A stretch of 64,000 bases of DNA, taken from positions 2,819-66,818 of the forward strand of contig CALYAP010000014.1 in assembly GCA_944393575.1 (NCBI GenBank). Direction: 5' to 3'. A program made the translations under genes and the position numbers. Of this stretch, positions 1-64,000 are shown piece by piece. This stretch comes from an uncultured Clostridia bacterium. Its GTDB lineage: Bacteria > Bacillota > Dehalobacteriia > UBA4068. Position 1 is the first letter of the stretch; the number at the start of each line of letters is the position of its first letter. Below the pieces are notes generated by a model. The model saw only the letters and a program-made list of their open reading frames with translations, was not told the DNA's origin and did not search any database.

Positions 1-4
1 ATTT

Positions 5-544
5 TTGCAGGATGCAGCCTTTTTTCTAGGGCCGCTTATCATTGTATGCGCTTATTACAAATGCGCTCCTGCTTTGTTGGGAATCAGCAGAATATCCTGG
101 CGGCAGATTATTCTTGTTGGCATTCCGCTAGGAATTGCTTTCTATCTGCTTAATCTTGCTGCCTCATTTGTCGTTAATTTGCTCTTCCCGGGAAAGATAG
201 CTGAATCACAGGATGTAATCAATCTTTTTCATCTGACTAATGATCCTCTTGACCAGGCTATACTTGTTATTTTTATTTGCCTTATCGCCCCCTTGGCGGA
301 AGAGATGCTCTTTAGAGCCTTTCTTTATCCGCCGTTGAAACGCCTCTGCGGACGGACCTGGGGTATCATCTTGTCAGGAGCCATTTTTGCGCTGATCCAC
401 ATGAATATTTGGACTTTTTTGCCTCTATGTGTCGGGGGGATTTGCTTTGCCTGGCTCTATGACCGGTATCACAACCTATGGATGAATTTTTGCACCCATA
501 TGATTTGGAATAGTATAGTTTTACTATTATACTTTATTTTATGA
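5..544 (+). CDS. CPBP-family (CAAX/Abi) intramembrane metalloprotease, 5'-partial at window edge
   Basis: Polytopic hydrophobic protein with motifs EEMLFR (EExxxR), FALIHM (FxxxH) and HMIWN (HxxxN). Confidence 0.7.
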   Translation: MQDAAFFLGPLIIVCAYYKCAPALLGISRISWRQIILVGIPLGIAFYLLNLAASFVVNLLFPGKIAESQDVINLFHLTNDPLDQAILVIFICLIAPLAEEMLFRAFLYPPLKRLCGRTWGIILSGAIFALIHMNIWTFLPLCVGGICFAWLYDRYHNLWMNFCTHMIWNSIVLLLYFIL

Positions 545-557
545 TAAGGAGAAAGAT

Positions 558-1061
558 ATGATAGTCATTGAAATGGAAAATGGTAAAAAGATCGAAGTAG
601 AGTTAGCACCAGATGCTGCACCAAATACGGTCAAAAATTTTCTTTACCTGGCTAATCAGGGCTTTTATGATGGATTGATTTTCCATCGCGTTATTAATGG
701 CTTTATGATCCAAGGTGGTTGTCCAGAAGGCAGCGGCATGGGTGGCCCGGGATATTGTATCAAGGGTGAATTTGCCAATAATGGTGTCAGAAATCCCTTG
801 CGCCATAAAAGAGGCGTCATCTCTATGGCCCGCACATCTGCTCCTAATAGTGCTGGTAGTCAATTTTTCATCATGCATCAGGATGGCTTTTTCCTTGATG
901 GTGATTATGCTGCTTTTGGCGAAGTTGTCAATGGTATGGATGTGGTAGATGAGATCGCTACTACAGCTACAGACCGTAATGACAGGCCTCTTCAGGAGCA
1001 AAAGATCAAGCATATCACCATTATTGATGAAGGCGAGATCGGTGAGCCGGAGAAGATGTAA
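558..1061 (+). CDS. ppiB: peptidyl-prolyl cis-trans isomerase, cyclophilin type
   Basis: FHRVINGFMIQGG, SMARTSAPNSAGSQFFI cyclophilin signatures; RBS AAGGAGA 7 nt upstream. Confidence 0.9.
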   Translation: MIVIEMENGKKIEVELAPDAAPNTVKNFLYLANQGFYDGLIFHRVINGFMIQGGCPEGSGMGGPGYCIKGEFANNGVRNPLRHKRGVISMARTSAPNSAGSQFFIMHQDGFFLDGDYAAFGEVVNGMDVVDEIATTATDRNDRPLQEQKIKHITIIDEGEIGEPEKM

Positions 1062-1119
1062 CGAAGCAGGTAAGAAGTAGTTTTTAATTAGCTGATTAAA
1101 TTAATAAGGAGAAATAGCC

Positions 1120-2340
1120 ATGGTATTAAAAGGAAACGCCATTGTCGCTCAAAGCGGCGGTCCCTCGCCGGTAATCAACAATAGTATCTGCGGAGTGATC
1201 CAGACTTGGTTTAAGGAGGCTGATTTTGGCACTATTTATGCTGGCATCAGCGGCATCAAGGGTATTTTAGAAGGTAATATCATTGACCTAAAGGAACAAC
1301 GTGAAGAGGATATCGCCGGGCTGCGTTATACCCCTGGAGCCGGTATTTTTTCTTGCCGTTATAAGGTCAGTGATGATGATCAGATCAAATTGGTCAATAT
1401 CCTCAAAAAGCATAATATCCGCTATTTTTTCTATAATGGTGGCAACGATAGTATGGATACCGCACATAAAACCTTTTTAGCTGCTCAAGATGCCGGCTGG
1501 GATATGCGGGTGATTGGTGTTCCTAAGACGATCGATAATGATCTACCTTTCTGTGACCATTCTCCGGGGTATGGATCAGCAGCTAAATATATCGCCGCTA
1601 CCGTCCGGGAAACCGGGATCGATTTGGAGAGTGTTTCAACTAAAAATAAAGTTACTATTCTCGAGGCTATGGGGCGTGATGCTGGCTGGCTTACTGCGGC
1701 CGCTGCGTTAGCTAAACGTTTTGATAACGAAGCCCCGCATCTGATTTATTTGCCAGAGGTAGCCTTTTCCAAAGAACGCTTCTTAAGCGATGTTGAAGCG
1801 GTTTATAAGGATCTGGGTTATTGTTATGTTGTAGTGTCAGAAGGCATTACCAATGAAAAAGGCGAGTACTGCTTTACCTCTGGTTCAGTGGACGCTTTTG
1901 GCCATATGCAGTTATCAGGGGTAGGCATTTCCTTAAAAGAGATGGTTGAAAATGAAATTGGTATCAATGCCCGCTGTAATACTTTAGGCACCGCTCAGCG
2001 CTCAGCAATGCATTTTGCATCAAAAACTGATGCTGATGAGGCCTATATGGTTGGTGCAGAGGCGGTTCATTATGCCCTAGCTGATAAAAGCGGAGTCATG
2101 GTCACTTTAGAACGTACCAGTGATGCCCCGTATAAGTGCACTTGTGGCGAAGTAGCTCTTGATCTGGTAGCGAATAATGAGCAGAAGGTACCGCTATCTT
2201 GGATCACTAAGCAAGCCAACTATGTTACTGATGAATTTATCAATTATGCCCGCCCATTGATTTTAGGTGAAGTTGAAGTACCGATGAAGGATGGCTTGCC
2301 TGATTATGTCCGCTTGGATCTTACTAAAGGACGGATATAA
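1120..2340 (+). CDS. 6-phosphofructokinase (PPi/ATP-dependent PFK family, long form ~406 aa)
   Basis: N-terminal AQSGGPSPVINN, GGNDS and PKTIDND motifs typical of PFK. Confidence 0.8.
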   Translation: MVLKGNAIVAQSGGPSPVINNSICGVIQTWFKEADFGTIYAGISGIKGILEGNIIDLKEQREEDIAGLRYTPGAGIFSCRYKVSDDDQIKLVNILKKHNIRYFFYNGGNDSMDTAHKTFLAAQDAGWDMRVIGVPKTIDNDLPFCDHSPGYGSAAKYIAATVRETGIDLESVSTKNKVTILEAMGRDAGWLTAAAALAKRFDNEAPHLIYLPEVAFSKERFLSDVEAVYKDLGYCYVVVSEGITNEKGEYCFTSGSVDAFGHMQLSGVGISLKEMVENEIGINARCNTLGTAQRSAMHFASKTDADEAYMVGAEAVHYALADKSGVMVTLERTSDAPYKCTCGEVALDLVANNEQKVPLSWITKQANYVTDEFINYARPLILGEVEVPMKDGLPDYVRLDLTKGRI

Positions 2341-2362
2341 TATCTAAAATTATTTAAATTAG

Positions 2363-2396
2363 TAAAAGGCAGCTCTTTAACGAGCTGCCTTTTTTA
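2363..2396. terminator. bidirectional rho-independent terminator between pfk and convergent anti-sigma gene
   Basis: aggcagctc-tttaac-gagctgcct stem flanked by A-run and T-run. Confidence 0.7.
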
Positions 2397-2444
2397 GATC
2401 TGCTAAGGGACAAATTATTAAAATTACAATATTGAATATTTAAT

Positions 2445-4550
2445 TTAAAAATGCAAGGTTGCTAAATGGCTCAGATTGTTGATATCGACAATGGTGATAC
2501 TATTGAAAAGGCAGATATAGATGCTATCATCGACAAAGAGTCCCCGTGCTTCATTATACCAGTTTTCTTCATCAGCACTAAAAGAACCTCTTTGATAAAA
2601 TCCTTGGGTATCGTCATAACCATAGACTTCATATTGATTATTATCAGTGGGGAAGGCAATCAGGTCATGCGCTGCTGAAACCAAGATCGCCTTATGGTTA
2701 TAGAGGGTCTGAGAGTATTGGCTGTCTAAGATTAAAGTATGCTTTTCGGTTACATTAACCGGATCGCTGGTATCGAACATTGTCAATTTTAAATTACCGG
2801 TGACACCTGTTTGTTCATCTGCATCTTGCCCCAGACCCAATAAACGGCCATCGCTGTAGGGATGAAGATATTCAGAAAAACCAGGGATTTTTAACTCGGA
2901 GAGCATTTGCGGTGCATATGGATCAGAAAGATCTACGGTAAATAAGGGGTCTACCTGCCGGAAGGTAACAAAGTAGCCGACATTGCCTGTAAAACGGACG
3001 GAATAAACCTGCTCGCCAGGGGCAAGATCTTCGATGCTGCTGGCTAACTTTAATTCTTCGTCTAGTATCCACAAGGCGCTAGTGGTAGAATTTGCTTCAT
3101 CATCCCACTGGTAATTTTGCCAACCTCTGGCTTCATCAGTATAGATTTTATAGTTGTTGTTATTAACAGTGGTCACTGCCCGCAGATATCCATTGTATTC
3201 ATCAAGCGCAAACTGACTGTCCAGCCAACCTTCGATTTGGCCGGCAGCTACCAAACTAATACTTCCGTCACTAAGGGAGAAGCGCATAATATCAGTAACG
3301 CTTTGCTCCTCATAAGCTACCACAGTATATTGATCTTCAGTATAGGGGGAGCTTTCTGCAGTTTCATAATAGCTGCGGGCAATATAGAGATTATCATGAT
3401 TCATGTAAATAGTATCTCCGCCGCCTAAAACGCTGATCTTATCTTCGATGGTCTGACTTGTTAGGTTAATAGCGCTAATAATGGTATAAGTAGAGCTTTC
3501 TGCTTCTGGTAGCAGGCAGATAGCATCAGCATTGATAATAGTCCGTTCTTCATTTTGATAAATGCCAGGAACAAAGGTTGCTGGTTGTTCACTATCGATG
3601 CCGCTATAGACTGAATATTGACTGATAAGGTATAAAGTGTTATCGATTAACCGGGAACTGGTATAATAACCATCCTGTCCGACACTATTCAATAGTTGGG
3701 GAGAAGTAGGATCGCTGATATCATAAATTAGAATAGACGTCACTTCTGTGCTGCCTGGCCAATAGTCTGCCACTGCATCTGTCTTGACGGCAGCTCCATT
3801 GGCATCGGAATTGCTTGTTGCACTAGGATAACTGCAAATCATTAATTGAGCCTTAGAAGTGATTACTGCTAAATAGTTATCATAAACATAGATCTCCGAG
3901 GCAAATTGATAGCTTTCATCTGCTGCTAATTCATCAAAGTCGGGTAGTATCTTAGTTTGGGAAAGAATAGCGCTGTCAGCACCGTTGGCACTACTGATAA
4001 TCAATTCATTATCACGAAGCAGATAGATGTTTTGCCTATCAGTTTTGACAATATCTCCTTCATCAATGCCTGCTACCTGAGTATTAGTTTGCGAATAGTT
4101 TTCGGTTTCGGCTGAGTCAAACGCAGCGCTGGATTGCGGTGTGTTTACGTTATCGCTATTGGAAATATTTGCTGTAGGGGAGGATGAAGTATCTTCGCTG
4201 ATCACCTCTTCGGTAAAGCTGGAGTCGCCAAGCGAAGTTTGAATCAACGCTTGATAGATCTCATCATAATTGCTGGCCGCATAGACTAAATCACTGGAAA
4301 ACGGTTGCTGGAGATCAGTATTCTCCCCGTAGCTATCGGGTAGAAGGGCTGCTGCACCGAGAAAGAATAATAGGCAAGCAGCGATAAGCACAGCTATTTT
4401 TCCGCTACCTTTTTTCTTGGGCATTTTCTGGTGTGACTGTTGCTGTTGCTTTTGCTGTACTTTTTGCCAGGTGCTTTCAATTTCATTTTTGTTTGCTGGC
4501 GGTGCATCTTTGGTGAGTTTATTAAGATATTGATCGAAATCTTTATTCAT
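2445..4550 (-). CDS. membrane anti-sigma factor with large extracytoplasmic beta-propeller domain
   Basis: Short cytoplasmic N-terminus, one TM (IAVLIAACLLFFLGAAALL), ~600-aa secreted repeat domain. Its ATG overlaps the stop of the upstream ECF sigma (ATGAATAA). The track start at 4628 is probably too long. Confidence 0.7.
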   Translation of the reverse strand: MNKDFDQYLNKLTKDAPPANKNEIESTWQKVQQKQQQQSHQKMPKKKGSGKIAVLIAACLLFFLGAAALLPDSYGENTDLQQPFSSDLVYAASNYDEIYQALIQTSLGDSSFTEEVISEDTSSSPTANISNSDNVNTPQSSAAFDSAETENYSQTNTQVAGIDEGDIVKTDRQNIYLLRDNELIISSANGADSAILSQTKILPDFDELAADESYQFASEIYVYDNYLAVITSKAQLMICSYPSATSNSDANGAAVKTDAVADYWPGSTEVTSILIYDISDPTSPQLLNSVGQDGYYTSSRLIDNTLYLISQYSVYSGIDSEQPATFVPGIYQNEERTIINADAICLLPEAESSTYTIISAINLTSQTIEDKISVLGGGDTIYMNHDNLYIARSYYETAESSPYTEDQYTVVAYEEQSVTDIMRFSLSDGSISLVAAGQIEGWLDSQFALDEYNGYLRAVTTVNNNNYKIYTDEARGWQNYQWDDEANSTTSALWILDEELKLASSIEDLAPGEQVYSVRFTGNVGYFVTFRQVDPLFTVDLSDPYAPQMLSELKIPGFSEYLHPYSDGRLLGLGQDADEQTGVTGNLKLTMFDTSDPVNVTEKHTLILDSQYSQTLYNHKAILVSAAHDLIAFPTDNNQYEVYGYDDTQGFYQRGSFSADEENWYNEARGLFVDDSIYICLFNSITIVDINNLSHLATLHF

Positions 4551-5091
4551 TAATAATGCCCCTTTCCTGGAGGTCTTTTCGTAGTTTGAGCTTGCTTTGG
4601 TAAAGCCGGTTGCTGATTTGTTTTTCATTCATCTGTAAGTGTGCTGCAATGTCCCGTACTGATTCTAAAAGATAATGCCTTCTAACGAATATTTCCCGGT
4701 CTGGCTCTGGTAGAAGATTGACTGCTTGTTGTAATATGTCGCTATCTTCTTGTGCCAACAAATATTCGACTATATCATGTTGGTCATAAAGCAATTCATC
4801 GTTCAAGGGAACCATATTGCTCCGTGACAGTTGTTGGAGACGGTTGATTGCCTGATGACGGGCGGTAACGATCAGTAAGCCTTTGAGCGAGCCCCGCTTA
4901 GGATTCAGCTTGGAGGCATTTTTCCAGATCTTGATAAAGGTATCGGCAATAGCCTCCTCAATATCCTCCGGATGGCCTGCTAGAACATTGGCACAAATTT
5001 TACCAACAAGCCCACGATAGGCACTGATCAGTTGATGCAGTCCTTCCTGTGGCGTTCTTTTTAATAATTTGATAATGGCGATATCGTCCAT
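4543..5091 (-). CDS. ECF (sigma-70 family) RNA polymerase sigma factor
   Basis: Region 2/4 ECF architecture; translationally coupled to the downstream anti-sigma gene; likely start at the ATGATG after an AAGGAGGA RBS. Confidence 0.85.
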   Translation of the reverse strand: MDDIAIIKLLKRTPQEGLHQLISAYRGLVGKICANVLAGHPEDIEEAIADTFIKIWKNASKLNPKRGSLKGLLIVTARHQAINRLQQLSRSNMVPLNDELLYDQHDIVEYLLAQEDSDILQQAVNLLPEPDREIFVRRHYLLESVRDIAAHLQMNEKQISNRLYQSKLKLRKDLQERGIINE

Positions 5092-5243
5092 CATATCCTC
5101 CTTGGCCAAGGAAAATATCTTTCACTTATATATACAGGTATAAGCACGTTTTTTCTTAAACGTATTTGCCAAAATGACTTGAAATTCATCCTTCAGCATA
5201 ACAACCCTTAAACTACTAATCAAATGAACAGTAGGCAAACAAA

Positions 5244-5269
5244 AACTCCCCTGTTATAACAGGGGAGTT
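5244..5269. terminator. bidirectional terminator hairpin (aactcccctg...caggggagtt)
   Basis: Perfect 10-12 bp palindrome with T-runs on both strands; ends the minus-strand small-gene pair. Confidence 0.65.
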
Positions 5270-5326
5270 TGTTGGTTATAGCACATCTTGATGTTTGTTG
5301 AAAACTTCAACTATATCACGGCGGCA

Positions 5327-5497
5327 TCAGGTGCCTTTGGGATTTTTGTTTTTGCAGTCGCAATGGGTCATCGCCCCAGTAGCTGCAATCACTTTATCTA
5401 CAGTATCAGCTCCTGCACGCATAGCGGCAACAATATCGTCTTCAGTAACCTCATCGCAATAGCATATATATTTGGGCGATGTAGTCTCAGATACCAT
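5327..5497 (-). CDS. BFD-like [2Fe-2S]-binding mini-protein (56 aa), missed by the 60-aa ORF cutoff
   Basis: My translation is MVSETTSPKYICYCDEVTEDDIVAAMRAGADTVDKVIAATGAMTHCDCKNKNPKGT, with CxC...CxC like the Bfd-like ORF at 18039; GGAG 3 nt upstream of the ATG. Confidence 0.6.
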   Translation of the reverse strand: MVSETTSPKYICYCDEVTEDDIVAAMRAGADTVDKVIAATGAMTHCDCKNKNPKGT

Positions 5498-5526
5498 TTG
5501 CTCCACGACCTTTCATTATGATATTT

Positions 5527-5754
5527 TTATAACAATACCGAGGACGTGTATTCGACTTTGATGTCATTATCTTTGGTACGTGCTAATTTGGCCTTATTGC
5601 CTCTACCATCTTCTAATGTCATTTTTTCTAGCTTATAGGTATTAAAAAAGTTGACTACCTCAGACTCGATAAAAGCAGACCAGTTTTTTACTTGAACCTT
5701 CTCTGGTTCCAAGGCTTCCTCAAGAGTTTGAGGATTAGTAGCATATTGACTCAT
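5527..5754 (-). CDS. hypothetical 75-aa protein, probably co-transcribed with the Bfd-like mini-protein
   Basis: Strong RBS GGAGGGA 5 nt upstream of the ATG; no recognisable domain. Confidence 0.5.
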   Translation of the reverse strand: MSQYATNPQTLEEALEPEKVQVKNWSAFIESEVVNFFNTYKLEKMTLEDGRGNKAKLARTKDNDIKVEYTSSVLL

Positions 5755-5962
5755 TTGGCTCCCTCCATCAAATATGGTTAATAAAATAACTGTTTGCCCT
5801 AGGGCATAAACCAGTATAGCATAAACCAGAAATGGAAGTAAAGCTGAAAAAAGTATCTGCTAATTTATGACAATGCTCTATGGGATTCAGCTAATTGTTG
5901 TTGTTAAATCCCCTTTGTTCTGGGCATAATAAGCTGAGGTATAATTGAAGGAGGAATCATAG

Positions 5963-6121
5963 ATGAGGAGATACCAAAGCTTATTTAATAACTATATGGC
6001 TGTAGTTAATATGATCCTTAGTGAGGGAAGAAAAGGATGCGGTAGGCAATGCCCTTATTGTGGTAGCTTAAGTGAAAATGATTTTGAATTTTGCCATCGC
6101 TGTGGAAAAAGAATTTCCTAA
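5963..6121 (+). CDS. 52-aa zinc-ribbon mini-protein (CPYCGS...CHRCG), missed by the ORF cutoff
   Basis: Excellent RBS GAAGGAGGA with 7-nt spacer; CxxC-N13-CxxC; lies just upstream of the dinB promoter. Confidence 0.5.
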   Translation: MRRYQSLFNNYMAVVNMILSEGRKGCGRQCPYCGSLSENDFEFCHRCGKRIS

Positions 6122-6140
6122 ATTTAGTAATTATTAGCCC

Positions 6141-6169
6141 TTGACTAGAACGTATGTTCGAGTTATGAT
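6141..6169 (+). promoter_or_regulatory. sigma-A promoter (TTGACT-17-TATGAT) with an embedded LexA/Cheo box AGAACGTATGTTCG
   Basis: -35 at 6141-6146, GAAC-N4-GTTC at 6148-6159, -10 at 6164-6169. The track ORF 6141 starts inside the -35, so that start is an artefact. Confidence 0.75.
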
Positions 6170-6221
6170 GATTATAGGTATTGGCAATTATCGTTTTTAT
6201 TGGTGGAGGGCTGATCTACGG

Positions 6222-7508
6222 TTGGAAAATATTATTTGCCATATTGATGTTAATAGCGCTTTTCTTTCTTGGACCGCAGTAGATCGGCTGCATAGATTAC
6301 CTGATTCTATCGATATCAGAGAGACTCCTGCGGTGATCGGTGGAGACCAGCAAACGCGGCGTGGTATTGTTCTGGCTAGCAGTATTGTGGCCAAATCCTA
6401 TGGAGTTAAAACTGGCGAACCACTTTTTCAAGCATTACATAAATGCCCGCATTTAGCTATTTATGCCCCTGACTATGAGCTCTATGTGCATTGTTCTGCC
6501 CGATTAATGGATTTACTGCAGAAGGTAGCGCCAGTTGTCGAGCAGTATTCCATTGATGAGGCTTGGATCGATTTGACTGGTACTGATAAATTATATGGGG
6601 ATCCGGTACGTGTCGCTACACTGCTGAAAGACCGTATCCGCGATGAATTGGGCTTTACTGTCAATATTGGTATCTCGACTAATAAACTGTTAGCTAAGAT
6701 GGCCAGCGATTTTCTGAAACCAGACCGTGTTCATACTTTATTCCCGGATGAATTAGCTGCAAAATTATGGCCCTTGCCAGTAGGCAAGCTGTTTTTTGTC
6801 GGTCCGGCTACAGAGAAAAAATTGCTTGCTATGGGTATTTTAACCATCGGTGACTTGGCGAAAGCTGATGTTCGTCATTTACGCTCACGCCTGCATAAGC
6901 ATGGCGAGATCATTTGGCATTATGCTAATGGCCGCTGTTTTGATGTGGTAGCTAGTCAAGCTTCCTTGAATAAAGGGTATGGTAATTCTACCACCACTGC
7001 TTTGGATATTATCGATATTACCGCTGCCCATAAGGTATTGCTATCACTGAGCGAGACTGTGGGGGCCAGAATGCGACGGGACAACCAGTATGGTTCTTGT
7101 TTGACGCTTCACTTGCGTAGTAGCCAATTTCACGACTTTTCTCATCAATTGCAATTAGCCTATCCAACTAATTTGACCTTAGAGATATATCAGGCCGCCT
7201 GCTTGGCCTTGAATCAATTATGGGATAAGCATACGCCTTTGAGACAGCTGGGTATTTATATGAGTAAGGTCGATCATTATGGTATAAGACAAGGTAGCTT
7301 ATTTACTGATGATAATTATACTAAATTATCGCAAGTCGATAAAACCGTAGATAAAATAAGGGAAAAGTTTGGCAGCGATGCTATTTTCCGGGCCTGTTTG
7401 GCAGAAAAGAACATTAGGCCAATGAGTGGCGGCCCTCTCTCTGATCCCTTCCGGCAGCGGTCGCGATCTTCTGATAATCGTTCTTTGACTAATGATATTA
7501 AGAAATAA
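6222..7508 (+). CDS. dinB: DNA polymerase IV (Y-family translesion polymerase)
   Basis: MENIICHIDVNSAF aligns with MxKIIHVDMDxFF; fingers/palm/little-finger order. I chose the TTG at 6222 as the start. Confidence 0.9.
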   Translation: MENIICHIDVNSAFLSWTAVDRLHRLPDSIDIRETPAVIGGDQQTRRGIVLASSIVAKSYGVKTGEPLFQALHKCPHLAIYAPDYELYVHCSARLMDLLQKVAPVVEQYSIDEAWIDLTGTDKLYGDPVRVATLLKDRIRDELGFTVNIGISTNKLLAKMASDFLKPDRVHTLFPDELAAKLWPLPVGKLFFVGPATEKKLLAMGILTIGDLAKADVRHLRSRLHKHGEIIWHYANGRCFDVVASQASLNKGYGNSTTTALDIIDITAAHKVLLSLSETVGARMRRDNQYGSCLTLHLRSSQFHDFSHQLQLAYPTNLTLEIYQAACLALNQLWDKHTPLRQLGIYMSKVDHYGIRQGSLFTDDNYTKLSQVDKTVDKIREKFGSDAIFRACLAEKNIRPMSGGPLSDPFRQRSRSSDNRSLTNDIKK

Positions 7509-7820
7509 TTGAGCAAAGACGAAAAAAGACAGCTGTTAAGGCACCATCCGTAAGAAAGGTGCACTAAGACTTTTGTATATCAAATTAAAATTGTTGTGTT
7601 TTACCGGTGTAGCCTTTGGTTATGCCGTTTTTTCTTTGCTGCGTTCCAGTTCCGCTAAATGCTCTTGGAGTGATTCTTCCATTTCGAGTTTTCTTTCCTA
7701 TTCAGTTGTTGCTCTCTAAAAAGAGTATTTTATGTCCTACCAGATCAGAGATTATTTGTCAAGTTGCGTATAGACAGGCAAAAGTAAGGGCATACTAAAT
7801 AATTTTCCCTTCCGTAAATC

Positions 7821-7844
7821 GTGATATATTGCTATATAGATCAC
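7821..7844. promoter_or_regulatory. inverted repeat GTGAT-N14-ATCAC with internal palindrome CTATATAG; candidate operator upstream of the flavodoxin-fold operon
   Basis: Seen in sequence; ~270 bp upstream of 8115. Confidence 0.3.
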
Positions 7845-8114
7845 AATTTGTTTTATTCTCATAATATCCTCTCAACAATCCCTATTCCCTGTCGCATAAA
7901 GCGTCATACATACTTTTTACACATATTTAACCGAAAGCGGGTAGTTGCTTTATGCTGCACATTATATAATCAAAATGGAATATTGTCTTTGTGATAAGTT
8001 AAAATGCGAGACGCTTTTGGGGCCTTTTCATCACAAACGTTTCGACAAACCAGACCGCTATGTTTTCGGTAAGAATGGCGTTAAAAAGTTATTTTAAAAG
8101 GAGAAGCTGGTATA

Positions 8115-8611
8115 TGAAGGTGATAATCCACGATCTTAGAGAAGGGGAGGCTCTTTTTCTGGGAAAATCGGATAAGGATTCGGTTGTCATTCATGCGAAC
8201 AATCAGTATGCTCCCTGCTGTGGCTGTTTTAAGTGTTGGCTGAAGAACGCCGGTTTTTGCATAATGAAGGATTCTTTGCAGCACATTGGAGCGCTCATTG
8301 GCCAGAGTGATCCGCTGATCATCGTCAGCCAGTGCTGTTATGGTGGGTATAGCAGCCCTGTCAAGGCTATCTTGGATCGTGCGATTGGGGAGTCTCTCCC
8401 GTTTTTTACCTGGCGGGGCGGGCAAACTCACCACATTAGCCGTTATCCCCATCGGAAGTTGCTGCGTGTTTATTTTTATGGGGAATGCACGAAATTTGAA
8501 GAGGAGATAGCCAAAGAGGTTGTCGAGCGCAACCGTCTGAATCTGGATTATGAGGAAGCGGATGTGGTTTTCTTCAAAAATATCGAACAGATAAAGGAGG
8601 CCAGCTTATGA
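8115..8611 (+). CDS. Isf-like flavodoxin-fold protein with compact Cys motif (CCGCFKCx7C) but lacking the N-terminal FMN phosphate-binding loop
   Basis: APCCGCFKCWLKNAGFC followed by DPLIIVSQCCYGGYSSPVKAILDRAIG resembles the Isf / NADPH-dependent FMN reductase fold. RBS AAAGGAGAAG 7 nt upstream; ATGA overlap with the next gene. Confidence 0.55.
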
Positions 8612-9351
8612 ATCTTCTAATCTTGAATGCAAGTCCCAAGAAAAAGGGTGGCGCCTCCCGATTTTTCTCGGGTTTATTCCGGCTGTTTCTGCCGGGCATC
8701 CGAAAAAAAGTGGTATCCCTTAGCTGTCAACAAGATTTTCAGCGAGTACTGGAACTATTGCCCGGCATGGATGTGGTATGCCTTTTCGTCCCTCTTTATG
8801 TAGATGGCCTTCCGTCCCATATAGTGGAATTTCTCATCCAAGCGGAGGGATACTGTAAAAATCATCCTTGCCAGTTCCGATTGTATGTACTTGCCAATAA
8901 CGGTTTTGTCGAAGGAAAACAAAATCGACCCGCTCTAAATATGCTTCAGGCGTGGTGTGAAAGGGCAGAAATCACTTGGGGTGGCGGAATCGGAATTGGC
9001 GGCGGGGTGATGCTCCAGGTATTGGGGATCATTTACCCCATCCTGATTGGAATCATCCTGTTGCAAATGGCGTTATCCCTTTGCAGCATCGGCACCATTT
9101 CAGGCGAATTATGGCGTTCTTTCGTCATCCAGATGTTAACATGGCTTTTTCTCAATAGCGGCATGTTGTGGTGTATGGCACGTCTTTCGTCAGCTATCCG
9201 TAGGGAGCGAGTATTGCCCAACCAATTTACGCGGGTCATGATACCCTCTTGGCTGTTTATCCCCATCGCGGACGTATTTATGATTTTATCTTCTCTCTTT
9301 CAAGGCCGCTTTCTTTTCGCACTTTTGCAGCAGGACAAATGGCATAGTTAA
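8608..9351 (+). CDS. NAD(P)H-dependent FMN reductase-like flavodoxin-fold domain fused to a C-terminal multi-TM membrane anchor
   Basis: LILNASPKKKGGASRFF phosphate-loop-like N-terminus and VVCLFVPLYVDGLPSHIVEFL; C-terminal ~100 aa form hydrophobic helices. Confidence 0.55.
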   Translation: MNLLILNASPKKKGGASRFFSGLFRLFLPGIRKKVVSLSCQQDFQRVLELLPGMDVVCLFVPLYVDGLPSHIVEFLIQAEGYCKNHPCQFRLYVLANNGFVEGKQNRPALNMLQAWCERAEITWGGGIGIGGGVMLQVLGIIYPILIGIILLQMALSLCSIGTISGELWRSFVIQMLTWLFLNSGMLWCMARLSSAIRRERVLPNQFTRVMIPSWLFIPIADVFMILSSLFQGRFLFALLQQDKWHS

Positions 9352-9364
9352 TAGGAGGATAGTT

Positions 9365-9910
9365 ATGGAGCATATCATTGTCTACGGCAGCCATTATGGA
9401 AGCACCCGCCGATATGCGGAAAAACTGTCTGAACAAACCGATATTCCGGCGGTTAGTTATAAACAAATGCCAGATCTTTCCGATATAAAAACTATTATCT
9501 ATTTGGGTGGATTGTATGCTGGCGGCGTCCTGGGATTGGCAAAAACCTTGCGGGGCCTCTCCTTGCATGGGGGACAAACGTTGATCATCGTCACAGTGGG
9601 TTTGGCTGACCCCAAAGAACCGGAAAATCGAGAAAATATTCGAGTATCTCTTCAAAGACGGCTTCCGACAGAACTGTTTTGTCGGACGAAAATTTTTCAT
9701 CTTCGAGGGGGTATTGATTACCAGAACCTGAACGTCGGACACCGCACGATAATGGCATTACTGTACCAGTCTGTTTGCAAGACGTCTTGTGAAAAGCAAA
9801 CCGCAGAGAATCGGGCATTTATAGAAACTTATGGAAAACAGGTGGATTTTACAGATTTCCGTGCGTTGCAACCGATTATTGAGGAAATACAGGGGAAACG
9901 ATATGAATAA
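9365..9910 (+). CDS. flavodoxin-domain protein (HemG-like / Flavodoxin_5-type)
   Basis: MEHIIVYGSHYGSTRRYAEKL and IIYLGGLYAGG pattern matches the long-chain flavodoxin/HemG-like family; RBS TAGGAGGA. Confidence 0.6.
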   Translation: MEHIIVYGSHYGSTRRYAEKLSEQTDIPAVSYKQMPDLSDIKTIIYLGGLYAGGVLGLAKTLRGLSLHGGQTLIIVTVGLADPKEPENRENIRVSLQRRLPTELFCRTKIFHLRGGIDYQNLNVGHRTIMALLYQSVCKTSCEKQTAENRAFIETYGKQVDFTDFRALQPIIEEIQGKRYE

Positions 9911-10712
9911 AACCTTTAAAAATATACTGAAAATCCTTCTAATCGGTCTTATCACCACTATCGTCCGCATCATCGGGCAACTTTCTATCCCAGCTGGCGA
10001 GCAGACAGTTCTGGAGCCTAGTGTTTTCGCACAAAACGGTACCATGCCACTGGCTTTTACTGTCTATGGGATTTTCGCTTACTCACTGATTGCTTCGTTG
10101 TTCCTGCTCATCCGGAACCGGTTGGGCGGAAAGCTGATTTTACAGGGTCTGAAATACGGCCTTTCCTGCTGTGTTGTGTGGATTGTTTATCTTTTAGAAC
10201 CTTTACCCCATGTAGCGGTCATTGATCGGATTACTTACCCAGTGGCTGATAGCTTGGCTTTGATTGTTATGGGTTTGCTGCTTGGATGGCTATTTGGAAA
10301 ACCCAAATATTCAGCAGGCCTGCAGAAAACTGCATTTCCTGTCCTTCCAGTGCTGACCGTGACTGCCTGCTTCTTCGCCGGGCGGATGATACAATATTTT
10401 ATCTTTGGCATTTACTCTTCTTTTGATGAGAAACCATTGGAAACGGTACTGTGGTGTCTGTTGACAGGTCTTGCAATCTCCTGTGTGATGTCATGGCTGA
10501 ATCTTTATATTAGCAACGGAAATAGGGTAAAGAGGGCAATGATTTTGGGCTGCCTTTTGTTTGGGGTGGATTTGATTCTCTTCAATTTCTTTATGCCATT
10601 AGTGTTTGATGCAGACATCTCCGATCTGATCCTCCGAAGCTTAATCGACATCCTGGCAGTGACTCTCGGATGTCTGTCATTCTCGAATAAGCGTAATGCC
10701 GTTGAGCTGTAA
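9903..10712 (+). CDS. uncharacterised polytopic membrane protein (~7 TM)
   Basis: ATGA overlap with the upstream flavodoxin gene; hydrophobic throughout; no family recognised. Confidence 0.5.
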   Translation: MNKTFKNILKILLIGLITTIVRIIGQLSIPAGEQTVLEPSVFAQNGTMPLAFTVYGIFAYSLIASLFLLIRNRLGGKLILQGLKYGLSCCVVWIVYLLEPLPHVAVIDRITYPVADSLALIVMGLLLGWLFGKPKYSAGLQKTAFPVLPVLTVTACFFAGRMIQYFIFGIYSSFDEKPLETVLWCLLTGLAISCVMSWLNLYISNGNRVKRAMILGCLLFGVDLILFNFFMPLVFDADISDLILRSLIDILAVTLGCLSFSNKRNAVEL

Positions 10713-10726
10713 GGAAGGGGAACTGG

Positions 10727-11917
10727 ATGCAGGAAAAACGAAGTATTCGCTTTGGGAAATGGGTGCTTAAGGTTGTGGTATCTTATGCGGTGTTTATTAT
10801 CATCGGCCTGCTATTCTCCCTTGTCCCGGCCAGTCGTCTTGGATTGTCTGAAGAAATGTTTTTCAACCTTCGGATGTTTTTCATGCTCTTTGGCCCGATC
10901 TATCTCACCCTGATCGTCAAAATTATTTTGACCTTTATTCCTGCCATAAAAAAGCAGACAAAAGATATCGCCGAAAAAAGCAGGGGAGTTTTGTTTACCA
11001 TCACGGCACTGCTGCTATTTGCTAACCTATCCAATGCGCAGACGGTCTCCGACTTTACAACTGGATATGTCCAGGGCAAAGGATTGCGGAATCTGGAAAA
11101 AAGTAAACGGTATTCCCTGAAAGGCAAGCGTTTTCTAAATGTCTTTCTGCCGGTGGGGTTCTATTTGCTGGTTTTAGAACTGTTGACGCTCATCGTCTGT
11201 ATTGTCGTTTTTGCACCTCTTTCACAGATTGCCAGCCATGCCTTTATTCTTACCATTGCTTTGACCGCCTTGCTGTTGCTTTTGATTCCGCTTATCCTAT
11301 CCTTAATTTCTGGTTATCAGGGAGACAAGGCCGTATATAAAGAAAGGCTCGCACAGGAAAAGCAAGCTGCTGTCCAGTCAGATGTCCGGGTGCTGGAAAC
11401 CGACCCAGTTTGCCGGAAGCGGTATCTCCTGCTGCCAAAAATATTGACACTGTTAGTTTGTCCTGGCGTTTGCTTGATTTCTGGACTTGTACTTTCTCTT
11501 ACCAAGAACGCTCAGGATCTTTTGACCGTCCAGCTATTGAGGAGGCCATTTTTGGTGTTGATGGCTGTCGCCGTTTTCTCCTTTATCCCTCTGCTGATGT
11601 ATTGGGTCAACTGCTCCGGAACATCCTTGGTACAGCGGGTTTATCTTGAACAGAACCAGCTGTATTATACCGGTTACAGTGGCAGCATGGAGGAACGTAG
11701 GGAATTCACCTTTACACTGCTTCAACTGGAGAGCTATCGTGTTGGGAAAAGAGCCATCCGCATCCGAGGGCAGTTTACCAAAAAGACAAAGGATTCTTAC
11801 GCTACCAATAAAAAAGGCCCGTTCACCAAAACATTGTGGCTCCCTCGAACCTTCACGTTGGAACAGGAACAGGCCCTGTTGCAATTTTTACATGATAAAG
11901 CAGCTCATGTTCATTGA
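10727..11917 (+). CDS. uncharacterised membrane protein with N-terminal TM bundle and C-terminal soluble (possibly bacterial PH-like) domain
   Basis: RBS GGAAGGGGAA; multiple TM segments; C-terminal 90 aa are hydrophilic and K/R-rich. Confidence 0.5.
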   Translation: MQEKRSIRFGKWVLKVVVSYAVFIIIGLLFSLVPASRLGLSEEMFFNLRMFFMLFGPIYLTLIVKIILTFIPAIKKQTKDIAEKSRGVLFTITALLLFANLSNAQTVSDFTTGYVQGKGLRNLEKSKRYSLKGKRFLNVFLPVGFYLLVLELLTLIVCIVVFAPLSQIASHAFILTIALTALLLLLIPLILSLISGYQGDKAVYKERLAQEKQAAVQSDVRVLETDPVCRKRYLLLPKILTLLVCPGVCLISGLVLSLTKNAQDLLTVQLLRRPFLVLMAVAVFSFIPLLMYWVNCSGTSLVQRVYLEQNQLYYTGYSGSMEERREFTFTLLQLESYRVGKRAIRIRGQFTKKTKDSYATNKKGPFTKTLWLPRTFTLEQEQALLQFLHDKAAHVH

Positions 11918-12076
11918 CCGTTTTTTACTAGCTATACAAGAAATAAAGGCATAACGACACATAAAAAAGCAATCACTGTGCTGGAAGGCATACATTTCTT
12001 TACTAATTTAATGGATAAATTTTGATGATATTTTATTGTTTCCGACGTATTTCATGAATAGGAGGTGAGTTTGATG

Positions 12077-12253
12077 TACAAAACGGTGGTTGTCAAATAT
12101 TCTCCTAAGGCAAAGGAAATGGCCGTCAGAGTAGAGGAAACGGCCAACAAAATGGAACAGGACGGGTTTGAACTGGTTTCCTGCTCTATCACACCTTCTT
12201 CCAAAGGAATCCTGGTATTCAAAAAATCTGGTGAACTGGCGCTAGAAAAATGA
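12077..12253 (+). CDS. DUF4177-like mini-protein (58 aa)
   Basis: RBS AGGAGGTGA; MYKTVVVKY...DGFELVSCS...ILVFKK pattern recalled for DUF4177. Confidence 0.45.
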   Translation, partial: YKTVVVKYSPKAKEMAVRVEETANKMEQDGFELVSCSITPSSKGILVFKKSGELALEK

Positions 12254-12270
12254 GTCTTTCTTGTCGCAAA

Positions 12271-12315
12271 GAAAAAAGCACTTAGAAGCGAATGGTTCTA
12301 AGTGCTTTTGTTTTT
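12271..12315. terminator. bidirectional rho-independent terminator
   Basis: A6-agcacttagaa-loop-ttctaagtgct-T9. Confidence 0.8.
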
Positions 12316-13217
12316 ATGGTATTCAGAGCAGCGTCTTGTTTGGCCTTTGCCTTTTCTAAATCCTCAAAATCTCCTAAGTCGGTCAGTTGAACTTCCGATG
12401 CGTCTACAGTGAGCAGCACAAGCTGTCACAGCCTTATTTTTATAGCCGATTTTTATTTTCAGAAGCGGTAACCAAAAAATGCTGCTGCCATACATTGTTT
12501 CGTAGCTGATTCAGCTTTTCTCATTGGTCAGTTCTTCAACTTTTTGGATAATATTATAAACATGGCTTCTTCTCGGAGACACAGAAAGATATAAAAACCG
12601 GTCTTTGTCAGCAGTACATACGCTTTACGGATGTGAATATCAATCCCACCAGCCGGAGCAGATATTCATCGAGAATCAGGAATAGACACAATAGAGAAAA
12701 GGGCAAATAAACTATTTGGTTTGTCCGCTCTATATATTTGATTGAGAAATAGTACTATACATCTATATTGACAGCGGTAGAACTGGGTTTCAGGTTGATT
12801 TCTGAGCGCTATGAGTTGATCTCAGAGAGCTCTGAGCACAGTAGCGTGATCCACGCCAGCAACAAGTATTTCAGCCACTGGAGCGAGCCGCTCAGTGACA
12901 ATATACTGAGCCCTGAGCTCCAGGATAGTCTGCTTTTCCATGCTCATGTAGTGAAGCATTTATCGGTTGTGGAACCGTGTTAAGGCCAGTGCCCAGACGG
13001 TTCTGCCGACCAAAATTCTAGCAGCTGGCTGACTGGATGCTAGATTTGCGACGTTGCCAAGTGTTGTTTTGATTCCGGCGGTTGGGGTATCTTCTACATG
13101 GTATTTGAAGCTTTTTCATTCCAGCGTTGGCAATAGAAAGAGTAAACCCACTCACCCCATTTGGGTGGGTATGCGTGAGTGGGAAGATAAAAACAAAATA
13201 TTGCATCATAGAAAACA

Positions 13218-13257
13218 AGACGGGCAGAGTTTGAAAACTCTACCCGTCTTTATTATC
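13218..13257 (+). terminator. rho-independent terminator ending an unannotated, apparently non-coding, plus-strand transcript
   Basis: agacgggcagagtt / aactctacccgtct stem followed by TTTATTAT. Confidence 0.55.
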
Positions 13258-13384
13258 GGTAATTCTCCAATATGATTGCTTTTCCTATAAAACCAATTAT
13301 TCCGGCTGATTCCAAAAGCCGAAAAGAGAAAGCTTCCTTGCAAAGTGTCTCCCGTAAAGGCTGTCTTTTTTGCTTTTCCCCGGG

Positions 13385-13414
13385 GTATAAATGTTTGGGT
13401 TTACGGTAATAATT
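13385..13414 (+). promoter_or_regulatory. forespore sigma-F/sigma-G-type promoter for sigG (GTATA-15-GGTAATAATT)
   Basis: -35 GTATA 13385-13389, 15-nt spacer, -10 GGTAATAATT matches GGnnAnAnTn. Confidence 0.65.
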
Positions 13415-13448
13415 GATTCATAAGCGCCAACTCCGAGGAGTGAATAGC

Positions 13449-14219
13449 TTGCTTAATAAAGTGGAGATCTGCGGTGTTAATACCGCTAAGTTGCCAGTAT
13501 TACCAAATGACAGAATAAATGAATTGTTTGTAGAGATGCAAAAGGGGAATAGAGAGGCCCGGGAGGAGCTGATTGCCGGCAACCTTCGTCTGGTTTTGAG
13601 CGTTATCCAAAGGTTTAATAATAGAGGTGAAAATGCCGATGACCTTTTTCAGGTTGGCTGCATTGGTTTGATAAAAGCAATCGATAATTTTGATCTAAGC
13701 CAAGGCGTACGCCTTTCTACCTACGCTGTGCCGATGATCATTGGTGAGATCCGCCGCTATTTGCGTGATAATAATGCGATTCGTGTTTCCCGCTCTATGC
13801 GTGATATCGCCTACCGTGCGCTCCAGGCCAGAGACGCTTTTGTCAATGAGCATGGTAAGGAACCAACGATCGATGAAATAGCTAAAAAAATAGATTTGCC
13901 GCGCGAAGATGTTATTTTTGCTTTGGACGCAATAGCTGACCCGATATCCTTATTTGAGCCTATCAGCAATGAGAGTGGCGACCCAGTATACATGATGGAT
14001 ATGGTTGGCGATGAAAAATATGGCGAAAAGACCTGGCTGGAATCCCTGAATATCCGGGAAGGATTGTCCAAATTAGGCGAACGGGAGAAAAAGATTATCA
14101 ATCTACGCTTTTTTGTCGGCAAAACGCAGATGGAAGTGGCAGAAGAGATCGGTATTTCTCAGGCGCAGGTGTCACGCTTGGAAAAAGGCGCTTTGATGCA
14201 GCTGCGTAAGTATATTTAA
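13449..14219 (+). CDS. sigG: sporulation sigma factor sigma-G
   Basis: Near-identity over long stretches to B. subtilis SigG as recalled (NKVEICGV, GNLRLVLSVIQRFNNRGE, FQVGCIGL, MIIGEIRRYLRDNN, QMEVAEEIGISQAQVSRLEK). TTG start after a GAGGAG RBS; the track start at 13413 is too long. Confidence 0.93.
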   Translation: MLNKVEICGVNTAKLPVLPNDRINELFVEMQKGNREAREELIAGNLRLVLSVIQRFNNRGENADDLFQVGCIGLIKAIDNFDLSQGVRLSTYAVPMIIGEIRRYLRDNNAIRVSRSMRDIAYRALQARDAFVNEHGKEPTIDEIAKKIDLPREDVIFALDAIADPISLFEPISNESGDPVYMMDMVGDEKYGEKTWLESLNIREGLSKLGEREKKIINLRFFVGKTQMEVAEEIGISQAQVSRLEKGALMQLRKYI

Positions 14220-14319
14220 GCGATGCGGAAATTATTGAAGAAAATTTGCAGTTCTATTTATGAATTCATTTTTTTGCGTGGTTATTTAGAACACGAACAG
14301 CAAGAAGGAGATAAAATAG

Positions 14320-14928
14320 ATGACCAAAACAAAAGTATTTAAGTGGTTAGCGGTAGCTTTGATAATTTTACTCTCGGCCTTATCTTTTTATATTTTTGGT
14401 GATGATAGCCAGGTATTATTTGCTAATGCCAGCGCCAACGAGAAGCCGTTGCGTCTTCATGTTTTAGCTAATAGTGATAGCACAGAAGATCAACAGTTAA
14501 AGCTGCAAGTAAGGGATTTTATTATTACTTTATTAAAGCCGCAGTTAGCTGATATTGAGAATAAAGAAGCAGCTATGAATCTGATTGAGGCAAATATTCC
14601 TCAGTTGACTGAGGCCTGTAATGCGTTCTTGAACGGTAAGGCTGATTATCAGGCTACTTTAGCTCTAGAGAGGGCGGATTTTCCTGAGATAAATTATGAT
14701 GGAATGGTTTTTGCCTCGGGGGAATATGATGCTCTGCGAATCATTCTTGGCGAAGGGGAAGGAAAGAATTGGTGGTGTGTGCTTTTTCCACCGCTATGCT
14801 TTGTTGATCTAGCTTCTGAATATGATCCTGATTTGGCTTTAAGCGTTTGGTCTTCTTATACGGGAGAGCAATCAGATAATGGCGTGCAGATCAAATGGAA
14901 GCTCTCCGAATTGTTTGGCGGCAAATAG
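14320..14928 (+). CDS. spoIIR: stage II sporulation protein R
   Basis: Signal/TM N-terminus, RLHVLANSDS motif, CVLFPPLCF. Confidence 0.85.
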   Translation: MTKTKVFKWLAVALIILLSALSFYIFGDDSQVLFANASANEKPLRLHVLANSDSTEDQQLKLQVRDFIITLLKPQLADIENKEAAMNLIEANIPQLTEACNAFLNGKADYQATLALERADFPEINYDGMVFASGEYDALRIILGEGEGKNWWCVLFPPLCFVDLASEYDPDLALSVWSSYTGEQSDNGVQIKWKLSELFGGK

Positions 14929-14935
14929 TAGTCTT

Positions 14936-15274
14936 TTATAATTCCCATTCCTCCCAGTCATATTCTTTATGTTTGGCAGGTTCGATATCCTGTACTCTGG
15001 TATCGACAATATCTGTTACAATCGGCTTTGAGCGTTCATCTCCAATCAGGATGACGTCAAGGCCGATTTTTTTGATTTTATCCCAGGGAATGATAGTCTC
15101 TTCGCTGCGCACGAAAAAGCCTAAAAAACGGCTTTCACCAGGGATAATAACCGCATCGATAGAACCAGCATTGATATCTATTTCGATATCATAAACATAT
15201 CCTAGTTTTTTCCCATCTATTTCATTGATCACATCTTTGCGACGAAGTTCGGAAATAAGGAACATCTTTATCAC
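14936..15274 (-). CDS. PRC-barrel sporulation protein, YlmC/YmxH family
   Basis: ~110 aa, KIGLDVILIGD PRC-barrel signature, located between spoIIR and nrdR. Confidence 0.8.
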   Translation of the reverse strand: MIKMFLISELRRKDVINEIDGKKLGYVYDIEIDINAGSIDAVIIPGESRFLGFFVRSEETIIPWDKIKKIGLDVILIGDERSKPIVTDIVDTRVQDIEPAKHKEYDWEEWEL

Positions 15275-15469
15275 CTCTTAGCTTTTATATATGCGAATAA
15301 TTGCGGTATCATACCCTAAAACAGTAATTGATAGGAGAATAATTAAAACATATTTATTTCTTAAAAAAGCTTGCAATGCTTTATCTGGTGTTTTATAATA
15401 AAAAATATACTAGATGAAGTATAGCTTGAGCATTAATCTAATCATATATCTACGGTTAGGGGGATATTT

Positions 15470-15949
15470 ATGAGATGCGTTTTTTGTGGACATGAGGACT
15501 CTAAGGTTCTGGATTCCCGTCCGGTAGAAGAAGGTCGGAGCATTCGCCGCCGCAGAGAGTGCCTGGCTTGCGGTAAAAGATTTACTACCTATGAAAGGGT
15601 AGAGGAGCTGCCGCTGATCGTTGTCAAGTCCGATAACCGCCGAGAAATGTTTGATGCTAATAAAATTTTGAACGGTTTGATCAAGGCTTGTGATAAACGA
15701 AGTGTCCCTATCACTGTGCTGGAATCGATCGTTAATGATATTGAAAGAGAGCTGCGCAATAACCTAGAACGTGAGGTTTCTTCCAAGGAGATCGGCGAAC
15801 TAGTAATGGCTCATTTGCGTGGCGTTGATCAGGTAGCGTATGTTCGTTTTGCCAGTGTTTATCGTAAGTTTGAAGATGTCTCTACCTTTATAGACGAAAT
15901 CAAAGCGCTGCAAAAGGAACTGCAGACCACTAAAGCAGAAAATAATTAG
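15470..15949 (+). CDS. nrdR: transcriptional repressor NrdR
   Basis: MRCVFCGHEDSKVLDSR...CLACGKRFTTYE zinc ribbon plus ATP-cone. Confidence 0.95.
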   Translation: MRCVFCGHEDSKVLDSRPVEEGRSIRRRRECLACGKRFTTYERVEELPLIVVKSDNRREMFDANKILNGLIKACDKRSVPITVLESIVNDIERELRNNLEREVSSKEIGELVMAHLRGVDQVAYVRFASVYRKFEDVSTFIDEIKALQKELQTTKAENN

Positions 15950-15972
15950 ACCTTTGTTAATATTATTTTAGC

Positions 15973-16007
15973 AACGCTTCTTGACTGCCAAGAAGCGTTT
16001 TATTTCT
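15973..16007 (+). terminator. rho-independent terminator after nrdR
   Basis: aacgcttctt-gactgcc-aagaagcgtt-TTATTTCT. Confidence 0.8.
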
Positions 16008-16157
16008 GTGAGCTATTTTATGCTTTTTGGCAGGTGATAAGAAGGCAGCAGCAGAAATATTAACTGTTATAGATCTTGTGGTCAACTTTATTGTCGATAA
16101 ATAAATATATGATTTAACGGTAAATTTTAGCTGCTAAGATGGCAAGGAGGTTCGAAG

Positions 16158-16466
16158 ATGCGGATAGAGGAACACCCGATACTCAAGTTTGACCGAGGGA
16201 AAAAGATTACCTTCTATTATAATGGCGAAAAAATAGAAGGCTATGAAAATGAAACTGTTGCTGAGGCCCTGCATGCAGCAGGCATTAGGCGTTTAGGCTA
16301 TTCTCCTGAATTACATCGCCCCCGGGGACTTTTTTGCGCGATAGGTAATTGCTCAAGTTGTTTTATGACTGTTAATGGCGAGCCTAATGTGCGAGTTTGT
16401 GTCTTGAAATGCGCAGAGGGAATGCAAGTAGAGGAGCAGCAGTCCAAGGGGGTAGTAAAAATATGA
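16158..16466 (+). CDS. [2Fe-2S]-binding small subunit (HcnA / opine-oxidase small-subunit type)
   Basis: ~100 aa with C-x-C...C Cys cluster (CAIGNCSSC...VC); RBS AAGGAGG. Confidence 0.75.
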   Translation: MRIEEHPILKFDRGKKITFYYNGEKIEGYENETVAEALHAAGIRRLGYSPELHRPRGLFCAIGNCSSCFMTVNGEPNVRVCVLKCAEGMQVEEQQSKGVVKI

Positions 16467-17551
16467 AGGATATTGAGGTATTGATTATCGGTGGTGGACC
16501 TGCCGGACTTTGCGCTGCCAGTGCTGCAGCCTCTATGGGCGCTAAAGTGCTTATTTGCGAAAGAAACCAAGATCTAGGTGGTCAGTTAATGATCCAGACC
16601 GGCAAATTTTTTGGTAATAAACATGCTGGGATGAGAGGATTCCAGATTGGCGCAGAACTTTTGCAGGAAATTGCTGCTTATCCCCAGATCGAAGTTTGGA
16701 CTGGGGCTACGGTCCTGGGCATTTATGAGGACGGTGTAGTTACCTGCCTTTATCAAGGAGAACATCAAAAGATTAAACCTGCTAAAATCATTATCGCCAC
16801 TGGAGCCTCAGAGAATTTTTTGAGTTTTCCTGGTAATGATTTGCCTGGTGTTTATGCGGCGGGAGCGGCAGAGACCTTGGTTCATGCTGGGGTTAAGCCT
16901 GCAGAAAGAGTTTTGATGGTAGGTGCCGGCAATATCGGCCTTACTGTTAGTTACCAGTTGAAACAATCAGGAGTAGATGTTGCAGCTGTTATCGAGGTAA
17001 TGCCGCAGATCGGTGGTTACCTAGTGCATGCCAGCAAATTGCAAAGATGTGGCATTCCGATCAAAACCTCGATGACAATTGCTGAGGCTTATGGTAATGG
17101 TAAGGTTGAGGGTGCTAAAATCGTTAAGCTAGATGAAAACAGACAGGTTATTCCTGGCTCTGAGGAGGATATCGTTTGTGACGCTATTTGCTTATCAGTA
17201 GGACTTAGCCCCTTGGCTGAACTATGTTGGCTGGCTGGCTGCAAGATGGCTTGTATCCGCGAATTAGGCGGCTGCGTTCCCCTGGTGGATCAAACGATGG
17301 AAACTACAGTATCAGGTGTTTATGCTGCTGGCGATGTCAGCGGGTTGGAGGAGGCTACCACAGCGATGCTGGAAGGCCGCTTGGCCGGAATTAGCGCCGC
17401 AGCTGCTCTTGGTTATAAGGTGGATCAGGCTGCTGAGATGCAGGAAGCCTGCCGTAGGGAGCTCAAAACTCTGCGTTCAGGCCCGATGTCGGAAAAGATT
17501 CGCCACGGATTAGAAAAAATGGCGGCTAAGAGAGGAGCGGTGGTATGCTGA
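16463..17551 (+). CDS. FAD/NAD(P)-binding pyridine-nucleotide-disulfide-type oxidoreductase subunit (HcnB / PDH1-alpha-like)
   Basis: [16 protein letters not shown] Rossmann N-terminus, second GxGxxG (MVGAGNIGL); ATGA overlap with the upstream gene. Confidence 0.8.
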
Positions 17552-18039
17552 GCAAAGATGGAATCCCCACTCAGGAAGACCTGCAACAGGTTATTCCTGC
17601 TGAAGAACGGTTGCAAAAAGGGCCTGTAGCTATTTTAGAATGTTTCCAAAAAATACCTTGCGCTCCTTGTGTTAAAGCTTGTCCTCAGGGTGCGATTACT
17701 ATTGGCAAAGATATCAATGAAATCCCTGATTTTGATGCTGAAAAATGCATCGGTTGCGGACAATGTATTACCAGCTGTCCTGGACAAGCAATTTTTGTCG
17801 TTGATATGACTTATAGTGATGATAATGCTTTAGTCAAATTCCCGTTTGAGTTTGTGCCTTTGCCAAAAGTCGGACAATATGCCTGTGGTTTAGATCGGAG
17901 CGGCGCGGAGATGGGTTGGTTTGAGGTCGCTGAAGTGATTGCCAGTGGAGAGCAAAACAAAACCTATATTATTGCCCTCAAGGTACCTAAAGAATTGGCG
18001 ATGCAAGTGAGAAATATCAAGGTAGGAGGGTATAAATAA
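17545..18039 (+). CDS. 4Fe-4S dicluster ferredoxin-domain subunit
   Basis: CAPCVKACP and [12 protein letters not shown] motifs; start overlaps the upstream stop. Confidence 0.8.
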
Positions 18040-18329
18040 TGGCTGATCAGACTATTGTTTGCCGTTGTGAAGATGTAACCAGAGAAGATATTTTAGCGGC
18101 GATTAATGCTGGCTGCCGTACTTTAGATGAGATAAAACGAGTCACTCGTGCGGGGATGGGACCATGTCAGGGACGGACCTGCCGTAATCTGATCGCCCAA
18201 GAGCTGGCAAAAATCTATGGGATATCGGTAGAGGATGTACTGATGCCTACCTTCCGTGCTCCGGTGGAACCAGTTAAGGTTGGCGTCTTAGCCCAGGCCT
18301 ATCAGGAAGAGGAAGGAGAGAATAAATAA
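18039..18329 (+). CDS. BFD-like [2Fe-2S]-binding domain protein
   Basis: CRCEDVTREDI...CQGRTCRN. Confidence 0.8.
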   Translation: MADQTIVCRCEDVTREDILAAINAGCRTLDEIKRVTRAGMGPCQGRTCRNLIAQELAKIYGISVEDVLMPTFRAPVEPVKVGVLAQAYQEEEGENK

Positions 18330-19492
18330 TGAAAAAAGCCTATGATGTTATTATCATCGGCGGCGGTATCGTTGGCTGCGCGGTAGCCTTTGAGTTAGCC
18401 AAGCGTGGCCGTTCGGATATCCTGCTTATTGATAAAGAATACCTCTCTTCTGGTGCTACCGGACGCTGCGGGGCCGGTATCCGTCAACAATGGGGCTCTA
18501 TGCTCAATGCTACCTTAGCTGTTGAGAGTACGCATATATTTGAAACATTGGAAGATTATACCGGATATGACCGCTCCTGTGGTCTGAATCAGTCCGGTTA
18601 TCTGCTGTTGGCTTATACTGAAAAAGAATGGGAGCAATTTCAGGAAAATCTTGCTGTACAGCATAGCCTGGGTGTTGATTCTTTCACTGTGGGGTTGGAC
18701 GAGAATATTTATCAGTATGTCCCCCATATCAATACTGCTGGGTTATATGGAGCTACCTTTTGCCAGAAAGATGGGCATGCTGATCCTTTTCATTGTACTT
18801 TTGCTTATGCTCAGGGTGCTAAGAAGATGGGTGTAGATATTCTCACTTACACCCATGTCGATCAGATTTTGGCAGAGCAGGGCAAGGTCAAGGGCGTTCT
18901 TACTGATCAAGGTGAGTTTAGCGCTAACACCATAATCAACTGTGCCGGGGGATGGGCCCCGGGATTGGCTGCTCAAGTAGGCGATGAGATACCAGTTTTT
19001 CCCGAGAGGCATCAGATTATGGTTACAGAGCCAGTGGCTCCATTAGGTGCTGATGGCAAATATATGCCGATGGTGATGTCCTTTTCTCGCAAGTTTTATG
19101 TACAGCAAACACCGCATGGCAGCTTAATCATGGGTATTGGCGAAACAGAACCGATTAGTTTTAATATCAATTCGACCTGGCAGTTCTTGGAAAAATGTAG
19201 TAAGGTTGTTACTGATACTCTTCCCGCCTTAAAAGAGCTTCGCATTGTGCGGCAATGGGCAGGTCATTATGATATGAGTCCAGATAGAAGCCCAGTCATT
19301 GAATTTTCTCCCCATGCAGAAGGGTTAGTTACTATATGTGGTTTTTCGGGGCATGGATTCATGGTAGCTCCAAGAACTGCCATCTTGGTGGCTAATGCCT
19401 TATGCGGAGAAGATGATAGTATTGATATCAAAATGTTCGCCTCCTCCCGTTTTCAGTCTGGCAAATTGCTCTTAGAGCCATCCGTTGTTTGA
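18329..19492 (+). CDS. FAD-dependent oxidoreductase (DAO family; sarcosine-oxidase-beta / HcnC / proline-dehydrogenase-beta-like)
   Basis: MKKAYDVIIIGGGIVGCAVAFELAK dinucleotide fold; ~387 aa. Confidence 0.85.
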   Translation: MKKAYDVIIIGGGIVGCAVAFELAKRGRSDILLIDKEYLSSGATGRCGAGIRQQWGSMLNATLAVESTHIFETLEDYTGYDRSCGLNQSGYLLLAYTEKEWEQFQENLAVQHSLGVDSFTVGLDENIYQYVPHINTAGLYGATFCQKDGHADPFHCTFAYAQGAKKMGVDILTYTHVDQILAEQGKVKGVLTDQGEFSANTIINCAGGWAPGLAAQVGDEIPVFPERHQIMVTEPVAPLGADGKYMPMVMSFSRKFYVQQTPHGSLIMGIGETEPISFNINSTWQFLEKCSKVVTDTLPALKELRIVRQWAGHYDMSPDRSPVIEFSPHAEGLVTICGFSGHGFMVAPRTAILVANALCGEDDSIDIKMFASSRFQSGKLLLEPSVV

Positions 19493-19561
19493 TTTGGATG
19501 CTCAAAAGTTGTCGTTATTTGTCTCTTGAGACTGATCTAGCTGGATGCTATAATATTAAAG

Positions 19562-20557
19562 ATGGGTAAAATTATTCCAATTACAACCAAAAACACCCCT
19601 AAAAGACACTGGCACAAAGGCCATTTGTTAATAGCGGCAATAATATTAGGGGTTGTCATCTTTTTGTTGGTGACGCTGATTAGCTTTATTAATTACTTAA
19701 GGCTCGATATGGTGCGGGCAGAACTTGGTACCATCGATACCTTTTTCAAGTGTCCGGTGGTAATTGTTAGGAGCGAATCAGTGATTTATGCTCCTGATTA
19801 TGGCCAATTTATCCCTACTGTAGAATCTGGCCAAAAAGTCAGGGCAGGCAGTACTATCGGCTATATGACAACAGATACGGATCAGAATATTGATACAGGT
19901 AGCACTGCGGTGACTACGGATATCGGCGGTTTGGTTTTTTATGATTTGGACGGCTGGGAGGAGCTGCTTACTCCGGATAATATTTTATCGGTTGATTGGC
20001 AGCAAGTATTTGCCCAAATGTCTACCGAAAACAGTGACTCTACTGATACGGAGGTGGATAGTGCTCCGGCTAACCTAGGAACTGGCCGGAAAGTAGCTCG
20101 TGTGGTGGATAATCTTGCCGATATTTATGTCTGCTTATTCGTTGAAGAGGATATCACTCCATATCTTAATGATGGCAGGATTAGCTTACGTTTTGAAGGC
20201 TTGCCGGAGGGTTATACTTTGACCGGTTATGTGAACGAGGCGGAAAACATCACCAGCGAAGATAGGTATATCATTGCCAGCATTAATGTAGAGGATGATT
20301 TTCTAAATGAATTGCGTTATGGCGAGGCTGATGTGGTTGGTGAAACTACCAGCGGAATAGAGATACCTAAATCAGCGGTTACCACCAACGATGAAGGTCA
20401 GACCGGTGTTTATATTAAAGATAGAAATAAATTAGCTTTCTGTGAAGTAGAAGTTTTAGGCGAGAGCGAGGAGACTGTTATCGTCGAAGGTATCAGTGCT
20501 ACTGATATGGTTGCCAGCAATCCTAGCTCTGCTAAAGTTGGACAAAAAGTGTATTGA
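19562..20557 (+). CDS. membrane-anchored protein with HlyD/periplasmic-adaptor-like C-terminal beta domain
   Basis: Single N-terminal TM, then soluble domain ending in a beta-rich segment; family not confidently recognised. Confidence 0.4.
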   Translation: MGKIIPITTKNTPKRHWHKGHLLIAAIILGVVIFLLVTLISFINYLRLDMVRAELGTIDTFFKCPVVIVRSESVIYAPDYGQFIPTVESGQKVRAGSTIGYMTTDTDQNIDTGSTAVTTDIGGLVFYDLDGWEELLTPDNILSVDWQQVFAQMSTENSDSTDTEVDSAPANLGTGRKVARVVDNLADIYVCLFVEEDITPYLNDGRISLRFEGLPEGYTLTGYVNEAENITSEDRYIIASINVEDDFLNELRYGEADVVGETTSGIEIPKSAVTTNDEGQTGVYIKDRNKLAFCEVEVLGESEETVIVEGISATDMVASNPSSAKVGQKVY

Positions 20558-20567
20558 GGTGATAAGA

Positions 20568-21251
20568 ATGACCATTGCAGAGTCTATTGCAAAAGTAAGA
20601 GAGAATATTGCCAAGGCGCAGGCTAATAGCCAGTATGCAGCTTCTTCGGTTCTACTGTTAGGTGTTACAAAAACTCAGACAGTAGAAAAAATGCGCTTGG
20701 CCGAACAGGCAGGTATTACTGATTTTGGGGAAAACCGTGTTCAGGAAATGATGTCTAAATATGAGGAATTCCCCAATATTAACTGGCATCTTATCGGACA
20801 TTTGCAGACGAATAAAGTGAAATATATCATTGGGCGTACTGTTTTGATCCATTCGTTGGATAGTATTGCCTTAGCTGAAGAGATAGAAAAACGCAGTGGG
20901 GCTGCTGGCATTATTACTAATGCCTTGGTTCAGCTCAATATTGCTGAAGAAGAGACTAAAAGCGGCATTCATGAAGAAGAATTAGCTGATTTTTTGGAAG
21001 CGATGGCTGATTATCCTCACTTGCGCATCCAAGGCTTGATGACTATCGGCCCTCATGTGGAGGCCCCAGAAGAGATTCGACCTGTCTTTGCTGAACTACG
21101 TAAACTGTATGAACGAGAAAAGCAAAGAGATCTGCCTCATTTGGATTTCCGCTTCCTTTCTATGGGGATGAGCTATGATTACCCGATAGCAGTTGAAGAG
21201 GGCGCTAATATAGTGAGAGTCGGCAGCAGTATTTTTGGCGCGAGAAATTAG
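20568..21251 (+). CDS. YggS/YlmE-family PLP-binding homeostasis protein
   Basis: LLGVTKTQ, HLIGHLQTNKVK, alanine-racemase-N fold; start MTIAES after RBS GAGGTGA. Confidence 0.9.
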   Translation: MTIAESIAKVRENIAKAQANSQYAASSVLLLGVTKTQTVEKMRLAEQAGITDFGENRVQEMMSKYEEFPNINWHLIGHLQTNKVKYIIGRTVLIHSLDSIALAEEIEKRSGAAGIITNALVQLNIAEEETKSGIHEEELADFLEAMADYPHLRIQGLMTIGPHVEAPEEIRPVFAELRKLYEREKQRDLPHLDFRFLSMGMSYDYPIAVEEGANIVRVGSSIFGARN

Positions 21252-21338
21252 AATTTTGCAGGAATTATCCGTTTTTACATAGAAGTAAAACAGATAGCTG
21301 TTTATTTTGCACTTTCAATCACGAAAGGAGAGATATTA

Positions 21339-21845
21339 GTGGCTGGTATAATGGACAAAGTTAGTGACTTTTTCTTTAAAAATGAGGATGATATTGAAGA
21401 ATACAATGATTTTTCTGAGCCGGTAGGCGATGCCTCCGCTGATAAAGCTGCTTATAAACCACAAGAGAAAAAAGCGGTTAAGAAAACTAATTTGATTAGT
21501 GTTCCTTCCAAAAGTAAAAATGCCGATAATTTGGAGATCGTTCTCTTTAAAGCGGTTACCTATGATGATATGCAAGAAATCGCTAGAACTATCAAAGAGC
21601 GCAAGATAGCTGTAGTGAATTTTGAAGATATGGATAAAGCTGTTGCCCAGAGAATGGTAGATTTTCTCTCCGGCGCTGCCTTTGCCCTCGATGGCGTTCC
21701 GCGTAAGGTTTCTGGAGGCACCTTTATCTTTAGTTCCTCTCAGGTTGATATGAGCGGTCAGATTATGGAAGGCGATGGCGATTTTGAGGCAGAGGATTTT
21801 GAGAACGATGACCGTTTTTCCTCTAACCAATGGCTGCGCTCGTAA
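21339..21845 (+). CDS. sepF: cell-division protein SepF
   Basis: C-terminal VNFEDMDKAVAQRMVDFLSGAAFALDG matches the SepF core. Confidence 0.9.
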   Translation: MAGIMDKVSDFFFKNEDDIEEYNDFSEPVGDASADKAAYKPQEKKAVKKTNLISVPSKSKNADNLEIVLFKAVTYDDMQEIARTIKERKIAVVNFEDMDKAVAQRMVDFLSGAAFALDGVPRKVSGGTFIFSSSQVDMSGQIMEGDGDFEAEDFENDDRFSSNQWLRS

Positions 21846-21878
21846 GCGTTTGCCCTTTTAGCGAGGAGGTCTTTAGCA

Positions 21879-22139
21879 ATCGTTATTCAGATTATCAAGA
21901 CTATATTTAATGTTTATTATGTCTTGATTTTAATCAGGGTGATCTTTTCCTGGATCAGGGTGCAGGACAACTTTTTTACCCGTTTTATTTACGAGGTCAC
22001 TGAACCCGTACTAGGGTTATTTAGGCGTCTTATTCCACCACGCCCTAGTTTCCCTATCGATCTTTCTCCAATTATCGCTTTTGTAGCTTTACAGTTATTG
22101 GAATCCATTATAATCCAGGTGCTGATTCGCATATTATAA
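21879..22139 (+). CDS. YggT/YlmG-family membrane protein; probable non-canonical ATC/ATT start (the canonical-start ORF 21924-22139 would lack the first TM half)
   Basis: GAGGAGG RBS at 21864-21870 is 8 nt from ATC 21879; the in-frame upstream residues align with the YlmG N-terminus. Confidence 0.6.
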   Translation: MVIQIIKTIFNVYYVLILIRVIFSWIRVQDNFFTRFIYEVTEPVLGLFRRLIPPRPSFPIDLSPIIAFVALQLLESIIIQVLIRIL

Positions 22140-22261
22140 TTGGTCTATAAGTATTAACAATTCGCCGTAGGGCCAAGTGTGATAGCTATGCTCCTATGGC
22201 GAAAAACTTTTATGCTGTGATTAGTCAATATAAAGCAAGAAAGGTATTGGTAAGTAAACTT

Positions 22262-25039
22262 ATGGCAAAGCATGATCATGAGAATAAGACAGAATATGGC
22301 AATACGCTGAATTTACCCCAGACTGATTTCCCTATGCGGGGCAATCTGCCCCAAAAGGAGCCGGATATCCTGGCTAAGTGGGAAGAGATGGATATGTATC
22401 ACCGGATCGGTAAGAAAAATGCCGGTAAACCTAAATTTATCCTTCATGATGGACCTCCATATGCCAATGGCGATATCCATTTAGGCCACGCTATGAACAA
22501 GGTCCTCAAGGATATGATCGTTAAATATAAAAACATGACCGGTTTCGATGCGCCATATGTTCCGGGGTGGGATACCCATGGCTTGCCCATTGAGCAAAAA
22601 GCCATTAAGGACTTAGGGCTGAACCGCGATAAGGTCAGCAAAGCTGAGTTTAGAGAAAAATGCAAGGAATTTGCCATCTCTTATGTTAATATCCAACGTG
22701 AAGAATTTAAACGTCTTGGTGTTATCGGCGATTGGGACAACCCTTATTTAACTCTGCGTCCGGATTATGAAGCCATTCAGATTAAGGCTTTTGGTGAAAT
22801 GGCCAAGAAGGGCTATATTTATAAAGGACTTAAGCCAATTTATTGGTGCCCAGAATGCGAAACCGCACTCGCTGAGGCCGAGATTGAGTACGAGGATCAT
22901 AAATCTGCCTCTATCTATGTTAAATTCCAGGTAGCCGATGGGAAGGGGATTTTGCCTAAAGATGCTTATGTCATCATTTGGACCACTACCCCATGGACGA
23001 TTCCTTCCAACTTGGCAATCACCCTGCATCCAGATTTTACCTATGCACTGATTGCTATTCGTGGTGAAAAATGGTTGGTAGCCAAAGAGATGATCGATGC
23101 TTTTCTGTCTAGCGCCAAGATCGAAGATCCATATGAAATTATCCAGGAATTCATGGGTAAGGATTTGGAGTATATCACTTATAAACATCCGCTTTATGAC
23201 CGTATTTCTCCATTGATCTTGGGCACTCATGTTACTTTAGATGCCGGTACTGGCTGCGTGCATACTGCTCCTGGTCATGGTGCTGACGACTTCATCGTCG
23301 GTAAAAAATATGGCTTAGAAATTTATTCGCCACTGGATGATAAAGGACGTTTGGATGAGACCACTGGTCCTTTTGCCGGCATGCCGACCACTGAGGCCAA
23401 TAAAGCAGTCAGCCAAGCTTTGGAAGATTGCGGTGCGCTGATTCATTTCCAGCTTTTCTCCCATCAGTATCCGCATTGCTGGCGCTGTCATACGCCGATC
23501 CTTTTCCGTGCTACTGAGCAGTGGTTTGCTTCGATCGATGGCTTTAGAGAAAAGACTTTGCAGGAGATCGATAATGTCAAATTTATCCCCTCTTGGGGGC
23601 GTGACCGTATCTATAATATGATTCGCGATAGGGGCGATTGGTGTATTTCCCGCCAGCGTACTTGGGGTGTGCCGATCCCGATCTTTTATTGTGAAGATTG
23701 CGGTGAATATATCATTAATGATGATACGATCGAGCATTTACAGGAGCTGTTCAAAGAGCATGGTTCTAACTGCTGGTTTACTATGAATGAGGAGCAGTTG
23801 ATGCCGGCTAATTACCAGTGCCCTAAATGCGGGGGCAAGCATTTCCGTAAAGAAACTGATACTATGGATGTATGGTTTGATAGCGGCAGCAGCCATTTTG
23901 CTGTTTTGGAGAATAAAGAACGTTGGCCTGAGCTAAGTTGGCCGGCTGATCTTTATCTTGAAGGCAGCGATCAGCATCGCGGTTGGTTTAACTCTTCATT
24001 GTGTATTTCTGTCGCTAACCGTGGCGTTGCGCCGTATCATCAGGTGCTAACTCATGGCTTCCTGGTCGATGAGGAGGGTAAAAAACAGTCCAAATCTTTA
24101 GGAAATACGATCAGCCCACAGGATATCATTAAGGATTTAGGTGCTGATGTACTGCGTCTGTGGGTTTCCTCGACAGATTACCGTTCCGATATCGCTAACT
24201 CCCATGCCATCTTTAAACAGATGGGGGAGGCTTACCGCAAGATCCGCAATACCATGCGGTATCTGCTGGGAAATCTTTATGATTTTGATATCAATAAGGA
24301 TATGGTGCCCTTTGACCAGATGCCGGAACTAGAAAAGTGGGCGATGATCAAACTCCAGGAGCTGATCGCTAAGGTTCGCGCAGCTTATGAGGAATATGAG
24401 TTCCACATTGTTTTCCACGCTATCCATAAGTTCTGCGTGTTGGATATGAGTGCTTTTTATCTGGATGTAATCAAGGATACCCTTTATACAGAGAAACCAG
24501 ATAGTGCCAAACGCCGCAGCTGTCAGACTGTGCTCTATCATATAGCTCATGCACTTACTCGCTTGTTGGTGCCGATTCTTGCTTTTACCACAGAAGAAAT
24601 TTATCAATATCTGCCTAAGCCAGCTGATAGTCCGGAATCAGTGCTGTTGTTGGATATGCCAGAGGTTGATCCGGCTATTACCGACCCTGCATTGGAAGAA
24701 AAATGGCAGAAATTCTTGGTTTATCGAGAAGAGGTTACTCGGGCATTAGAAAATGCTCGCCGGGATAAGACTATTGGCCACTCCTTGGATGCGGCAATAG
24801 TGCTTCACCCAGATCAAGAGGCTTATGATATTCTTAATAGCGTTAAGGATGACCTGGCTCGCTTGTTTATTGTCTCCCAAGTTCAGCTGGCAGCGGCAGA
24901 TGACACTGAGGGATTGCAGGTAGAGGTTAGCCAGGCTCAAGGTGCTAAGTGCTCCCGTTGCTGGATTTACAGTGATACGGTTGGGCAGGATGCTGAGTAT
25001 CCGGAACTATGTGAGCGTTGTGCCTCGGTATTGAAATAA
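22262..25039 (+). CDS. ileS: isoleucine--tRNA ligase
   Basis: HMGH ([13 protein letters not shown]) and KMSKS (KQSKSLGN) motifs, C-terminal Zn finger; start at [21 protein letters not shown]. Confidence 0.97.
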
Positions 25040-25077
25040 AAAAGCAACATGCTTTTATCCGCCAAGGAGGATTGGAC

Positions 25078-26058
25078 ATGGTAGAGTTTATTGGTAAACC
25101 ATCGCAAGAGCGTATGGAGGTCTTTCGGGGGCGCAATATCATTGATATCAGCAGTCTGACGCGAGATGAGATTGAAACCATTATGCAAACTGCTGCTTAT
25201 TATGATAAGGCATTGACTGAAAAAGTCAGGCTCTATGATATGGACGGCAAGATCATGGCTTCTCTCTTTTTCGAGCCGTCAACCCGTACCAGATTATCCT
25301 TTGAGTCTGCTATGGAGCGCTTAGGCGGTAAAGTAATCTCTTTGACGGAAAGTACTACAGCGCAGATTTCCTCTACCTCCAAAGGGGAGACCCTTTATGA
25401 TTCCATCAGAGTAGTAAACTATTATTGTGATGTCATTGCCTGCCGCAGTCCTATTGAAGGCGCTAGACTGGAGATTAGCCGTGCCGCTACTGTTCCCTAT
25501 ATTAATGCAGGTGATGGTTCTGGAGAACATCCTACCCAGGCTTTGCTGGATGTCTATACTATCTATAAGGAAAAAGATGGCTTAGACGGACTGACTTATG
25601 CTATTTGTGGCGATCTAAAATATGGCCGTGCAGCTCATTCTTTCCTGGAAGCATTAGCTAAATTTTCAGTGAAGAAAATCATTTTAGCGTCACCGCAGGA
25701 ATTACGAATGCCAGCAGAATACCTGGCTAAGTTGAAAGATTCCAATATTGAGATTGAAGAATGTTATGATCTTGATTATGCTGTGGCCAATGCTGAGGTG
25801 ATCTATATGACCCGGGTACAAAGGGAGCGCTTTGCTTCTATGGATGATTATCTCCGCAATAAGGATCTTTTCATTATGACGCCCAACCATGTGGATTCAT
25901 TTATTGGTGACGCTATTATTCTCCATCCGCTGCCAAGGCTTAATGAGATTACCTTAGAAGTTGATGATTATCCTGGCGCTGCTTATTTTAGACAAGCTGG
26001 CAATGGTTTACCGGTGCGCATGGCAGTGCTGGCTTTGGTTACAGGTAGCGTTAAATAA
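25078..26058 (+). CDS. pyrB: aspartate carbamoyltransferase catalytic chain (E. coli-like), orphan, with no pyrI or other pyr genes adjacent
   Basis: STRTR, HPTQ and HPLP motifs; NAGDGSGEHPTQALLD and YFRQAGNGLPVRMAVLALV closely match enterobacterial PyrB. Confidence 0.85.
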   Translation: MVEFIGKPSQERMEVFRGRNIIDISSLTRDEIETIMQTAAYYDKALTEKVRLYDMDGKIMASLFFEPSTRTRLSFESAMERLGGKVISLTESTTAQISSTSKGETLYDSIRVVNYYCDVIACRSPIEGARLEISRAATVPYINAGDGSGEHPTQALLDVYTIYKEKDGLDGLTYAICGDLKYGRAAHSFLEALAKFSVKKIILASPQELRMPAEYLAKLKDSNIEIEECYDLDYAVANAEVIYMTRVQRERFASMDDYLRNKDLFIMTPNHVDSFIGDAIILHPLPRLNEITLEVDDYPGAAYFRQAGNGLPVRMAVLALVTGSVK

Positions 26059-26083
26059 ATCCTTGGGTTTGATGCTTACATGT

Positions 26084-26128
26084 TTCCCGGGTGAGTAGTA
26101 TAGCTGACCCGGGAAGTTTTATATTTTG
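26084..26128 (+). terminator. rho-independent terminator after pyrB
   Basis: ttcccgggt...acccgggaa stem plus GTTTTATATTTT. Confidence 0.7.
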
Positions 26129-26182
26129 CCTGTACTCTCATAACCTAGGCCCTATCAGGTATAATAGATATAGATACCAAAT

Positions 26183-26599
26183 ATGGGAATGATGAGAATG
26201 AAGCCAGGAATAAAGGTTTATCATCGTAAAAAATCAACAGAACAACAGGTAGAGATGGTTGAAGAGCAACGTGTCAGCGCAGAAGGCTCGGTAGTTGTCA
26301 CAGATCTCAAGTTGCCAGAAGAGCAATTGACCAAAGATGACATTCGTGCGCTCAAGGCTCTTGCTATAGATTTTGAAAGAACACTCGATTATTATCATCT
26401 GCGTAATCACCCCTGGCGCAATATTGTTTTAGGCCTGGTCAATGGTATGGCTCGTGGTTTAGGATTTGCTGTTGGTTTGACTGTTTTAGCGTTTATCCTA
26501 GTATCGATTATCCAGAGCCTTAATTTGCTCAATATTCCTATTATCGGTGATTTTTTGGCTGATTTATTGGAATATATCGATGGGGTACGTGGCTTATAG
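26183..26599 (+). CDS. small membrane protein (DUF5665-like), unknown function
   Basis: Charged N-terminal half, two TM helices in the C-terminal half. Confidence 0.5.
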   Translation: MGMMRMKPGIKVYHRKKSTEQQVEMVEEQRVSAEGSVVVTDLKLPEEQLTKDDIRALKALAIDFERTLDYYHLRNHPWRNIVLGLVNGMARGLGFAVGLTVLAFILVSIIQSLNLLNIPIIGDFLADLLEYIDGVRGL

Positions 26600-26623
26600 A
26601 CTTGAATTAGTGATGGAGGTCTT

Positions 26624-27106
26624 ATGTTTTGGATCATTCTTATCGTAGCTGTTGGCGTAGATCAGCTAACTAAATATTTGATCGTCAACTCTCTTGCTTT
26701 GGGTGAGAGCATCCCAGTAATAAATAACTTTCTTGATTTCACCTATACACTCAATGAAGGTGCGAGTTTTTCCATTTTGCAGGGCCAGCGGATTATTTTT
26801 ATTATCGTGACACTGGCAGTTTTGGCTATTATCTTTTTTCTCCTGCGCAAGATTCCTAAAGATATGAAGCTTTTCCGCGCTTTTATCGCTCTCTTTTGCG
26901 GTGGTACGATCGGTAATTTTATCGATCGTTTACATACTGGGGCGGTAATTGATTTTATTGATTTGGGCTGGTTCCCTGTTTTTAATATTGCCGATAGTTG
27001 TATTTGTGTTTCGGCTATTGCCATCTGCTTGATGCTGCTTTTTGGTAAGCCTGGGTCCTTATTGAGCAGTAAGAAAGAGAAGACCAATCATGAATCAAAT
27101 CAGTAA
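26624..27106 (+). CDS. lspA: lipoprotein signal peptidase II
   Basis: Four TM; NxxDRL and FNIAD motifs. Confidence 0.93.
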   Translation: MFWIILIVAVGVDQLTKYLIVNSLALGESIPVINNFLDFTYTLNEGASFSILQGQRIIFIIVTLAVLAIIFFLLRKIPKDMKLFRAFIALFCGGTIGNFIDRLHTGAVIDFIDLGWFPVFNIADSCICVSAIAICLMLLFGKPGSLLSSKKEKTNHESNQ

Positions 27107-28034
27107 ACAAAAATATACTTTAAATATAGCCACTGCGGACCAAGGGCAAAGGCTGGATGTTTATTTGGCTGGTCGGTATCCGCAATTTTCCCGTTCCTAT
27201 ATCCAGAACTTGATCAAAGGCGGTGCGGTCCTAGTCAATGGCAAAAAGGTAAAAACTGGCTATAGTTTGCTTAATGGTGATACGGTTACTATGGAGATCG
27301 CTGATGCTGTTTCTATGAAGGCAGAACCAGAAAATATCGAGCTGAATATCATTTATGAAGATAGTGATATTATAGTCATCAATAAGCCGCAGGGTATGGT
27401 GGTTCACCCCGCAGCAGGACATATGGAAGGGACTTTAGTCAACGCCCTCTTACACCATTGCGGTGATCTATCTGGCATCAATGGTGTGATCCGCCCCGGT
27501 ATTGTGCATAGGATAGATAAGGATACTTCTGGCATTTTGGTTGCAGCCAAAAATGATGCTGCTCATCTCGGCTTAACAGCCCAGTGGGCAGATCATAATA
27601 TCACGCGTGTTTATCATGCCTTGGTACATGGCGTGGTCGCAGAAGATAAGGGCACCATTGATGCTCCCATTGGCCGCCACCCTCGTGATCGGAAGAAAAT
27701 GACTGTGGAGCCGAATAAAGGCAAGAATGCTATTACCCATTATCGAGTTTTAGATCGTTTTGCTGTAGCAAATACTTCCTATCTGGAATTGACGTTGGAA
27801 ACTGGCCGCACCCATCAAATTAGGGTGCATATGGCATATTTAGGCCATCCGGTATTAGGCGACCCTGTTTATGGACGGAGAAAAGATCCCTATGATTTAG
27901 CTGGTCAGGCATTGCATGCTAAGGTGCTGGGTTTTAAGCACCCAATTAGTGGTGAATATCTGGAATTTGATAGCCCTCTGCCGCAATATTTCGAAGATCT
28001 TTTGACACGCTTCCGTGAGGAGGATAACCGATGA
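27090..28034 (+). CDS. rluD: 23S rRNA pseudouridine synthase, RluA/RluD family
   Basis: S4 domain plus HRIDKDTSG catalytic motif. Confidence 0.93.
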   Translation: MNQISKQKYTLNIATADQGQRLDVYLAGRYPQFSRSYIQNLIKGGAVLVNGKKVKTGYSLLNGDTVTMEIADAVSMKAEPENIELNIIYEDSDIIVINKPQGMVVHPAAGHMEGTLVNALLHHCGDLSGINGVIRPGIVHRIDKDTSGILVAAKNDAAHLGLTAQWADHNITRVYHALVHGVVAEDKGTIDAPIGRHPRDRKKMTVEPNKGKNAITHYRVLDRFAVANTSYLELTLETGRTHQIRVHMAYLGHPVLGDPVYGRRKDPYDLAGQALHAKVLGFKHPISGEYLEFDSPLPQYFEDLLTRFREEDNR

Positions 28035-28732
28035 GTACACTCTCTTATGCGGAAATTTTTGCCCGAGAGGCAGCCCTCATCGGTCAAGCAGGGGTTAAAA
28101 AATTAGCGGCTGCTTCTGTTGCCGTCTGCGGTTTAGGGGGAGTAGGGTCATATTTAGTGGAGGCATTGGCCCGTTCGGCGATCGGTAAGCTGCTATTGAT
28201 CGATTTTGATCAGGTAGCAGTGTCTAATATTAACCGTCAGCTATGTGCCCTTAGCAGCACTGTTGGCCGCGATAAAGCAGATGTGATTGCTGAACGTATC
28301 CGTGAAATCAATCCTTTTTGTGAGCTGAGAATAGCCAAGGTGTTTATTGATGAAAATATTCCGTTTCCTGAACTTTTAGCCGGTATTGATTATATTGGTG
28401 ATGCTATCGATTATGTCCCGGGCAAGATTGCTTTGATCGAATACGCCTATCAGCAGCAAATACCGATCATTGCTGCAATGGGAGCTGGACGACGTCTAGA
28501 CCCAAGTAAACTGATGATTGCCGATATTGCCAAAACATATGGCTGTCCTTTGGCTAAAAATATTCGGAAGCGATTGCGTGAACGTGGTATCTATAGCGGT
28601 GTCAAAGTTGTCTTTAGCACAGAACCACCTTTGCCGACTGAAGGTGATGAGTTGGGAAGTATGGCTTTTGTACCAGCAGTAGCAGGTATGATGATGGCAG
28701 CGCAGATCGTGAGAGATATTCTGGATGGTTAG
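28031..28732 (+). CDS. ThiF/MoeB-family E1-like protein (tRNA t6A dehydratase TcdA-like)
   Basis: VCGLGGVGS Rossmann motif, ~233 aa. Confidence 0.75.
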   Translation: MSTLSYAEIFAREAALIGQAGVKKLAAASVAVCGLGGVGSYLVEALARSAIGKLLLIDFDQVAVSNINRQLCALSSTVGRDKADVIAERIREINPFCELRIAKVFIDENIPFPELLAGIDYIGDAIDYVPGKIALIEYAYQQQIPIIAAMGAGRRLDPSKLMIADIAKTYGCPLAKNIRKRLRERGIYSGVKVVFSTEPPLPTEGDELGSMAFVPAVAGMMMAAQIVRDILDG

Positions 28733-28741
28733 AGGTATAAG

Positions 28742-30079
28742 ATGGACATTTTTGATACTGTAGCCGCAGAAAAGAAAAAAAATTCAGCCCCTTTAGCTGC
28801 TAGAATGCGCCCCTCCACTCTTGATGAATTTGTCGGTCAAGAAGAAATAGTAGGCAAGGGCAGGCTTCTCCGCCGGGCAATTGAGGCTGATCAGTTGTCG
28901 TCAATTATTTTTTGGGGTCCTCCTGGCTGCGGAAAAACTACTTTGGCGGAGATCATTGCCAATACTACTGGAGATAATTTCCGTACCCTTTCGGCTGTCA
29001 GCTCCGGTATTAGCGATATTCGTGAGATAGTCAAATTTGCTAAAGATGAGCTGAAATTTTATGGCCGAAGAACCGTTCTTTTTATCGATGAAATCCACCG
29101 TTTCAATAAAACGCAGCAAGATGCTTTATTGCCAGCAGTGGAGGATGGCACCATAATTCTCATTGGCGCTACTACGGAAAACCCATATTTTGAGGTTAAT
29201 AGCGCTTTGATCTCCCGTTCGCGGATTTTTCGCTTAAAAGCGCTTGACGAAGCTGATATCATCACTCTTTTACGAAGAGCCATTACTGATGAACGAGGCT
29301 TAAAGAGTTATCAGGTGCAGATCGACGATGATGCTTTGGAGCATTTGGCGTCAGTTTGTGGTGGTGATGCCAGAACAGCTTATAATGCTTTGGAATTAGC
29401 TGCCATCACTACTGCTCCAGATGATAAAGGCATTCGTCATATTGATTTAGCGATCGCTGAGGAAAGTATTCAGAAGCGTAATATCAGCTATGATAAAAAA
29501 GGGGATTGGCATTATGATGTCATCTCGGCTTTTATTAAAAGTATGCGTGGGTCAGATCCTGATGCTGCCTTGCATTGGTTGGCAAGGATGACTGAAGCTG
29601 GCGAATCACCAGAATTTATTGCCCGCCGGATCGTCATTTGTGCTGCTGAAGATGTTGGGTTGGCCGATCCTTTCGCCTTAACTCTAGCTATGTCGGCTGC
29701 TGAGGCAGTGCATTTTGTTGGTTGGCCAGAGGCACGGATTCCTTTAGCAGAGGCTGCAGTATATATCGCAATGGCTCCTAAATCCAATTCGGCTTATATG
29801 GGGATCGATGCCGCGATTGCCGATGTGCATAATAAGCCTTTCTCCGGGGTGCCAATCCATTTGCGGGATGCCAATTATCGTGGCGCTAAACAGTTGGGCC
29901 ATGGCAAAGGGTATAAATATCCCCATGACTATCCAGGACATTATACCCCGCAGCAATATTTGCCGGAAGAGTTTCAGGATAGCCGCTACTATTTCCCTTC
30001 TGAAAATGGTAGGGAATTAAAGATGGCCGAGACTTTAGACGCCTTGCTGAAAAGGAAAAAGAACCTTGACAAAAAATAA
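28742..30079 (+). CDS. rarA: replication-associated recombination protein A (AAA+ ATPase)
   Basis: GPPGCGKTT Walker A, FIDEIHRFNK, MgsA C-terminal domain. Confidence 0.93.
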   Translation: MDIFDTVAAEKKKNSAPLAARMRPSTLDEFVGQEEIVGKGRLLRRAIEADQLSSIIFWGPPGCGKTTLAEIIANTTGDNFRTLSAVSSGISDIREIVKFAKDELKFYGRRTVLFIDEIHRFNKTQQDALLPAVEDGTIILIGATTENPYFEVNSALISRSRIFRLKALDEADIITLLRRAITDERGLKSYQVQIDDDALEHLASVCGGDARTAYNALELAAITTAPDDKGIRHIDLAIAEESIQKRNISYDKKGDWHYDVISAFIKSMRGSDPDAALHWLARMTEAGESPEFIARRIVICAAEDVGLADPFALTLAMSAAEAVHFVGWPEARIPLAEAAVYIAMAPKSNSAYMGIDAAIADVHNKPFSGVPIHLRDANYRGAKQLGHGKGYKYPHDYPGHYTPQQYLPEEFQDSRYYFPSENGRELKMAETLDALLKRKKNLDKK

Positions 30080-30145
30080 GCCCAGTGCTATGATGCTACA
30101 TATTCTACAGGGCATTGATGTTTATCGTCAAAGGGGGTAGAATAA

Positions 30146-30511
30146 ATGTATAATGAAACTGTCCTCGACCACTTCAATAATCCACGTAATGTTGGAAAAA
30201 TAGAAGATGGTGTTATCGGCGAAGTATCTAGTCCGGGTTGTGGTGATACTACTTTTATTTACCTCGATATCGAAGATGGTGTTATCAAGGACATCAAATT
30301 TAAAACTTTTGGCTGTGCCGCAGCTATTGCATCGTCAAGTATGTTGACTACTATGGTCAAAGGAATGTCCTTAGAGGATGCTAAAAAAATTACTAATGCG
30401 GATATTGTTAAGCAGCTAGGAGGCCTGCCAGAAGTGAAGATTAATTGTTCTGTTCTGGCGGCAGATGCTTTAAGGAAAGCTATTGAGCAATATGAAGAGA
30501 AACATCAATAA
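30146..30511 (+). CDS. iscU: Fe-S cluster scaffold, IscU/NifU-like
   Basis: GCGD, LPEVKINCSVLA motifs. Confidence 0.9.
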   Translation: MYNETVLDHFNNPRNVGKIEDGVIGEVSSPGCGDTTFIYLDIEDGVIKDIKFKTFGCAAAIASSSMLTTMVKGMSLEDAKKITNADIVKQLGGLPEVKINCSVLAADALRKAIEQYEEKHQ

Positions 30512-31541
30512 GCAACAAAAAGTAATAGTAGCCATGAGCAGCGGCGTGGATAGTTCCGTGGCCGCTTTTTTACTGCGCGAAAAAGGATATCAGGTTATTG
30601 GGGCTACTTTTGAGAATGGCTATGGCAATCCTGCTGAGCGGGCTGCTGCAATTTGCCGGCAGTTAGGTATTGAACATCAGGTTATAGATATCCGTGATAG
30701 CTTTGATAAGCAGGTCGTCCGCCCATTTATTGAGTCTTATTTATCCGGACAGACGCCGAATCCATGTGTTTTATGCAATGAAAAGATTAAATTTCCCGTC
30801 TTTCTGCCGCTGCTCGAACAGCTAGAGGCTGATTTTATCGCTACAGGTCATTATGTGCGACTTTTTAAGCAGGGGAGTCGTTTTATTTTGCGGCAGGCTG
30901 TTTGCCAACAAAAGGATCAATCCTATTTCATGTACCGCATACCTCAACACATTTTAGCAAAATGCATATTTCCTTTAGGCGAGTATACTAAGGAGCAGGT
31001 TCGTTTTATCGCTGAAGAAAATGGGCTCATCTCAGCTAAGCAGAAGGATAGCTATGATATCTGCTTTATTGAATCAGGAGATTACCGCCAATATCTAGCT
31101 GGTACAGATAGCAACTATCTGGTTCCAGGGGAGATTGTGGATAGCAGTGGCTCGGTAGTCGGAGAACATCAAGGTTTAGCGCATTATACCATTGGCCAAA
31201 GGCGCGGGGTGGATGTATCTTTAGGCTATCCTGCATATGTAGTTAAAATAGACCGGTCTAATAACCGGTTGGTATTAGGAGCAAAAGAGGATCTCTTTAC
31301 TGATACAGCACGAGTGGAATCATTGGTCTTCTTGCCTTTTGATTATCTGGAGACGCCAATAAAAGCCGAAGTGAAAATACGCTATAAAACTGTGCCTGTA
31401 TCGGCCCAGATTATTCCTGATACTGATTCTCCACGGTGTGCTGAAATTATTTTTGATTCTCCTGTATGGTCGGTTACCCCAGGCCAGTCTGCAGTATTTT
31501 ATGATGGTGATATGTTGCTCGGCGGTGGATATTTAAAATAG
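30483..31541 (+). CDS. mnmA: tRNA 2-thiouridine(34) synthase
   Basis: VAMSSGVDSSV P-loop; C-terminal beta-barrel; the true start may be the ATG at 30492. Confidence 0.9.
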   Translation: MSNMKRNINKQQKVIVAMSSGVDSSVAAFLLREKGYQVIGATFENGYGNPAERAAAICRQLGIEHQVIDIRDSFDKQVVRPFIESYLSGQTPNPCVLCNEKIKFPVFLPLLEQLEADFIATGHYVRLFKQGSRFILRQAVCQQKDQSYFMYRIPQHILAKCIFPLGEYTKEQVRFIAEENGLISAKQKDSYDICFIESGDYRQYLAGTDSNYLVPGEIVDSSGSVVGEHQGLAHYTIGQRRGVDVSLGYPAYVVKIDRSNNRLVLGAKEDLFTDTARVESLVFLPFDYLETPIKAEVKIRYKTVPVSAQIIPDTDSPRCAEIIFDSPVWSVTPGQSAVFYDGDMLLGGGYLK

Positions 31542-31584
31542 TTTTTATCTCAACTTTTGCCCGTAGGCGGATAGATGTTATCTA

Positions 31585-31989
31585 TTAATTATTGTTATTG
31601 AGAAAATGCAGTATACCCAGGCAAGACAAGCCTATTCCTAACATGCCAAAGCCGGAATACATATCTATTTCATGCAGAATGGATAATACCAGAACAGCAA
31701 CTCCCATTGCTAAAGCTACTGCTTTAAGAATGAGGGGAATAATAGCATCTATTTTTGAGGATTTATTATCCGGATGAACTTTGCTCTTAATTTGCATAAG
31801 CTCATCTACTGATATGCCAAATATTTCTGCTAATTTAGGCAAAGAATTTACATCAGGGCAGGATAAATCCCGTTCCCATTTGGAAACAGCTTTATCTGTT
31901 ACTCCCATTTTTTCTGCTAATTCTAGCTGTGTCATGCCCTGTTCTTTCCTAAGTGATGTAATCATCATGCCTAACGTTTGTTGTTTCAT
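31585..31989 (-). CDS. membrane-anchored XRE-family HTH transcriptional regulator
   Basis: N-terminal HTH_XRE (QGMTQLELAEKMGVTDKAVSKWE) followed by two TM helices; RBS CGGAGGAATAAAGCC. Confidence 0.8.
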   Translation of the reverse strand: MKQQTLGMMITSLRKEQGMTQLELAEKMGVTDKAVSKWERDLSCPDVNSLPKLAEIFGISVDELMQIKSKVHPDNKSSKIDAIIPLILKAVALAMGVAVLVLSILHEIDMYSGFGMLGIGLSCLGILHFLNNNN

Positions 31990-32047
31990 GGCTTTATTCC
32001 TCCGTTTGTTTGATGGTTGCATCGTATCTTAATTTAGTCTTTAGCTC

Positions 32048-32095
32048 AACCGACTGTTAGTTTATTAAGGTAAACCGATAGTTTACCGATAGTTT
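32048..32095. promoter_or_regulatory. tandem iterons ACCGATAGTTT x2 plus a degenerate third copy, in the divergent intergenic region between the XRE regulator and the PRC-barrel gene
   Basis: Perfect 11-bp direct repeats at 32074-32084 and 32085-32095; related copy at 32048-32064. Confidence 0.55.
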
Positions 32096-32342
32096 ATCAG
32101 CTGGCGATTAATTTTTTCTAATAAATTGACATTTTTATTGTTTTTGTTTGTTTCTTCTATATGTGGTATTTTCAGTATAGCATATGTTTAAGAATTTCTA
32201 TTCATTTGAAATAAACATATATAGTATAACGGTTTAAAGTATCAATTTTGATTTTAAGAAACAGCAAAATATGGCTGATAAATAGTTGCTTTGGCAGCTA
32301 TTTTTTTTGTTCTTTTGGCCACAATAAAATGGAGGTGAGAAG

Positions 32343-32747
32343 ATGATCAGCGGAAAGCAATTACACGGGTTAAAAGTACTCGACAAAAACGGTATTGTTT
32401 TGGGTGTAGTACAGGATCTATTGGCCGATAAACAAAGCGGCATCATTAAAGGATTCATCATTAATCTGCCTGGTTTTATTTCCACCTTAGCTTTTTTATC
32501 AGGCCAAGATGTCCTCAGTATGGATCTATCTGGGATGATTGTTGCAGACAAAAGCTGTCTTAAACGTATGTCAAAAGCTAAACAACAAGATCGCTCTTCC
32601 CTGCGAATGGGTGAGATAGAAACCGCTAAAGGATATATAACTGATATCTTATTGGAACCGGATAGGATAAGTGCAGTAGAAATATCCCAGGGAGTATTGA
32701 ACGATATTCGTGTAGGAAGGCAAACAATACCGTGGGATGAAGTGTAA
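32343..32747 (+). CDS. PRC-barrel domain protein
   Basis: LKVLDKNGIVLGVVQDLL...GFIINL PRC-barrel; RBS GGAGGTGAGAAG. Confidence 0.75.
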   Translation: MISGKQLHGLKVLDKNGIVLGVVQDLLADKQSGIIKGFIINLPGFISTLAFLSGQDVLSMDLSGMIVADKSCLKRMSKAKQQDRSSLRMGEIETAKGYITDILLEPDRISAVEISQGVLNDIRVGRQTIPWDEV

Positions 32748-32760
32748 AGGAGGTGAGAGC

Positions 32761-32967
32761 ATGAAAAGCAGAGCGCGTCGTTGGTTGATTGCAGGAACAG
32801 TATTGGGTGCAGCTGGCACCCTGGCTGGGGTAGTAATGGCCCAAAAATCTAATATATCGATGAAAAAAATTCGCAGCCAGGCCTCCAAAATGACTAGAGC
32901 TGCTGGACATCAGGCCGGTAATTTTATCAGTTCTATCGGTGATTCGCTTGCCGATAAATTACGTTAG
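32761..32967 (+). CDS. small membrane-anchored protein (68 aa), unknown function
   Basis: RBS AAAGGAGGTGAGAGC; one TM, then a basic tail. Confidence 0.5.
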   Translation: MKSRARRWLIAGTVLGAAGTLAGVVMAQKSNISMKKIRSQASKMTRAAGHQAGNFISSIGDSLADKLR

Positions 32968-33019
32968 CAAAGGGCGGCTAAGCCGCCCAACATAATAGAG
33001 GATAGGGAGGAAATAGTGC

Positions 33020-34075
33020 ATGCACATATTAGCAAAAAGAAAATTGTGGCGTTATGCAGTGGCCATAGTCTTTGTATTGGCAGCTATTGTTCTGCTGGTT
33101 AAGGTATGGCCGATCATTTCTCCCTTTCTTATTGCCATTTTATTAGCATATTTAATCAACCCGCCGCTAAAAAAGATGACTGCTTTAGGTATCCCCATTG
33201 GTGTGTCGCTGCCAGTACTTTATTTTTATCTTTTTGTTGGGTTGTATTTTATTTTAGTGATAACAGTTCCGCTTATTCTTGAGCAACTGCGTAATCTTTT
33301 CGCCTATTTGCCAGAAGTATTTCAATCTCTCAGTTCCTTTTTAGATAGTTTTAACCAGCAAAATGCTTCTGGACTTATTTCTTTTGATTTTCAAAAAATC
33401 GTTGATGGAATTGTCGCAGGTATGGATGATCGTATAGCCGCTTATAGTACCAAGATCGCGGATTTGGTCTTTTCCTTGCCCCAAGTGCTTTTATATACTG
33501 TTTTAGCGCCAATTTTAAGTTATTATTTTCTGCGTGACCGGGAAAATATCAAAAATAGAATTGTATCTTTATTATCACCATCAGCACGACCTGAATTTTT
33601 GCGCATGGCTGGTGAAGTCAACCACTTGGTTCGCGAGTTTATCAGCGGCTATCTGGTAATCGCTCTGGTTGTAGCTGTTATAGCCACCATTTTCTACTGG
33701 ATAGTGGGTATAGATTACCCACTAGTTTTAGGACTGCTGATGGGTATCGGTGATCTGATCCCTTATTTTGGTCCAATTATAGCCGCTATCCCTGCAGTGC
33801 TTTTAGCAATAACCGTCAGCCCTGGCAAAACGATCATCATTATTATTGGTATTTTGTTATTACAACAACTTGATAGCTCGGTTATCACCCCGAGAATAAT
33901 CGGTGACCGTATTGGGCTGCATCCAGTGACAACTATTTTTGTCGTGATGGCAGGAGGTTATTTATGGGGGATCGCTGGTGCAATATTTGCTATTCCTTTA
34001 GCAGCTGTTTTGATTTTATTGTGTAAATATGTTTCTGGAAGGGTCTTTGCGTCAGACCAGGAGCTCTCCCCTTAA
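33020..34075 (+). CDS. AI-2E family transporter (YtvI-like sporulation integral membrane protein)
   Basis: 8 TM; conserved C-terminal ...ITPRIIGDRIGLHP... motif of PF01594. Confidence 0.8.
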   Translation: MHILAKRKLWRYAVAIVFVLAAIVLLVKVWPIISPFLIAILLAYLINPPLKKMTALGIPIGVSLPVLYFYLFVGLYFILVITVPLILEQLRNLFAYLPEVFQSLSSFLDSFNQQNASGLISFDFQKIVDGIVAGMDDRIAAYSTKIADLVFSLPQVLLYTVLAPILSYYFLRDRENIKNRIVSLLSPSARPEFLRMAGEVNHLVREFISGYLVIALVVAVIATIFYWIVGIDYPLVLGLLMGIGDLIPYFGPIIAAIPAVLLAITVSPGKTIIIIIGILLLQQLDSSVITPRIIGDRIGLHPVTTIFVVMAGGYLWGIAGAIFAIPLAAVLILLCKYVSGRVFASDQELSP

Positions 34076-34244
34076 CGAAGAAAAATGTCCTTGCCATATC
34101 TTGACTTTTTTCCCTCAAGGGGTATACTGATATAGGATATGAAGATGTATCACACCTTCATAAGGGATAACGAAGCGATTTCTGTTTACAGGAGTCGCGT
34201 TTTATTATTAATTTGACTTTAGTTATTAAGGTAAGGAGAAACCC

Positions 34245-35219
34245 ATGGGAAAAAAGGAAATACTTTATATATTGATTACCGCTTTTCTTTTTAGTACGAT
34301 GGAGGTCGCTCTCAAAATAGCAGGTAATGATCTAGATCCATTTCAAGTTAATTTTATCCGTTTTGCAGTTGGTGGACTGTTTCTTTTGCCTTTTGCCTTG
34401 CGGGATATGAAGAAACGCCAGGTTAAGCTAAATAAAATTGATATTATTTATTTATTCGCTTTAGGAATAATTTGTATTTGTATCAGCATGTTAGCATTTC
34501 AGTTGGCGCTATTGTATGCTAATGCCAACTTAGTAGCTATCATTATTTGTAGCAATCCTATCTTCACGATGATTTTTGCTCATTTTTTGGCTAATGATAA
34601 ATTTACTAAAAAGAAAGCGCTGGTTCTTCTGCTAAGTGCAATAGGTTTGGTCATTGTAGCCAATCCATTTAACCTGGGAGAAGGTAATTCTCTGTTAGGT
34701 ATTTTGTTGAGCTTGTTGGCAGCGGTTTCCTTTGGCTTATATAGCGCACTTGGTAAGCGTAGAATCGAAAAGATCGGCGATGTTCCTCAAACCAGCCTTA
34801 GTTTTATCTTTGGTTCGCTGGTGATGATGGTAATTATGCTCATTATGGATAAACCTATTGTTTCCGGTATTGAATGGGGAGATGTGCCGCTTATCATTTA
34901 CTTGGGCGTCTTTGTCACAGGCATTGGTTATTATTTTTATTTCGAGGCTATCCATGCTTGCGGCCCATCTAATGCTTCGATTGTTTTCTTCCTTAAACCG
35001 ATCTTTGCCCCGATTATAGCATTTATTATTTTAAAAGAGCCGATTACGATCAATATCATTATAGGCTTAGTCTTTATTTTAACAGGCTCTTATATTAATA
35101 TCCGCAAACCCAAAAAAGTTTTAGATGAAAATGATCCTAACTATGAAGAGAACAATAATACTTCTGCGGCAACTGTAGACGAAATAGGTGCTGAGGAAGA
35201 GAAAAAACCGGTGGAATAG
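34245..35219 (+). CDS. EamA/DMT-superfamily transporter
   Basis: 10 TM; two EamA repeats. Confidence 0.8.
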   Translation: MGKKEILYILITAFLFSTMEVALKIAGNDLDPFQVNFIRFAVGGLFLLPFALRDMKKRQVKLNKIDIIYLFALGIICICISMLAFQLALLYANANLVAIIICSNPIFTMIFAHFLANDKFTKKKALVLLLSAIGLVIVANPFNLGEGNSLLGILLSLLAAVSFGLYSALGKRRIEKIGDVPQTSLSFIFGSLVMMVIMLIMDKPIVSGIEWGDVPLIIYLGVFVTGIGYYFYFEAIHACGPSNASIVFFLKPIFAPIIAFIILKEPITINIIIGLVFILTGSYINIRKPKKVLDENDPNYEENNNTSAATVDEIGAEEEKKPVE

Positions 35220-35371
35220 TTCCATCGGTTTTTTATCGACATTCCACTCAAGTTTTAAATATTTACTTGACAATTATTGTATTATTTAATAATAATTATT
35301 TGCTTAAGTTGATTTAATATGATAAAATTTAAAAATGGGATTTTTCCTATTTCTTTAAAGGAGATATGGAT

Positions 35372-38032
35372 ATGAAATACATGAAAGCCAGTGAAATACG
35401 TCAAAGTTATTTGGACTTTTTTGCATCAAAGGGGCATAAAAAAGTTCCTAGCTCATCATTGGTTCCCTATAACGATAATACGCTGCTTTTTACTAATGCC
35501 GGAATGGTTCAGTTTAAAGATATCTTTTTAGGGTTGGAAAAGCGTGATTATACCCGGGCTGTAACTGCACAACGTTGCGTTCGTGCTGGCGGTAAGCATA
35601 ATGACCTGGATACTGTAGGCCGTACTGCCAGACATCATACCTTCTTCGAAATGATGGGTAATTTTAGCTTTGGTGATTACTTTAAGCGGGAAGCTATTAC
35701 CTTTGCTTGGGAATATCTGACTCAGGTTTTGGAAATGCCCAAGGACAAGCTTTATGTAACCGTTTATGAGGAGGATGATGAGGCCAGAGAATTATGGCAT
35801 GAGATCAGCGGTATGGATTATGATCGCATCTTCCGCATCGGCTCTAAAGATAATTTTTGGTCGATGGGTGATACTGGTCCATGCGGCCCCTGCTCAGAGA
35901 TCTTTTTTGACCGAGGTGAGAAATATACTTGTGATGCCCCTGAATGCGGTATTGGTAAATGCGACTGTGACCGCTGGATGGAGATTTGGAATCTGGTTTT
36001 CATGCAGTACAATCGTGATGAGAACGGCGTATTGACTCCTTTGCCTCGCCCCAGTATTGATACTGGTATGGGCTTGGAGCGCGTAGCCTCTATTCTTCAA
36101 GGCGTTGATAGCAACTATGATACTGATATTATGCGCGACATTATTCATGGGGTGGAGGAGCTGAGCGGTCATAAGTATTATGGCGATCACCGTGGCTTCC
36201 CGCTGCGTGTTATTGCGGACCATGCTCGTGCCTGTTCTTTTCTTATTGCTGATGGTGTTTTGCCATCTAATGAAGGCAGGGGATATGTGCTGCGCCGTAT
36301 CCTTCGACGTGCCGCTCGTTTTGGTATTGTTTTGGATATGAATGATCCGTTTATCTATAAGCTATTCCCTTATGTTAAAGCAGCAATGGCTGATGCTTAT
36401 CCGATTCTCATTGAAGAAGAGGATAATATCGTCCGGGCCATTAAGATGGAAGAAGAACGTTTCCACCTGACCCTCAAGGCTGGCATGAACATTGTCCATG
36501 ATATTATTGATAGAATGCACGCTGCCGGAGAGACTGTTTTCGGCGGTAATGATCTGTTTATGCTCTATGATACCTATGGTTTCCCTCTCGACTTAGCCAA
36601 AGATATTGCTGAGGAAGAAGGCTTTACTGTTGATGAAGACGGTTTTAATGCCGCTATGGAACAGCAAAGAAGCAAATCCCAAAGTGCCAGATCTGATGCT
36701 GGTGCAGGTGACGATGCTATTGAACTGGGACAATTACTGGCTGATATGAACCCGGGGCGCTTTACCGGCTATACTGAGGTTGAAACTAGGTCTACTGTGA
36801 CGGCGATCGTTTGCGGCGGGCAAAAGGTTAATGCTGCCCAGACTGGAGTAGAGGGATGGTTGACTCTTGAGGCCACTCCTTTTTATGGCGAGAGCGGTGG
36901 GCAGATCGGCGATATTGGTTTGATGAACAATAATAACGTCAAGATTATTATCACTGATACGAAAAAGCTCCCTAATGGCTTGATTATTCATAAATTTGCG
37001 GTGCAGGAGGGGAATGTCGCTGTTGGTGATGAGTTGCAAGCTTCAATCGATATCGAACGCCGTCATGCTATAGCTCGCAACCATTCAGCTACCCATTTAT
37101 TGCATTGGGCTTTGCGTCAAACTCTCGGAGAACAGCTGCATCAGGCCGGCTCTTTGGTTACTGATGAGAGACTACGGTTCGATTTCAATCATTTTGAGGC
37201 GTTAACTTTAGAACAATTACGGGAGATAGAAAATAAAGTCAATAAGCAAATTCTGGCAAATTTGCCTATTGTTACTCAGGAAATGCCCTTAGAAGAAGCT
37301 AAGGCTACTGGGGCAATGGCTTTCTTTGGCGATAAATATGGTGATATTGTCCGTTTGGTAAGTATGGGCGATGTCAGCCGAGAGTTATGCGGCGGTACTC
37401 ATTGCCAATATACTGGTGAGATTGGTCAGATTAAGATTTTGAGCGAAAGCGGCATTGGTTCCGGAACACGTCGTATCGAAGCACTCACCGGTTTTGCGGC
37501 TTTAGAATACTATCAGCAGGAAGAAGACAAACTGCATCTTCTCGCTGAGATGCTGAAGAGTAATCCGCAGAATATGGAAAAACGCCTGGAAACATTGCTG
37601 GCGGAAAATAAAACCTATGCTAAGGAAATCGAAAAATTACAGGCACGTTTGGATAAGGATAATATCGAGTCACTGTGGCAGAATGCTCAAGAGATCGCAG
37701 GAATCAGGATTTTAACAGCCCAGGTGGCTGCTGCCGATATGCCTGCCTTGCGCAAGGTTATGGATATGTTGAGAGATAAACTGCCAGTAGCGGCTATCGT
37801 ATTGGCTGCTGCCCAAGAAGATAAAGTTCAATTTGTGGTTAGCATAGCAAATGAGGCTCAGGCCAAAGGACTGCATGCTGGTAAATTGATCAAGGAGATT
37901 GCTGCCATTTGTAATGGGTCAGGCGGCGGCAGACCGGATATGGCACAGGCTGGTGGTAAGGATAATTCCCCAGAAAAGATTAAAGCTGCTTTAGCTAAAG
38001 CTCAGGAATTAATTACTACAGCTCTTAGATAG
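35372..38032 (+). CDS. alaS: alanine--tRNA ligase
   Basis: MKYMKASEIRQSYLDFF N-terminus, HxxxH...CGGTH editing motif, C-terminal DHHA1; the track start at 35366 is probably 2 codons too long. Confidence 0.97.
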   Translation: MKYMKASEIRQSYLDFFASKGHKKVPSSSLVPYNDNTLLFTNAGMVQFKDIFLGLEKRDYTRAVTAQRCVRAGGKHNDLDTVGRTARHHTFFEMMGNFSFGDYFKREAITFAWEYLTQVLEMPKDKLYVTVYEEDDEARELWHEISGMDYDRIFRIGSKDNFWSMGDTGPCGPCSEIFFDRGEKYTCDAPECGIGKCDCDRWMEIWNLVFMQYNRDENGVLTPLPRPSIDTGMGLERVASILQGVDSNYDTDIMRDIIHGVEELSGHKYYGDHRGFPLRVIADHARACSFLIADGVLPSNEGRGYVLRRILRRAARFGIVLDMNDPFIYKLFPYVKAAMADAYPILIEEEDNIVRAIKMEEERFHLTLKAGMNIVHDIIDRMHAAGETVFGGNDLFMLYDTYGFPLDLAKDIAEEEGFTVDEDGFNAAMEQQRSKSQSARSDAGAGDDAIELGQLLADMNPGRFTGYTEVETRSTVTAIVCGGQKVNAAQTGVEGWLTLEATPFYGESGGQIGDIGLMNNNNVKIIITDTKKLPNGLIIHKFAVQEGNVAVGDELQASIDIERRHAIARNHSATHLLHWALRQTLGEQLHQAGSLVTDERLRFDFNHFEALTLEQLREIENKVNKQILANLPIVTQEMPLEEAKATGAMAFFGDKYGDIVRLVSMGDVSRELCGGTHCQYTGEIGQIKILSESGIGSGTRRIEALTGFAALEYYQQEEDKLHLLAEMLKSNPQNMEKRLETLLAENKTYAKEIEKLQARLDKDNIESLWQNAQEIAGIRILTAQVAAADMPALRKVMDMLRDKLPVAAIVLAAAQEDKVQFVVSIANEAQAKGLHAGKLIKEIAAICNGSGGGRPDMAQAGGKDNSPEKIKAALAKAQELITTALR

Positions 38033-38104
38033 CCAAACAAAGGAAAAGCTGTTGGTCTGTAGAATAATTATAGTGGTCATGATGTTGCCGAAGGAGGCGG
38101 AATT

Positions 38105-38383
38105 ATGTCAGCAGAGTTTAAGTTTGGTACATTTGCCGGAGATGAAACGGTGACTTTTGATGTTAAATCAGAAGAACAATTAAAGCCTGGCGAAGTGCTT
38201 CACGCCGTCTATGCCGCCTTGCGCGAAAAAGGTTATAATCCTATCAACCAATTGGTTGGTTATCTGATTTCGGGAGATCCGGCTTATATCACAAGTTATA
38301 AAGAAGCCCGTAGCCTGATTAGAAAGGTGGAACGGGATGATTTGATCGAAGAACTTGTTGCAAGTTACTTGAAGGAGGAATAA
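38105..38383 (+). CDS. ireB: IreB-family regulatory phosphoprotein (UPF0297/DUF965)
   Basis: ~90 aa; [28 protein letters not shown]; canonical position after alaS. Confidence 0.85.
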
Positions 38384-38417
38384 ATCAAGGCGGGTATAAA
38401 GCCCGCCTTGATTTTTG
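38384..38417 (+). terminator. strong rho-independent terminator after ireB, abutting the aldo-keto reductase start
   Basis: atcaaggcggg-tataaa-cccgccttgat-TTTTT. Confidence 0.8.
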
Positions 38418-38426
38418 TGCTAGTTT

Positions 38427-39377
38427 ATGGAATACCGGGAATTGGGTGATACTGGTATATTGGTGTCTAGGGTCTGCTTTGGTAGTCTTACCTTAGGCCC
38501 ACTATGCGCTAATTTATCTTTAGCTGAAGGTAGAGATTTGTTGCTGGAAGCCTTTAATCTAGGGGTTACCTTTATCGATTCGGCTGAGCAATATCGTACT
38601 TATCCATATATTAGAGCTGCTCTTGATCAAAGCGAGGTGCCAATAGTCGTTGCTAGTAAGACTTATGCCCATAATGACCAGGAGGCTTCTTGGGCTATCG
38701 AGGATGCCCGTATAGCTTTAGGCCGCGAGACCTTGGATATCTTTTTGCTGCATGAAGTGCGAGATGAAGAAGATTGGCATTCCCGGTCAGCGGTGTGGCA
38801 AGTGCTGTTAGATGCTAAGGCCAATGGTATTATTAAAGCAATAGGTCTTTCTACCCATAGTGCTAGGGTTGCATCCATGGCTGCAAATATTTCAGAAGTG
38901 GATATCATTCACCCTTTGCTGAATTTAGCGGGTATTGGCATCAATGATGGCGGCACTGATGCTATGCTATCTGCCATAGCTGCCGCCAAAGCAGCAGGAA
39001 AAGGTGTTTATAGTATGAAGGCTATTGCCGGCGGTGGACTGATGCACCAAGCGAAGGAAGCCATTTGCTGGGCTTATCAACAACCTGAAGTTGATGCAGT
39101 CGCCATAGGCTTCAAGGACAGAGCTGAATTAATCACTGATATTGGCTGGTTGAATGGGGAAGAACCAGCAGAGGCGCAAGAGGTTGCTTTAATTGATCGA
39201 AATATGACTTTTGATAAGGAACCTAGTTGCCATGGGTGTGGCCTATGTATTAAACGCTGCAGTACTGGCGCTCTTTATCTTGGCGATGATAATTTGGTAG
39301 CTTGGGATAAAAGCAAATGCCTTTATTGCGGCTATTGCATAGCTGCTTGCCCCTGGTTCTGTATTTCTTTTTGTTAA
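38427..39377 (+). CDS. aldo/keto reductase fused to a C-terminal 2x[4Fe-4S] ferredoxin domain
   Basis: MEYRELGDTGILVSRVCFG AKR N-terminus; CHGCGLCIKRC and CLYCGYCIAACP at the C-terminus; no recognisable SD. Confidence 0.8.
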   Translation: MEYRELGDTGILVSRVCFGSLTLGPLCANLSLAEGRDLLLEAFNLGVTFIDSAEQYRTYPYIRAALDQSEVPIVVASKTYAHNDQEASWAIEDARIALGRETLDIFLLHEVRDEEDWHSRSAVWQVLLDAKANGIIKAIGLSTHSARVASMAANISEVDIIHPLLNLAGIGINDGGTDAMLSAIAAAKAAGKGVYSMKAIAGGGLMHQAKEAICWAYQQPEVDAVAIGFKDRAELITDIGWLNGEEPAEAQEVALIDRNMTFDKEPSCHGCGLCIKRCSTGALYLGDDNLVAWDKSKCLYCGYCIAACPWFCISFC

Positions 39378-39393
39378 AGAAAGGATTGTGGTG

Positions 39394-39816
39394 ATGGGAA
39401 GAATAATGGGGTTAGATGTCGGCACCAAAACTATTGGAGTGGCTATGAGCGATGAACTGGGGTTAACTGCTCAGGGCATTAAGACTATTTACCGTAAAAG
39501 TATCGATGCTGATATGGCTGAGTTAGCGCAACTGATCGATGATTATCAAGTTGAGGAGATAATGATCGGATTGCCGCTCAATATGAATGGTACCCCTGGT
39601 CCTTCGGTGGAGATGGCCCGGGCACTAGGTGAGGAGATCTCCAGCAGACATGATATGAAGATTACTTACCGTGATGAACGTTGTTCCACTATGGCCGCCA
39701 CCAGGATCCTTTTAGATGGTGATCTCTCACGCAAAAAGCGGAAAAAGGTGATCGATAAGATGGCTGCTGTTTTTGTTCTTCAGGGGTATCTTGATTATTT
39801 GCAGAACAATAAGTGA
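39394..39816 (+). CDS. ruvX: Holliday-junction resolvase-like YqgF/RuvX
   Basis: MGLDVGTKTIGVAMSD. Confidence 0.9.
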   Translation: MGRIMGLDVGTKTIGVAMSDELGLTAQGIKTIYRKSIDADMAELAQLIDDYQVEEIMIGLPLNMNGTPGPSVEMARALGEEISSRHDMKITYRDERCSTMAATRILLDGDLSRKKRKKVIDKMAAVFVLQGYLDYLQNNK

Positions 39817-39892
39817 TGTTGCTTGATTTTTAGATAGTGATTGGTTATACTAGGAGCCTGCAAGTAAAAAATATAGAGGAGTATACAAGACT

Positions 39893-40153
39893 ATGAGCGA
39901 TATGATTACTTTGATCGATGAAGATGATGTAGAGCATGAATTTGCTGTTGAAGCTTTTTTAGATGTTGATGGCAATAGATATGCAGTACTGGTTCCGCAA
40001 AGCGAGGAGTTCGTTGACGAGGCAGTAATAATGCGTTTTGGCGAAGATGAAAATGGCGAGGAAGTCCTTTTCGATATTGAAGATGATGAAGAATGGGAAA
40101 AGGTTGCTGATGCCTATGAAGCCTTTGCTGATGAAGAGTATCAGGATGACTAA
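39893..40153 (+). CDS. DUF1292 (YrzB-like) acidic small protein
   Basis: DEDDVEHEF...RYAVLVP pattern; canonical position after ruvX. Confidence 0.75.
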   Translation: MSDMITLIDEDDVEHEFAVEAFLDVDGNRYAVLVPQSEEFVDEAVIMRFGEDENGEEVLFDIEDDEEWEKVADAYEAFADEEYQDD

Positions 40154-40166
40154 CTCATTAATAAAT

Positions 40167-40206
40167 AAAAACGAGCCAGCTATCAAGATAGCTGGCTCGT
40201 TTTTAT
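40167..40206. terminator. bidirectional terminator shared by the DUF1292 gene and convergent corA
   Basis: acgagccagctatc / gatagctggctcgt stem with A and T runs. Confidence 0.8.
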
Positions 40207-40224
40207 ATGTCGATAGGTCTTAGC

Positions 40225-41157
40225 TTAAAGCATGTCTTTTTTGCGCAGCAGAATAATACAGAAAATGCAAGCAATAAGTGCAGCCACTAGAATGATAACA
40301 AAGCCGAATATCGACCCTGAATTTTCAAAAGGAACACTGACATTCATACCCCAGAAACTGGCGATCATCGTCGGAATAGCCAAAATAATGGTGATGGACG
40401 TCAGTAATTTCATGGTGGTCGAAAGATTATTAGAAATCATGGATGAAAAGGCGTCAGTGGTGGATTTAGTAATATTGCCGTAAATCTCCGCCATTTCGAT
40501 AGCCTGGGAATTTTCGATAATAACGTCTTCGAGAAGATCAACATCCTCTTCATACATTTTAATCGTTTTTCCCCGCAGCAGCCTATTCATCACCTTGGCA
40601 TTATAACGTAGGGAGGTGGAAAAATAGGTTAAGCTCTTTTGAAAATTTAGCAGAGCCAGTAATTCTTTGTTTTTCATGCTTTTGGTCAGCTCTGCTTCCA
40701 TTTTTTCTGCCCTGCGATTAATATCACGCAGATAGCGGAGAAAAAGTGTGGTTTTGCGATTCAGTGTATGGAAAATAAAACGTGTTTTCTTAAAAGTAGC
40801 AATTCCCTTAATCCTGCTAAGGTTGAATTCTTCCAGCAAGTTGGTGTCTTCCAGACAAACAGTTACGATATAGTCGTCATTAAGAATCATACCTAGAGGA
40901 ATTGTATCATAGATGATATCATCATCAGTTCTGATTGGCACATTGATAATGATCATCGCTTGATCATCTTCTACTTCAACCCTTGGAATCTCTTCATCAT
41001 CGAGGGGATATTTCAAGAAGTCATAATCAAGACCGGTCTCTGCAGATACGCGGTTTATTTCTGCTTCAGTCGGATTGACCAGATTGATCCAGCAGTCCTT
41101 TTCAATTTCATCCCGACATTGTAATTTATTATCAATAGTACGATAGATGAAAATCAT
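40225..41157 (-). CDS. corA: CorA-family Mg2+/Co2+ transporter
   Basis: C-terminal two TM with the GMN motif (FWGMNV); ATG start after RBS AAAGGAGG. Confidence 0.9.
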   Translation of the reverse strand: MIFIYRTIDNKLQCRDEIEKDCWINLVNPTEAEINRVSAETGLDYDFLKYPLDDEEIPRVEVEDDQAMIIINVPIRTDDDIIYDTIPLGMILNDDYIVTVCLEDTNLLEEFNLSRIKGIATFKKTRFIFHTLNRKTTLFLRYLRDINRRAEKMEAELTKSMKNKELLALLNFQKSLTYFSTSLRYNAKVMNRLLRGKTIKMYEEDVDLLEDVIIENSQAIEMAEIYGNITKSTTDAFSSMISNNLSTTMKLLTSITIILAIPTMIASFWGMNVSVPFENSGSIFGFVIILVAALIACIFCIILLRKKDML

Positions 41158-41337
41158 AGACAAACCTCCTTTGGTAGGGAGGCTAGGCGATCATGACCAC
41201 GCACGGCCTCCCTTGATAACAATGCAGATAATATGAGTGATAGTCGCTACTCGGGCAACCGTCCATGGTATCACCTCCAAAAAATTTTCATGTAAATCGC
41301 AACCAATTTATTATACTGCATATTTTTATTTTTGCAA
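41158..41337 (-). promoter_or_regulatory. corA promoter (TTGCAA-16-TATAAT) and ~145-nt structured leader with an anti-SD hairpin and a 27-codon uORF
   Basis: See findings. Confidence 0.45.
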
Positions 41338-41525
41338 AGCTTTTTTACGCTAATTTTAAAAAATTAACATTATTTTAGCAGGCCGAAAGAAGATTGCTTG
41401 TTTTTATCGATACAGCATGATATTAGTTATTTGATGATATTAGGTGAATTATTTGCTCCGGATAAAGATATATTGTATAATAACCGTAGCATCTATACAC
41501 ATCTTACATATTTGGAGGACACTCT

Positions 41526-42866
41526 ATGCGACAAATGACAGCAGTTATTCTCGCTGCCGGCCAGGGAACGAGGATGAAAAGCAATAAACCTAAAGTTTTG
41601 CATGAAGCAATGCATAAACCATTGGTTCAATATGTTATTACTGCAGTTCATCATGCGGATATTGAAGATATATGTATCGTTGTTGGCCATGGTGCTGATG
41701 AAGTTAAAAAAGCGCTTGGTGAAGAAGGGTATATCTATGCTCTTCAAGAGCAACAGTTGGGAACTGGCCATGCTCTTATGCAGGCTATGCCGGTTCTCCC
41801 GCCTAGCGATAGTATTATGGTTCTATGCGGAGATACCCCTTTGCTTACAGACACTACCCTGCAGCAACTACGGGAATATTTTACTGCCACTGAGGCTGCG
41901 TGTACTATAATGACCACTGTTTTACCTGATGGAGGTAATTATGGCCGCATTGTCCGTGATGCTAATGATGAGGTTGCAGCTATCGTAGAAGCGCGTGATG
42001 CTTCTGCTGAAGAGTTGGCTATTGGCGAAATAAACAGTGGCGTCTATTGTTTTGACCGTGAGGCGTTGACAATGGTCATTGATAAGCTTACCCCTAATAA
42101 TTCGCAAGGGGAATACTATCTGACTGATATCATTAGTGAGCTCAGAGCTATTGGCAAAAAGGTTAATGCCTATGTTTGCCAAGATGCTGACGAGATCATG
42201 GGTGTCAATGACCGCTATCAGCTTTTTCAAGCCTCAGAAATACTTAGAAAGAGAAAAAATATGGCACTGATGCTCTCAGGTGTTACCATGGTGGATCCTA
42301 ATACGGTTTATATTGATGATACTGTGGAAATAAGCCCTGACTGTATCATTGAGCCGCAAGTATATATCGAGGGCGTTTGCCGCATTGGCAGTGGGTGTCA
42401 TATTGGCCCATCCGTCAAGATTAGTAATAGCGTTCTTGGCGATAATTGTGAGGTTGGCCCATTTTGCTATCTCCGCCCGGGGACAGTTTTAGCGAATGGG
42501 GTTAAGGCGGGACACTTTGTTGAAATTAAGAAGAGCCACGTGGGTAGTGGCTCTAAGGTACCTCATTTAAGCTATATCGGTGATGCTGAGATTGGGGAAG
42601 GAGTCAATATAGGCTGCGGCACTATCACCTGTAATTATGATGGCAAAAATAAATATTCCACCACTATTGAGGATGAAGCATTCATTGGCTGTAATACTAA
42701 TTTAGTGGCTCCGGTAACTGTTGGCCACCGTTCAACTATAGCAGCTGGTAGTACTATAACCGAAGATGTTCCGGAAGATTCTTTAGCCATCGCTCGCGGT
42801 CGTCAGCGTAATATCAAGGGTTGGACGGAAGCTAAAGATCCGCGCTATAAAAATAATGACGAATAG
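41526..42866 (+). CDS. glmU: bifunctional GlcNAc-1-P uridyltransferase / GlcN-1-P acetyltransferase
   Basis: LAAGQGTRM N-terminus; C-terminal left-handed beta-helix hexapeptide repeats. Confidence 0.95.
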   Translation: MRQMTAVILAAGQGTRMKSNKPKVLHEAMHKPLVQYVITAVHHADIEDICIVVGHGADEVKKALGEEGYIYALQEQQLGTGHALMQAMPVLPPSDSIMVLCGDTPLLTDTTLQQLREYFTATEAACTIMTTVLPDGGNYGRIVRDANDEVAAIVEARDASAEELAIGEINSGVYCFDREALTMVIDKLTPNNSQGEYYLTDIISELRAIGKKVNAYVCQDADEIMGVNDRYQLFQASEILRKRKNMALMLSGVTMVDPNTVYIDDTVEISPDCIIEPQVYIEGVCRIGSGCHIGPSVKISNSVLGDNCEVGPFCYLRPGTVLANGVKAGHFVEIKKSHVGSGSKVPHLSYIGDAEIGEGVNIGCGTITCNYDGKNKYSTTIEDEAFIGCNTNLVAPVTVGHRSTIAAGSTITEDVPEDSLAIARGRQRNIKGWTEAKDPRYKNNDE

Positions 42867-42951
42867 TAAAGGAAATCAACTTTAAATAGTGAATAAAAAT
42901 ATAGTTGATATACTATTTAGTTATACTGCAAGAAATACTGGAAGGAGAGTC

Positions 42952-43905
42952 ATGATGAGCAGCTTCAAGATGAAGTTATTCACAGGTAATGCTAACAGTC
43001 CACTGGCAGAAGAGATCGCCGAATACCTTGGCATCCCAGTGGGGATAGCTAAGGTCAAAACATTTGCCGATGGTGAAATCGCAGTAGAGATTGGTGAGAG
43101 CGTACGTGGCTGTGATGTTTTTATTGTTCAGCCTACTTGTGCCTCGGTAAATGATAATTTAATGGAGCTGTTAATTATGATCGATGCTATGCGCCGCGCT
43201 TCAGCACAGCGTATCGCTGCGGTTATTCCTTATTATGGCTATGCCCGTCAAGAAAGAAAGACCAAAGCCCGCGATCCTATTTCCGCTAAGTTAGTCGCTA
43301 ATTTGATTTCAGCAGCTGGTGCTGATAGGGTCATTGTTATGGATCTGCATGCTGGAGCTATCCAAGGCTTTTTTGATATTCCCGTAGACCATTTGCCAGG
43401 AGTGCCTCTACTAGCAGAATACTATAAAAATATTGGTCTGGACAACCTAGTTGTTGTTTCTCCTGATGTCGGCGGTGTAGTAAGAGCAAGAAATATGGCT
43501 AATAGACTAGGCGTTGACTTAGCTATTATCGACAAACGCCGCAAAGAAGCTAATCAGTCTGAAGTCATGCATGTTATTGGCGATATCAAAGATAAAAATG
43601 TTATCATTGTCGATGATATTATTGATACTGCCGGAACTATTACCAAGGGAGCCAAGGCGCTGAAAGATCTGGGAGCTAAAGATATTTATGCCTGCTGTAC
43701 TCATCCAGTCTTTTCGCCGCCTGCCATGGAACGCCTGGAAAATTCTGAGATCAGCGAGGTTTTAGTTACTAATACTATCCCGATCGATCATCAGCGCCAA
43801 GGATATTCTTCCAAGATCAAGGTGCTGTCAGTGGCAGCTCTCTTAGGAGAAGCTATTATTAGAGTCCACGAAAATCTCTCTGTAAGCCGTCTTTTTGACG
43901 AGTAG
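42952..43905 (+). CDS. prs: ribose-phosphate pyrophosphokinase
   Basis: [18 protein letters not shown]-terminus, PRPP-binding DDIIDTAGT; the track start at 42889 is too long. Confidence 0.93.
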
Positions 43906-43908
43906 ATA

Positions 43909-44850
43909 TCAGTCTAATTTCTGCTTTAGATCACTTTCAGCAATATTATTGGCGTCGGGATTATCTATCCCGGCGTCATCTATTTCATCAACTCCTTCAG
44001 TCAAAACGTGCTTTTCTAAAACCGCATCTTCATCGATAGCGATTTCATCTTTAAGTGGAGCTTGGTCGGGATTTTGTTGTGGGACATTTGGGTGATCTAA
44101 TTTTTCTTGGTTATTAGCTGATGAAATAGTAGCGTTTGGAGAAACCGTTTTTTCTTGCTCTTCTTCCCATGAAGTAGTTTCATTGAAATCGGCATCTCTT
44201 TTTTTCATTTTTTCCATTTTCTCGTTGATATTGGCAGAGAGACGTTTGGTCATATCTGCGGTGTTGCTCATAAATTCCGATGCTTTCTCTTTGACTGTCT
44301 CGGCAGCATTACCCATATTGGTTAAAAAGGTGTTCTCGATATCCATAGCATCATCAGTTGCCTCATCTTTGAGCATAACTGTCCGGCCAGCAATAGCGAT
44401 AATATGTTCGCCATTGACCAGCGACCGCACCTTGAAAAATCCATCTGGAGCTATTTCCAGGCCACTGATTTTACCTGTAGCGCTGTTAAAGCGGTATTCC
44501 TCTATTTTGCCTAATGTTCTGCCTCCTGTGGTAAACACACGGGAGCCTATAATACTCACGGGATGGCGCAGTGCGCGGATAAACCTGCTGCTTTGCCCTC
44601 TTCTTTCAATACAAGTGGCGGTTTCTACGGTTACCCCATCTTCACCGAAGTTATAAACTGCTTCAAAAGGGAGAATCCGCTCGTCCTTGCCCAAGCGCCT
44701 TCTTTCTAAAATAAATCCCTGGATAGCACAAGCCTTGACGTCCACTAAGAGCTGACGGATATTTCCTAAGTATAATCCTTCATTGCAGCTATATACCGGC
44801 ATACCAATGATTTTTCTGGTACTGATATCCCTGACAACTTTTTCAGCCAT
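43909..44850 (-). CDS. tandem PRC-barrel protein with a long acidic low-complexity C-terminal tail
   Basis: Two PRC-barrel modules (IIGMPVYS...; IIGSRVFTTGGRTLGKIEE...), then ~130 aa E/D/N/Q-rich. Confidence 0.7.
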   Translation of the reverse strand: MAEKVVRDISTRKIIGMPVYSCNEGLYLGNIRQLLVDVKACAIQGFILERRRLGKDERILPFEAVYNFGEDGVTVETATCIERRGQSSRFIRALRHPVSIIGSRVFTTGGRTLGKIEEYRFNSATGKISGLEIAPDGFFKVRSLVNGEHIIAIAGRTVMLKDEATDDAMDIENTFLTNMGNAAETVKEKASEFMSNTADMTKRLSANINEKMEKMKKRDADFNETTSWEEEQEKTVSPNATISSANNQEKLDHPNVPQQNPDQAPLKDEIAIDEDAVLEKHVLTEGVDEIDDAGIDNPDANNIAESDLKQKLD

Positions 44851-44946
44851 TTTTGTTCACACTCCCATATCTCTTTTGCAAAAATATATGGAGAAAAAGT
44901 GCGATATATGCTTTTTTCTCGCTATACTATATGATAAAATATCCTC

Positions 44947-45540
44947 ATGAAGATTATTTTTGGGTTGGGAAATCCGGGAATGCGCTATGCAACTACCCGG
45001 CATAATTGCGGCTTTTTGACTTTAAACAGCTTGGCTGCTCAGTTGAATCTTTCTTTTGATAAAAAGATAGAGGACAACTTAGTGACTATTGCCGCTGTGG
45101 CCGGAGAAAAGGTCCTTTTGGCCAAGCCGCAATTATATATGAACTTAAGTGGTTTTCCTGTAGCTAGATTGTGCCATTATTATAAAGTCGATTATACCGA
45201 CATTCTGGTTATTCTGGATGATCTCTCTTTGCCGCCGACCTCCTTACGTTTTAGACGGGGCGGCAGTGACGGTGGACATAATGGAATGAAATCGATCATT
45301 GAACAAACTGGCACCAAAAACATCAACCGCCTCAAGATCGGCATTGGCGAGGCAGCATTTAATACGGTGGATCATGTTATAGGCCCATTTACAGGAGAAG
45401 AAATACCTGCTTTCGCCAAGACGTTTAATGTAGCAGCAGAGGGAGCCCTTTGTTGGGTAAAAGAAGGAATTGACGCTGCGATGAATAAATATAATTGCTT
45501 GGAACCGCTTCTGGCACAGGAAAATGACGGAGACAATTAA
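44947..45540 (+). CDS. pth: peptidyl-tRNA hydrolase
   Basis: MKIIFGLGNPG...TRHNCGF...GHNGMKS. Confidence 0.95.
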   Translation: MKIIFGLGNPGMRYATTRHNCGFLTLNSLAAQLNLSFDKKIEDNLVTIAAVAGEKVLLAKPQLYMNLSGFPVARLCHYYKVDYTDILVILDDLSLPPTSLRFRRGGSDGGHNGMKSIIEQTGTKNINRLKIGIGEAAFNTVDHVIGPFTGEEIPAFAKTFNVAAEGALCWVKEGIDAAMNKYNCLEPLLAQENDGDN

Positions 45541-45700
45541 AATAGAAGCGGGATAAAATATCATTAAACAGTTTTATTATGGTGCGGTATTACAGCAATT
45601 AAGGGGGTGCGATTTTAGGAATCGCACCAATTCTGCGTGGATACAATTCCTTTATATAGACTAGACGCATTGATGTAAAGCACATTTATTAGGAGGATAT

Positions 45701-48700
45701 ATGCAGCGTATATTTGATGCTTGGCATCAGCAAATAGAATATCAAAAAATATTGAATGCCATCAAAAGGAAGCAAATTTCAGTGCTTTCTGGATTGCCCC
45801 AGCCGGCCAAGGCCTCCTTGACTGCGGCTTTATTTGCTGATATGGCTCAGCCTTTTTTGATCGTTACTGCAGAAGAGAGTGAAGCTATCGCGCTGGCAGA
45901 TGATTTGCGTTCTTTTCTGGGTGAGAAGGTACTGCATTTTCCTGTTCTGGAACTGCTGCCTTTCGAAGTTTATGCTCATAATATCGAATTAGTCTCCGCC
46001 AGGGTTGATGCGTTATCCCGCTTAGCACGTGGAGAAAAAATATTGGTAGTAGCTTGTGTTAATGCCATCACCAGGCGTTTGACGCCGCCGCAGGTTTTCT
46101 TGCGCCATCATCTGACACTGGCGCCGGGAGATATTTTTGATCCGGGCGAATTGGCTACCCGTTTTGCCGATATGGGGTATGAGCGGACAGCGTTGACTGA
46201 AATACCAGGATCATTCAGCCTTAGAGGTAGCATTATTGATGTTTTCCCTATTACTGAAAGCCGTCCTTATCGTATTGAATTCTTTGATGATGAGATTGAA
46301 ACAATTCGCTTTTTTGATCCAGATTCACAACTTTCTTCTGAACAGGTATCGCAAATTACCGTTGCTCCGGCCCGCGAGCTGCCGGTAGATGATTTGGCAC
46401 GCAGTCAAGCAGCTCTTCTGTTGGAACAGGAACTGGAAGAAACTAAACAGCGCCTCCATGGCGAAGATAAGAAAAGACTTGGTGATATTTTTAATCCGCT
46501 ATTAGAACACTTGCATGAGGCTATTTGGGATAACTCGATGGAATCACTGATGGGTTATTTCTATAATGATGCTGGCAGTATTTTTGATTATCTTGTTGAT
46601 GGAGTTATTATTCTCTCTGAGCCGCAGCAGATCAAACAAGTATCTGAAGATCTCAAAAATGAACGCAATACCCGCTATTTTGACCTTTTGGATCAAGGAC
46701 GCTTATTACCATCGTTTTATCATAATTTTTTAGATTATCAGGAATTATATCAGGGGTTCTGTAGGCATAGGCTGTTTTTGCTATGTCAATTAAGCCCTCA
46801 GACTGGGGATATCACTCCTGCTTTGGAACAGTCATTTTTGGCCCGTGAATTACCTAATTATGCTCGTGATCCGCAAGGCTTCGCTAAAGATATGAAGGAG
46901 TTTTATCATGCCGGTTACCATATCTTTATTGCGGTGAGCTCTGAAACTCGCTATCACAGAGCTCAAGAAATAGTATCCGAGTTAGGACTATCTGGGGTAA
47001 GTATTGTCAGAGCAGCCTTTAACAGCGGCTTCGAAAGTCCAAAACTGAAAATTGCTTTGGTTACAGAGAAGGAGCTTTTTGCTAAAGAAGGACGAAGAAA
47101 ACAGCGCCGCACCTATAAGGGTGGGGAAAAAATAGCCAACTTCCTTGATTTGCGTGCTGGTGATTATGTGGTCCATATCTATCAAGGTATCGGCCAATAT
47201 ATGGGCGTAGAGCGCCTCAAGGTAGGAGATGTTGAGCGCGATTATCTGCTGATTCGCTATCAAGGTGAAGATAAGCTTTATTTACCAGTTGATCAGCTAG
47301 ACCTGATCCAAAAATATGTGGGTAATGAAGGCAATGCGCCTAAACTCAACCGTTTAGGCGGTAGTGAGTGGGGCAGAACAAAGGCTAAGGTTCGTGCTGC
47401 TGTCCAGAGAATGGCTGAAGACCTGCTTAAGTTATATGCTGCCAGAGAGCAGACAAAGGGGTATGCTTTTTCTCCTGATGTGCCCTGGCAAAGAGAATTT
47501 GAGGATGCTTTCCCTTATGTAGAGACAGAAGATCAGTTAACCAGCATTGCTGAGATCAAGAAAGATATGGAATCAGAACAGGTGATGGACCGTCTTCTTT
47601 GTGGTGATGTGGGTTATGGTAAGACAGAGATCGCTTTGCGCGCGGCCTTCAAGGCTGTTATGGATGGCAAGCAGGTTGCCATTTTAGTGCCTACCACGGT
47701 TTTGGCCCAGCAGCATTATCATACAATCACTGAACGTTTTGCCGGATTCCCGGTTAGCTATGCTTGTTTATCAAGATTTTATTCACCGAAAGAGCAAAAA
47801 GAGACAGTGCGCAAATTGGCCTCTGGCGAGCTGGATTTGGTTGTTGGCACACATAGGCTGCTATCAGCGGATATCAAGTTCAAGGATTTAGGTTTGCTGA
47901 TAGTTGATGAAGAACAGCGTTTTGGCGTAGCCCATAAGGAGAAAATCAAAGCACTGAAAACGCAGGTAGATGTTTTGACTCTCTCGGCCACGCCGATTCC
48001 ACGCACCTTGCATATGGCATTGGTCGGCATGCGGGATATGAGCATTATTACTACTCCGCCTGCGGATAGACATCCGGTGCAGACTTATGTAGTAGAATAT
48101 CATGAACGGCTAATCCGCGATGCTATTGCCCGAGAGGTAGGAAGAGGGGGCCAGGTATTCTTCCTGCATAACCGGGTATTTGATATCTATAATGTCGCAG
48201 AAGAATTACAGCGTATTTTGCCCGGTATCCGTATCGCAGTGGCACACGGCCAGATGAAGGAAAAAGAATTGGAACAGGCGATGCTTGATTTTATCGCTGG
48301 ATCAGCAGATGTTTTAGTATGTACCACCATCATTGAAAGTGGCCTGGATATCCCTAATGTTAATACGCTGATTGTTGATGATGCCGATACTTTTGGCCTT
48401 TCTCAGCTTTACCAGCTGCGGGGTAGGGTAGGGCGTTCAGAACGACAAGCTTTTGCTTATTTCACTTTTAAGCGGGAGCGGCTGATTAATGATATTGCTA
48501 AAAAGCGCTTGACAGCTATTCGTGATTTTACTGAATTAGGCTCGGGCTTTAAGATTGCCATGCGCGATCTTGAGCTACGCGGTGCCGGCAATATTCTTGG
48601 CCCCGAGCAACATGGACATATTATGGCCGTTGGTTTTGAGCTTTACTGCAAACTTTTAGAGGAAGAGATGCTTAAAGCATCAGGAAAAGAAACTCCCCAG

Positions 48701-49168
48701 CAAGAGATATCTACGTTGTTGGAACTGGATCTCAATGCTTATATCCCGGATGCATTTGTTCAGGATTCCATGCTAAAAGTAGAGATTTATAAGCGTATGG
48801 CTGCTGCAGAAAGCAATACGGATATTGACGACCTAGCCGATGAGCTGCGGGATCGGTATGGTGATTTACCTGATACCGTTATTAATTTATGTAAGCTAGG
48901 AAAAGTTAAAGTCCTAGGTAAAAAATTACAAATAGTCTCTATTATCCAAAAAGCAGATTATATCGAGGTTAAATTTGCCGATGAGCATCATGTCAGCGGC
49001 GAAAATCTTTTGTCACTATTAGAACATTGGAAGGATAAGGTAGCCTTTGTCAATAAAAAGTTTTTTGCTATTAAATTGCATACTGCTGGAATGGATACTA
49101 AGGATTCTTCTAGAACCGATATGTTGATCAGCATGCTAAGCGAACTTGAACGTAATGTGAACAAATAG
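45701..49168 (+). CDS. mfd: transcription-repair coupling factor
   Basis: UvrB-homology N-terminus, CarD/RID, DEAD/H helicase (GDVGYGKTE, DEEQRFG), TRG motif. Confidence 0.97.
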   Translation: MQRIFDAWHQQIEYQKILNAIKRKQISVLSGLPQPAKASLTAALFADMAQPFLIVTAEESEAIALADDLRSFLGEKVLHFPVLELLPFEVYAHNIELVSARVDALSRLARGEKILVVACVNAITRRLTPPQVFLRHHLTLAPGDIFDPGELATRFADMGYERTALTEIPGSFSLRGSIIDVFPITESRPYRIEFFDDEIETIRFFDPDSQLSSEQVSQITVAPARELPVDDLARSQAALLLEQELEETKQRLHGEDKKRLGDIFNPLLEHLHEAIWDNSMESLMGYFYNDAGSIFDYLVDGVIILSEPQQIKQVSEDLKNERNTRYFDLLDQGRLLPSFYHNFLDYQELYQGFCRHRLFLLCQLSPQTGDITPALEQSFLARELPNYARDPQGFAKDMKEFYHAGYHIFIAVSSETRYHRAQEIVSELGLSGVSIVRAAFNSGFESPKLKIALVTEKELFAKEGRRKQRRTYKGGEKIANFLDLRAGDYVVHIYQGIGQYMGVERLKVGDVERDYLLIRYQGEDKLYLPVDQLDLIQKYVGNEGNAPKLNRLGGSEWGRTKAKVRAAVQRMAEDLLKLYAAREQTKGYAFSPDVPWQREFEDAFPYVETEDQLTSIAEIKKDMESEQVMDRLLCGDVGYGKTEIALRAAFKAVMDGKQVAILVPTTVLAQQHYHTITERFAGFPVSYACLSRFYSPKEQKETVRKLASGELDLVVGTHRLLSADIKFKDLGLLIVDEEQRFGVAHKEKIKALKTQVDVLTLSATPIPRTLHMALVGMRDMSIITTPPADRHPVQTYVVEYHERLIRDAIAREVGRGGQVFFLHNRVFDIYNVAEELQRILPGIRIAVAHGQMKEKELEQAMLDFIAGSADVLVCTTIIESGLDIPNVNTLIVDDADTFGLSQLYQLRGRVGRSERQAFAYFTFKRERLINDIAKKRLTAIRDFTELGSGFKIAMRDLELRGAGNILGPEQHGHIMAVGFELYCKLLEEEMLKASGKETPQQEISTLLELDLNAYIPDAFVQDSMLKVEIYKRMAAAESNTDIDDLADELRDRYGDLPDTVINLCKLGKVKVLGKKLQIVSIIQKADYIEVKFADEHHVSGENLLSLLEHWKDKVAFVNKKFFAIKLHTAGMDTKDSSRTDMLISMLSELERNVNK

Positions 49169-49265
49169 TCATAAAGTTTTTCTTTTCCTGTCACAAAGCC
49201 TGTGCTATAATGATAAAGCTATTAGCAGCAATTTTTATAATCATAATTGAGGAAGGATGATATTC

Positions 49266-50420
49266 TTGAAAAAAACATTAGTTGTAATGTTATTTGTGGT
49301 GATGTGCCTCTTTGCTGCCTGTGACAGTGATTCTTCTGATAAAGGTGCTGTTATTGGTAGCGTCAATGGCGTTGATGTCTATCAGAGTGAATATGATTAT
49401 TTCTTTAGCAATATCTTTTTAAGTAATTATTCTAACGTTTATTATTCTTATATGGGGATTGACTTCAATGATGAAGAAAGCGCCAGTGATACTATAGCGA
49501 TGTTTGAAAGCACTGCTTGGCAGTATACGGTTAATTTCTCTCTTATTGAACAATTAGCTAATGAATATGGGATAACTTACGAAGATAATTACATGAAAGA
49601 TCTTCTCCCTTGGGGATATTATCGTGCGATTCAGATCAGTGATCTCCAAACCCAGTTGATAGAAAAAGTAAGGGAGGAAATGCTTGCCGAGATCGAAGTT
49701 TCTGAGGAAGATATCCAGGCCGCCTATAATGAGGATCCTGCTCTGTGGGATGGGCGCTCCACTTCTCATATTCTAATCCAGTGTGATGTTAACGATGAAG
49801 CAGCGCTTGCTGAAGCAAGAGCTGAAGCTGAAGATATTATCGCTCAGCTCAATGACGGTGCTGACTTTGCCGAGCTGGCGCAAGAATATTCGGATGATGG
49901 CTCTGCTAGCAATGGTGGCGTCATCGATGCTTATATCAATGTTTATGGCGATGAGGTCGGGACTGAAAACAGCTACTATACTGAATATGTAGACGCTGCT
50001 TATGCTCTTGCCAATATTGGTGATTATACTTTAGAACCAGTATTGAGTAGTGCTGGCTACCATATAATCAAACTTGACGATATTCGTAGCGGCTATGATG
50101 CGGTAAAAGATATCGTTGCCGATAGTCTGAAAACAGTCAGTGATGATGATGTTTATACTAGGTTGGATGAGATGCTAGCCGAGGCATATGACGCAGCTGA
50201 TATCCAGATTAATTATGATTTTAAATACTATGATCCTGATGCTGAGGAAGATGCTAGTGGTGATGATGCAACCAATGGTGACGACGCTACCAATAGTGAC
50301 GATACCACTGATACCACTGATGATGCTGCCAATGATACCTCAGGAAGTGATGATGCTGCTGGACAGAACGATAATGCCAACTCTGATGACCTAGAGAATC
50401 CAGCCAATACTACTGAATAG
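49266..50420 (+). CDS. parvulin-type peptidyl-prolyl isomerase lipoprotein (PrsA-like) with an Asp/Thr/Asn-rich C-terminal tail
   Basis: TTG start giving the MKKTLVVMLFVVMCLFAAC lipobox; PpiC domain (HILIQ...GGVI); the tail DDATNGDDATNSDDTTDTTDD is low-complexity. Confidence 0.8.
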   Translation: MKKTLVVMLFVVMCLFAACDSDSSDKGAVIGSVNGVDVYQSEYDYFFSNIFLSNYSNVYYSYMGIDFNDEESASDTIAMFESTAWQYTVNFSLIEQLANEYGITYEDNYMKDLLPWGYYRAIQISDLQTQLIEKVREEMLAEIEVSEEDIQAAYNEDPALWDGRSTSHILIQCDVNDEAALAEARAEAEDIIAQLNDGADFAELAQEYSDDGSASNGGVIDAYINVYGDEVGTENSYYTEYVDAAYALANIGDYTLEPVLSSAGYHIIKLDDIRSGYDAVKDIVADSLKTVSDDDVYTRLDEMLAEAYDAADIQINYDFKYYDPDAEEDASGDDATNGDDATNSDDTTDTTDDAANDTSGSDDAAGQNDNANSDDLENPANTTE

Positions 50421-50446
50421 TAGATAAAATAGCTTAATTTATCTAA

Positions 50447-50486
50447 AAGCCGTTAAACTAATAGTTTTCGTTTAACGGCTTTTTAT
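50447..50486. terminator. bidirectional terminator between the prsA-like gene and spoIID
   Basis: aagccgttaaac / gtttaacggctt stem plus T-run. Confidence 0.75.
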
Positions 50487-50504
50487 ATTAATGTGTGGTA
50501 TATT

Positions 50505-51449
50505 CTAAGTCTCATCTTTATGAATGATGGTTCCGGGGTAGTACTGTTGGAGTATTTCCCGGTAATCATATCCCCTTTTGGCCATGCCATCTGCTCCATA
50601 TTGGCACATACCCACCCCATGGCCATAGCCGATAGTGGTAAAAACAATATTATCACCAATAATAAGCCAGTTAAAAGCAGCAGAGTTAAGTGATAGCTTG
50701 GTTCGTAATTCTGTTCCTTTATACAAAGTGCCATCAATAGATAGGGTATTAATTCTATCTCCAGGGGTATATGCTTCAACCTGCATACTATATAATTTAT
50801 CAATATCGGTTGCCAATAAAGAGGCTGCTTCAGCTAGGGTAAAACGCTGATAACTACTGAATTTGGGCGAATGTCCACAATAATCACAGTCTACTGCCAC
50901 TAAGTAGGGAAGAGCCTGGCCCCAACAGGCCTCTGCGTTTTCTGTTCTTCCCCCACAGGTAGAGCAAAATGGCGTCTCTGCGATAGTATCTTGCCAAAAT
51001 AAAATTTCTCCTCTGGTGGCAAGCACCGCATCAGCTATTTTGGCATAATATTTATCATAGTTTTCGCCCCACCTCACCCGTAATTCCAGTTCATCTACAT
51101 AAGCCTGACAGTGGGTAGAATCACAGCACACCGCAGCTTCGCCATGTCTGGGTTGGCCGTAAGGCTCACAATGGGAAAGGATATAAGTTCTGGCTGCTAT
51201 GGCCTGTGCTTTTAATGCTTCATCTTCGAAAGAAGCAGGCATTTCTGCCGCTACTACACCCATGACGAAGCGTTCCAACTCTATCTTTTCATTTTCACCA
51301 TCTTTATTGACAATAGTGATATAAGTTTCTGGGGGCAGTTCTTCTTGCTGATCTTGTTCTCCTATTTTAACTGCTATCAAGATCAGAACTGTTATTGTCA
51401 TTAACACCAAGATGGCGCGTTTGATATCTAAGCGAAAACGAAAACGCAT
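50505..51449 (-). CDS. spoIID: stage II sporulation protein D (lytic transglycosylase)
   Basis: SpoIID/LytB domain (SFEDEALKAQAIAARTY...FCSTCGGRTENA...YGHGVGMCQYGA). Confidence 0.9.
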   Translation of the reverse strand: MRFRFRLDIKRAILVLMTITVLILIAVKIGEQDQQEELPPETYITIVNKDGENEKIELERFVMGVVAAEMPASFEDEALKAQAIAARTYILSHCEPYGQPRHGEAAVCCDSTHCQAYVDELELRVRWGENYDKYYAKIADAVLATRGEILFWQDTIAETPFCSTCGGRTENAEACWGQALPYLVAVDCDYCGHSPKFSSYQRFTLAEAASLLATDIDKLYSMQVEAYTPGDRINTLSIDGTLYKGTELRTKLSLNSAAFNWLIIGDNIVFTTIGYGHGVGMCQYGADGMAKRGYDYREILQQYYPGTIIHKDET

Positions 51450-51610
51450 ATTTCCACCCCCTGTCCGATACTATGCTAATAGAGAAAAAAAGATGCGTTA
51501 CTCTTCAGTCTGAATCAGCTTGCTTAAGAGGTTGCAGGATAAATTCTTTCAACCTTGAATATATATTCTGTTATAGGTTAATAGAAAAATAAGCCAAAGG
51601 GAGAATTGAA

Positions 51611-52864
51611 TTGAAAAAAATTCTGATCGAAGGAGGAAATCGCCTTTTCGGTGAGGTGCATATCAGTGGTGCTAAAAACTCAGTTTTGCCGCTGATAGCT
51701 GCTACCTTATTGACTGATGGTGTTTCCATAATAGATGATTGCCCTTATCTATCGGATGTGCGGACGATGTGCCTGGTTTTGGAACATCTTGGCGCTAAGA
51801 CCCATTTTGATAATGGCGAGCTTATTCTTGATACCTCTAACTTAGACGCAGTAGAGCCACCTGGAGAATTGGTGCGTAAAATGCGTGCTAGCTTCCTTAT
51901 TATGGGACCATTGCTAGCCAGAACTGGTAAGGCGCAGATGAGTTTGCCGGGCGGTTGTGCGATTGGTGCGCGGCCGATAGATTTGCACCTTAAGGGATTT
52001 GAAGCACTAGGTGCAGAAATAAATATCGGCCATGGGTTTATCGAAACCCATGCCGATAAATTAAAAGGTGCCCGTATTTATCTAGACTTTCCTTCAGTAG
52101 GTGCCACAGAAAATATTATGATGGCTGCCTCTTTGGCGGAAGGCACCACTATTATCGATAATGCTGCTCATGAACCAGAGATCATTGATTTGGCTAATAT
52201 GCTGGGGGTAATGGGTGCTAATATTAAGGGTGCAGGTACCAATACTATCCGTATTGAGGGTGTTAGCTCCTTGAAACCAGCCCGTCATACTGTCATCCCA
52301 GACCGCATCGAGGCTGGCAGTTTTCTCTGTATGGCTGCTGCTACTGGAGGAGAATTAATTCTTAACAATGTCCTGCCAGAGCATTTGCAGCCTTTGACTG
52401 CTAAACTATCTGAGATCGGCGCCACTATTGAGACTGGTTTTGATAGTATTCATATTTTAGGTCCGGAAGAGATTTCTCCTGTAGATATCAAAACGCTTCC
52501 TTACCCTGGATTTCCCACTGATATGCAAGCCCAGATGATGGCTTTGCTTACTGTATGTAAAGGGACCTCTATCGTTACAGAAACTGTTTTTGAAAATCGC
52601 TTTATGCATGCTGCTGAACTGCGTAAGATGGGTGCAGATATCCGAATCAAAGGGAGTAGTTCCGTGATCAATGGCGTCAGCCATTTAGAGGCAGCTTCAG
52701 TCGAATCCACTGATCTAAGGGCGGGGGCGGCTATGGTTATTGCTGCTCAAATGGCAAAAGGCATTTCCGAGATCAGCGGCCTGCATCATATCGAACGTGG
52801 TTATGAAGGATTTGTTGAAAAGTTAGAAAAAATAGGTACTCGTATTTGGATTGCCGATATATAA
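51611..52864 (+). CDS. murA: UDP-N-acetylglucosamine 1-carboxyvinyltransferase
   Basis: TTG start giving MKKILIEGG; catalytic Cys loop LPGGCAIGARPID; adjacent to spoIID as in Bacillus. Confidence 0.95.
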   Translation: MKKILIEGGNRLFGEVHISGAKNSVLPLIAATLLTDGVSIIDDCPYLSDVRTMCLVLEHLGAKTHFDNGELILDTSNLDAVEPPGELVRKMRASFLIMGPLLARTGKAQMSLPGGCAIGARPIDLHLKGFEALGAEINIGHGFIETHADKLKGARIYLDFPSVGATENIMMAASLAEGTTIIDNAAHEPEIIDLANMLGVMGANIKGAGTNTIRIEGVSSLKPARHTVIPDRIEAGSFLCMAAATGGELILNNVLPEHLQPLTAKLSEIGATIETGFDSIHILGPEEISPVDIKTLPYPGFPTDMQAQMMALLTVCKGTSIVTETVFENRFMHAAELRKMGADIRIKGSSSVINGVSHLEAASVESTDLRAGAAMVIAAQMAKGISEISGLHHIERGYEGFVEKLEKIGTRIWIADI

Positions 52865-52903
52865 TAAGCATCAATGAATTATTTTTATCATCTTATTCAT
52901 AAT

Positions 52904-53944
52904 TTAGACAATGGCTTTGAGCTCACGTAAAACGATCTCAGGCCAATAGTCGCTTTTCATTGCCGCTTTAGCGGCAAAGATTTTTTTAGCCGGCCGATAT
53001 GGCCTCGGTAATAGCATTGCCGAGAAGGCACTTGCTGCCCCTAGTACCGATGCGTCTAGTGGGATATCTTCCGCGGACAGGCCGTCTGGATAGCCGCTGC
53101 CATCTAAATTTTCATGATGCCAACGGACAATATTAACCGTGCTTTGCGGCAGAAAAAGGCTTTCACATAGCTGAGCGGCTAAAATGGGATGCCGCTGGAT
53201 GCGTTTGTATTCAGAAAGCGTCAGCGGACCTGGTTTATGAAGAGCTGCCCCAGCACTTTCTGCCATAGCAATATCAGCTAAGGCTGCGGCTATTCGCAAT
53301 TCGTCTTGTTGCGCGGCAGAGAATCCTAATCTCCGCCCTATTTCTAAGGCATAAGATGCAGTCATTTGGCTATGGCGCCGCAGGTAAGGATCCCCTGAGG
53401 CCATATAGCGGCTGGCTAGATGGATATAAGCATTAAGTGTTGGTACATCTGGCAAAGGCGGGGCAGATAACATCAATTCTGCAAAGATTCCTCCTTCAGC
53501 ATGGCGCAGTTGTTCCTCTGCGGCTGCCGGCAGTCGGGTATGTTCCACTGGTGGCGAGCAAGCTGCCCCATAGCAAAAATCCAGAGCCATGCCCTGATAA
53601 TCAAAAATAGCTGGAATTGATGTTGCGGCTGCGGCTTCACGAATTTCTTCCGCCAATGATTCTGCTTGCCATAGTGGAGTAGACGAGAGTAAGATGGCAA
53701 AAATAGAATCGCTCCACCTAGCGCACATCGCTGATCTAGGGGCAGTATTGCTAATAATATCAGCCGTTATTTTAAGCAAATGGTCTGCTGCCAGAGGGGT
53801 GAGCCGCCCTTGCCATAATTCAAAATCGCGCAGCTTGAGCAGTAGCAGAGTTAGCGGTTTGGCTGGACGTGCTTCAGCCGCTAGTTCTGGTAGAGCAATA
53901 TGTAATTGATGTCTGGACATTAGTCCTGTAAGTAGATCTGTCAT
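52904..53944 (-). CDS. degenerate-GGDEF + HD-GYP domain protein (putative c-di-GMP phosphodiesterase or sensor)
   Basis: Begins DLLTGLMSRHQL (GGDEF start) but lacks the GG(D/E)EF motif; C-terminal HD...HHENLDGSGYP; noticeably GC-richer than its neighbours. Confidence 0.75.
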   Translation of the reverse strand: MTDLLTGLMSRHQLHIALPELAAEARPAKPLTLLLLKLRDFELWQGRLTPLAADHLLKITADIISNTAPRSAMCARWSDSIFAILLSSTPLWQAESLAEEIREAAAATSIPAIFDYQGMALDFCYGAACSPPVEHTRLPAAAEEQLRHAEGGIFAELMLSAPPLPDVPTLNAYIHLASRYMASGDPYLRRHSQMTASYALEIGRRLGFSAAQQDELRIAAALADIAMAESAGAALHKPGPLTLSEYKRIQRHPILAAQLCESLFLPQSTVNIVRWHHENLDGSGYPDGLSAEDIPLDASVLGAASAFSAMLLPRPYRPAKKIFAAKAAMKSDYWPEIVLRELKAIV

Positions 53945-54240
53945 GCGGAAATATTCATTTTTGTGTTCAAGATAACCTGCCCTTTTGCTGAATTTTTTAA
54001 CGACAAATTCCGCCTTTTATAACTAATTTATCCCAGTAGCTAAAAAAACTATAATTATTTCTATGGGTATGATAAAATTTAGAGGTATTTAGGATTAATG
54101 ATGAGGCTTGGTTATAGTGGATACTTTCATGCACTATAGCCAAAAAAGATTTAAGAAAAAAATTCTTGCTAATTAATATCTTTTTATGCAAGTTTTTACT
54201 GATAAAGATTGTAATTATTATGAATCGTGGAGGTTGCAAA

Positions 54241-54797
54241 TGCAACATCTTAGCGATGAACAATTAGTAGTGCTGGTTTTGCAGGGGCAAAGCGAAGCAT
54301 TCGCCATATTGGTTGAACGTTACCAAAAGCAAATTTTTGCTTTAGCTTATCGTCTGGGCGGTGATTATGACGAAGCCCGAGATATGGCGCAGGAGGCGTT
54401 TGTCCGTATATATCAGGAATTATCCCGCTTTGATTCTTCGCGGCGGTTTTTCCCCTGGATGTATCGAGTGGCTCATAATACTTGTGTTAATATCTTGCAT
54501 AAACGGCCTAAAGAAACAACTCCTTTGGAAGCTGTTTATGATTTGGCTGCTAGTGATACTTCCGATGAAGGAAGTCCGGTAGCGCGTTATGAGCAATTGG
54601 AATTAGGCGATGCGATCAATGGTGCCCTGCAATCACTACCAGAGAAATACCGCTTTCCTTTGATTTTGAAATATTTGGAAGGCATGAGTTATCAGGAGAT
54701 AGCAGAGCAGCTTGATCTTCCGGTTTCGACGATTGAAACACGCCTTTTCCGCGGTAGAGCAATGCTGAAAAAGGCATTGAAAGAGTATCAAAAGTAA
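54241..54797 (+). CDS. ECF RNA polymerase sigma factor
   Basis: MQHLSDEQLVVLVLQGQSEAF region 2; region 4 HTH; RBS GGAGG 6 nt upstream; the track start at 54186 is too long. Confidence 0.85.
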
Positions 54798-54837
54798 CAA
54801 TATGCGCGGTATTATCAATTGGTTTTGAGGATCGATA

Positions 54838-56067
54838 ATGATGAATTGCCAAGATATCGAAATCTTAATACAAAAAGCTATTGATAATAACCTGTCCGAA
54901 GCGGGACAGGAAGTTTTGCATGCGCATTTATCCACTTGCCCGGCTTGTGCTCAGCTTTATCAGGAATATGTAGAGTTGGATCAGATGTTGAAAACTACTT
55001 TGCCGGATGTGGTAGTTCCTGAGGATTTGAGCAAAACAGTGATGTCCGCGGTAAATGATCTGAAAGTTGTTCCATTGAAAACTGCTTCACCTAAACGGAA
55101 AACTTTCAGGAGAGTCTCATTGGTTGTAAGCGCTGCTGCTTTATTTTTGGCAGTAAGCTTTAGTGGTTTATTTGAATCACCTGATTCTCCTGATGATCCA
55201 GGTCTGCCTATTGCTGAGATCACTCCTGATGATATAGACACTAATATTCCTGATGTGAATAATCCTTCTGAAGATCTTGATGATGCCAACCAACAAGATC
55301 CAGAACAGACTGACGCTAATAATCCACAGGCAGATCCTGATTCCGATTCTGATGCACAAACGAATCCAGAGAATAATGATTCTATTCCTCCTGCCAATAA
55401 TGGGTTAACTACTCACAGCGATACTTCTCAGACTTATGGTGGGGGAATATCATTGCCCCAAGTAGCCTATGGCGGCACTAACCATGGAAGCTATTCATTA
55501 TATACATTGGCTTCTCATGAAGATTATGACGCGATTTTGCCTAGGGTAAAAGATAATATTGTGACCTATTATCTTAATGCTGATGGTTATTATTTAGAGT
55601 GGCAAACTGATCTTAACCGTGGTAGTGAACCGGTTTTTGTTGGTGAAATTGAAAGCTTACCTGCAGAAAATACTATTGCTGGTTTTGCTGATCGTAGTAG
55701 TGAATATGGCTATAATTATGTTGTAGCTAATGCTAATGATGGTATGCGGCAAGCTATTAACTGTGGTGGTGAGGACGCTGGTCTATGGATGTTAGATTTG
55801 ACAAATGCCAATGCTACGCCAGTTTTAGTTGATAGTAATAATGGCGGCGGCAAAATAGTCAGTTGGGCTCCAGACAGCAATAAGGTTTTGTATACTAGCG
55901 CTAATGGTTCGCTGCATGTTTATTATCCCAATGAAAACGTGATTCTTGATATTTATAGTGGGCAAACTTCTTATGTTTGTTGGGCTAGTGATTCCAAAAA
56001 TATTGTTTTCTCCGCTATGGATGATACGACTGGCCATCTAAGTATTTTTGGTGTTATTGTTCCATAA
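54838..56067 (+). CDS. zinc-finger (ZAS, HxxxCxxC) anti-sigma factor with TM, acidic linker and C-terminal TolB-like beta-propeller
   Basis: HAHLSTCPAC; TM at ~95-115; D/N/P-rich linker; WAPDSNKVLYTS / CWASDSKNIVFS propeller blades. Confidence 0.75.
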   Translation: MMNCQDIEILIQKAIDNNLSEAGQEVLHAHLSTCPACAQLYQEYVELDQMLKTTLPDVVVPEDLSKTVMSAVNDLKVVPLKTASPKRKTFRRVSLVVSAAALFLAVSFSGLFESPDSPDDPGLPIAEITPDDIDTNIPDVNNPSEDLDDANQQDPEQTDANNPQADPDSDSDAQTNPENNDSIPPANNGLTTHSDTSQTYGGGISLPQVAYGGTNHGSYSLYTLASHEDYDAILPRVKDNIVTYYLNADGYYLEWQTDLNRGSEPVFVGEIESLPAENTIAGFADRSSEYGYNYVVANANDGMRQAINCGGEDAGLWMLDLTNANATPVLVDSNNGGGKIVSWAPDSNKVLYTSANGSLHVYYPNENVILDIYSGQTSYVCWASDSKNIVFSAMDDTTGHLSIFGVIVP

Positions 56068-56104
56068 TAAAGTCTTGCTGTATAATGTTAATTAGGTTAA
56101 ACTA

Positions 56105-56145
56105 AATACTAACGGCTTCAGCCGTTAGTATTTTTGTTTTTCTTT
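56105..56145 (+). terminator. rho-independent terminator
   Basis: aatactaacggc-ttca-gccgttagtatt-TTTTGTTTTT. Confidence 0.85.
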
Positions 56146-56226
56146 TATGCTAGTAGGAGTAAATACTTAATTAATAGTCATAATATTCTTCTTAACCGAG
56201 ATGATTTTTAGAAAGGTAGGGTATAT

Positions 56227-56757
56227 ATGGGTAATCTTTGGCATGATATGTTGCCTAGTCGGATCAAACCAGAAGATTTTATTGCGGTAATTGAAATATC
56301 TAAGGGTAGTAAAACTAAATATGAATTGGATAAAGAGACTGGTGCTTTGATTTTGGATCGCATTTTGTATACCTCAACTCATTATCCGGCTAATTATGGT
56401 CTTATCCCCCGTACTTATGCTGATGATAATGATCCATTAGATGTTTTGGTGCTTTGCAGCGAACCATTAGCTCCATTGGCATTAGTTAGGTGCTATCCTA
56501 TTGGGGTTATTGCAATGATTGATAATGGGCATATGGATCAAAAAATTATTGCTATTCCTTATGAGGATCCTAATTATAATGTTTATCATGATATCACTGA
56601 TCTTCCAGCGCATATTTTTGAAGAAATGCGCCACTTCTTTCAAATTTATAAATCACTGGAAAATAAAGAAACTGCTGTGAATGAAGTAGAGAGTAGGGAA
56701 GCTGCTATAGACATAATCAACGAATGCATTGCTAAGTACCAGGAAAAGTTTTGTTAA
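56227..56757 (+). CDS. ppa: inorganic pyrophosphatase (family I)
   Basis: IEISKGSKTKYELDKETG, DPLDVLV motifs. Confidence 0.93.
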   Translation: MGNLWHDMLPSRIKPEDFIAVIEISKGSKTKYELDKETGALILDRILYTSTHYPANYGLIPRTYADDNDPLDVLVLCSEPLAPLALVRCYPIGVIAMIDNGHMDQKIIAIPYEDPNYNVYHDITDLPAHIFEEMRHFFQIYKSLENKETAVNEVESREAAIDIINECIAKYQEKFC

Positions 56758-56869
56758 TAGATACTTGTACCTGTAGTTAAGTTTTGTCTGGAAAAACGCT
56801 TGATAATTGCTTTTATGCCTAAAATGTGCTAAACTAGGAATAATTATTATCATTTAAGGAGGCGTTAGG

Positions 56870-58720
56870 ATGCACTGTGTAAAAAAGATCAGAGACGATG
56901 TCTTTTGGGTGGGGAGCAGTGATCGTCGTTTAGCTCTTTTTGAAAATGTTTTCCCAGTCCCTCGTGGCGTTTCTTATAATTCATATTTAGTGATTGATGA
57001 GAAAACGGTTCTTTTGGATACGGTAGATAGAGCTGTTAGCAATCAATTTTTTGAAAATCTGGAATATTTATTAGCAGATAAAACACTTGATTATTTGATC
57101 GTCAACCATATGGAGCCAGACCACTGCGCCTCAATGAGCGAGCTGCTTTTACGCTATCCGGGTGTTACTGTAGTTGCTAATCAAAAAACGATCAATATGA
57201 TTAAACAGTTTTTTGATTTCGATATTGATGCCAGGGTAATGGTAGTTAAGGAGGGTGATGTTTTAGATACAGGTAAGCATAAATTCACCTTCGTGATGGC
57301 CCCAATGGTACATTGGCCAGAGGTAATGGTTACCTACGATAGTTTTGATAAAACGCTTTACTCAGCAGATGCTTTTGGTACTTTTGGCGCGATTAATGGT
57401 AATATTTTTGCTGATGAAGTGAATTTTGAGAGCGAATGGCTACCTGATGCCAGGCGTTATTATACCAATATCGTTGGTAAATATGGTACGCAGGTACAGG
57501 CCCTTTTGAAAAAAGCTGCGGGAATAGATATTGGTATGATTTGTCCTCTGCACGGTCCAGTATGGCGGACAAATCTAAATTGGTATATTGATAAATATCA
57601 TACTTGGAGCACTTATACTCCTGAAGAAAAAGCAGTTTTGATCGTTTATGCATCTGTATATGGAGATACCGAGAATGCTGCTAATATCCTGGCTTCACGT
57701 TTAGCTGATGCTGGTGTAAGAAATATCGCGATGTATGACGTATCAGTCACTCATCCGTCAGAGATTGTATCGGAAGCGTTTAGATGCAGCCATATCGTTT
57801 TTGCCTCTACAACCTATAACGCTGGCATCTTCTGCAATATGGAGACGGTCCTTTTAGACCTTAAGGCTCATAATTTGCAAAACCGTACAGTAGCCTTTAT
57901 TGAGAATGGCTCTTGGGCTCCTACTGCCGGCGAATTGATGCGCGAGATTGTCTCTGGAATGAAGGATATGACAATCCTTGATCCATCACTTACCATAAGA
58001 TCTTCGTTGAAAAAGAATCAACTGGATGATCTAGACCGTTTGGTAGAAGCTATTACCGGAACTCTATTTACTACTGCCAATATCATTCTTAATGATAAAA
58101 AAATTGAACAAGACGCTATGTTCAAGCTGTCGTATGGCTTATTCGTCTTGACTTCGCGTGATGAAAAAGATAATGGTTGTATTATCAACACCGTGATGCA
58201 GATTACTGATTCACCAAAACGGATCTCTATTGCAGTCAATAAGGCCAATTATACTCACGATATGATCGCCAAAACTGGTCTTTTCAATCTATCGGTATTA
58301 ACTGAGGAGGCTCCATTTAAGCTCTTCCAGCATTTTGGCTTCCAAAGTGGGCGGACTGTTGATAAATTTCTTCCTGGCGGAGACTATACCTTTGATGAGA
58401 GGAGCGATAACGGACTGCTTTATTTGCCGCAAGCAGCCAACTCCTTCATCTCCGGTAAAGTTATCAGTGCCGCTGACTATGGAACGCATACTTTGTTTAC
58501 TGCTGATGTTACTGAGGCTAGAGTGTTATCTAATGTACCTTCGGCAACTTATGCATATTACTTCTCGCATATTAAACCGAAACCGCAGCCAGTTGAAAAG
58601 AATAAGAAAGGCTGGGTATGTAAGATTTGCGGTTATGTTTATGAGGGTGAAGTGCTTCCCCCAGACTTTATCTGCCCGTTATGTAAACATGGCGCGGAAG
58701 ACTTTGAGCCACTATCATAA
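56870..58720 (+). CDS. multi-domain flavodiiron protein: metallo-beta-lactamase diiron core + flavodoxin + flavin-reductase-like + C-terminal rubredoxin
   Basis: HxExDH (NHMEPDHC), flavodoxin-like VLIVYASVYGDTEN, rubredoxin CKICGY...CPLCKHG. Confidence 0.85.
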   Translation: MHCVKKIRDDVFWVGSSDRRLALFENVFPVPRGVSYNSYLVIDEKTVLLDTVDRAVSNQFFENLEYLLADKTLDYLIVNHMEPDHCASMSELLLRYPGVTVVANQKTINMIKQFFDFDIDARVMVVKEGDVLDTGKHKFTFVMAPMVHWPEVMVTYDSFDKTLYSADAFGTFGAINGNIFADEVNFESEWLPDARRYYTNIVGKYGTQVQALLKKAAGIDIGMICPLHGPVWRTNLNWYIDKYHTWSTYTPEEKAVLIVYASVYGDTENAANILASRLADAGVRNIAMYDVSVTHPSEIVSEAFRCSHIVFASTTYNAGIFCNMETVLLDLKAHNLQNRTVAFIENGSWAPTAGELMREIVSGMKDMTILDPSLTIRSSLKKNQLDDLDRLVEAITGTLFTTANIILNDKKIEQDAMFKLSYGLFVLTSRDEKDNGCIINTVMQITDSPKRISIAVNKANYTHDMIAKTGLFNLSVLTEEAPFKLFQHFGFQSGRTVDKFLPGGDYTFDERSDNGLLYLPQAANSFISGKVISAADYGTHTLFTADVTEARVLSNVPSATYAYYFSHIKPKPQPVEKNKKGWVCKICGYVYEGEVLPPDFICPLCKHGAEDFEPLS

Positions 58721-58742
58721 TTTTTAGCTAATAATTGCCTTG

Positions 58743-58797
58743 ACGGGCACCTGCTGGCGCTATGCCCGGAGGTGCCCGTTAATTTTATCTCTTTTTG
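58743..58797 (+). terminator. rho-independent terminator after the flavodiiron gene
   Basis: acgggcacct...aggtgcccgt stem plus T-rich tail. Confidence 0.65.
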
Positions 58798-58938
58798 AGC
58801 AGAGGATTTTATATCCTTAAGCAGAAATAGCTATTTATACTTGAGTTTGTATAAAAATGGCATGATCGTATTTATGATGTTTTGCAGGGCAAGTAGTAAT
58901 ATCTATAAAGATACTCTTTATTTATTGGAGGTAATCTC

Positions 58939-59994
58939 ATGCGTGAAATGTTTAGCCTGATCAAACAAAATATTGAAACTGGCAATGATGTAATTTTAGT
59001 AAGTATTATTGGTGATTTTGGCTCTGCCCCCAGAGGAGCCGGTGCTCATATGCTGGTTAATCATTCCGGCCGTATTTATGGCACCATTGGCGGTGGCGCT
59101 GTTGAGTATCAGTCAGAGAAATTGGCTGCCGAAGCACTACAAGAAGGACGTTCTTTAATTAAAGCCTTTAGCCTGGATCAGAACCAGGTTGAAGATATCG
59201 GTATGATTTGTGGCGGCAATGTTTTAGTGATTTTTCAATATATTAGTGCTAACGACGATCAAGGTGTCGAAGAGATTTGTGATGAAGCCCTTGCCATGTT
59301 GGATAAAAATGAAGATGCCTGGATGGTTTGTGAACTTTTGGATGATGATAGCTGGAAAATGGGGCTCTATAGCGAGTCCGCTGGTTTGATAGGTATTGAT
59401 GCCGATGTTGATGGCATAAGAGAGCATCTGCGCACTAATTCTGTGCGTTTTAACTTCCGTGATAAAAAATATTATAGTGAGCCGATCCATCAAGGAGGCA
59501 GGGTATTGGTTTTTGGCGGTGGACACGTTGCTCAGGAATTAGTGCCAGTTTTGGCTCATGTAGGGTTTAGCTGTGTGGTCATCGATGACCGGCCGGAATT
59601 CACTAGACCTGAGCTTTTTCCTGGAGCTAAAGATGTTATTATGCAGGGGTTTGAGGATATAGATTCTTATTTGCATATTAACAGAAGAGATTATATTGTT
59701 ATCATGACTCGCGGACATGCTCATGATTATACAGTACTGCGTCAATCTTTGCTGGTAGATACCACTTATGTTGGGTGCATTGGCAGTCGTGCTAAAATCA
59801 GCGGCACTACCCAGCGTTTGCTTAATGATGGCATTCCGCAAGAAAAGATCGATCACATTCACTGGCCGATCGGTCTGGCTATTAAAGCGGAAACACCGGC
59901 GGAAATCGCTATTAGCATTGCCGGGGAGTTGATTATGGTGCGGGCAGAGCTGGCCGGACAGAAGCCACAATGGAACCATGCATGGCTAGGTTAA
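58939..59994 (+). CDS. XdhC/CoxI-family molybdenum-cofactor insertion accessory protein (orphan)
   Basis: XdhC_CoxI N-domain plus Rossmann-like XdhC_C (VLVFGGGHVAQEL). Confidence 0.75.
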   Translation: MREMFSLIKQNIETGNDVILVSIIGDFGSAPRGAGAHMLVNHSGRIYGTIGGGAVEYQSEKLAAEALQEGRSLIKAFSLDQNQVEDIGMICGGNVLVIFQYISANDDQGVEEICDEALAMLDKNEDAWMVCELLDDDSWKMGLYSESAGLIGIDADVDGIREHLRTNSVRFNFRDKKYYSEPIHQGGRVLVFGGGHVAQELVPVLAHVGFSCVVIDDRPEFTRPELFPGAKDVIMQGFEDIDSYLHINRRDYIVIMTRGHAHDYTVLRQSLLVDTTYVGCIGSRAKISGTTQRLLNDGIPQEKIDHIHWPIGLAIKAETPAEIAISIAGELIMVRAELAGQKPQWNHAWLG

Positions 59995-60087
59995 ATTTAG
60001 ATAAATTATTTTAGTAATTTACTTGACTAATGCGATAAAGTATTGCATAATACTGTCATCAAGTTAGGCGGAGGTTATTGCGTAAAT

Positions 60088-61203
60088 ATGGCTAATCCAA
60101 ATATGTCCTGGGAAGAGCGTCTGCCGATGCAATTACGCTCCTTATATCGTAGCTATGGTTATCAGATATATAAAATGTCTGATTTTGAGACCTATGATCT
60201 TTATCGGGAGAATAAAAATTTTCTCTCTGATAATAATGTTTTGACTTTTACCGATATTGATGGCCGTTTGATGGCGCTTAAGCCAGATGTGACGATCAGT
60301 ATTGCTAAGGATACCAAGCCAGAGGAAATGATTAGAAAACTATTTTATTCTGAGCATGTTTTTCGCCGGATGCCGGGAGCTAACCAGTTTACTGAGATTA
60401 AGCAAATGGGGTTAGAGTATATCGGCGCAGATACCGGCTATGCCGAAGCGGAAGTCATTTCCCTGGCTTGTCAGAGCTTAGCAGCTATTAACCAGGAGTA
60501 CTTTCTTGGCGTCAGCCATATGGGTTATATCTCAGCCTTGATGGACGAGCTAAAGATAGATGATCCTACTCAAGAAATCCTCCTTCAGGCTATCGGCCGT
60601 AAAAGCGCTGGCGATATAGCTATTGCGTTAAAAGATATTTGTTTGACTAAAAAGCAGCAGGCTGCAGTCTTTTCGCTGATCGATCTTCCTGCGTCGTTAG
60701 ATGAAGCTTTGGATCAGTTGAGATCGATGGCTTTGAATACAGATATGCTTAACGCTATTAGCGAATTAGAGGCGGTTTTCAGCGCCTGTGAGGTTTGGGG
60801 TCTGAAGCCTAGATTAAGAATGGAATTATCTCTGCTCAATGATTTAGAGTATTATAATGGTATTGTCTTCCAGGGATATATCAAAGGATTGCCACGAGCG
60901 ATATTGAGCGGTGGCCGTTATGATAAATTATTGCAACGTTTTGGTAAAAGCCAGCCGGCTTTAGGATTTGCCATTTATCTCAATGATATTTGGGGGGCGT
61001 TTGTGCAACCTAGAGATTATGATGTAGATATCCTGCTAATCTACACAGATCAGACTCCCTGTCAGATAGCTGAAGCTGTACAAGAAATATTAGCAGAGGG
61101 GAAAACAGTACTGGCTGCTAAAGATATACCGCCGGAGATTAGCGCTAGGCAGGTAGTTCAGTTAAACGATATTTTGGCAACTAAGGAGAATGACAAATGC
61201 TGA
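60088..61203 (+). CDS. hisZ: ATP phosphoribosyltransferase regulatory subunit
   Basis: HisRS-like catalytic core without anticodon domain, immediately upstream of a short-form hisG; the exact start is uncertain. Confidence 0.85.
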   Translation: MANPNMSWEERLPMQLRSLYRSYGYQIYKMSDFETYDLYRENKNFLSDNNVLTFTDIDGRLMALKPDVTISIAKDTKPEEMIRKLFYSEHVFRRMPGANQFTEIKQMGLEYIGADTGYAEAEVISLACQSLAAINQEYFLGVSHMGYISALMDELKIDDPTQEILLQAIGRKSAGDIAIALKDICLTKKQQAAVFSLIDLPASLDEALDQLRSMALNTDMLNAISELEAVFSACEVWGLKPRLRMELSLLNDLEYYNGIVFQGYIKGLPRAILSGGRYDKLLQRFGKSQPALGFAIYLNDIWGAFVQPRDYDVDILLIYTDQTPCQIAEAVQEILAEGKTVLAAKDIPPEISARQVVQLNDILATKENDKC

Positions 61204-61814
61204 ATATAGCTCTGCCTACTGGCAGAATGGGGGAAAAGGCTTACCGCTGTTTTGCGGATATTGGTTATGCCTGCCCAGGAATGGAAAACCAAAATCGCAA
61301 ATTAGTTTTTGTCGACGAAAAACGTGGTTTGCGATATATGCTGGTCAAACCAAAAGATGTGGCTATGTATGTTGAATATGGCGCAGCAGATATCGGCGTC
61401 GTAGGACGTGATGTCATTATGGAAAGCCAGCCGGATATTTATGAGCTGCTCGATCTGGAATTTGGTAAATGTCGCTTTGCTGTTGCCGCGCCGGAGGGGT
61501 GGCATGATGATCTTAGCCGGCCTTTGCGGGTGGCTACTACTTATTGCCATGTTACTAGTGAATATTTCCTTAGTGTGGGCAGACAAATAGAAACAATCAT
61601 GCTTCATGGTAGTGTGGAATTAGCTCCCTTGATTGGTCTATCAGATGTAATAGTTGATATTGTTGAGTCAGGTACCACGCTAAGAGAAAATAAATTGGTG
61701 GTTGTGGCGGAGATTGCTCCTTCCAGTGCCCGCTTGATCGCCAATAAGAGCAGTTATCAGTTCAATCGAGAACTTATCGATGAAATCAGAAGTAAAATGG
61801 AGGCTGCGAAATGA
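61197..61814 (+). CDS. hisG: ATP phosphoribosyltransferase, short form
   Basis: MLNIALPTGRM...; ~205 aa. Confidence 0.95.
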   Translation: MLNIALPTGRMGEKAYRCFADIGYACPGMENQNRKLVFVDEKRGLRYMLVKPKDVAMYVEYGAADIGVVGRDVIMESQPDIYELLDLEFGKCRFAVAAPEGWHDDLSRPLRVATTYCHVTSEYFLSVGRQIETIMLHGSVELAPLIGLSDVIVDIVESGTTLRENKLVVVAEIAPSSARLIANKSSYQFNRELIDEIRSKMEAAK

Positions 61815-63097
61815 TTCGCATATACGAGGGTAGTGAATTTAATGAGGATGTACTGCTTGCCCGGAGGCAAAGTGTTAAAGATGATAGAGTGGAGCAGATT
61901 GTCGCTGAGATAATAGAGCATGTAAAAACCGAAGGCGATGTAGCTTTACGGGAGTATAGTGCTCGCTTTGATCATGCTAATATCGAAAAACTGCGTGTAT
62001 CCAAAAAAGAGATAGAAGCTGCCTGGGAACATACTGATGAGGAATTCCGTACGGTTTTGGAAAAGGCAGCTAAAAATATTCGTGACTATCATCGCAGGCA
62101 GATACGAGAAAATATTGAGATTCCTAAAGGTGATGGCATCATTTTAGGCCAGCGCTTTACTCCCATTGCCAAGGTGGGTATTTATGTGCCTGGAGGTACT
62201 GCTGCTTATCCTTCCAGCGTGCTAATGAATGCTATCCCTGCAAGCTTAGCTGGTTGTGAACAGATAGTGATGGTGACGCCTCCCTTAGCTGATGGCAGCA
62301 TTGCTCCAGATATTTTGGCTGCTGCACGTGTAGCTGGAGTTACTGATATATATAAAGTCGGCGGTGCGCAGGCTATTGCGGCTTTGGCTTATGGAACTGA
62401 GAGCATTCCGGCAGTAGATAAAATAGTCGGACCGGGAAATATTTTTGTTGCTACTGCCAAAAAACAAGTCTTTGGCATGGTAGATATCGATATGATTGCT
62501 GGTCCTAGCGAAATTTTAGTGATAGCTGATGAGGCTGCACGGCCAGATTATCTTGCTGCTGATTTGCTTTCACAGGCGGAGCATGATGTGCGGGCCTCTG
62601 CTACTTTGCTGTGTCTATCTAGAAAGAAAGCGGAGGCAGTCAAAGAAGAACTAATTGAACAGCTGCAGCAGCTGCCTAGGGAAGAGATTGCTGCTAAATC
62701 GCTTACTGATCAAGGTGCGATTATCATTGTTCATAACCTTGAACAGGCTGTTGATTTTGCTAACCGTATTGCACCTGAACACTTGGAACTAGCTGTAGCC
62801 AATCCCTTTTCCTGGTTGCCTAAGATCAAAAATGCTGGCAGTATTTTCTTAGGCGAGTATGCGCCAGAGCCTTTAGGCGATTATTGGGCTGGGCCTAATC
62901 ATGTGCTGCCTACTCTTGGTTCTGCTCGTTATTCCAGTCCATTATCAGTTGATGATTTTGTGAAACGCAGCAGCTATATTTATTATACTCAGGAAGCATT
63001 GGCAAAGGCAGCCCATGATATTGAAGTCTTTGCATCGCGTGAAGGACTTGATGCGCATGCCAATAGTATTAAGATAAGGACGGTTGAAGAAGAATGA
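61811..63097 (+). CDS. hisD: histidinol dehydrogenase
   Basis: [24 protein letters not shown] motifs. Confidence 0.95.
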
Positions 63098-64000
63098 GCC
63101 GTTTTCTCAATAGCCGGTTAAACCGCTTGGCGCCGTATGTTCCGGGGGAACAACCGCGTAATACTACCCGTTTGATTAAGCTGAACACTAATGAAAATCC
63201 TTATCCCCCAGGTAATAAGGTCAAGGAAGCTCTAGCTAATGCTGCTTGCGACCAGCTGCGTCTTTATCCGGACCCAGATACTACTGCTTTGATAGCTGCG
63301 GCAGCGCAGGTATATGGCGTAAAGCGCTCCCAAATTTTACTTGGGAATGGTAGTGATGAACTGCTGGCCTTCTGCTTTCAAGCTTTTGGTGAAGATGGTG
63401 TTGCTTTCCCTGATATCAGCTATGGCTTTTATCAAGTATGGGCAGGCCTATACGGAGATATTTATACGCAAATACCGTTGCGGTCAAATTTACAGATTGC
63501 CGTTGAGGATTATGAAGGACAAAAGGGAACGGTGATTATTGCCAACCCCAATGCACCCACTGGTTTAGCTTTGCCGCTATCAGATATAAGGTTTCTTTTA
63601 GAACAGGATAAGGATCGTTTAGTGATAGTAGATGAGGCCTATGTAGATTTTAACGAAGAAAATGCCTTACCGCTCTTGGCTGAATACGATAATTTGTTGA
63701 TCATCAGGACTTTATCTAAGGGGTATTCGCTTGCCGGTGCCCGTATCGGACTGGCTATTGGCAGCGAGGCTATCATCGATGATTTGCGGCGGATCAAGTT
63801 CAGTTTTAACCCTTACAATATCAACCGCTTAAGCCTTTTAGCAGGTGAAGCTGGTTTGCTAGATCAGGAGTATTTTAGCCAATGCCGGGAACGGGTCATT
63901 GCCTCCAGACAAAGATTACAAGCTGCCTTGTGCGAAATGGGCTTTACTATTCCGGATAGTCGCGCTAATTTTCTTTTTGTTGGAGAGCATCCGCAGATAA
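63094..64000 (+). CDS. hisC: histidinol-phosphate aminotransferase, 3'-partial at window edge
   Basis: ATGA overlap with hisD; LNTNENPYPP and class-II aminotransferase fold. Confidence 0.9.
   Translation, partial: MSRFLNSRLNRLAPYVPGEQPRNTTRLIKLNTNENPYPPGNKVKEALANAACDQLRLYPDPDTTALIAAAAQVYGVKRSQILLGNGSDELLAFCFQAFGEDGVAFPDISYGFYQVWAGLYGDIYTQIPLRSNLQIAVEDYEGQKGTVIIANPNAPTGLALPLSDIRFLLEQDKDRLVIVDEAYVDFNEENALPLLAEYDNLLIIRTLSKGYSLAGARIGLAIGSEAIIDDLRRIKFSFNPYNINRLSLLAGEAGLLDQEYFSQCRERVIASRQRLQAALCEMGFTIPDSRANFLFVGEHPQI

Follow-up and report, generated by a model that had tools for sequence, protein, structure and literature searches.

What occupies the long gene-free stretch directly upstream of the sporulation gene sigG in an uncultured Clostridia bacterium? 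In the window, i.e., the whole stretch of 64,000 nucleotides (64 kb) that was analysed, this gap extends from 12254 to 13448 (1195 nt) and lies between a small gene of 59 aa on the left (12074-12253, plus strand) and sigG on the right (13449-14219, plus strand), the latter beginning with a TTG start codon preceded by GAGGAG. The original prediction identified sigG correctly, as its product shares 68% identity with B. subtilis SigG (locus L073) and carries the Pfam sigma-70 domains. Gene callers left the gap empty on ~19 contigs of the same species (human-gut metagenomes, 99.1-99.7% identical), bar a minus-strand ORF of 40-45 aa, and a self-similarity search of the gap against the rest of the 64-kb window found no second copy, so that the gap is not a repeated element here. 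Our analysis indicates that the interval 12316-13384 is very probably a mosaic of remnants, left by decayed genes and mobile elements, without a dedicated function. Approximately three-quarters of it could be assigned to relics by homology, and the features of the region are as follows.

7536-13359, no strand: species-specific 5.8-kb island that holds the whole interval (comparison with L100)
12274-12309, bidirectional in form: terminator hairpin after the 59-aa gene (terminator scan of both strands, inverted repeat, fold z-score)
12300-12407, minus strand: 3'-terminal remnant of a CotH-family gene, 36 codons long (tblastn)
12484-12644, minus strand: PadR-family pseudogene, residues 20-73 of ~130 (tblastn and DNA match)
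12645-12773, no strand: AT-rich stretch, by its position probably where padR once had its 5' end and promoter
12774-13032, plus strand: broken, 5'-truncated istB (IS21 helper ATPase), C-terminal third (Pfam, tblastn, HMMER, profile)
13033-13132, plus strand: IS21 right terminal inverted repeat region (alignment with L107 and a Sporomusa element)
13133-13214, no strand: spacer with a hairpin that the original prediction called striking (inverted-repeat scan)
13217-13250, minus strand: intrinsic terminator of a deleted tnpV (L117 alignment and terminator scan)
13265-13352, minus strand: relic tnpV ribosome-binding site, leader and promoter (blastn)
13360-13448, plus strand: conserved chromosomal sequence before sigG (homology to L100, L101 and L102 begins at 13360)

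The boundaries of the island emerged from a comparison with related species. Relatives were picked by a SigG protein search as a graded series and their contigs were fetched; a scan of GTDB representatives with SigG gave distant species only, at no more than 74% identity among the matches listed. In L100, whose SigG is 95% identical, dinB is followed by an intact hairpin, which reads AAAAAGGCAGC-tgatggaa-GCTGTCTTTTTT, and then by sigG, with a spacer of 139 nt, and in L100, L101 and L102 alike a terminator hairpin stands directly before the conserved sigG promoter. The window carries the left arm of the dinB terminator, AAAAAAGACAGC, at 7522-7533, after the dinB stop codon, and the ancestral right arm with its T-tract, GCTGTCTTTTTT, at 13360-13371. 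The two hairpin arms are thus split, which indicates that the insertion of the island took place in the loop of this terminator. The sequence to the right of the junction retains a sigG promoter-like element, GTATA-N15-GGTAATAAT, at 13385-13413 and the ribosome-binding site GAGGAG at 13436-13441. The island comprises six genes and the gene-free interval; homologues of these genes were found in none of L100-L105, and a search of the left island spacer against phages returned nothing. None of the interval is present in L100, L101, L102 and L105 (SigG 84-95% identical); in the three other than L100 (SigG 91%, 89% and 84%), sigG is preceded by a gene for cyanate lyase, by a flavodoxin-like gene or by bipA, and the spacers measure 90-290 nt. 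In the alignment with related genomes that had been proposed as a check, the interval was missing in sister species and DNA homology started only at 13360. At the level of sequence, homology shows what the relics are, where the island ends and that sister species lack it.

Diverged copies of the island were recovered by a metagenome scan with its 396-aa protein, which identified 16 loci, one of them from the same species (L112, 99% identity) and the other 15 at 60-82% protein identity. In three of these copies (L117-L119), the minus strand beyond the 59-aa gene carries, in this order, intact DUF2812 and PadR genes, a spacer, a hairpin, tnpV, its leader and a relaxase. Mobilisable transposons of Clostridia of the Tn4451/Tn6104 type encode the large serine recombinase TnpX, the Xis-like TnpV and a MobA/MobL relaxase (PMC3158075). 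The gene set of L117-L119 is of this type, with the relaxase of L117 belonging to the MobA/MobL family (PF03389, E=7e-57), the 375-nt tnpV frameshifted and the recombinase not seen. In L115, L122 and L127, a convergent CotH-family gene follows the 59-aa gene instead, and in L114 a truncated tnpV is joined straight to the 396-aa gene. The region has eroded differently in each lineage.

These copies allowed us to name the leftmost relics. The minus strand at 12407-12300 matches the ORF at 5273-5842 of L122 with 75% identity across 36 aa (E=4e-12, tblastn), and in that locus the adjoining ORF is CotH (PF08757, E=4e-28); the same CotH-family gene adjoins the 59-aa gene in L115 and L127, and the DNA homology to all three loci ends at window 12404-12407. 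This tail is the 45-aa minus-strand ORF predicted by some gene callers, and the terminator at 12274-12309 (fold z -2.7 on the plus strand and -3.9 on the minus strand) once sat between convergent genes. The next relic matches the 130-aa protein of L117, a PadR regulator (PF03551, E=6e-16) that adjoins a DUF2812 gene (PF11193, E=5e-32), through two collinear tblastn HSPs of 63% and 57% identity (E=3e-12), and at the DNA level 12485-12626 is 71% identical to L117 6367-6509. It carries a frameshift near 12565 plus one in-frame stop; it fell below threshold in the six-frame Pfam scan, and an intact winged-helix ORF is not present. The winged-helix residues 20-73 of PadR are still recognisable, and an intact PadR-DUF2812 pair occupies the same position in L117-L119, whereas the window gene is frameshifted, interrupted by the stop and devoid of its C-terminal half and of DUF2812, both of which are deleted.

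The middle of the interval derives from an IS21-family insertion sequence. Elements of this family carry the transposase gene istA, the AAA+ helper gene istB and terminal inverted repeats (PMC10122671, PMC11208146), the repeats being made of L1/L2 and R1/R2 units (PMC10122671). The original prediction found no credible ORF in the region, which holds in that a functional gene is absent, but the 71-aa ORF that it set aside (12768-12980) is a recognisable IstB fragment and not noise: it matches the Pfam family IstB_IS21 (PF01695, E=3.3e-8, 33.8 bits versus a cut-off of 24.1) over profile positions 176-224 of 238. By tblastn, the relic is 45% identical to the annotated "IS21-like element helper ATPase IstB" of Sporomusa sphaeroides pSSP59. 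A HMMER search of 1.84 billion representatives gave 34 matches at E<=1e-3; the nine that were fetched are all IstB-like, the closest being IstB fragments with 60-67% identity. We built a custom IstB profile from eight of the fetched sequences, and it aligned through nodes 164-217 to 12774-12956 (E=4e-16) and through nodes 218-243, in a shifted frame, as far as 13023. The reading frame is damaged by a 21-nt tandem duplication at 12794-12835, encoding LISERYE/LISESSE, and by an 11-nt deletion and frameshift near 12955, and it terminates at a stop codon at 13030-13032. A possible continuation of istB homology further upstream, across the Walker motifs (12552-12773), was considered and discarded, as Pfam gave no extension and the IstB profile scored the stretch no better than other frames and dinucleotide shuffles; the Walker A/B region is not detectable in the relic.

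Downstream of istB, a repeat at 13072-13087 (ATTCCGGCGGTTGGGG) is followed by another at 13118-13132 (ATTCCAGCGTTGGCA), which forms the terminus and ends in ...CA; the ends of IS21 elements read 5'-TG...CA-3'. The DNA from 12817 to 13132 aligns with L107 402-717 (E=3e-20), which is another truncated copy. In the Sporomusa IS21-like element, the left end carries TGTCACCGCCGGG and the right end TGTCAACGCCGGA, and ATTCCAGCGTTGGCA corresponds to the right terminus of that element, ...CCGGCGTTGACA, the inverted partner of which lies upstream of istA. The two repeats correspond to the R2/R1 layout of IS21 terminal repeats. The assignment to the IS21 family is therefore supported both by the C-terminal third of IstB, with its Pfam match and database relatives, and by a right end in ...GTTGGCA with two repeats that aligns with the annotated Sporomusa end. 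In contrast to complete members, only ~360 nt are left of a ~2.2-kb element, istA, the left end and the Walker motifs are missing, and istB bears the duplication and frameshift, leaving a dead solo right end. Sporomusa IstA, compared by tblastn with the region and with the entire window, gave nothing above chance, the six-frame Pfam scan found no istA, and a search for the IS21 left end in the 64-kb window returned chance-level matches only. The IS21 piece is present in none of the related island copies.

The right-hand relics can be traced to tnpV. The segment 13265-13352 is 82% identical to a phage record, MT839450.1 (L103; E=6e-11, blastn); in that record the matched stretch directly precedes a TnpV gene on the minus strand (PF14198, E=1e-46) and adjoins the start of the chromosomal gene coaX. 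The leader is 78-82% identical to its counterparts in L109, L114 and L117-L119 (82% over 13269-13353 in the last three), and it precedes tnpV in the IMG/VR contig L109 as well; the segment also includes a degraded version of the hairpin found ahead of the leader in intact elements. Further left, the hairpin of L117-L119 is 86% identical to window 13215-13265, and in L117 the matching sequence (6724-6774, 86% identity) directly follows the 375-nt tnpV ORF, which identifies the hairpin at 13217-13250 as the tnpV terminator. In L103, L110 and L111, tnpV likewise ends with a stop codon followed by a hairpin. The last tnpV codons survive at 13261-13253: on the minus strand the window reads ...ATTGGAG-AAT TAC CGA TAA TAA-hairpin, as compared to ...ATT TAC CGA TGA-hairpin in L117. 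The ribosome-binding site is thus joined to the final three codons (Tyr-Arg-stop), from which it follows that a deletion of ~370 nt removed the tnpV ORF. TnpV proteins have no match in the window, and the leader has none among plasmids by blastn. The leader and terminator, at 78-86% identity to tnpV-bearing loci, the position of tnpV next to a MobA/MobL relaxase in L117 and the sharp ends of the island at a specific site all resemble Tn4451/Tn6104-type elements. The window differs from them in that the tnpV ORF is absent, a relaxase is not found in the window and a recombinase is not among the island ORFs. Membership of the Tn4451 family proper is not established, since TnpX was seen in none of the fetched loci.

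Taken together, these identities suggest how the interval may have arisen. It is the eroded right-hand part of the 5.8-kb island, which came to lie within the loop of the ancestral dinB terminator. An IS21-family element would have landed in the spacer between padR and tnpV and would afterwards have been stripped of istA and of its left end, and the tnpV ORF would have been taken out by one clean deletion, leaving its terminator, last three codons and leader behind. This order of events and the lack of a present-day function are inferred. At least five broken genes or mobile elements have left fragments here, and the result is an ordinary kind of bacterial genome debris.

Approximately 290 nt of the interval (12408-12483, 12645-12773 and 13133-13214) had no homologue by blastn against plasmids and phages, by six-frame Pfam and PHROGs scans or by alignment with L107 and L117. 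For the gap as a whole, the six-frame Pfam and PHROGs scans yielded no further protein family, PHROGs giving nothing meaningful; blastn found no match among plasmids, and among phages only the 88-nt tnpV leader, while an exact-pattern scan of IMG/VR gave 0 matches. We also compared all stop-free six-frame pieces, concatenated, with a set of 5.8 billion proteins, which returned nothing at E<=10 in an insensitive word-index search; by the same insensitive method, the reconstructed 81-aa IstB C-terminus shared words with one candidate and had no match. Both searches were insensitive because of the word index, and the later full HMMER scan did find the IstB relatives; their empty results show that the relics are very diverged.

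We then considered variation within the species. A point against the reading as debris is that every one of the ~14 distinct same-species contigs, from different human-gut samples, carries the gap at 99% identity, so that it is fixed; 27 sites are variable in 12316-13352 across 14 sequences, corresponding to 26/kb. The nine SNPs in the 71-aa ORF are split 2/3/4 over codon positions 1, 2 and 3, and the ORF is thus without coding constraint. The pooled density of fourfold-degenerate SNPs in neighbouring genes is 64/kb versus 26/kb in the gap (odds ratio 0.39, p=1e-4). This difference was not read as purifying selection on the gap or as a sign of function: fourfold densities of single genes range from 23 to 103/kb, and the IS21 relic, a certain pseudogene, is reduced about as much. 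The left part without a homologue, at 26/kb, is by our reading no lower than the IS21 pseudogene at 33/kb. Among the gap segments before the junction, the lowest density is that of the hairpin segment 13135-13264, at 15/kb, with only 2 SNPs.

The hairpins that drew attention to the locus are real. All of the repeats named in the original prediction were recovered in an inverted-repeat scan: the CTGGAGC...GCTCCAG repeat corresponds to 12878-12896/12905-12923 with 74% complementarity, the arms at 13147-13155/13175-13183 form a perfect 9-bp stem with a 19-nt loop, and the 16-nt arms at 13217-13232/13235-13250 are 94% complementary. The TCTGAG...CTCAGA repeat (12801-12826) arises from the 21-nt tandem duplication (12794-12814/12815-12835), and both it and the CTGGAGC/GCTCCAG repeat fall within the istB relic. 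The hairpin at 13147-13183 has no counterpart in L117, L107 or any collection searched. In sliding 120-nt windows compared with dinucleotide shuffles, the fold z-score is strongly negative at 12220-12380, where the terminator of the 59-aa gene lies, reaches -2 to -3.6 across 12820-13060, and falls across 13100-13340 to -5 (plus strand) and -7.8 (minus strand). The description of the region as hairpin-rich is thus accurate at three spots and does not apply to 12300-12820, where z is ~0. Apart from the one at 13147-13183, the hairpins are by-products of the debris, namely the tnpV terminator and, within istB, the 21-nt duplication and palindromic codons. The terminator itself had been described as a canonical plus-strand terminator at 13218-13257. 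Our scan assigns it to the minus strand, where 13217-13250 meets the definition of a Rho-independent terminator with 15 pairs, seven of them GC, and the tail GTTTTCTATG; on the plus strand the tail is TTTATTATC, with an interrupted T-tract, and the hairpin passes, as a borderline case, only with a shortened stem. It is at best bidirectional.

Debris may nevertheless acquire a use, and it is tempting to speculate that the tnpV terminator was co-opted as a cis-acting insulator that guards the forespore-specific sigG promoter from transcription of the island. As the island split the dinB terminator, the relic tnpV terminator would now block island transcription in its place. In L100, L101 and L102 a terminator precedes the sigG promoter, and in the window the corresponding hairpin has lost its left arm; the tnpV hairpin is strong, bidirectional in form and situated 135 nt upstream of the sigG promoter, within the segment of lowest SNP density. 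Against this, the U-tract is interrupted on the strand concerned, and the argument is one from position alone. We consider such a role conceivable though rather unlikely; it is compatible with the debris explanation and not an alternative to it. A stronger claim, that this terminator does insulate the sigG promoter or that a plus-strand RNA of ~480 nt, derived from IS21 and spanning 12742-12769 to the hairpin, has a regulatory role, appears improbable.

The original prediction of a structured plus-strand transcript of up to ~500 nt fared poorly. In its most explicit form, this reading posits a structured non-coding RNA of ~480 nt whose transcription would begin at a promoter-like site (12742-12769) and stop at the hairpin 13217-13250. 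The site, a sigma-70-like TTGAGA-16-TATATT on the plus strand, agrees at 10 of 12 positions in a promoter scan, the plus strand folds well both across 12820-13060 and at 13140-13260 (z -5), and the stretch is fixed within the species. However, promoter-like sites are no more frequent than in shuffled sequence (2 found versus 2.9 expected), the body of the transcript is an istB fragment and an IS21 terminal repeat, a piece missing from the sister species as well as from all related island copies, and the hairpin at its end belongs to the minus-strand tnpV. The folded pieces are the istB duplication and the tnpV terminator. The suggested Rfam check was borne out as negative: a cmscan of the whole window with Rfam 15 gave 0 matches at gathering thresholds, so that no family among OLE, raiA, ROOL, 6S, RNase P, tmRNA, SRP or the riboswitches reaches threshold, and in a permissive scan of 12200-13450 the best hit scored 27 bits versus 60 required, the hits being to unrelated eukaryotic and organellar families at chance level. 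Compensatory base changes were not found, the related copies sharing only the pseudogene and terminator pieces; within the species, SNPs at 12883 and 12919 disrupt the CTGGAGC/GCTCCAG stem without compensation. The locus resembles the large non-coding RNAs of Firmicutes (OLE, raiA, ROOL, 6S) in its long gene-free stretch, its stable hairpins and its terminator-like end. It differs from them in having no covariance-model match and no conservation outside the species, and in consisting of pseudogenes. We regard a dedicated structured RNA as very improbable, even if a plus-strand read-through RNA may cross the IS21 relic.

The same relics could be taken for a mobile element that still functions, be it an active IS21, a miniature non-autonomous IS21 derivative or the live end of a Tn4451-like transposon. 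The right terminal inverted repeat retains its two repeats and its ...CA terminus, and the edges of the island are sharp and lie within a hairpin loop. However, there is neither an istA nor a left terminal repeat nor a second copy in the 64-kb window, istB is truncated, internally duplicated and frameshifted, and the island is devoid of a recombinase, a relaxase and a tnpV ORF. A functional element is highly improbable.

The patchwork of relics also bears on the suggestion that the gap is decayed DNA in place of spoIIGA-sigE. The DNA is indeed decayed, but the genes concerned are a CotH-family tail, padR, istB and tnpV. The operon usually precedes sigG in Firmicutes, and among 78 sigG loci that extend at least 1.8 kb upstream of the gene (74 from more distant Firmicutes, four from related species, together with the window) sigE ends less than 600 nt upstream of sigG in 58. 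In the four related species that were fetched (SigG 84-95%), sigE is not upstream of sigG, and neither sigE nor spoIIGA lies beside it in any of them; their upstream genes are dinB, cyanate lyase, the flavodoxin-like gene or bipA. sigE is absent from the whole 64-kb window, the six-frame stop-free pieces of the gap gave nothing by tblastn against 80 sigE-sigG loci, and B. subtilis SigE and SpoIIGA match nothing in the window but SigG itself. With a clade that lacks sigE by sigG, no similarity in the gap and some three-quarters of the stretch belonging to other relics, we reject a decayed spoIIGA-sigE operon as having next to no probability.

These findings have several implications. The linkage of sigG to spoIIGA-sigE has been lost in this clade. 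A gene-free, hairpin-bearing stretch beside a key sporulation gene resembles a candidate for a large RNA, and here it is explained by the erosion of mobile DNA. For annotation, the gain lies in labels for the istB/IS21 right end, padR, the CotH-family tail and the tnpV leader and terminator, as well as in the definition of the island. As a minor point, sigG may now be protected by a terminator that outlasted the transposon gene to which it belonged.

The ancestral terminator hairpin of dinB holds in its loop a 5.8-kb species-specific island, which is placed exactly at this site, between dinB and sigG:

7522-7535, terminator half flanking the island on the dinB side
7536-13359, island, encoding an FMN_red-like protein, a 247-aa protein, a Flavodoxin_5 protein and proteins of 269, 396 and 59 aa
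13360-13371, terminator half flanking the island on the sigG side

The 269-aa and 396-aa proteins gave no family matches. The ends of the island are sharp, suggesting that its integration or excision was site-specific. In the sister species represented by locus L100, the hairpin is intact and the spacing between dinB and sigG is just 139 nt.

Synteny breaks upstream of sigG, where each of five species has a different neighbour. Of the 78 loci examined, most of them from more distant Firmicutes, 58 have spoIIGA-sigE ahead of sigG, whereas this clade (the window and the fetched loci L100-L105) lacks the arrangement. What has been kept at sigG is a promoter-like GTATA-N15-GGTAATAAT (window 13385-13413), and spoIIR-ylmC-nrdR downstream of it are likewise conserved.

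We compared within-species variation in the gene-free gap ahead of sigG (12316-13352) with that at fourfold-degenerate sites of neighbouring genes, drawn from window 9365-16466. The SNP density in the gap was 26/kb versus 64/kb for the pooled sites (p=1e-4), a value that nevertheless lies inside the per-gene fourfold range of 23-103/kb; mutation bias, recombination tracts and weak constraint are all candidate causes of the lower density. The gap also carries an IS21 right end with an istB fragment; among the database relatives of this IstB subfamily, many are likewise short or degenerate fragments (L107 329-717; L108; P0122, P0123, P0128, P0139). The L107 copy is 5'-truncated, with its break no more than ~25 nt from the truncation point of the window copy, and its context differs, the neighbours being a phage-like gene and genes for polysaccharide synthesis. 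The near-equal truncation could be a coincidence or could reflect a recurrent breakpoint leaving solo IS21 right ends.

A second stretch without genes, of ~520 nt, occupies the left end of the island (7536-8059). A search of the phage collection, the sole public one covered, gave no match to it and no family could be assigned; it is probably further debris. Within it, 7795-8048 shares homology with the left flank of diverged island copies on metagenome contigs L122 and L118, and 7795-8050 with the sequence adjoining the left tnpV relic of contigs L117-L119. A TnpV gene (PF14198) is also present in MT839450.1, a 4280-bp GenBank record labelled 'UNVERIFIED: Bacteriophage sp.'; at its end begins a chromosomal gene similar to coaX (type III pantothenate kinase), and the record has the look of a junction between a bacterial mobile element and the chromosome, not of a phage. 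In L117-L119, tnpV relics lie on either side of the island genes (960-1202 and 6813-7112) with a MobA/MobL relaxase past the right-hand one, suggesting that the entire island gene block moved as cargo of a mobilisable element.

Follow-up and report, generated by a model that had tools for sequence, protein, structure and literature searches.

Whether the gene for the CorA cation channel is regulated through its mRNA leader in Clostridia, and if so by what means, is the question raised by a corA locus in an uncultured gut Clostridia bacterium (GenBank assembly GCA_944393575.1, contig CALYAP010000014.1). Regulation of corA has long been regarded as constitutive, and the known control of Mg2+ transporters in Firmicutes is the M-box riboswitch. 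To our knowledge, enterobacteria are so far the only group in which Mg2+-responsive control of corA, by way of the corL leader, has been demonstrated. The original prediction for this locus envisaged a promoter, a long 5′-UTR with a hairpin next to the corA Shine-Dalgarno (SD) sequence, and a short upstream open reading frame (uORF) whose translation would remodel the hairpin. Here we describe the leader together with its orthologs: it is a conserved and probable leader-peptide attenuator of corA that was previously undescribed. In the searchable literature, neither a leader peptide for corA in Firmicutes nor anything comparable came to light.

Layout of the corA leader

All of the features described here are on the minus strand of the window, by which we mean the entire 64,000-nucleotide stretch of DNA that was analysed. 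The corA gene (40225..41157) encodes a protein of 310 amino acids that matches Pfam family PF01544 at 185 bits (cut-off 27) and has the GMN motif within …FWGMNVSVPF…. Its transcription unit ends with an intrinsic terminator-like hairpin (40165..40206), which consists of a 19-pair stem followed by a T-run.

Upstream of the gene is a consensus match to a sigma-A/sigma-70-type promoter, formed by TTGCAA (41337-41332), a 16-nt spacer and TATAAT (41315-41310); the promoter scan gives TTTGCA-17-TATAAT as an alternative reading. Transcription would be expected to start near 41303, about 7 nt past the −10 box, and the corA 5′-UTR reckoned from that putative start is about 146 nt long. The promoter consensus by itself is not above chance (5 sites versus 6.0 expected). 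In 25 of the 32 orthologous leaders a comparable −35/−10 pair precedes the uORF AUG by 36-79 nt, which places the uORF inside the transcript.

The uORF (41183..41266) has 27 codons and a stop, and specifies the peptide MDGCPSSDYHSYYLHCYQGRPCVVMIA. About 27 nt of leader beyond the promoter precede its SD sequence, GGAGGTGA (GGAGGUGA in the RNA; 41271..41278), which is located 4 nt ahead of the ATG at 41266. This SD sequence is strong and canonical, and the uORF is presumably translated. The corA SD sequence, AAAGGAGG (41172-41165), is 7 nt ahead of the corA ATG at 41157. Between the two SD sequences is an inverted repeat in which GGGAGGC (41212-41206) is separated by 22 nt from GCCTCCC (41183-41177), and the G of the uORF's TAG stop codon (41185-41183) is the first base of the GCCTCCC arm. 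The pattern GGGAGGC-N15-30-GCCTCCC occurs once in the 64-kb window and in none of 100 shuffles. The promoter, the uORF, the inverted repeat and both SD sequences thus lie exactly where the original prediction had put them. An intrinsic terminator within the leader was ruled out, as there is no conserved stem with a U-run and a terminator scan of the leader finds none.

Distribution of the leader among corA genes

A protein-anchored scan yielded 80 corA loci, one per species. The 24 loci closest to the one in the window all come from metagenome-assembled genomes of uncultured gut Peptococcaceae, Bacillota or Clostridia, and in 22 of them a uORF that starts M-D-G-x-P-S is present in the same place; the other two (L010 and L011) have a short leader without a uORF. 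The uORF is also found at three more distant loci (L027, L032 and L050), whose CorA proteins are about 50% identical, and the motif is absent from 51 of the 54 more distant corA leaders. A relaxed search for uORFs of the form M[DE]x(1,2)P[STG] upstream of those 54 genes matched only L027 and L032, and the motif is therefore not general in Firmicutes.

A pattern scan of metagenome DNA, which was independent of corA, gave at least 120 matches, mostly chance occurrences in high-GC DNA. Among the matches listed, 11 (9 of them distinct) carry a short uORF of this type, and all 11 precede corA; the leaders among these listed matches include two lineages in which CorA is only 46-48% identical. The original prediction had hung on conservation of the hairpin and uORF in orthologous leaders, and such conservation is what we find, in the closest loci as well as in further genome and metagenome loci, and in every case immediately ahead of corA. 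The covariance models that we made from the leaders likewise match only directly upstream of corA (about 0.63 Mb searched). A model match at 58923-58990 of the window was discarded, because it is merely the SD sequence and ATG of another gene. The leader family is a small one and comes from uncultured organisms. The comparisons below draw on a non-redundant set of 32 orthologous corA leaders; most come from genomes of uncultured gut Peptococcaceae/Bacillota, and the uORF is kept in all of them.

Selection on the leader peptide

The first ten codons of the uORF, which encode MDGxPSSDYH across the family and MDGCPSSDYH in the window (41237..41266), are conserved with a periodicity of three bases, and all indels in them are in frame. 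Summed over codons 6-10, entropy is 3.19 for third positions versus 1.71 for first and 1.11 for second positions, and at codon 5 all four Pro codons are in use. The Tyr-His sequence TAYCAC occurs at five different offsets (24, 27, 30, 33 and 39) and is always in frame, whereas the frame of the GGGRR sequence further downstream, described below as the start of R2, varies (17/7/5). The limitation of indels to multiples of three therefore applies only to the first part of the uORF. The first ten codons of the uORF are under coding-level selection. Past codon 10 conservation collapses, and the C-terminal half is unconserved in sequence, in length (21-33 codons for the uORF as a whole) and in frame relative to R2.

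Within the conserved segment, an acidic residue (D/E) at position 2 and a proline at position 5 are universal in the leaders, and a subset has a second acidic residue at position 4 (MDGDP, MEADP, MDADP). The N-terminal variants include MDGCPS, MDGDPG/S, MEADPS/G and MDVGPS. Codons 1-5 are also constrained by the RNA, because they pair in the helix P1 described below: GAC is used in 29 of 32 leaders and GAT in none, and the CC of the Pro codon pairs with the GG of R2. Some of the apparent peptide motif, and with it what is common to the enterobacterial peptides CorL and MgtL, could therefore reflect an RNA constraint. Conservation of the Tyr-His sequence UAUCAC by pairing with GUGAUA in the spacer after the uORF SD was considered and rejected, since the duplexes are no better than shuffles (mean z = −0.19). 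The conservation of the leader peptide had gone unrecognised in the original prediction.

The other conserved property of the uORF is where it ends. In 29 of 32 leaders the stop codon lies between −17 and +12 nt from the first paired base of the arm that sequesters the corA SD sequence (the anti-SD arm). In 30 of 32 leaders frame 0 has no stop until it is 12 nt or less from that arm, compared with 15/32 and 0/32 for the other two frames, and when the unconserved part of the uORF is shuffled frame 0 stays open that far in about 43% of cases per leader. Because the stop sits at the anti-SD arm, a ribosome that finishes the uORF would have to invade or cover that arm. The original prediction had the uORF ending inside a GGGAGGC/GCCTCCC hairpin; this is true of the coordinates in the window, but what is conserved is that the uORF stops at, or within, the 5′ arm of the SD-sequestering hairpin.

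Predicted folding of the leader

The predicted folding energy of the 166-nt leader, −55 kcal/mol (z = −3.2), is equalled by 1 of 200 shuffles. Its minimum-energy fold contains two elements: P1, in which 41276-41253 pairs with 41212-41185, and an anti-SD:SD hairpin, in which 41184-41178 pairs with 41169-41163. Four segments can accordingly be distinguished. R1 (41253..41276) is the 5′ arm of P1 and runs from the 3′ part of the uORF SD across the spacer and the AUG through codons 2-5. R2 (41185..41212), which begins GGGAGGCCG… and reads GGGAGGCCGUGCGUGGU…AUCGCCU, is the 3′ arm of P1 and lies within the uORF. R3 (41177..41184) is the anti-SD, (A)GCCUCCC, and R4 (41163..41169) is the GGAGG of the corA SD plus UU, which is sequestered in the predicted ground state. 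P1 is thus a long R1:R2 hairpin that buries the uORF start codon. The first 7 nt of R2, GGGAGGC (41212-41206), mimic an SD sequence and are an alternative partner for R3, which offers 41184-41178 to the corA SD and 41183-41177 to GGGAGGC.

The same combination of P1 and the SD hairpin is the minimum-energy fold of almost all of the orthologous leaders. In the window the corA SD pairs with the anti-SD at a probability of 1.0, and the mean for 26 compact leaders is 0.94. For the uORF AUG, pairing with the 3′ arm of P1 has a mean probability of 0.81 (above 0.5 in 28 of 32 leaders), and the uORF SD, which is nearly invariant in an alignment of 26 leaders, is partly within P1 (mean pairing probability 0.52). 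The apical region of P1 is hypervariable in length and sequence, and there is no conserved internal-loop core.

The GGGAGGC:GCCUCCC hairpin had been put forward in the original prediction, but it is absent from the minimum-energy fold and R2:R3 is instead the alternative pairing. The proposal of mutually exclusive open and sequestered states fares better, since both of the pairings involved co-evolve, as shown below; it had nevertheless missed P1, the dominant helix, which sets the default OFF state. A likeness to riboswitch or thermosensor expression platforms, also suggested at the time, finds no support, given the hypervariable P1 loop, the lack of an aptamer-like core and the codon-periodic conservation.

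Co-evolution of the three pairings

Pairing between the segments was examined with alignment-free swap tests, in which the duplex energies of each leader's own segments are compared with those of segments exchanged between leaders (20000 permutations). For R1:R2 the self energy is −28.2 kcal/mol versus −23.2 kcal/mol for permuted pairs, and for R2:R3 it is −15.3 versus −12.4 kcal/mol; in both cases 0 of 20000 permutations is as low. For R3:R4 the values are −11.6 and −9.95 kcal/mol, with 2 of 20000 permutations as low. A negative control that swapped the 5′ leader against the corA start gave p = 0.13. That control corresponds to a helix of the window's minimum-energy fold that joins the 5′ end of the transcript to the first corA codons (−13.8 kcal/mol); this helix was seen in the window alone, is not conserved and was set aside as lineage-specific or due to chance.

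Column counts point the same way. In a model-fitted alignment of 30 sequences, 80.9% of the cells in paired columns are paired versus 71.3% in shuffles (0 of 500 reach the observed value), and compensatory changes are found in 19 of 28 pairs, with a 21-sequence set in agreement; in helix 7 of the covariance model they are found in 6 of 7 pairs. An alignment fitted to the model favours the structure, but the swap tests and the slid controls, in which 37-50% are paired, are free of that bias. The uORF start codon itself covaries with its partner in P1, as leaders that start with GUG have C in place of U (AU 16, GC 5). For the R2:R3 helix alone, column counts on an alignment that had been fitted to the other structure are indistinguishable from shuffles. 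When RNAalifold is given a plain MAFFT alignment, it does predict the GGGAGG:CCUCCC helix, and compensatory changes are present in it. All three pairings, R1:R2, R2:R3 and R3:R4, thus co-evolve and are under selection. In particular, GGGAGG and the corA SD both co-evolve with CCUCCC, which bears out the original prediction that this sequence has two alternative partners.

A model for attenuation of corA

On balance, the corA leader probably functions as a uORF-dependent translational attenuator built from four RNA segments, in which corA translation is positively coupled to translation of the uORF and the N-terminal peptide possibly senses Mg2+. When no ribosome is on the leader, R1:R2 and R3:R4 would form and both start sites would be buried (OFF). 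In the ON state, a ribosome would load on the uORF, probably co-transcriptionally before R2 has been made, and cover R1. R2 would then be free to capture R3, and the corA SD would be released. As the ribosome advances it would unwind R2, and by terminating at the foot of the anti-SD arm or inside it, it could keep R3 open directly. The window for initiation would last for as long as the ribosome remains on the uORF. Because the uORF ribosome would free the corA SD in this scheme, corA initiation is expected to be positively coupled to uORF translation.

The contribution of the peptide is likely to be made early. The N-terminal sequence (MDGxPSSDYH or, more distantly, M-D/E-x-x-P-S/G) most likely slows or destabilises early elongation, and the open state would last longer as a result. 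If MgtL and CorL are a guide, the slowing may depend on Mg2+, such that low cytoplasmic Mg2+ would lengthen the ON state and give more CorA. Mg2+ sensing through the translating ribosome is plausible on these grounds.

Computed masking of R1 illustrates what the RNA could do by itself. Pairing of the anti-SD with the SD drops from 0.94 to 0.48 and pairing with R2 rises from 0 to 0.40, with a bimodal distribution among leaders. At equilibrium, masking of R1, with or without the loop, leaves the corA SD mostly unpaired in only 8-9 of 32 leaders, and in about half of the 32 the SD hairpin is still the more stable structure. Since masking at equilibrium frees the SD in a minority of leaders, a purely thermodynamic switch of the erm type is insufficient, and the model needs kinetics and direct unwinding by the ribosome, both of which we infer.

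The weakness of the equilibrium R2:R3 switch in half of the leaders would also be expected if there were no sensing at all and the coupling were constitutive, with the uORF ribosome simply melting the SD hairpin; CorA output would then be fixed at a low level or tied to general translation capacity, and the peptide sequence would be irrelevant. That the uORF stops at the foot of the anti-SD arm (29 of 32 leaders), with its frame kept open that far, agrees with such an arrangement. It would, however, leave three features unexplained, namely the codon-periodic conservation and exclusively in-frame indels of codons 2-10, the co-evolution of R2:R3, and the burial of the uORF start in a co-evolving helix of 25-30 kcal/mol, and we regard it as unlikely.

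An attenuator that responds to the state of the uORF ribosome accommodates these features, but the response could in principle reside in the RNA instead, as in a riboswitch, an Mg2+-stabilised helix or an RNA thermometer. P1, the SD hairpin or both would then respond directly, and the uORF would be incidental or would report the opening of P1. Both start sites do lie in helices, Mg2+ generally stabilises RNA helices, and opening of P1 as a gate for uORF initiation fits the data. The periodicity of 3 nt and the open reading frame are not accounted for in this way, and the hypervariable apex of P1 and the lack of a conserved internal-loop core count against it; nor does the leader match an Rfam family, the M-box, the Mg sensor and thermometers included. 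Direct sensing by the RNA is thus improbable. As to the searches themselves, the M-box (ykoK, RF00380) gives no match either in 40900-41700, with E values of up to 10 allowed, or across the whole window at gathering thresholds, in agreement with the original prediction that the leader is not an M-box. The Rfam cis-regulatory families (Mg sensor, RNA thermometers and leaders) give only chance-level matches (E ≥ 0.17), far below gathering scores. The leader resembles the M-box in being the 5′ leader of an Mg2+ transporter gene in Firmicutes, but has a uORF in place of a multi-helix aptamer. A published 'corA motif' riboswitch candidate is confined to Gammaproteobacteria.

Relation to known leader-peptide systems

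Translational attenuation by leader peptides is well known from resistance genes. In ermC and ermB, there is a leader ORF with its own SD and there are four segments, whose 1:2 and 3:4 pairings (off state) give way to 2:3 (on state); the regulated SD is in segment 4. The folds, swap tests and pair counts give the same organization for the corA leader, with 1:2 and 3:4 set against 2:3 and the corA SD in segment 4. The differences are that here the leader's own SD and AUG are inside helix 1:2, that the uORF runs through segment 2 to segment 3, and that no antibiotic is involved and the regulated gene is for a cation channel. In cat-86, cmlA and cases of classical translational coupling, the leader ORF extends into the 5′ arm of the SD-masking hairpin, and a ribosome at that point unmasks the SD, as we suppose for corA. 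The cat-86 and cmlA leaders have 6-9 codons, a single hairpin and a drug-dependent stall, whereas the corA leaders have 21-33 codons and two additional co-evolving helices.

These parallels raise the possibility of a ligand-dependent arrest peptide of the erm, cat or SpeFL type that responds to a signal other than Mg2+, such as a small molecule, Co2+/Ni2+ or a ribosome-targeting compound. The conserved segment is N-terminal and 10-11 residues long, like short drug-sensing leaders, and the arrangement of the four segments is that of ermC. Co2+ and Ni2+ are further substrates of CorA proteins, and in E. coli the annotation of corA reads Ni/Co/Mg transporter. We know of no arrest motif with similarity to MDGxPSSDYH, however, and both the identity of the regulated gene, which is a cation channel rather than a resistance gene, and the likeness of the peptide to CorL and MgtL, which points to Mg2+, make a different signal rather improbable. 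That the uORF encodes a free-standing small protein, for example a modulator of CorA, with the RNA pairings secondary, is very improbable in spite of amino-acid-level selection on the N-terminal decapeptide, given the unconserved C-terminal half (with a length of 21-33 aa and a shifting frame relative to R2), the lack of a hydrophobic segment or a Pfam match, and the co-evolution of three RNA pairings.

An attenuator read by the translating ribosome has a close parallel in the enterobacterial corL-corA leader of Salmonella and E. coli. According to PMC5314796 and PMC11552253, which cite Kriner and Groisman (2015), the output of that leader is Rho-dependent transcription termination, corA expression is inversely related to corL translation, and the N-terminus of CorL is conserved and has a single proline. 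The regulated gene is corA in both systems, and in both a short uORF is located in a 5′-proximal stem-loop and its translation sets, or in our leaders would set, mutually exclusive pairings downstream. In the leaders studied here, the uORF lies within the first stem-loop in the sense that its start codon is paired inside P1 (mean probability 0.81). As to the peptides, E. coli corL, which is annotated as ysgD and has the TTG start published for corL, encodes MDTPSRYWLTILSSRINS, and its N-terminus MDTPSRYW bears some resemblance to MDGxPSSDYH, MDVGPSYRRL and MEADPSRLSF. Among background ORF N-termini, no more than 0.4% fit M[DE]x(1,2)P[ST], a figure to be read with the knowledge that the pattern was chosen after seeing the sequences and that codons 1-5 are also constrained by the RNA.

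The two leaders differ in their output, which is Rho-dependent termination for corL and SD sequestration here, where the geometry predicts positive coupling. Opposite effects are consequently predicted for a knock-out of the uORF start codon. They also belong to different phyla and have no detectable similarity at the RNA level: a covariance model built from 21 leaders did not match the E. coli corA leader (L202) at E values up to 1. Rfam cannot be used to assess kinship with the corL leader, because the E. coli corA leader, included as a positive control, itself matches no Rfam 15 family.

The comparison with mgtL-mgtA made in the original prediction was apt, as the conserved M-D/E-x-x-P-S/G resembles MgtL, although it resembles E. 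coli CorL more closely. MgtL begins MEPDPT, and its N-terminal EPDP destabilises the ribosome intrinsically; translation aborts there, more so at low Mg2+. As in the corA leader, the leader peptide is encoded upstream of an Mg2+ importer, and inefficient early elongation is proposed to switch the transporter on; the acidic and proline residues right after the Met are comparable up to a point (MEPDPT versus MEADPS, MDGDPG and MDGCPS). MgtL differs in having four prolines, Rho-dependent termination and additional control of the promoter by PhoPQ. The corA leader peptides have one proline and one or two acidic residues, hence fewer D/E/P residues than the EPDP of MgtL, along with a longer conserved segment that extends to the Tyr-His and a predicted translational output.

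It is conceivable, and we raise it as a tentative idea, that M-D/E-x(1-2)-P-S/T is a portable, ribosome-intrinsic Mg2+ sensor that has been recruited, or ancestrally retained, upstream of Mg2+ importers in Proteobacteria (MgtL, CorL) as well as in Clostridia, and that has been wired to Rho termination in one phylum and to SD unmasking in the other. If so, no example before the corA leader would have come from a Gram-positive or had a purely translational read-out, and Mg2+ sensing via the translating ribosome would not be an enterobacterial peculiarity. As the family is small and its organisms uncultured, its immediate value is mechanistic and comparative rather than physiological. For example, the leader offers a test system of about 130 nt that does not need Rho and could be used in cell-free translation to learn how a short nascent peptide reads the status of the ribosome and Mg2+.

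Variation of the leader among relatives

In two metagenome lineages whose CorA proteins are just 46-48% identical to that of the window (L126:7869-8036 and L139:2328-2484), the whole leader architecture is retained; there the corA Shine-Dalgarno sequence (SD) is GAGGGUGG and the anti-SD is CCCUC, and these two elements and R2, the segment inside the upstream reading frame (uORF) that can alternatively pair with the anti-SD, have changed in concert (R2 being AAGGGUUU). The uORF leader is wholly missing from two Peptococcaceae genomes whose CorA is 73% identical to the window's (L010:2740-3000 and L011:2740-3000), where corA has a short UTR with a promoter immediately upstream; this lineage has therefore lost the element or replaced it. 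One further relative (L017:1335-1436) carries an in-frame duplication of the conserved peptide segment (MDGAPSGDYHSSDYH…).

Comparison with the E. coli corA leader

The corA leader of E. coli K-12 also contains a uORF, annotated as ysgD (L202:219-275, corresponding to NC_000913 4001218-4001274), with the product MDTPSRYWLTILSSRINS; its annotated TTG start agrees with the published corL. The early codons of corL, GAC ACA CCC AGU AGA UAC, resemble those of the window uORF, GAC GGU UGC CCG AGU AGC GAC UAU, and the likeness is one of nucleotides as well as of peptide.

Other features of the leader and the window

Two other complementarities are present in the window leader. At its 5′ end the transcript carries GCGAUUUACAUGAAAAUU (41300-41283, minus strand), which is complementary to the start and early codons of corA, AUGAUUUUCAUCUAUCGU (41157-41138, minus strand), with an energy of -13.8 kcal/mol; conservation of this pairing was not found among relatives when each leader's own segments were compared with segments permuted between leaders (p = 0.13). 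Within the uORF, the Tyr-His codons UAUCAC (41242-41237, minus strand) are perfectly complementary to GUGAUA (41273-41268, minus strand), which lies in the spacer of the uORF SD, and family-wide the energies of this duplex show no improvement over shuffles. The same codons are also similar to the 3′ tail of 16S rRNA.

Overlapping the uORF SD is a mini-ORF of six codons, ATG AAA ATT TTT TGG AGG TGA (41290-41270, minus strand), which lacks its own SD and is missing in the closest relative, L016.

Across the 64 kb window (1-64000), no Rfam family, riboswitches and rRNA included, was found at gathering score. A covariance model of the leader gave a 22-bit match at 58923-58990 (plus strand), which is not a second leader; all it covers is GGAGGUAAUCUCAUG, the SD and ATG of an ORF that begins at 58939 and encodes 351 aa. 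Divergent from corA lies the glmU-prs pair, with the glmU start at 41526 on the plus strand, and the interval between the corA promoter and glmU (41338-41525) is roughly 190 nt.
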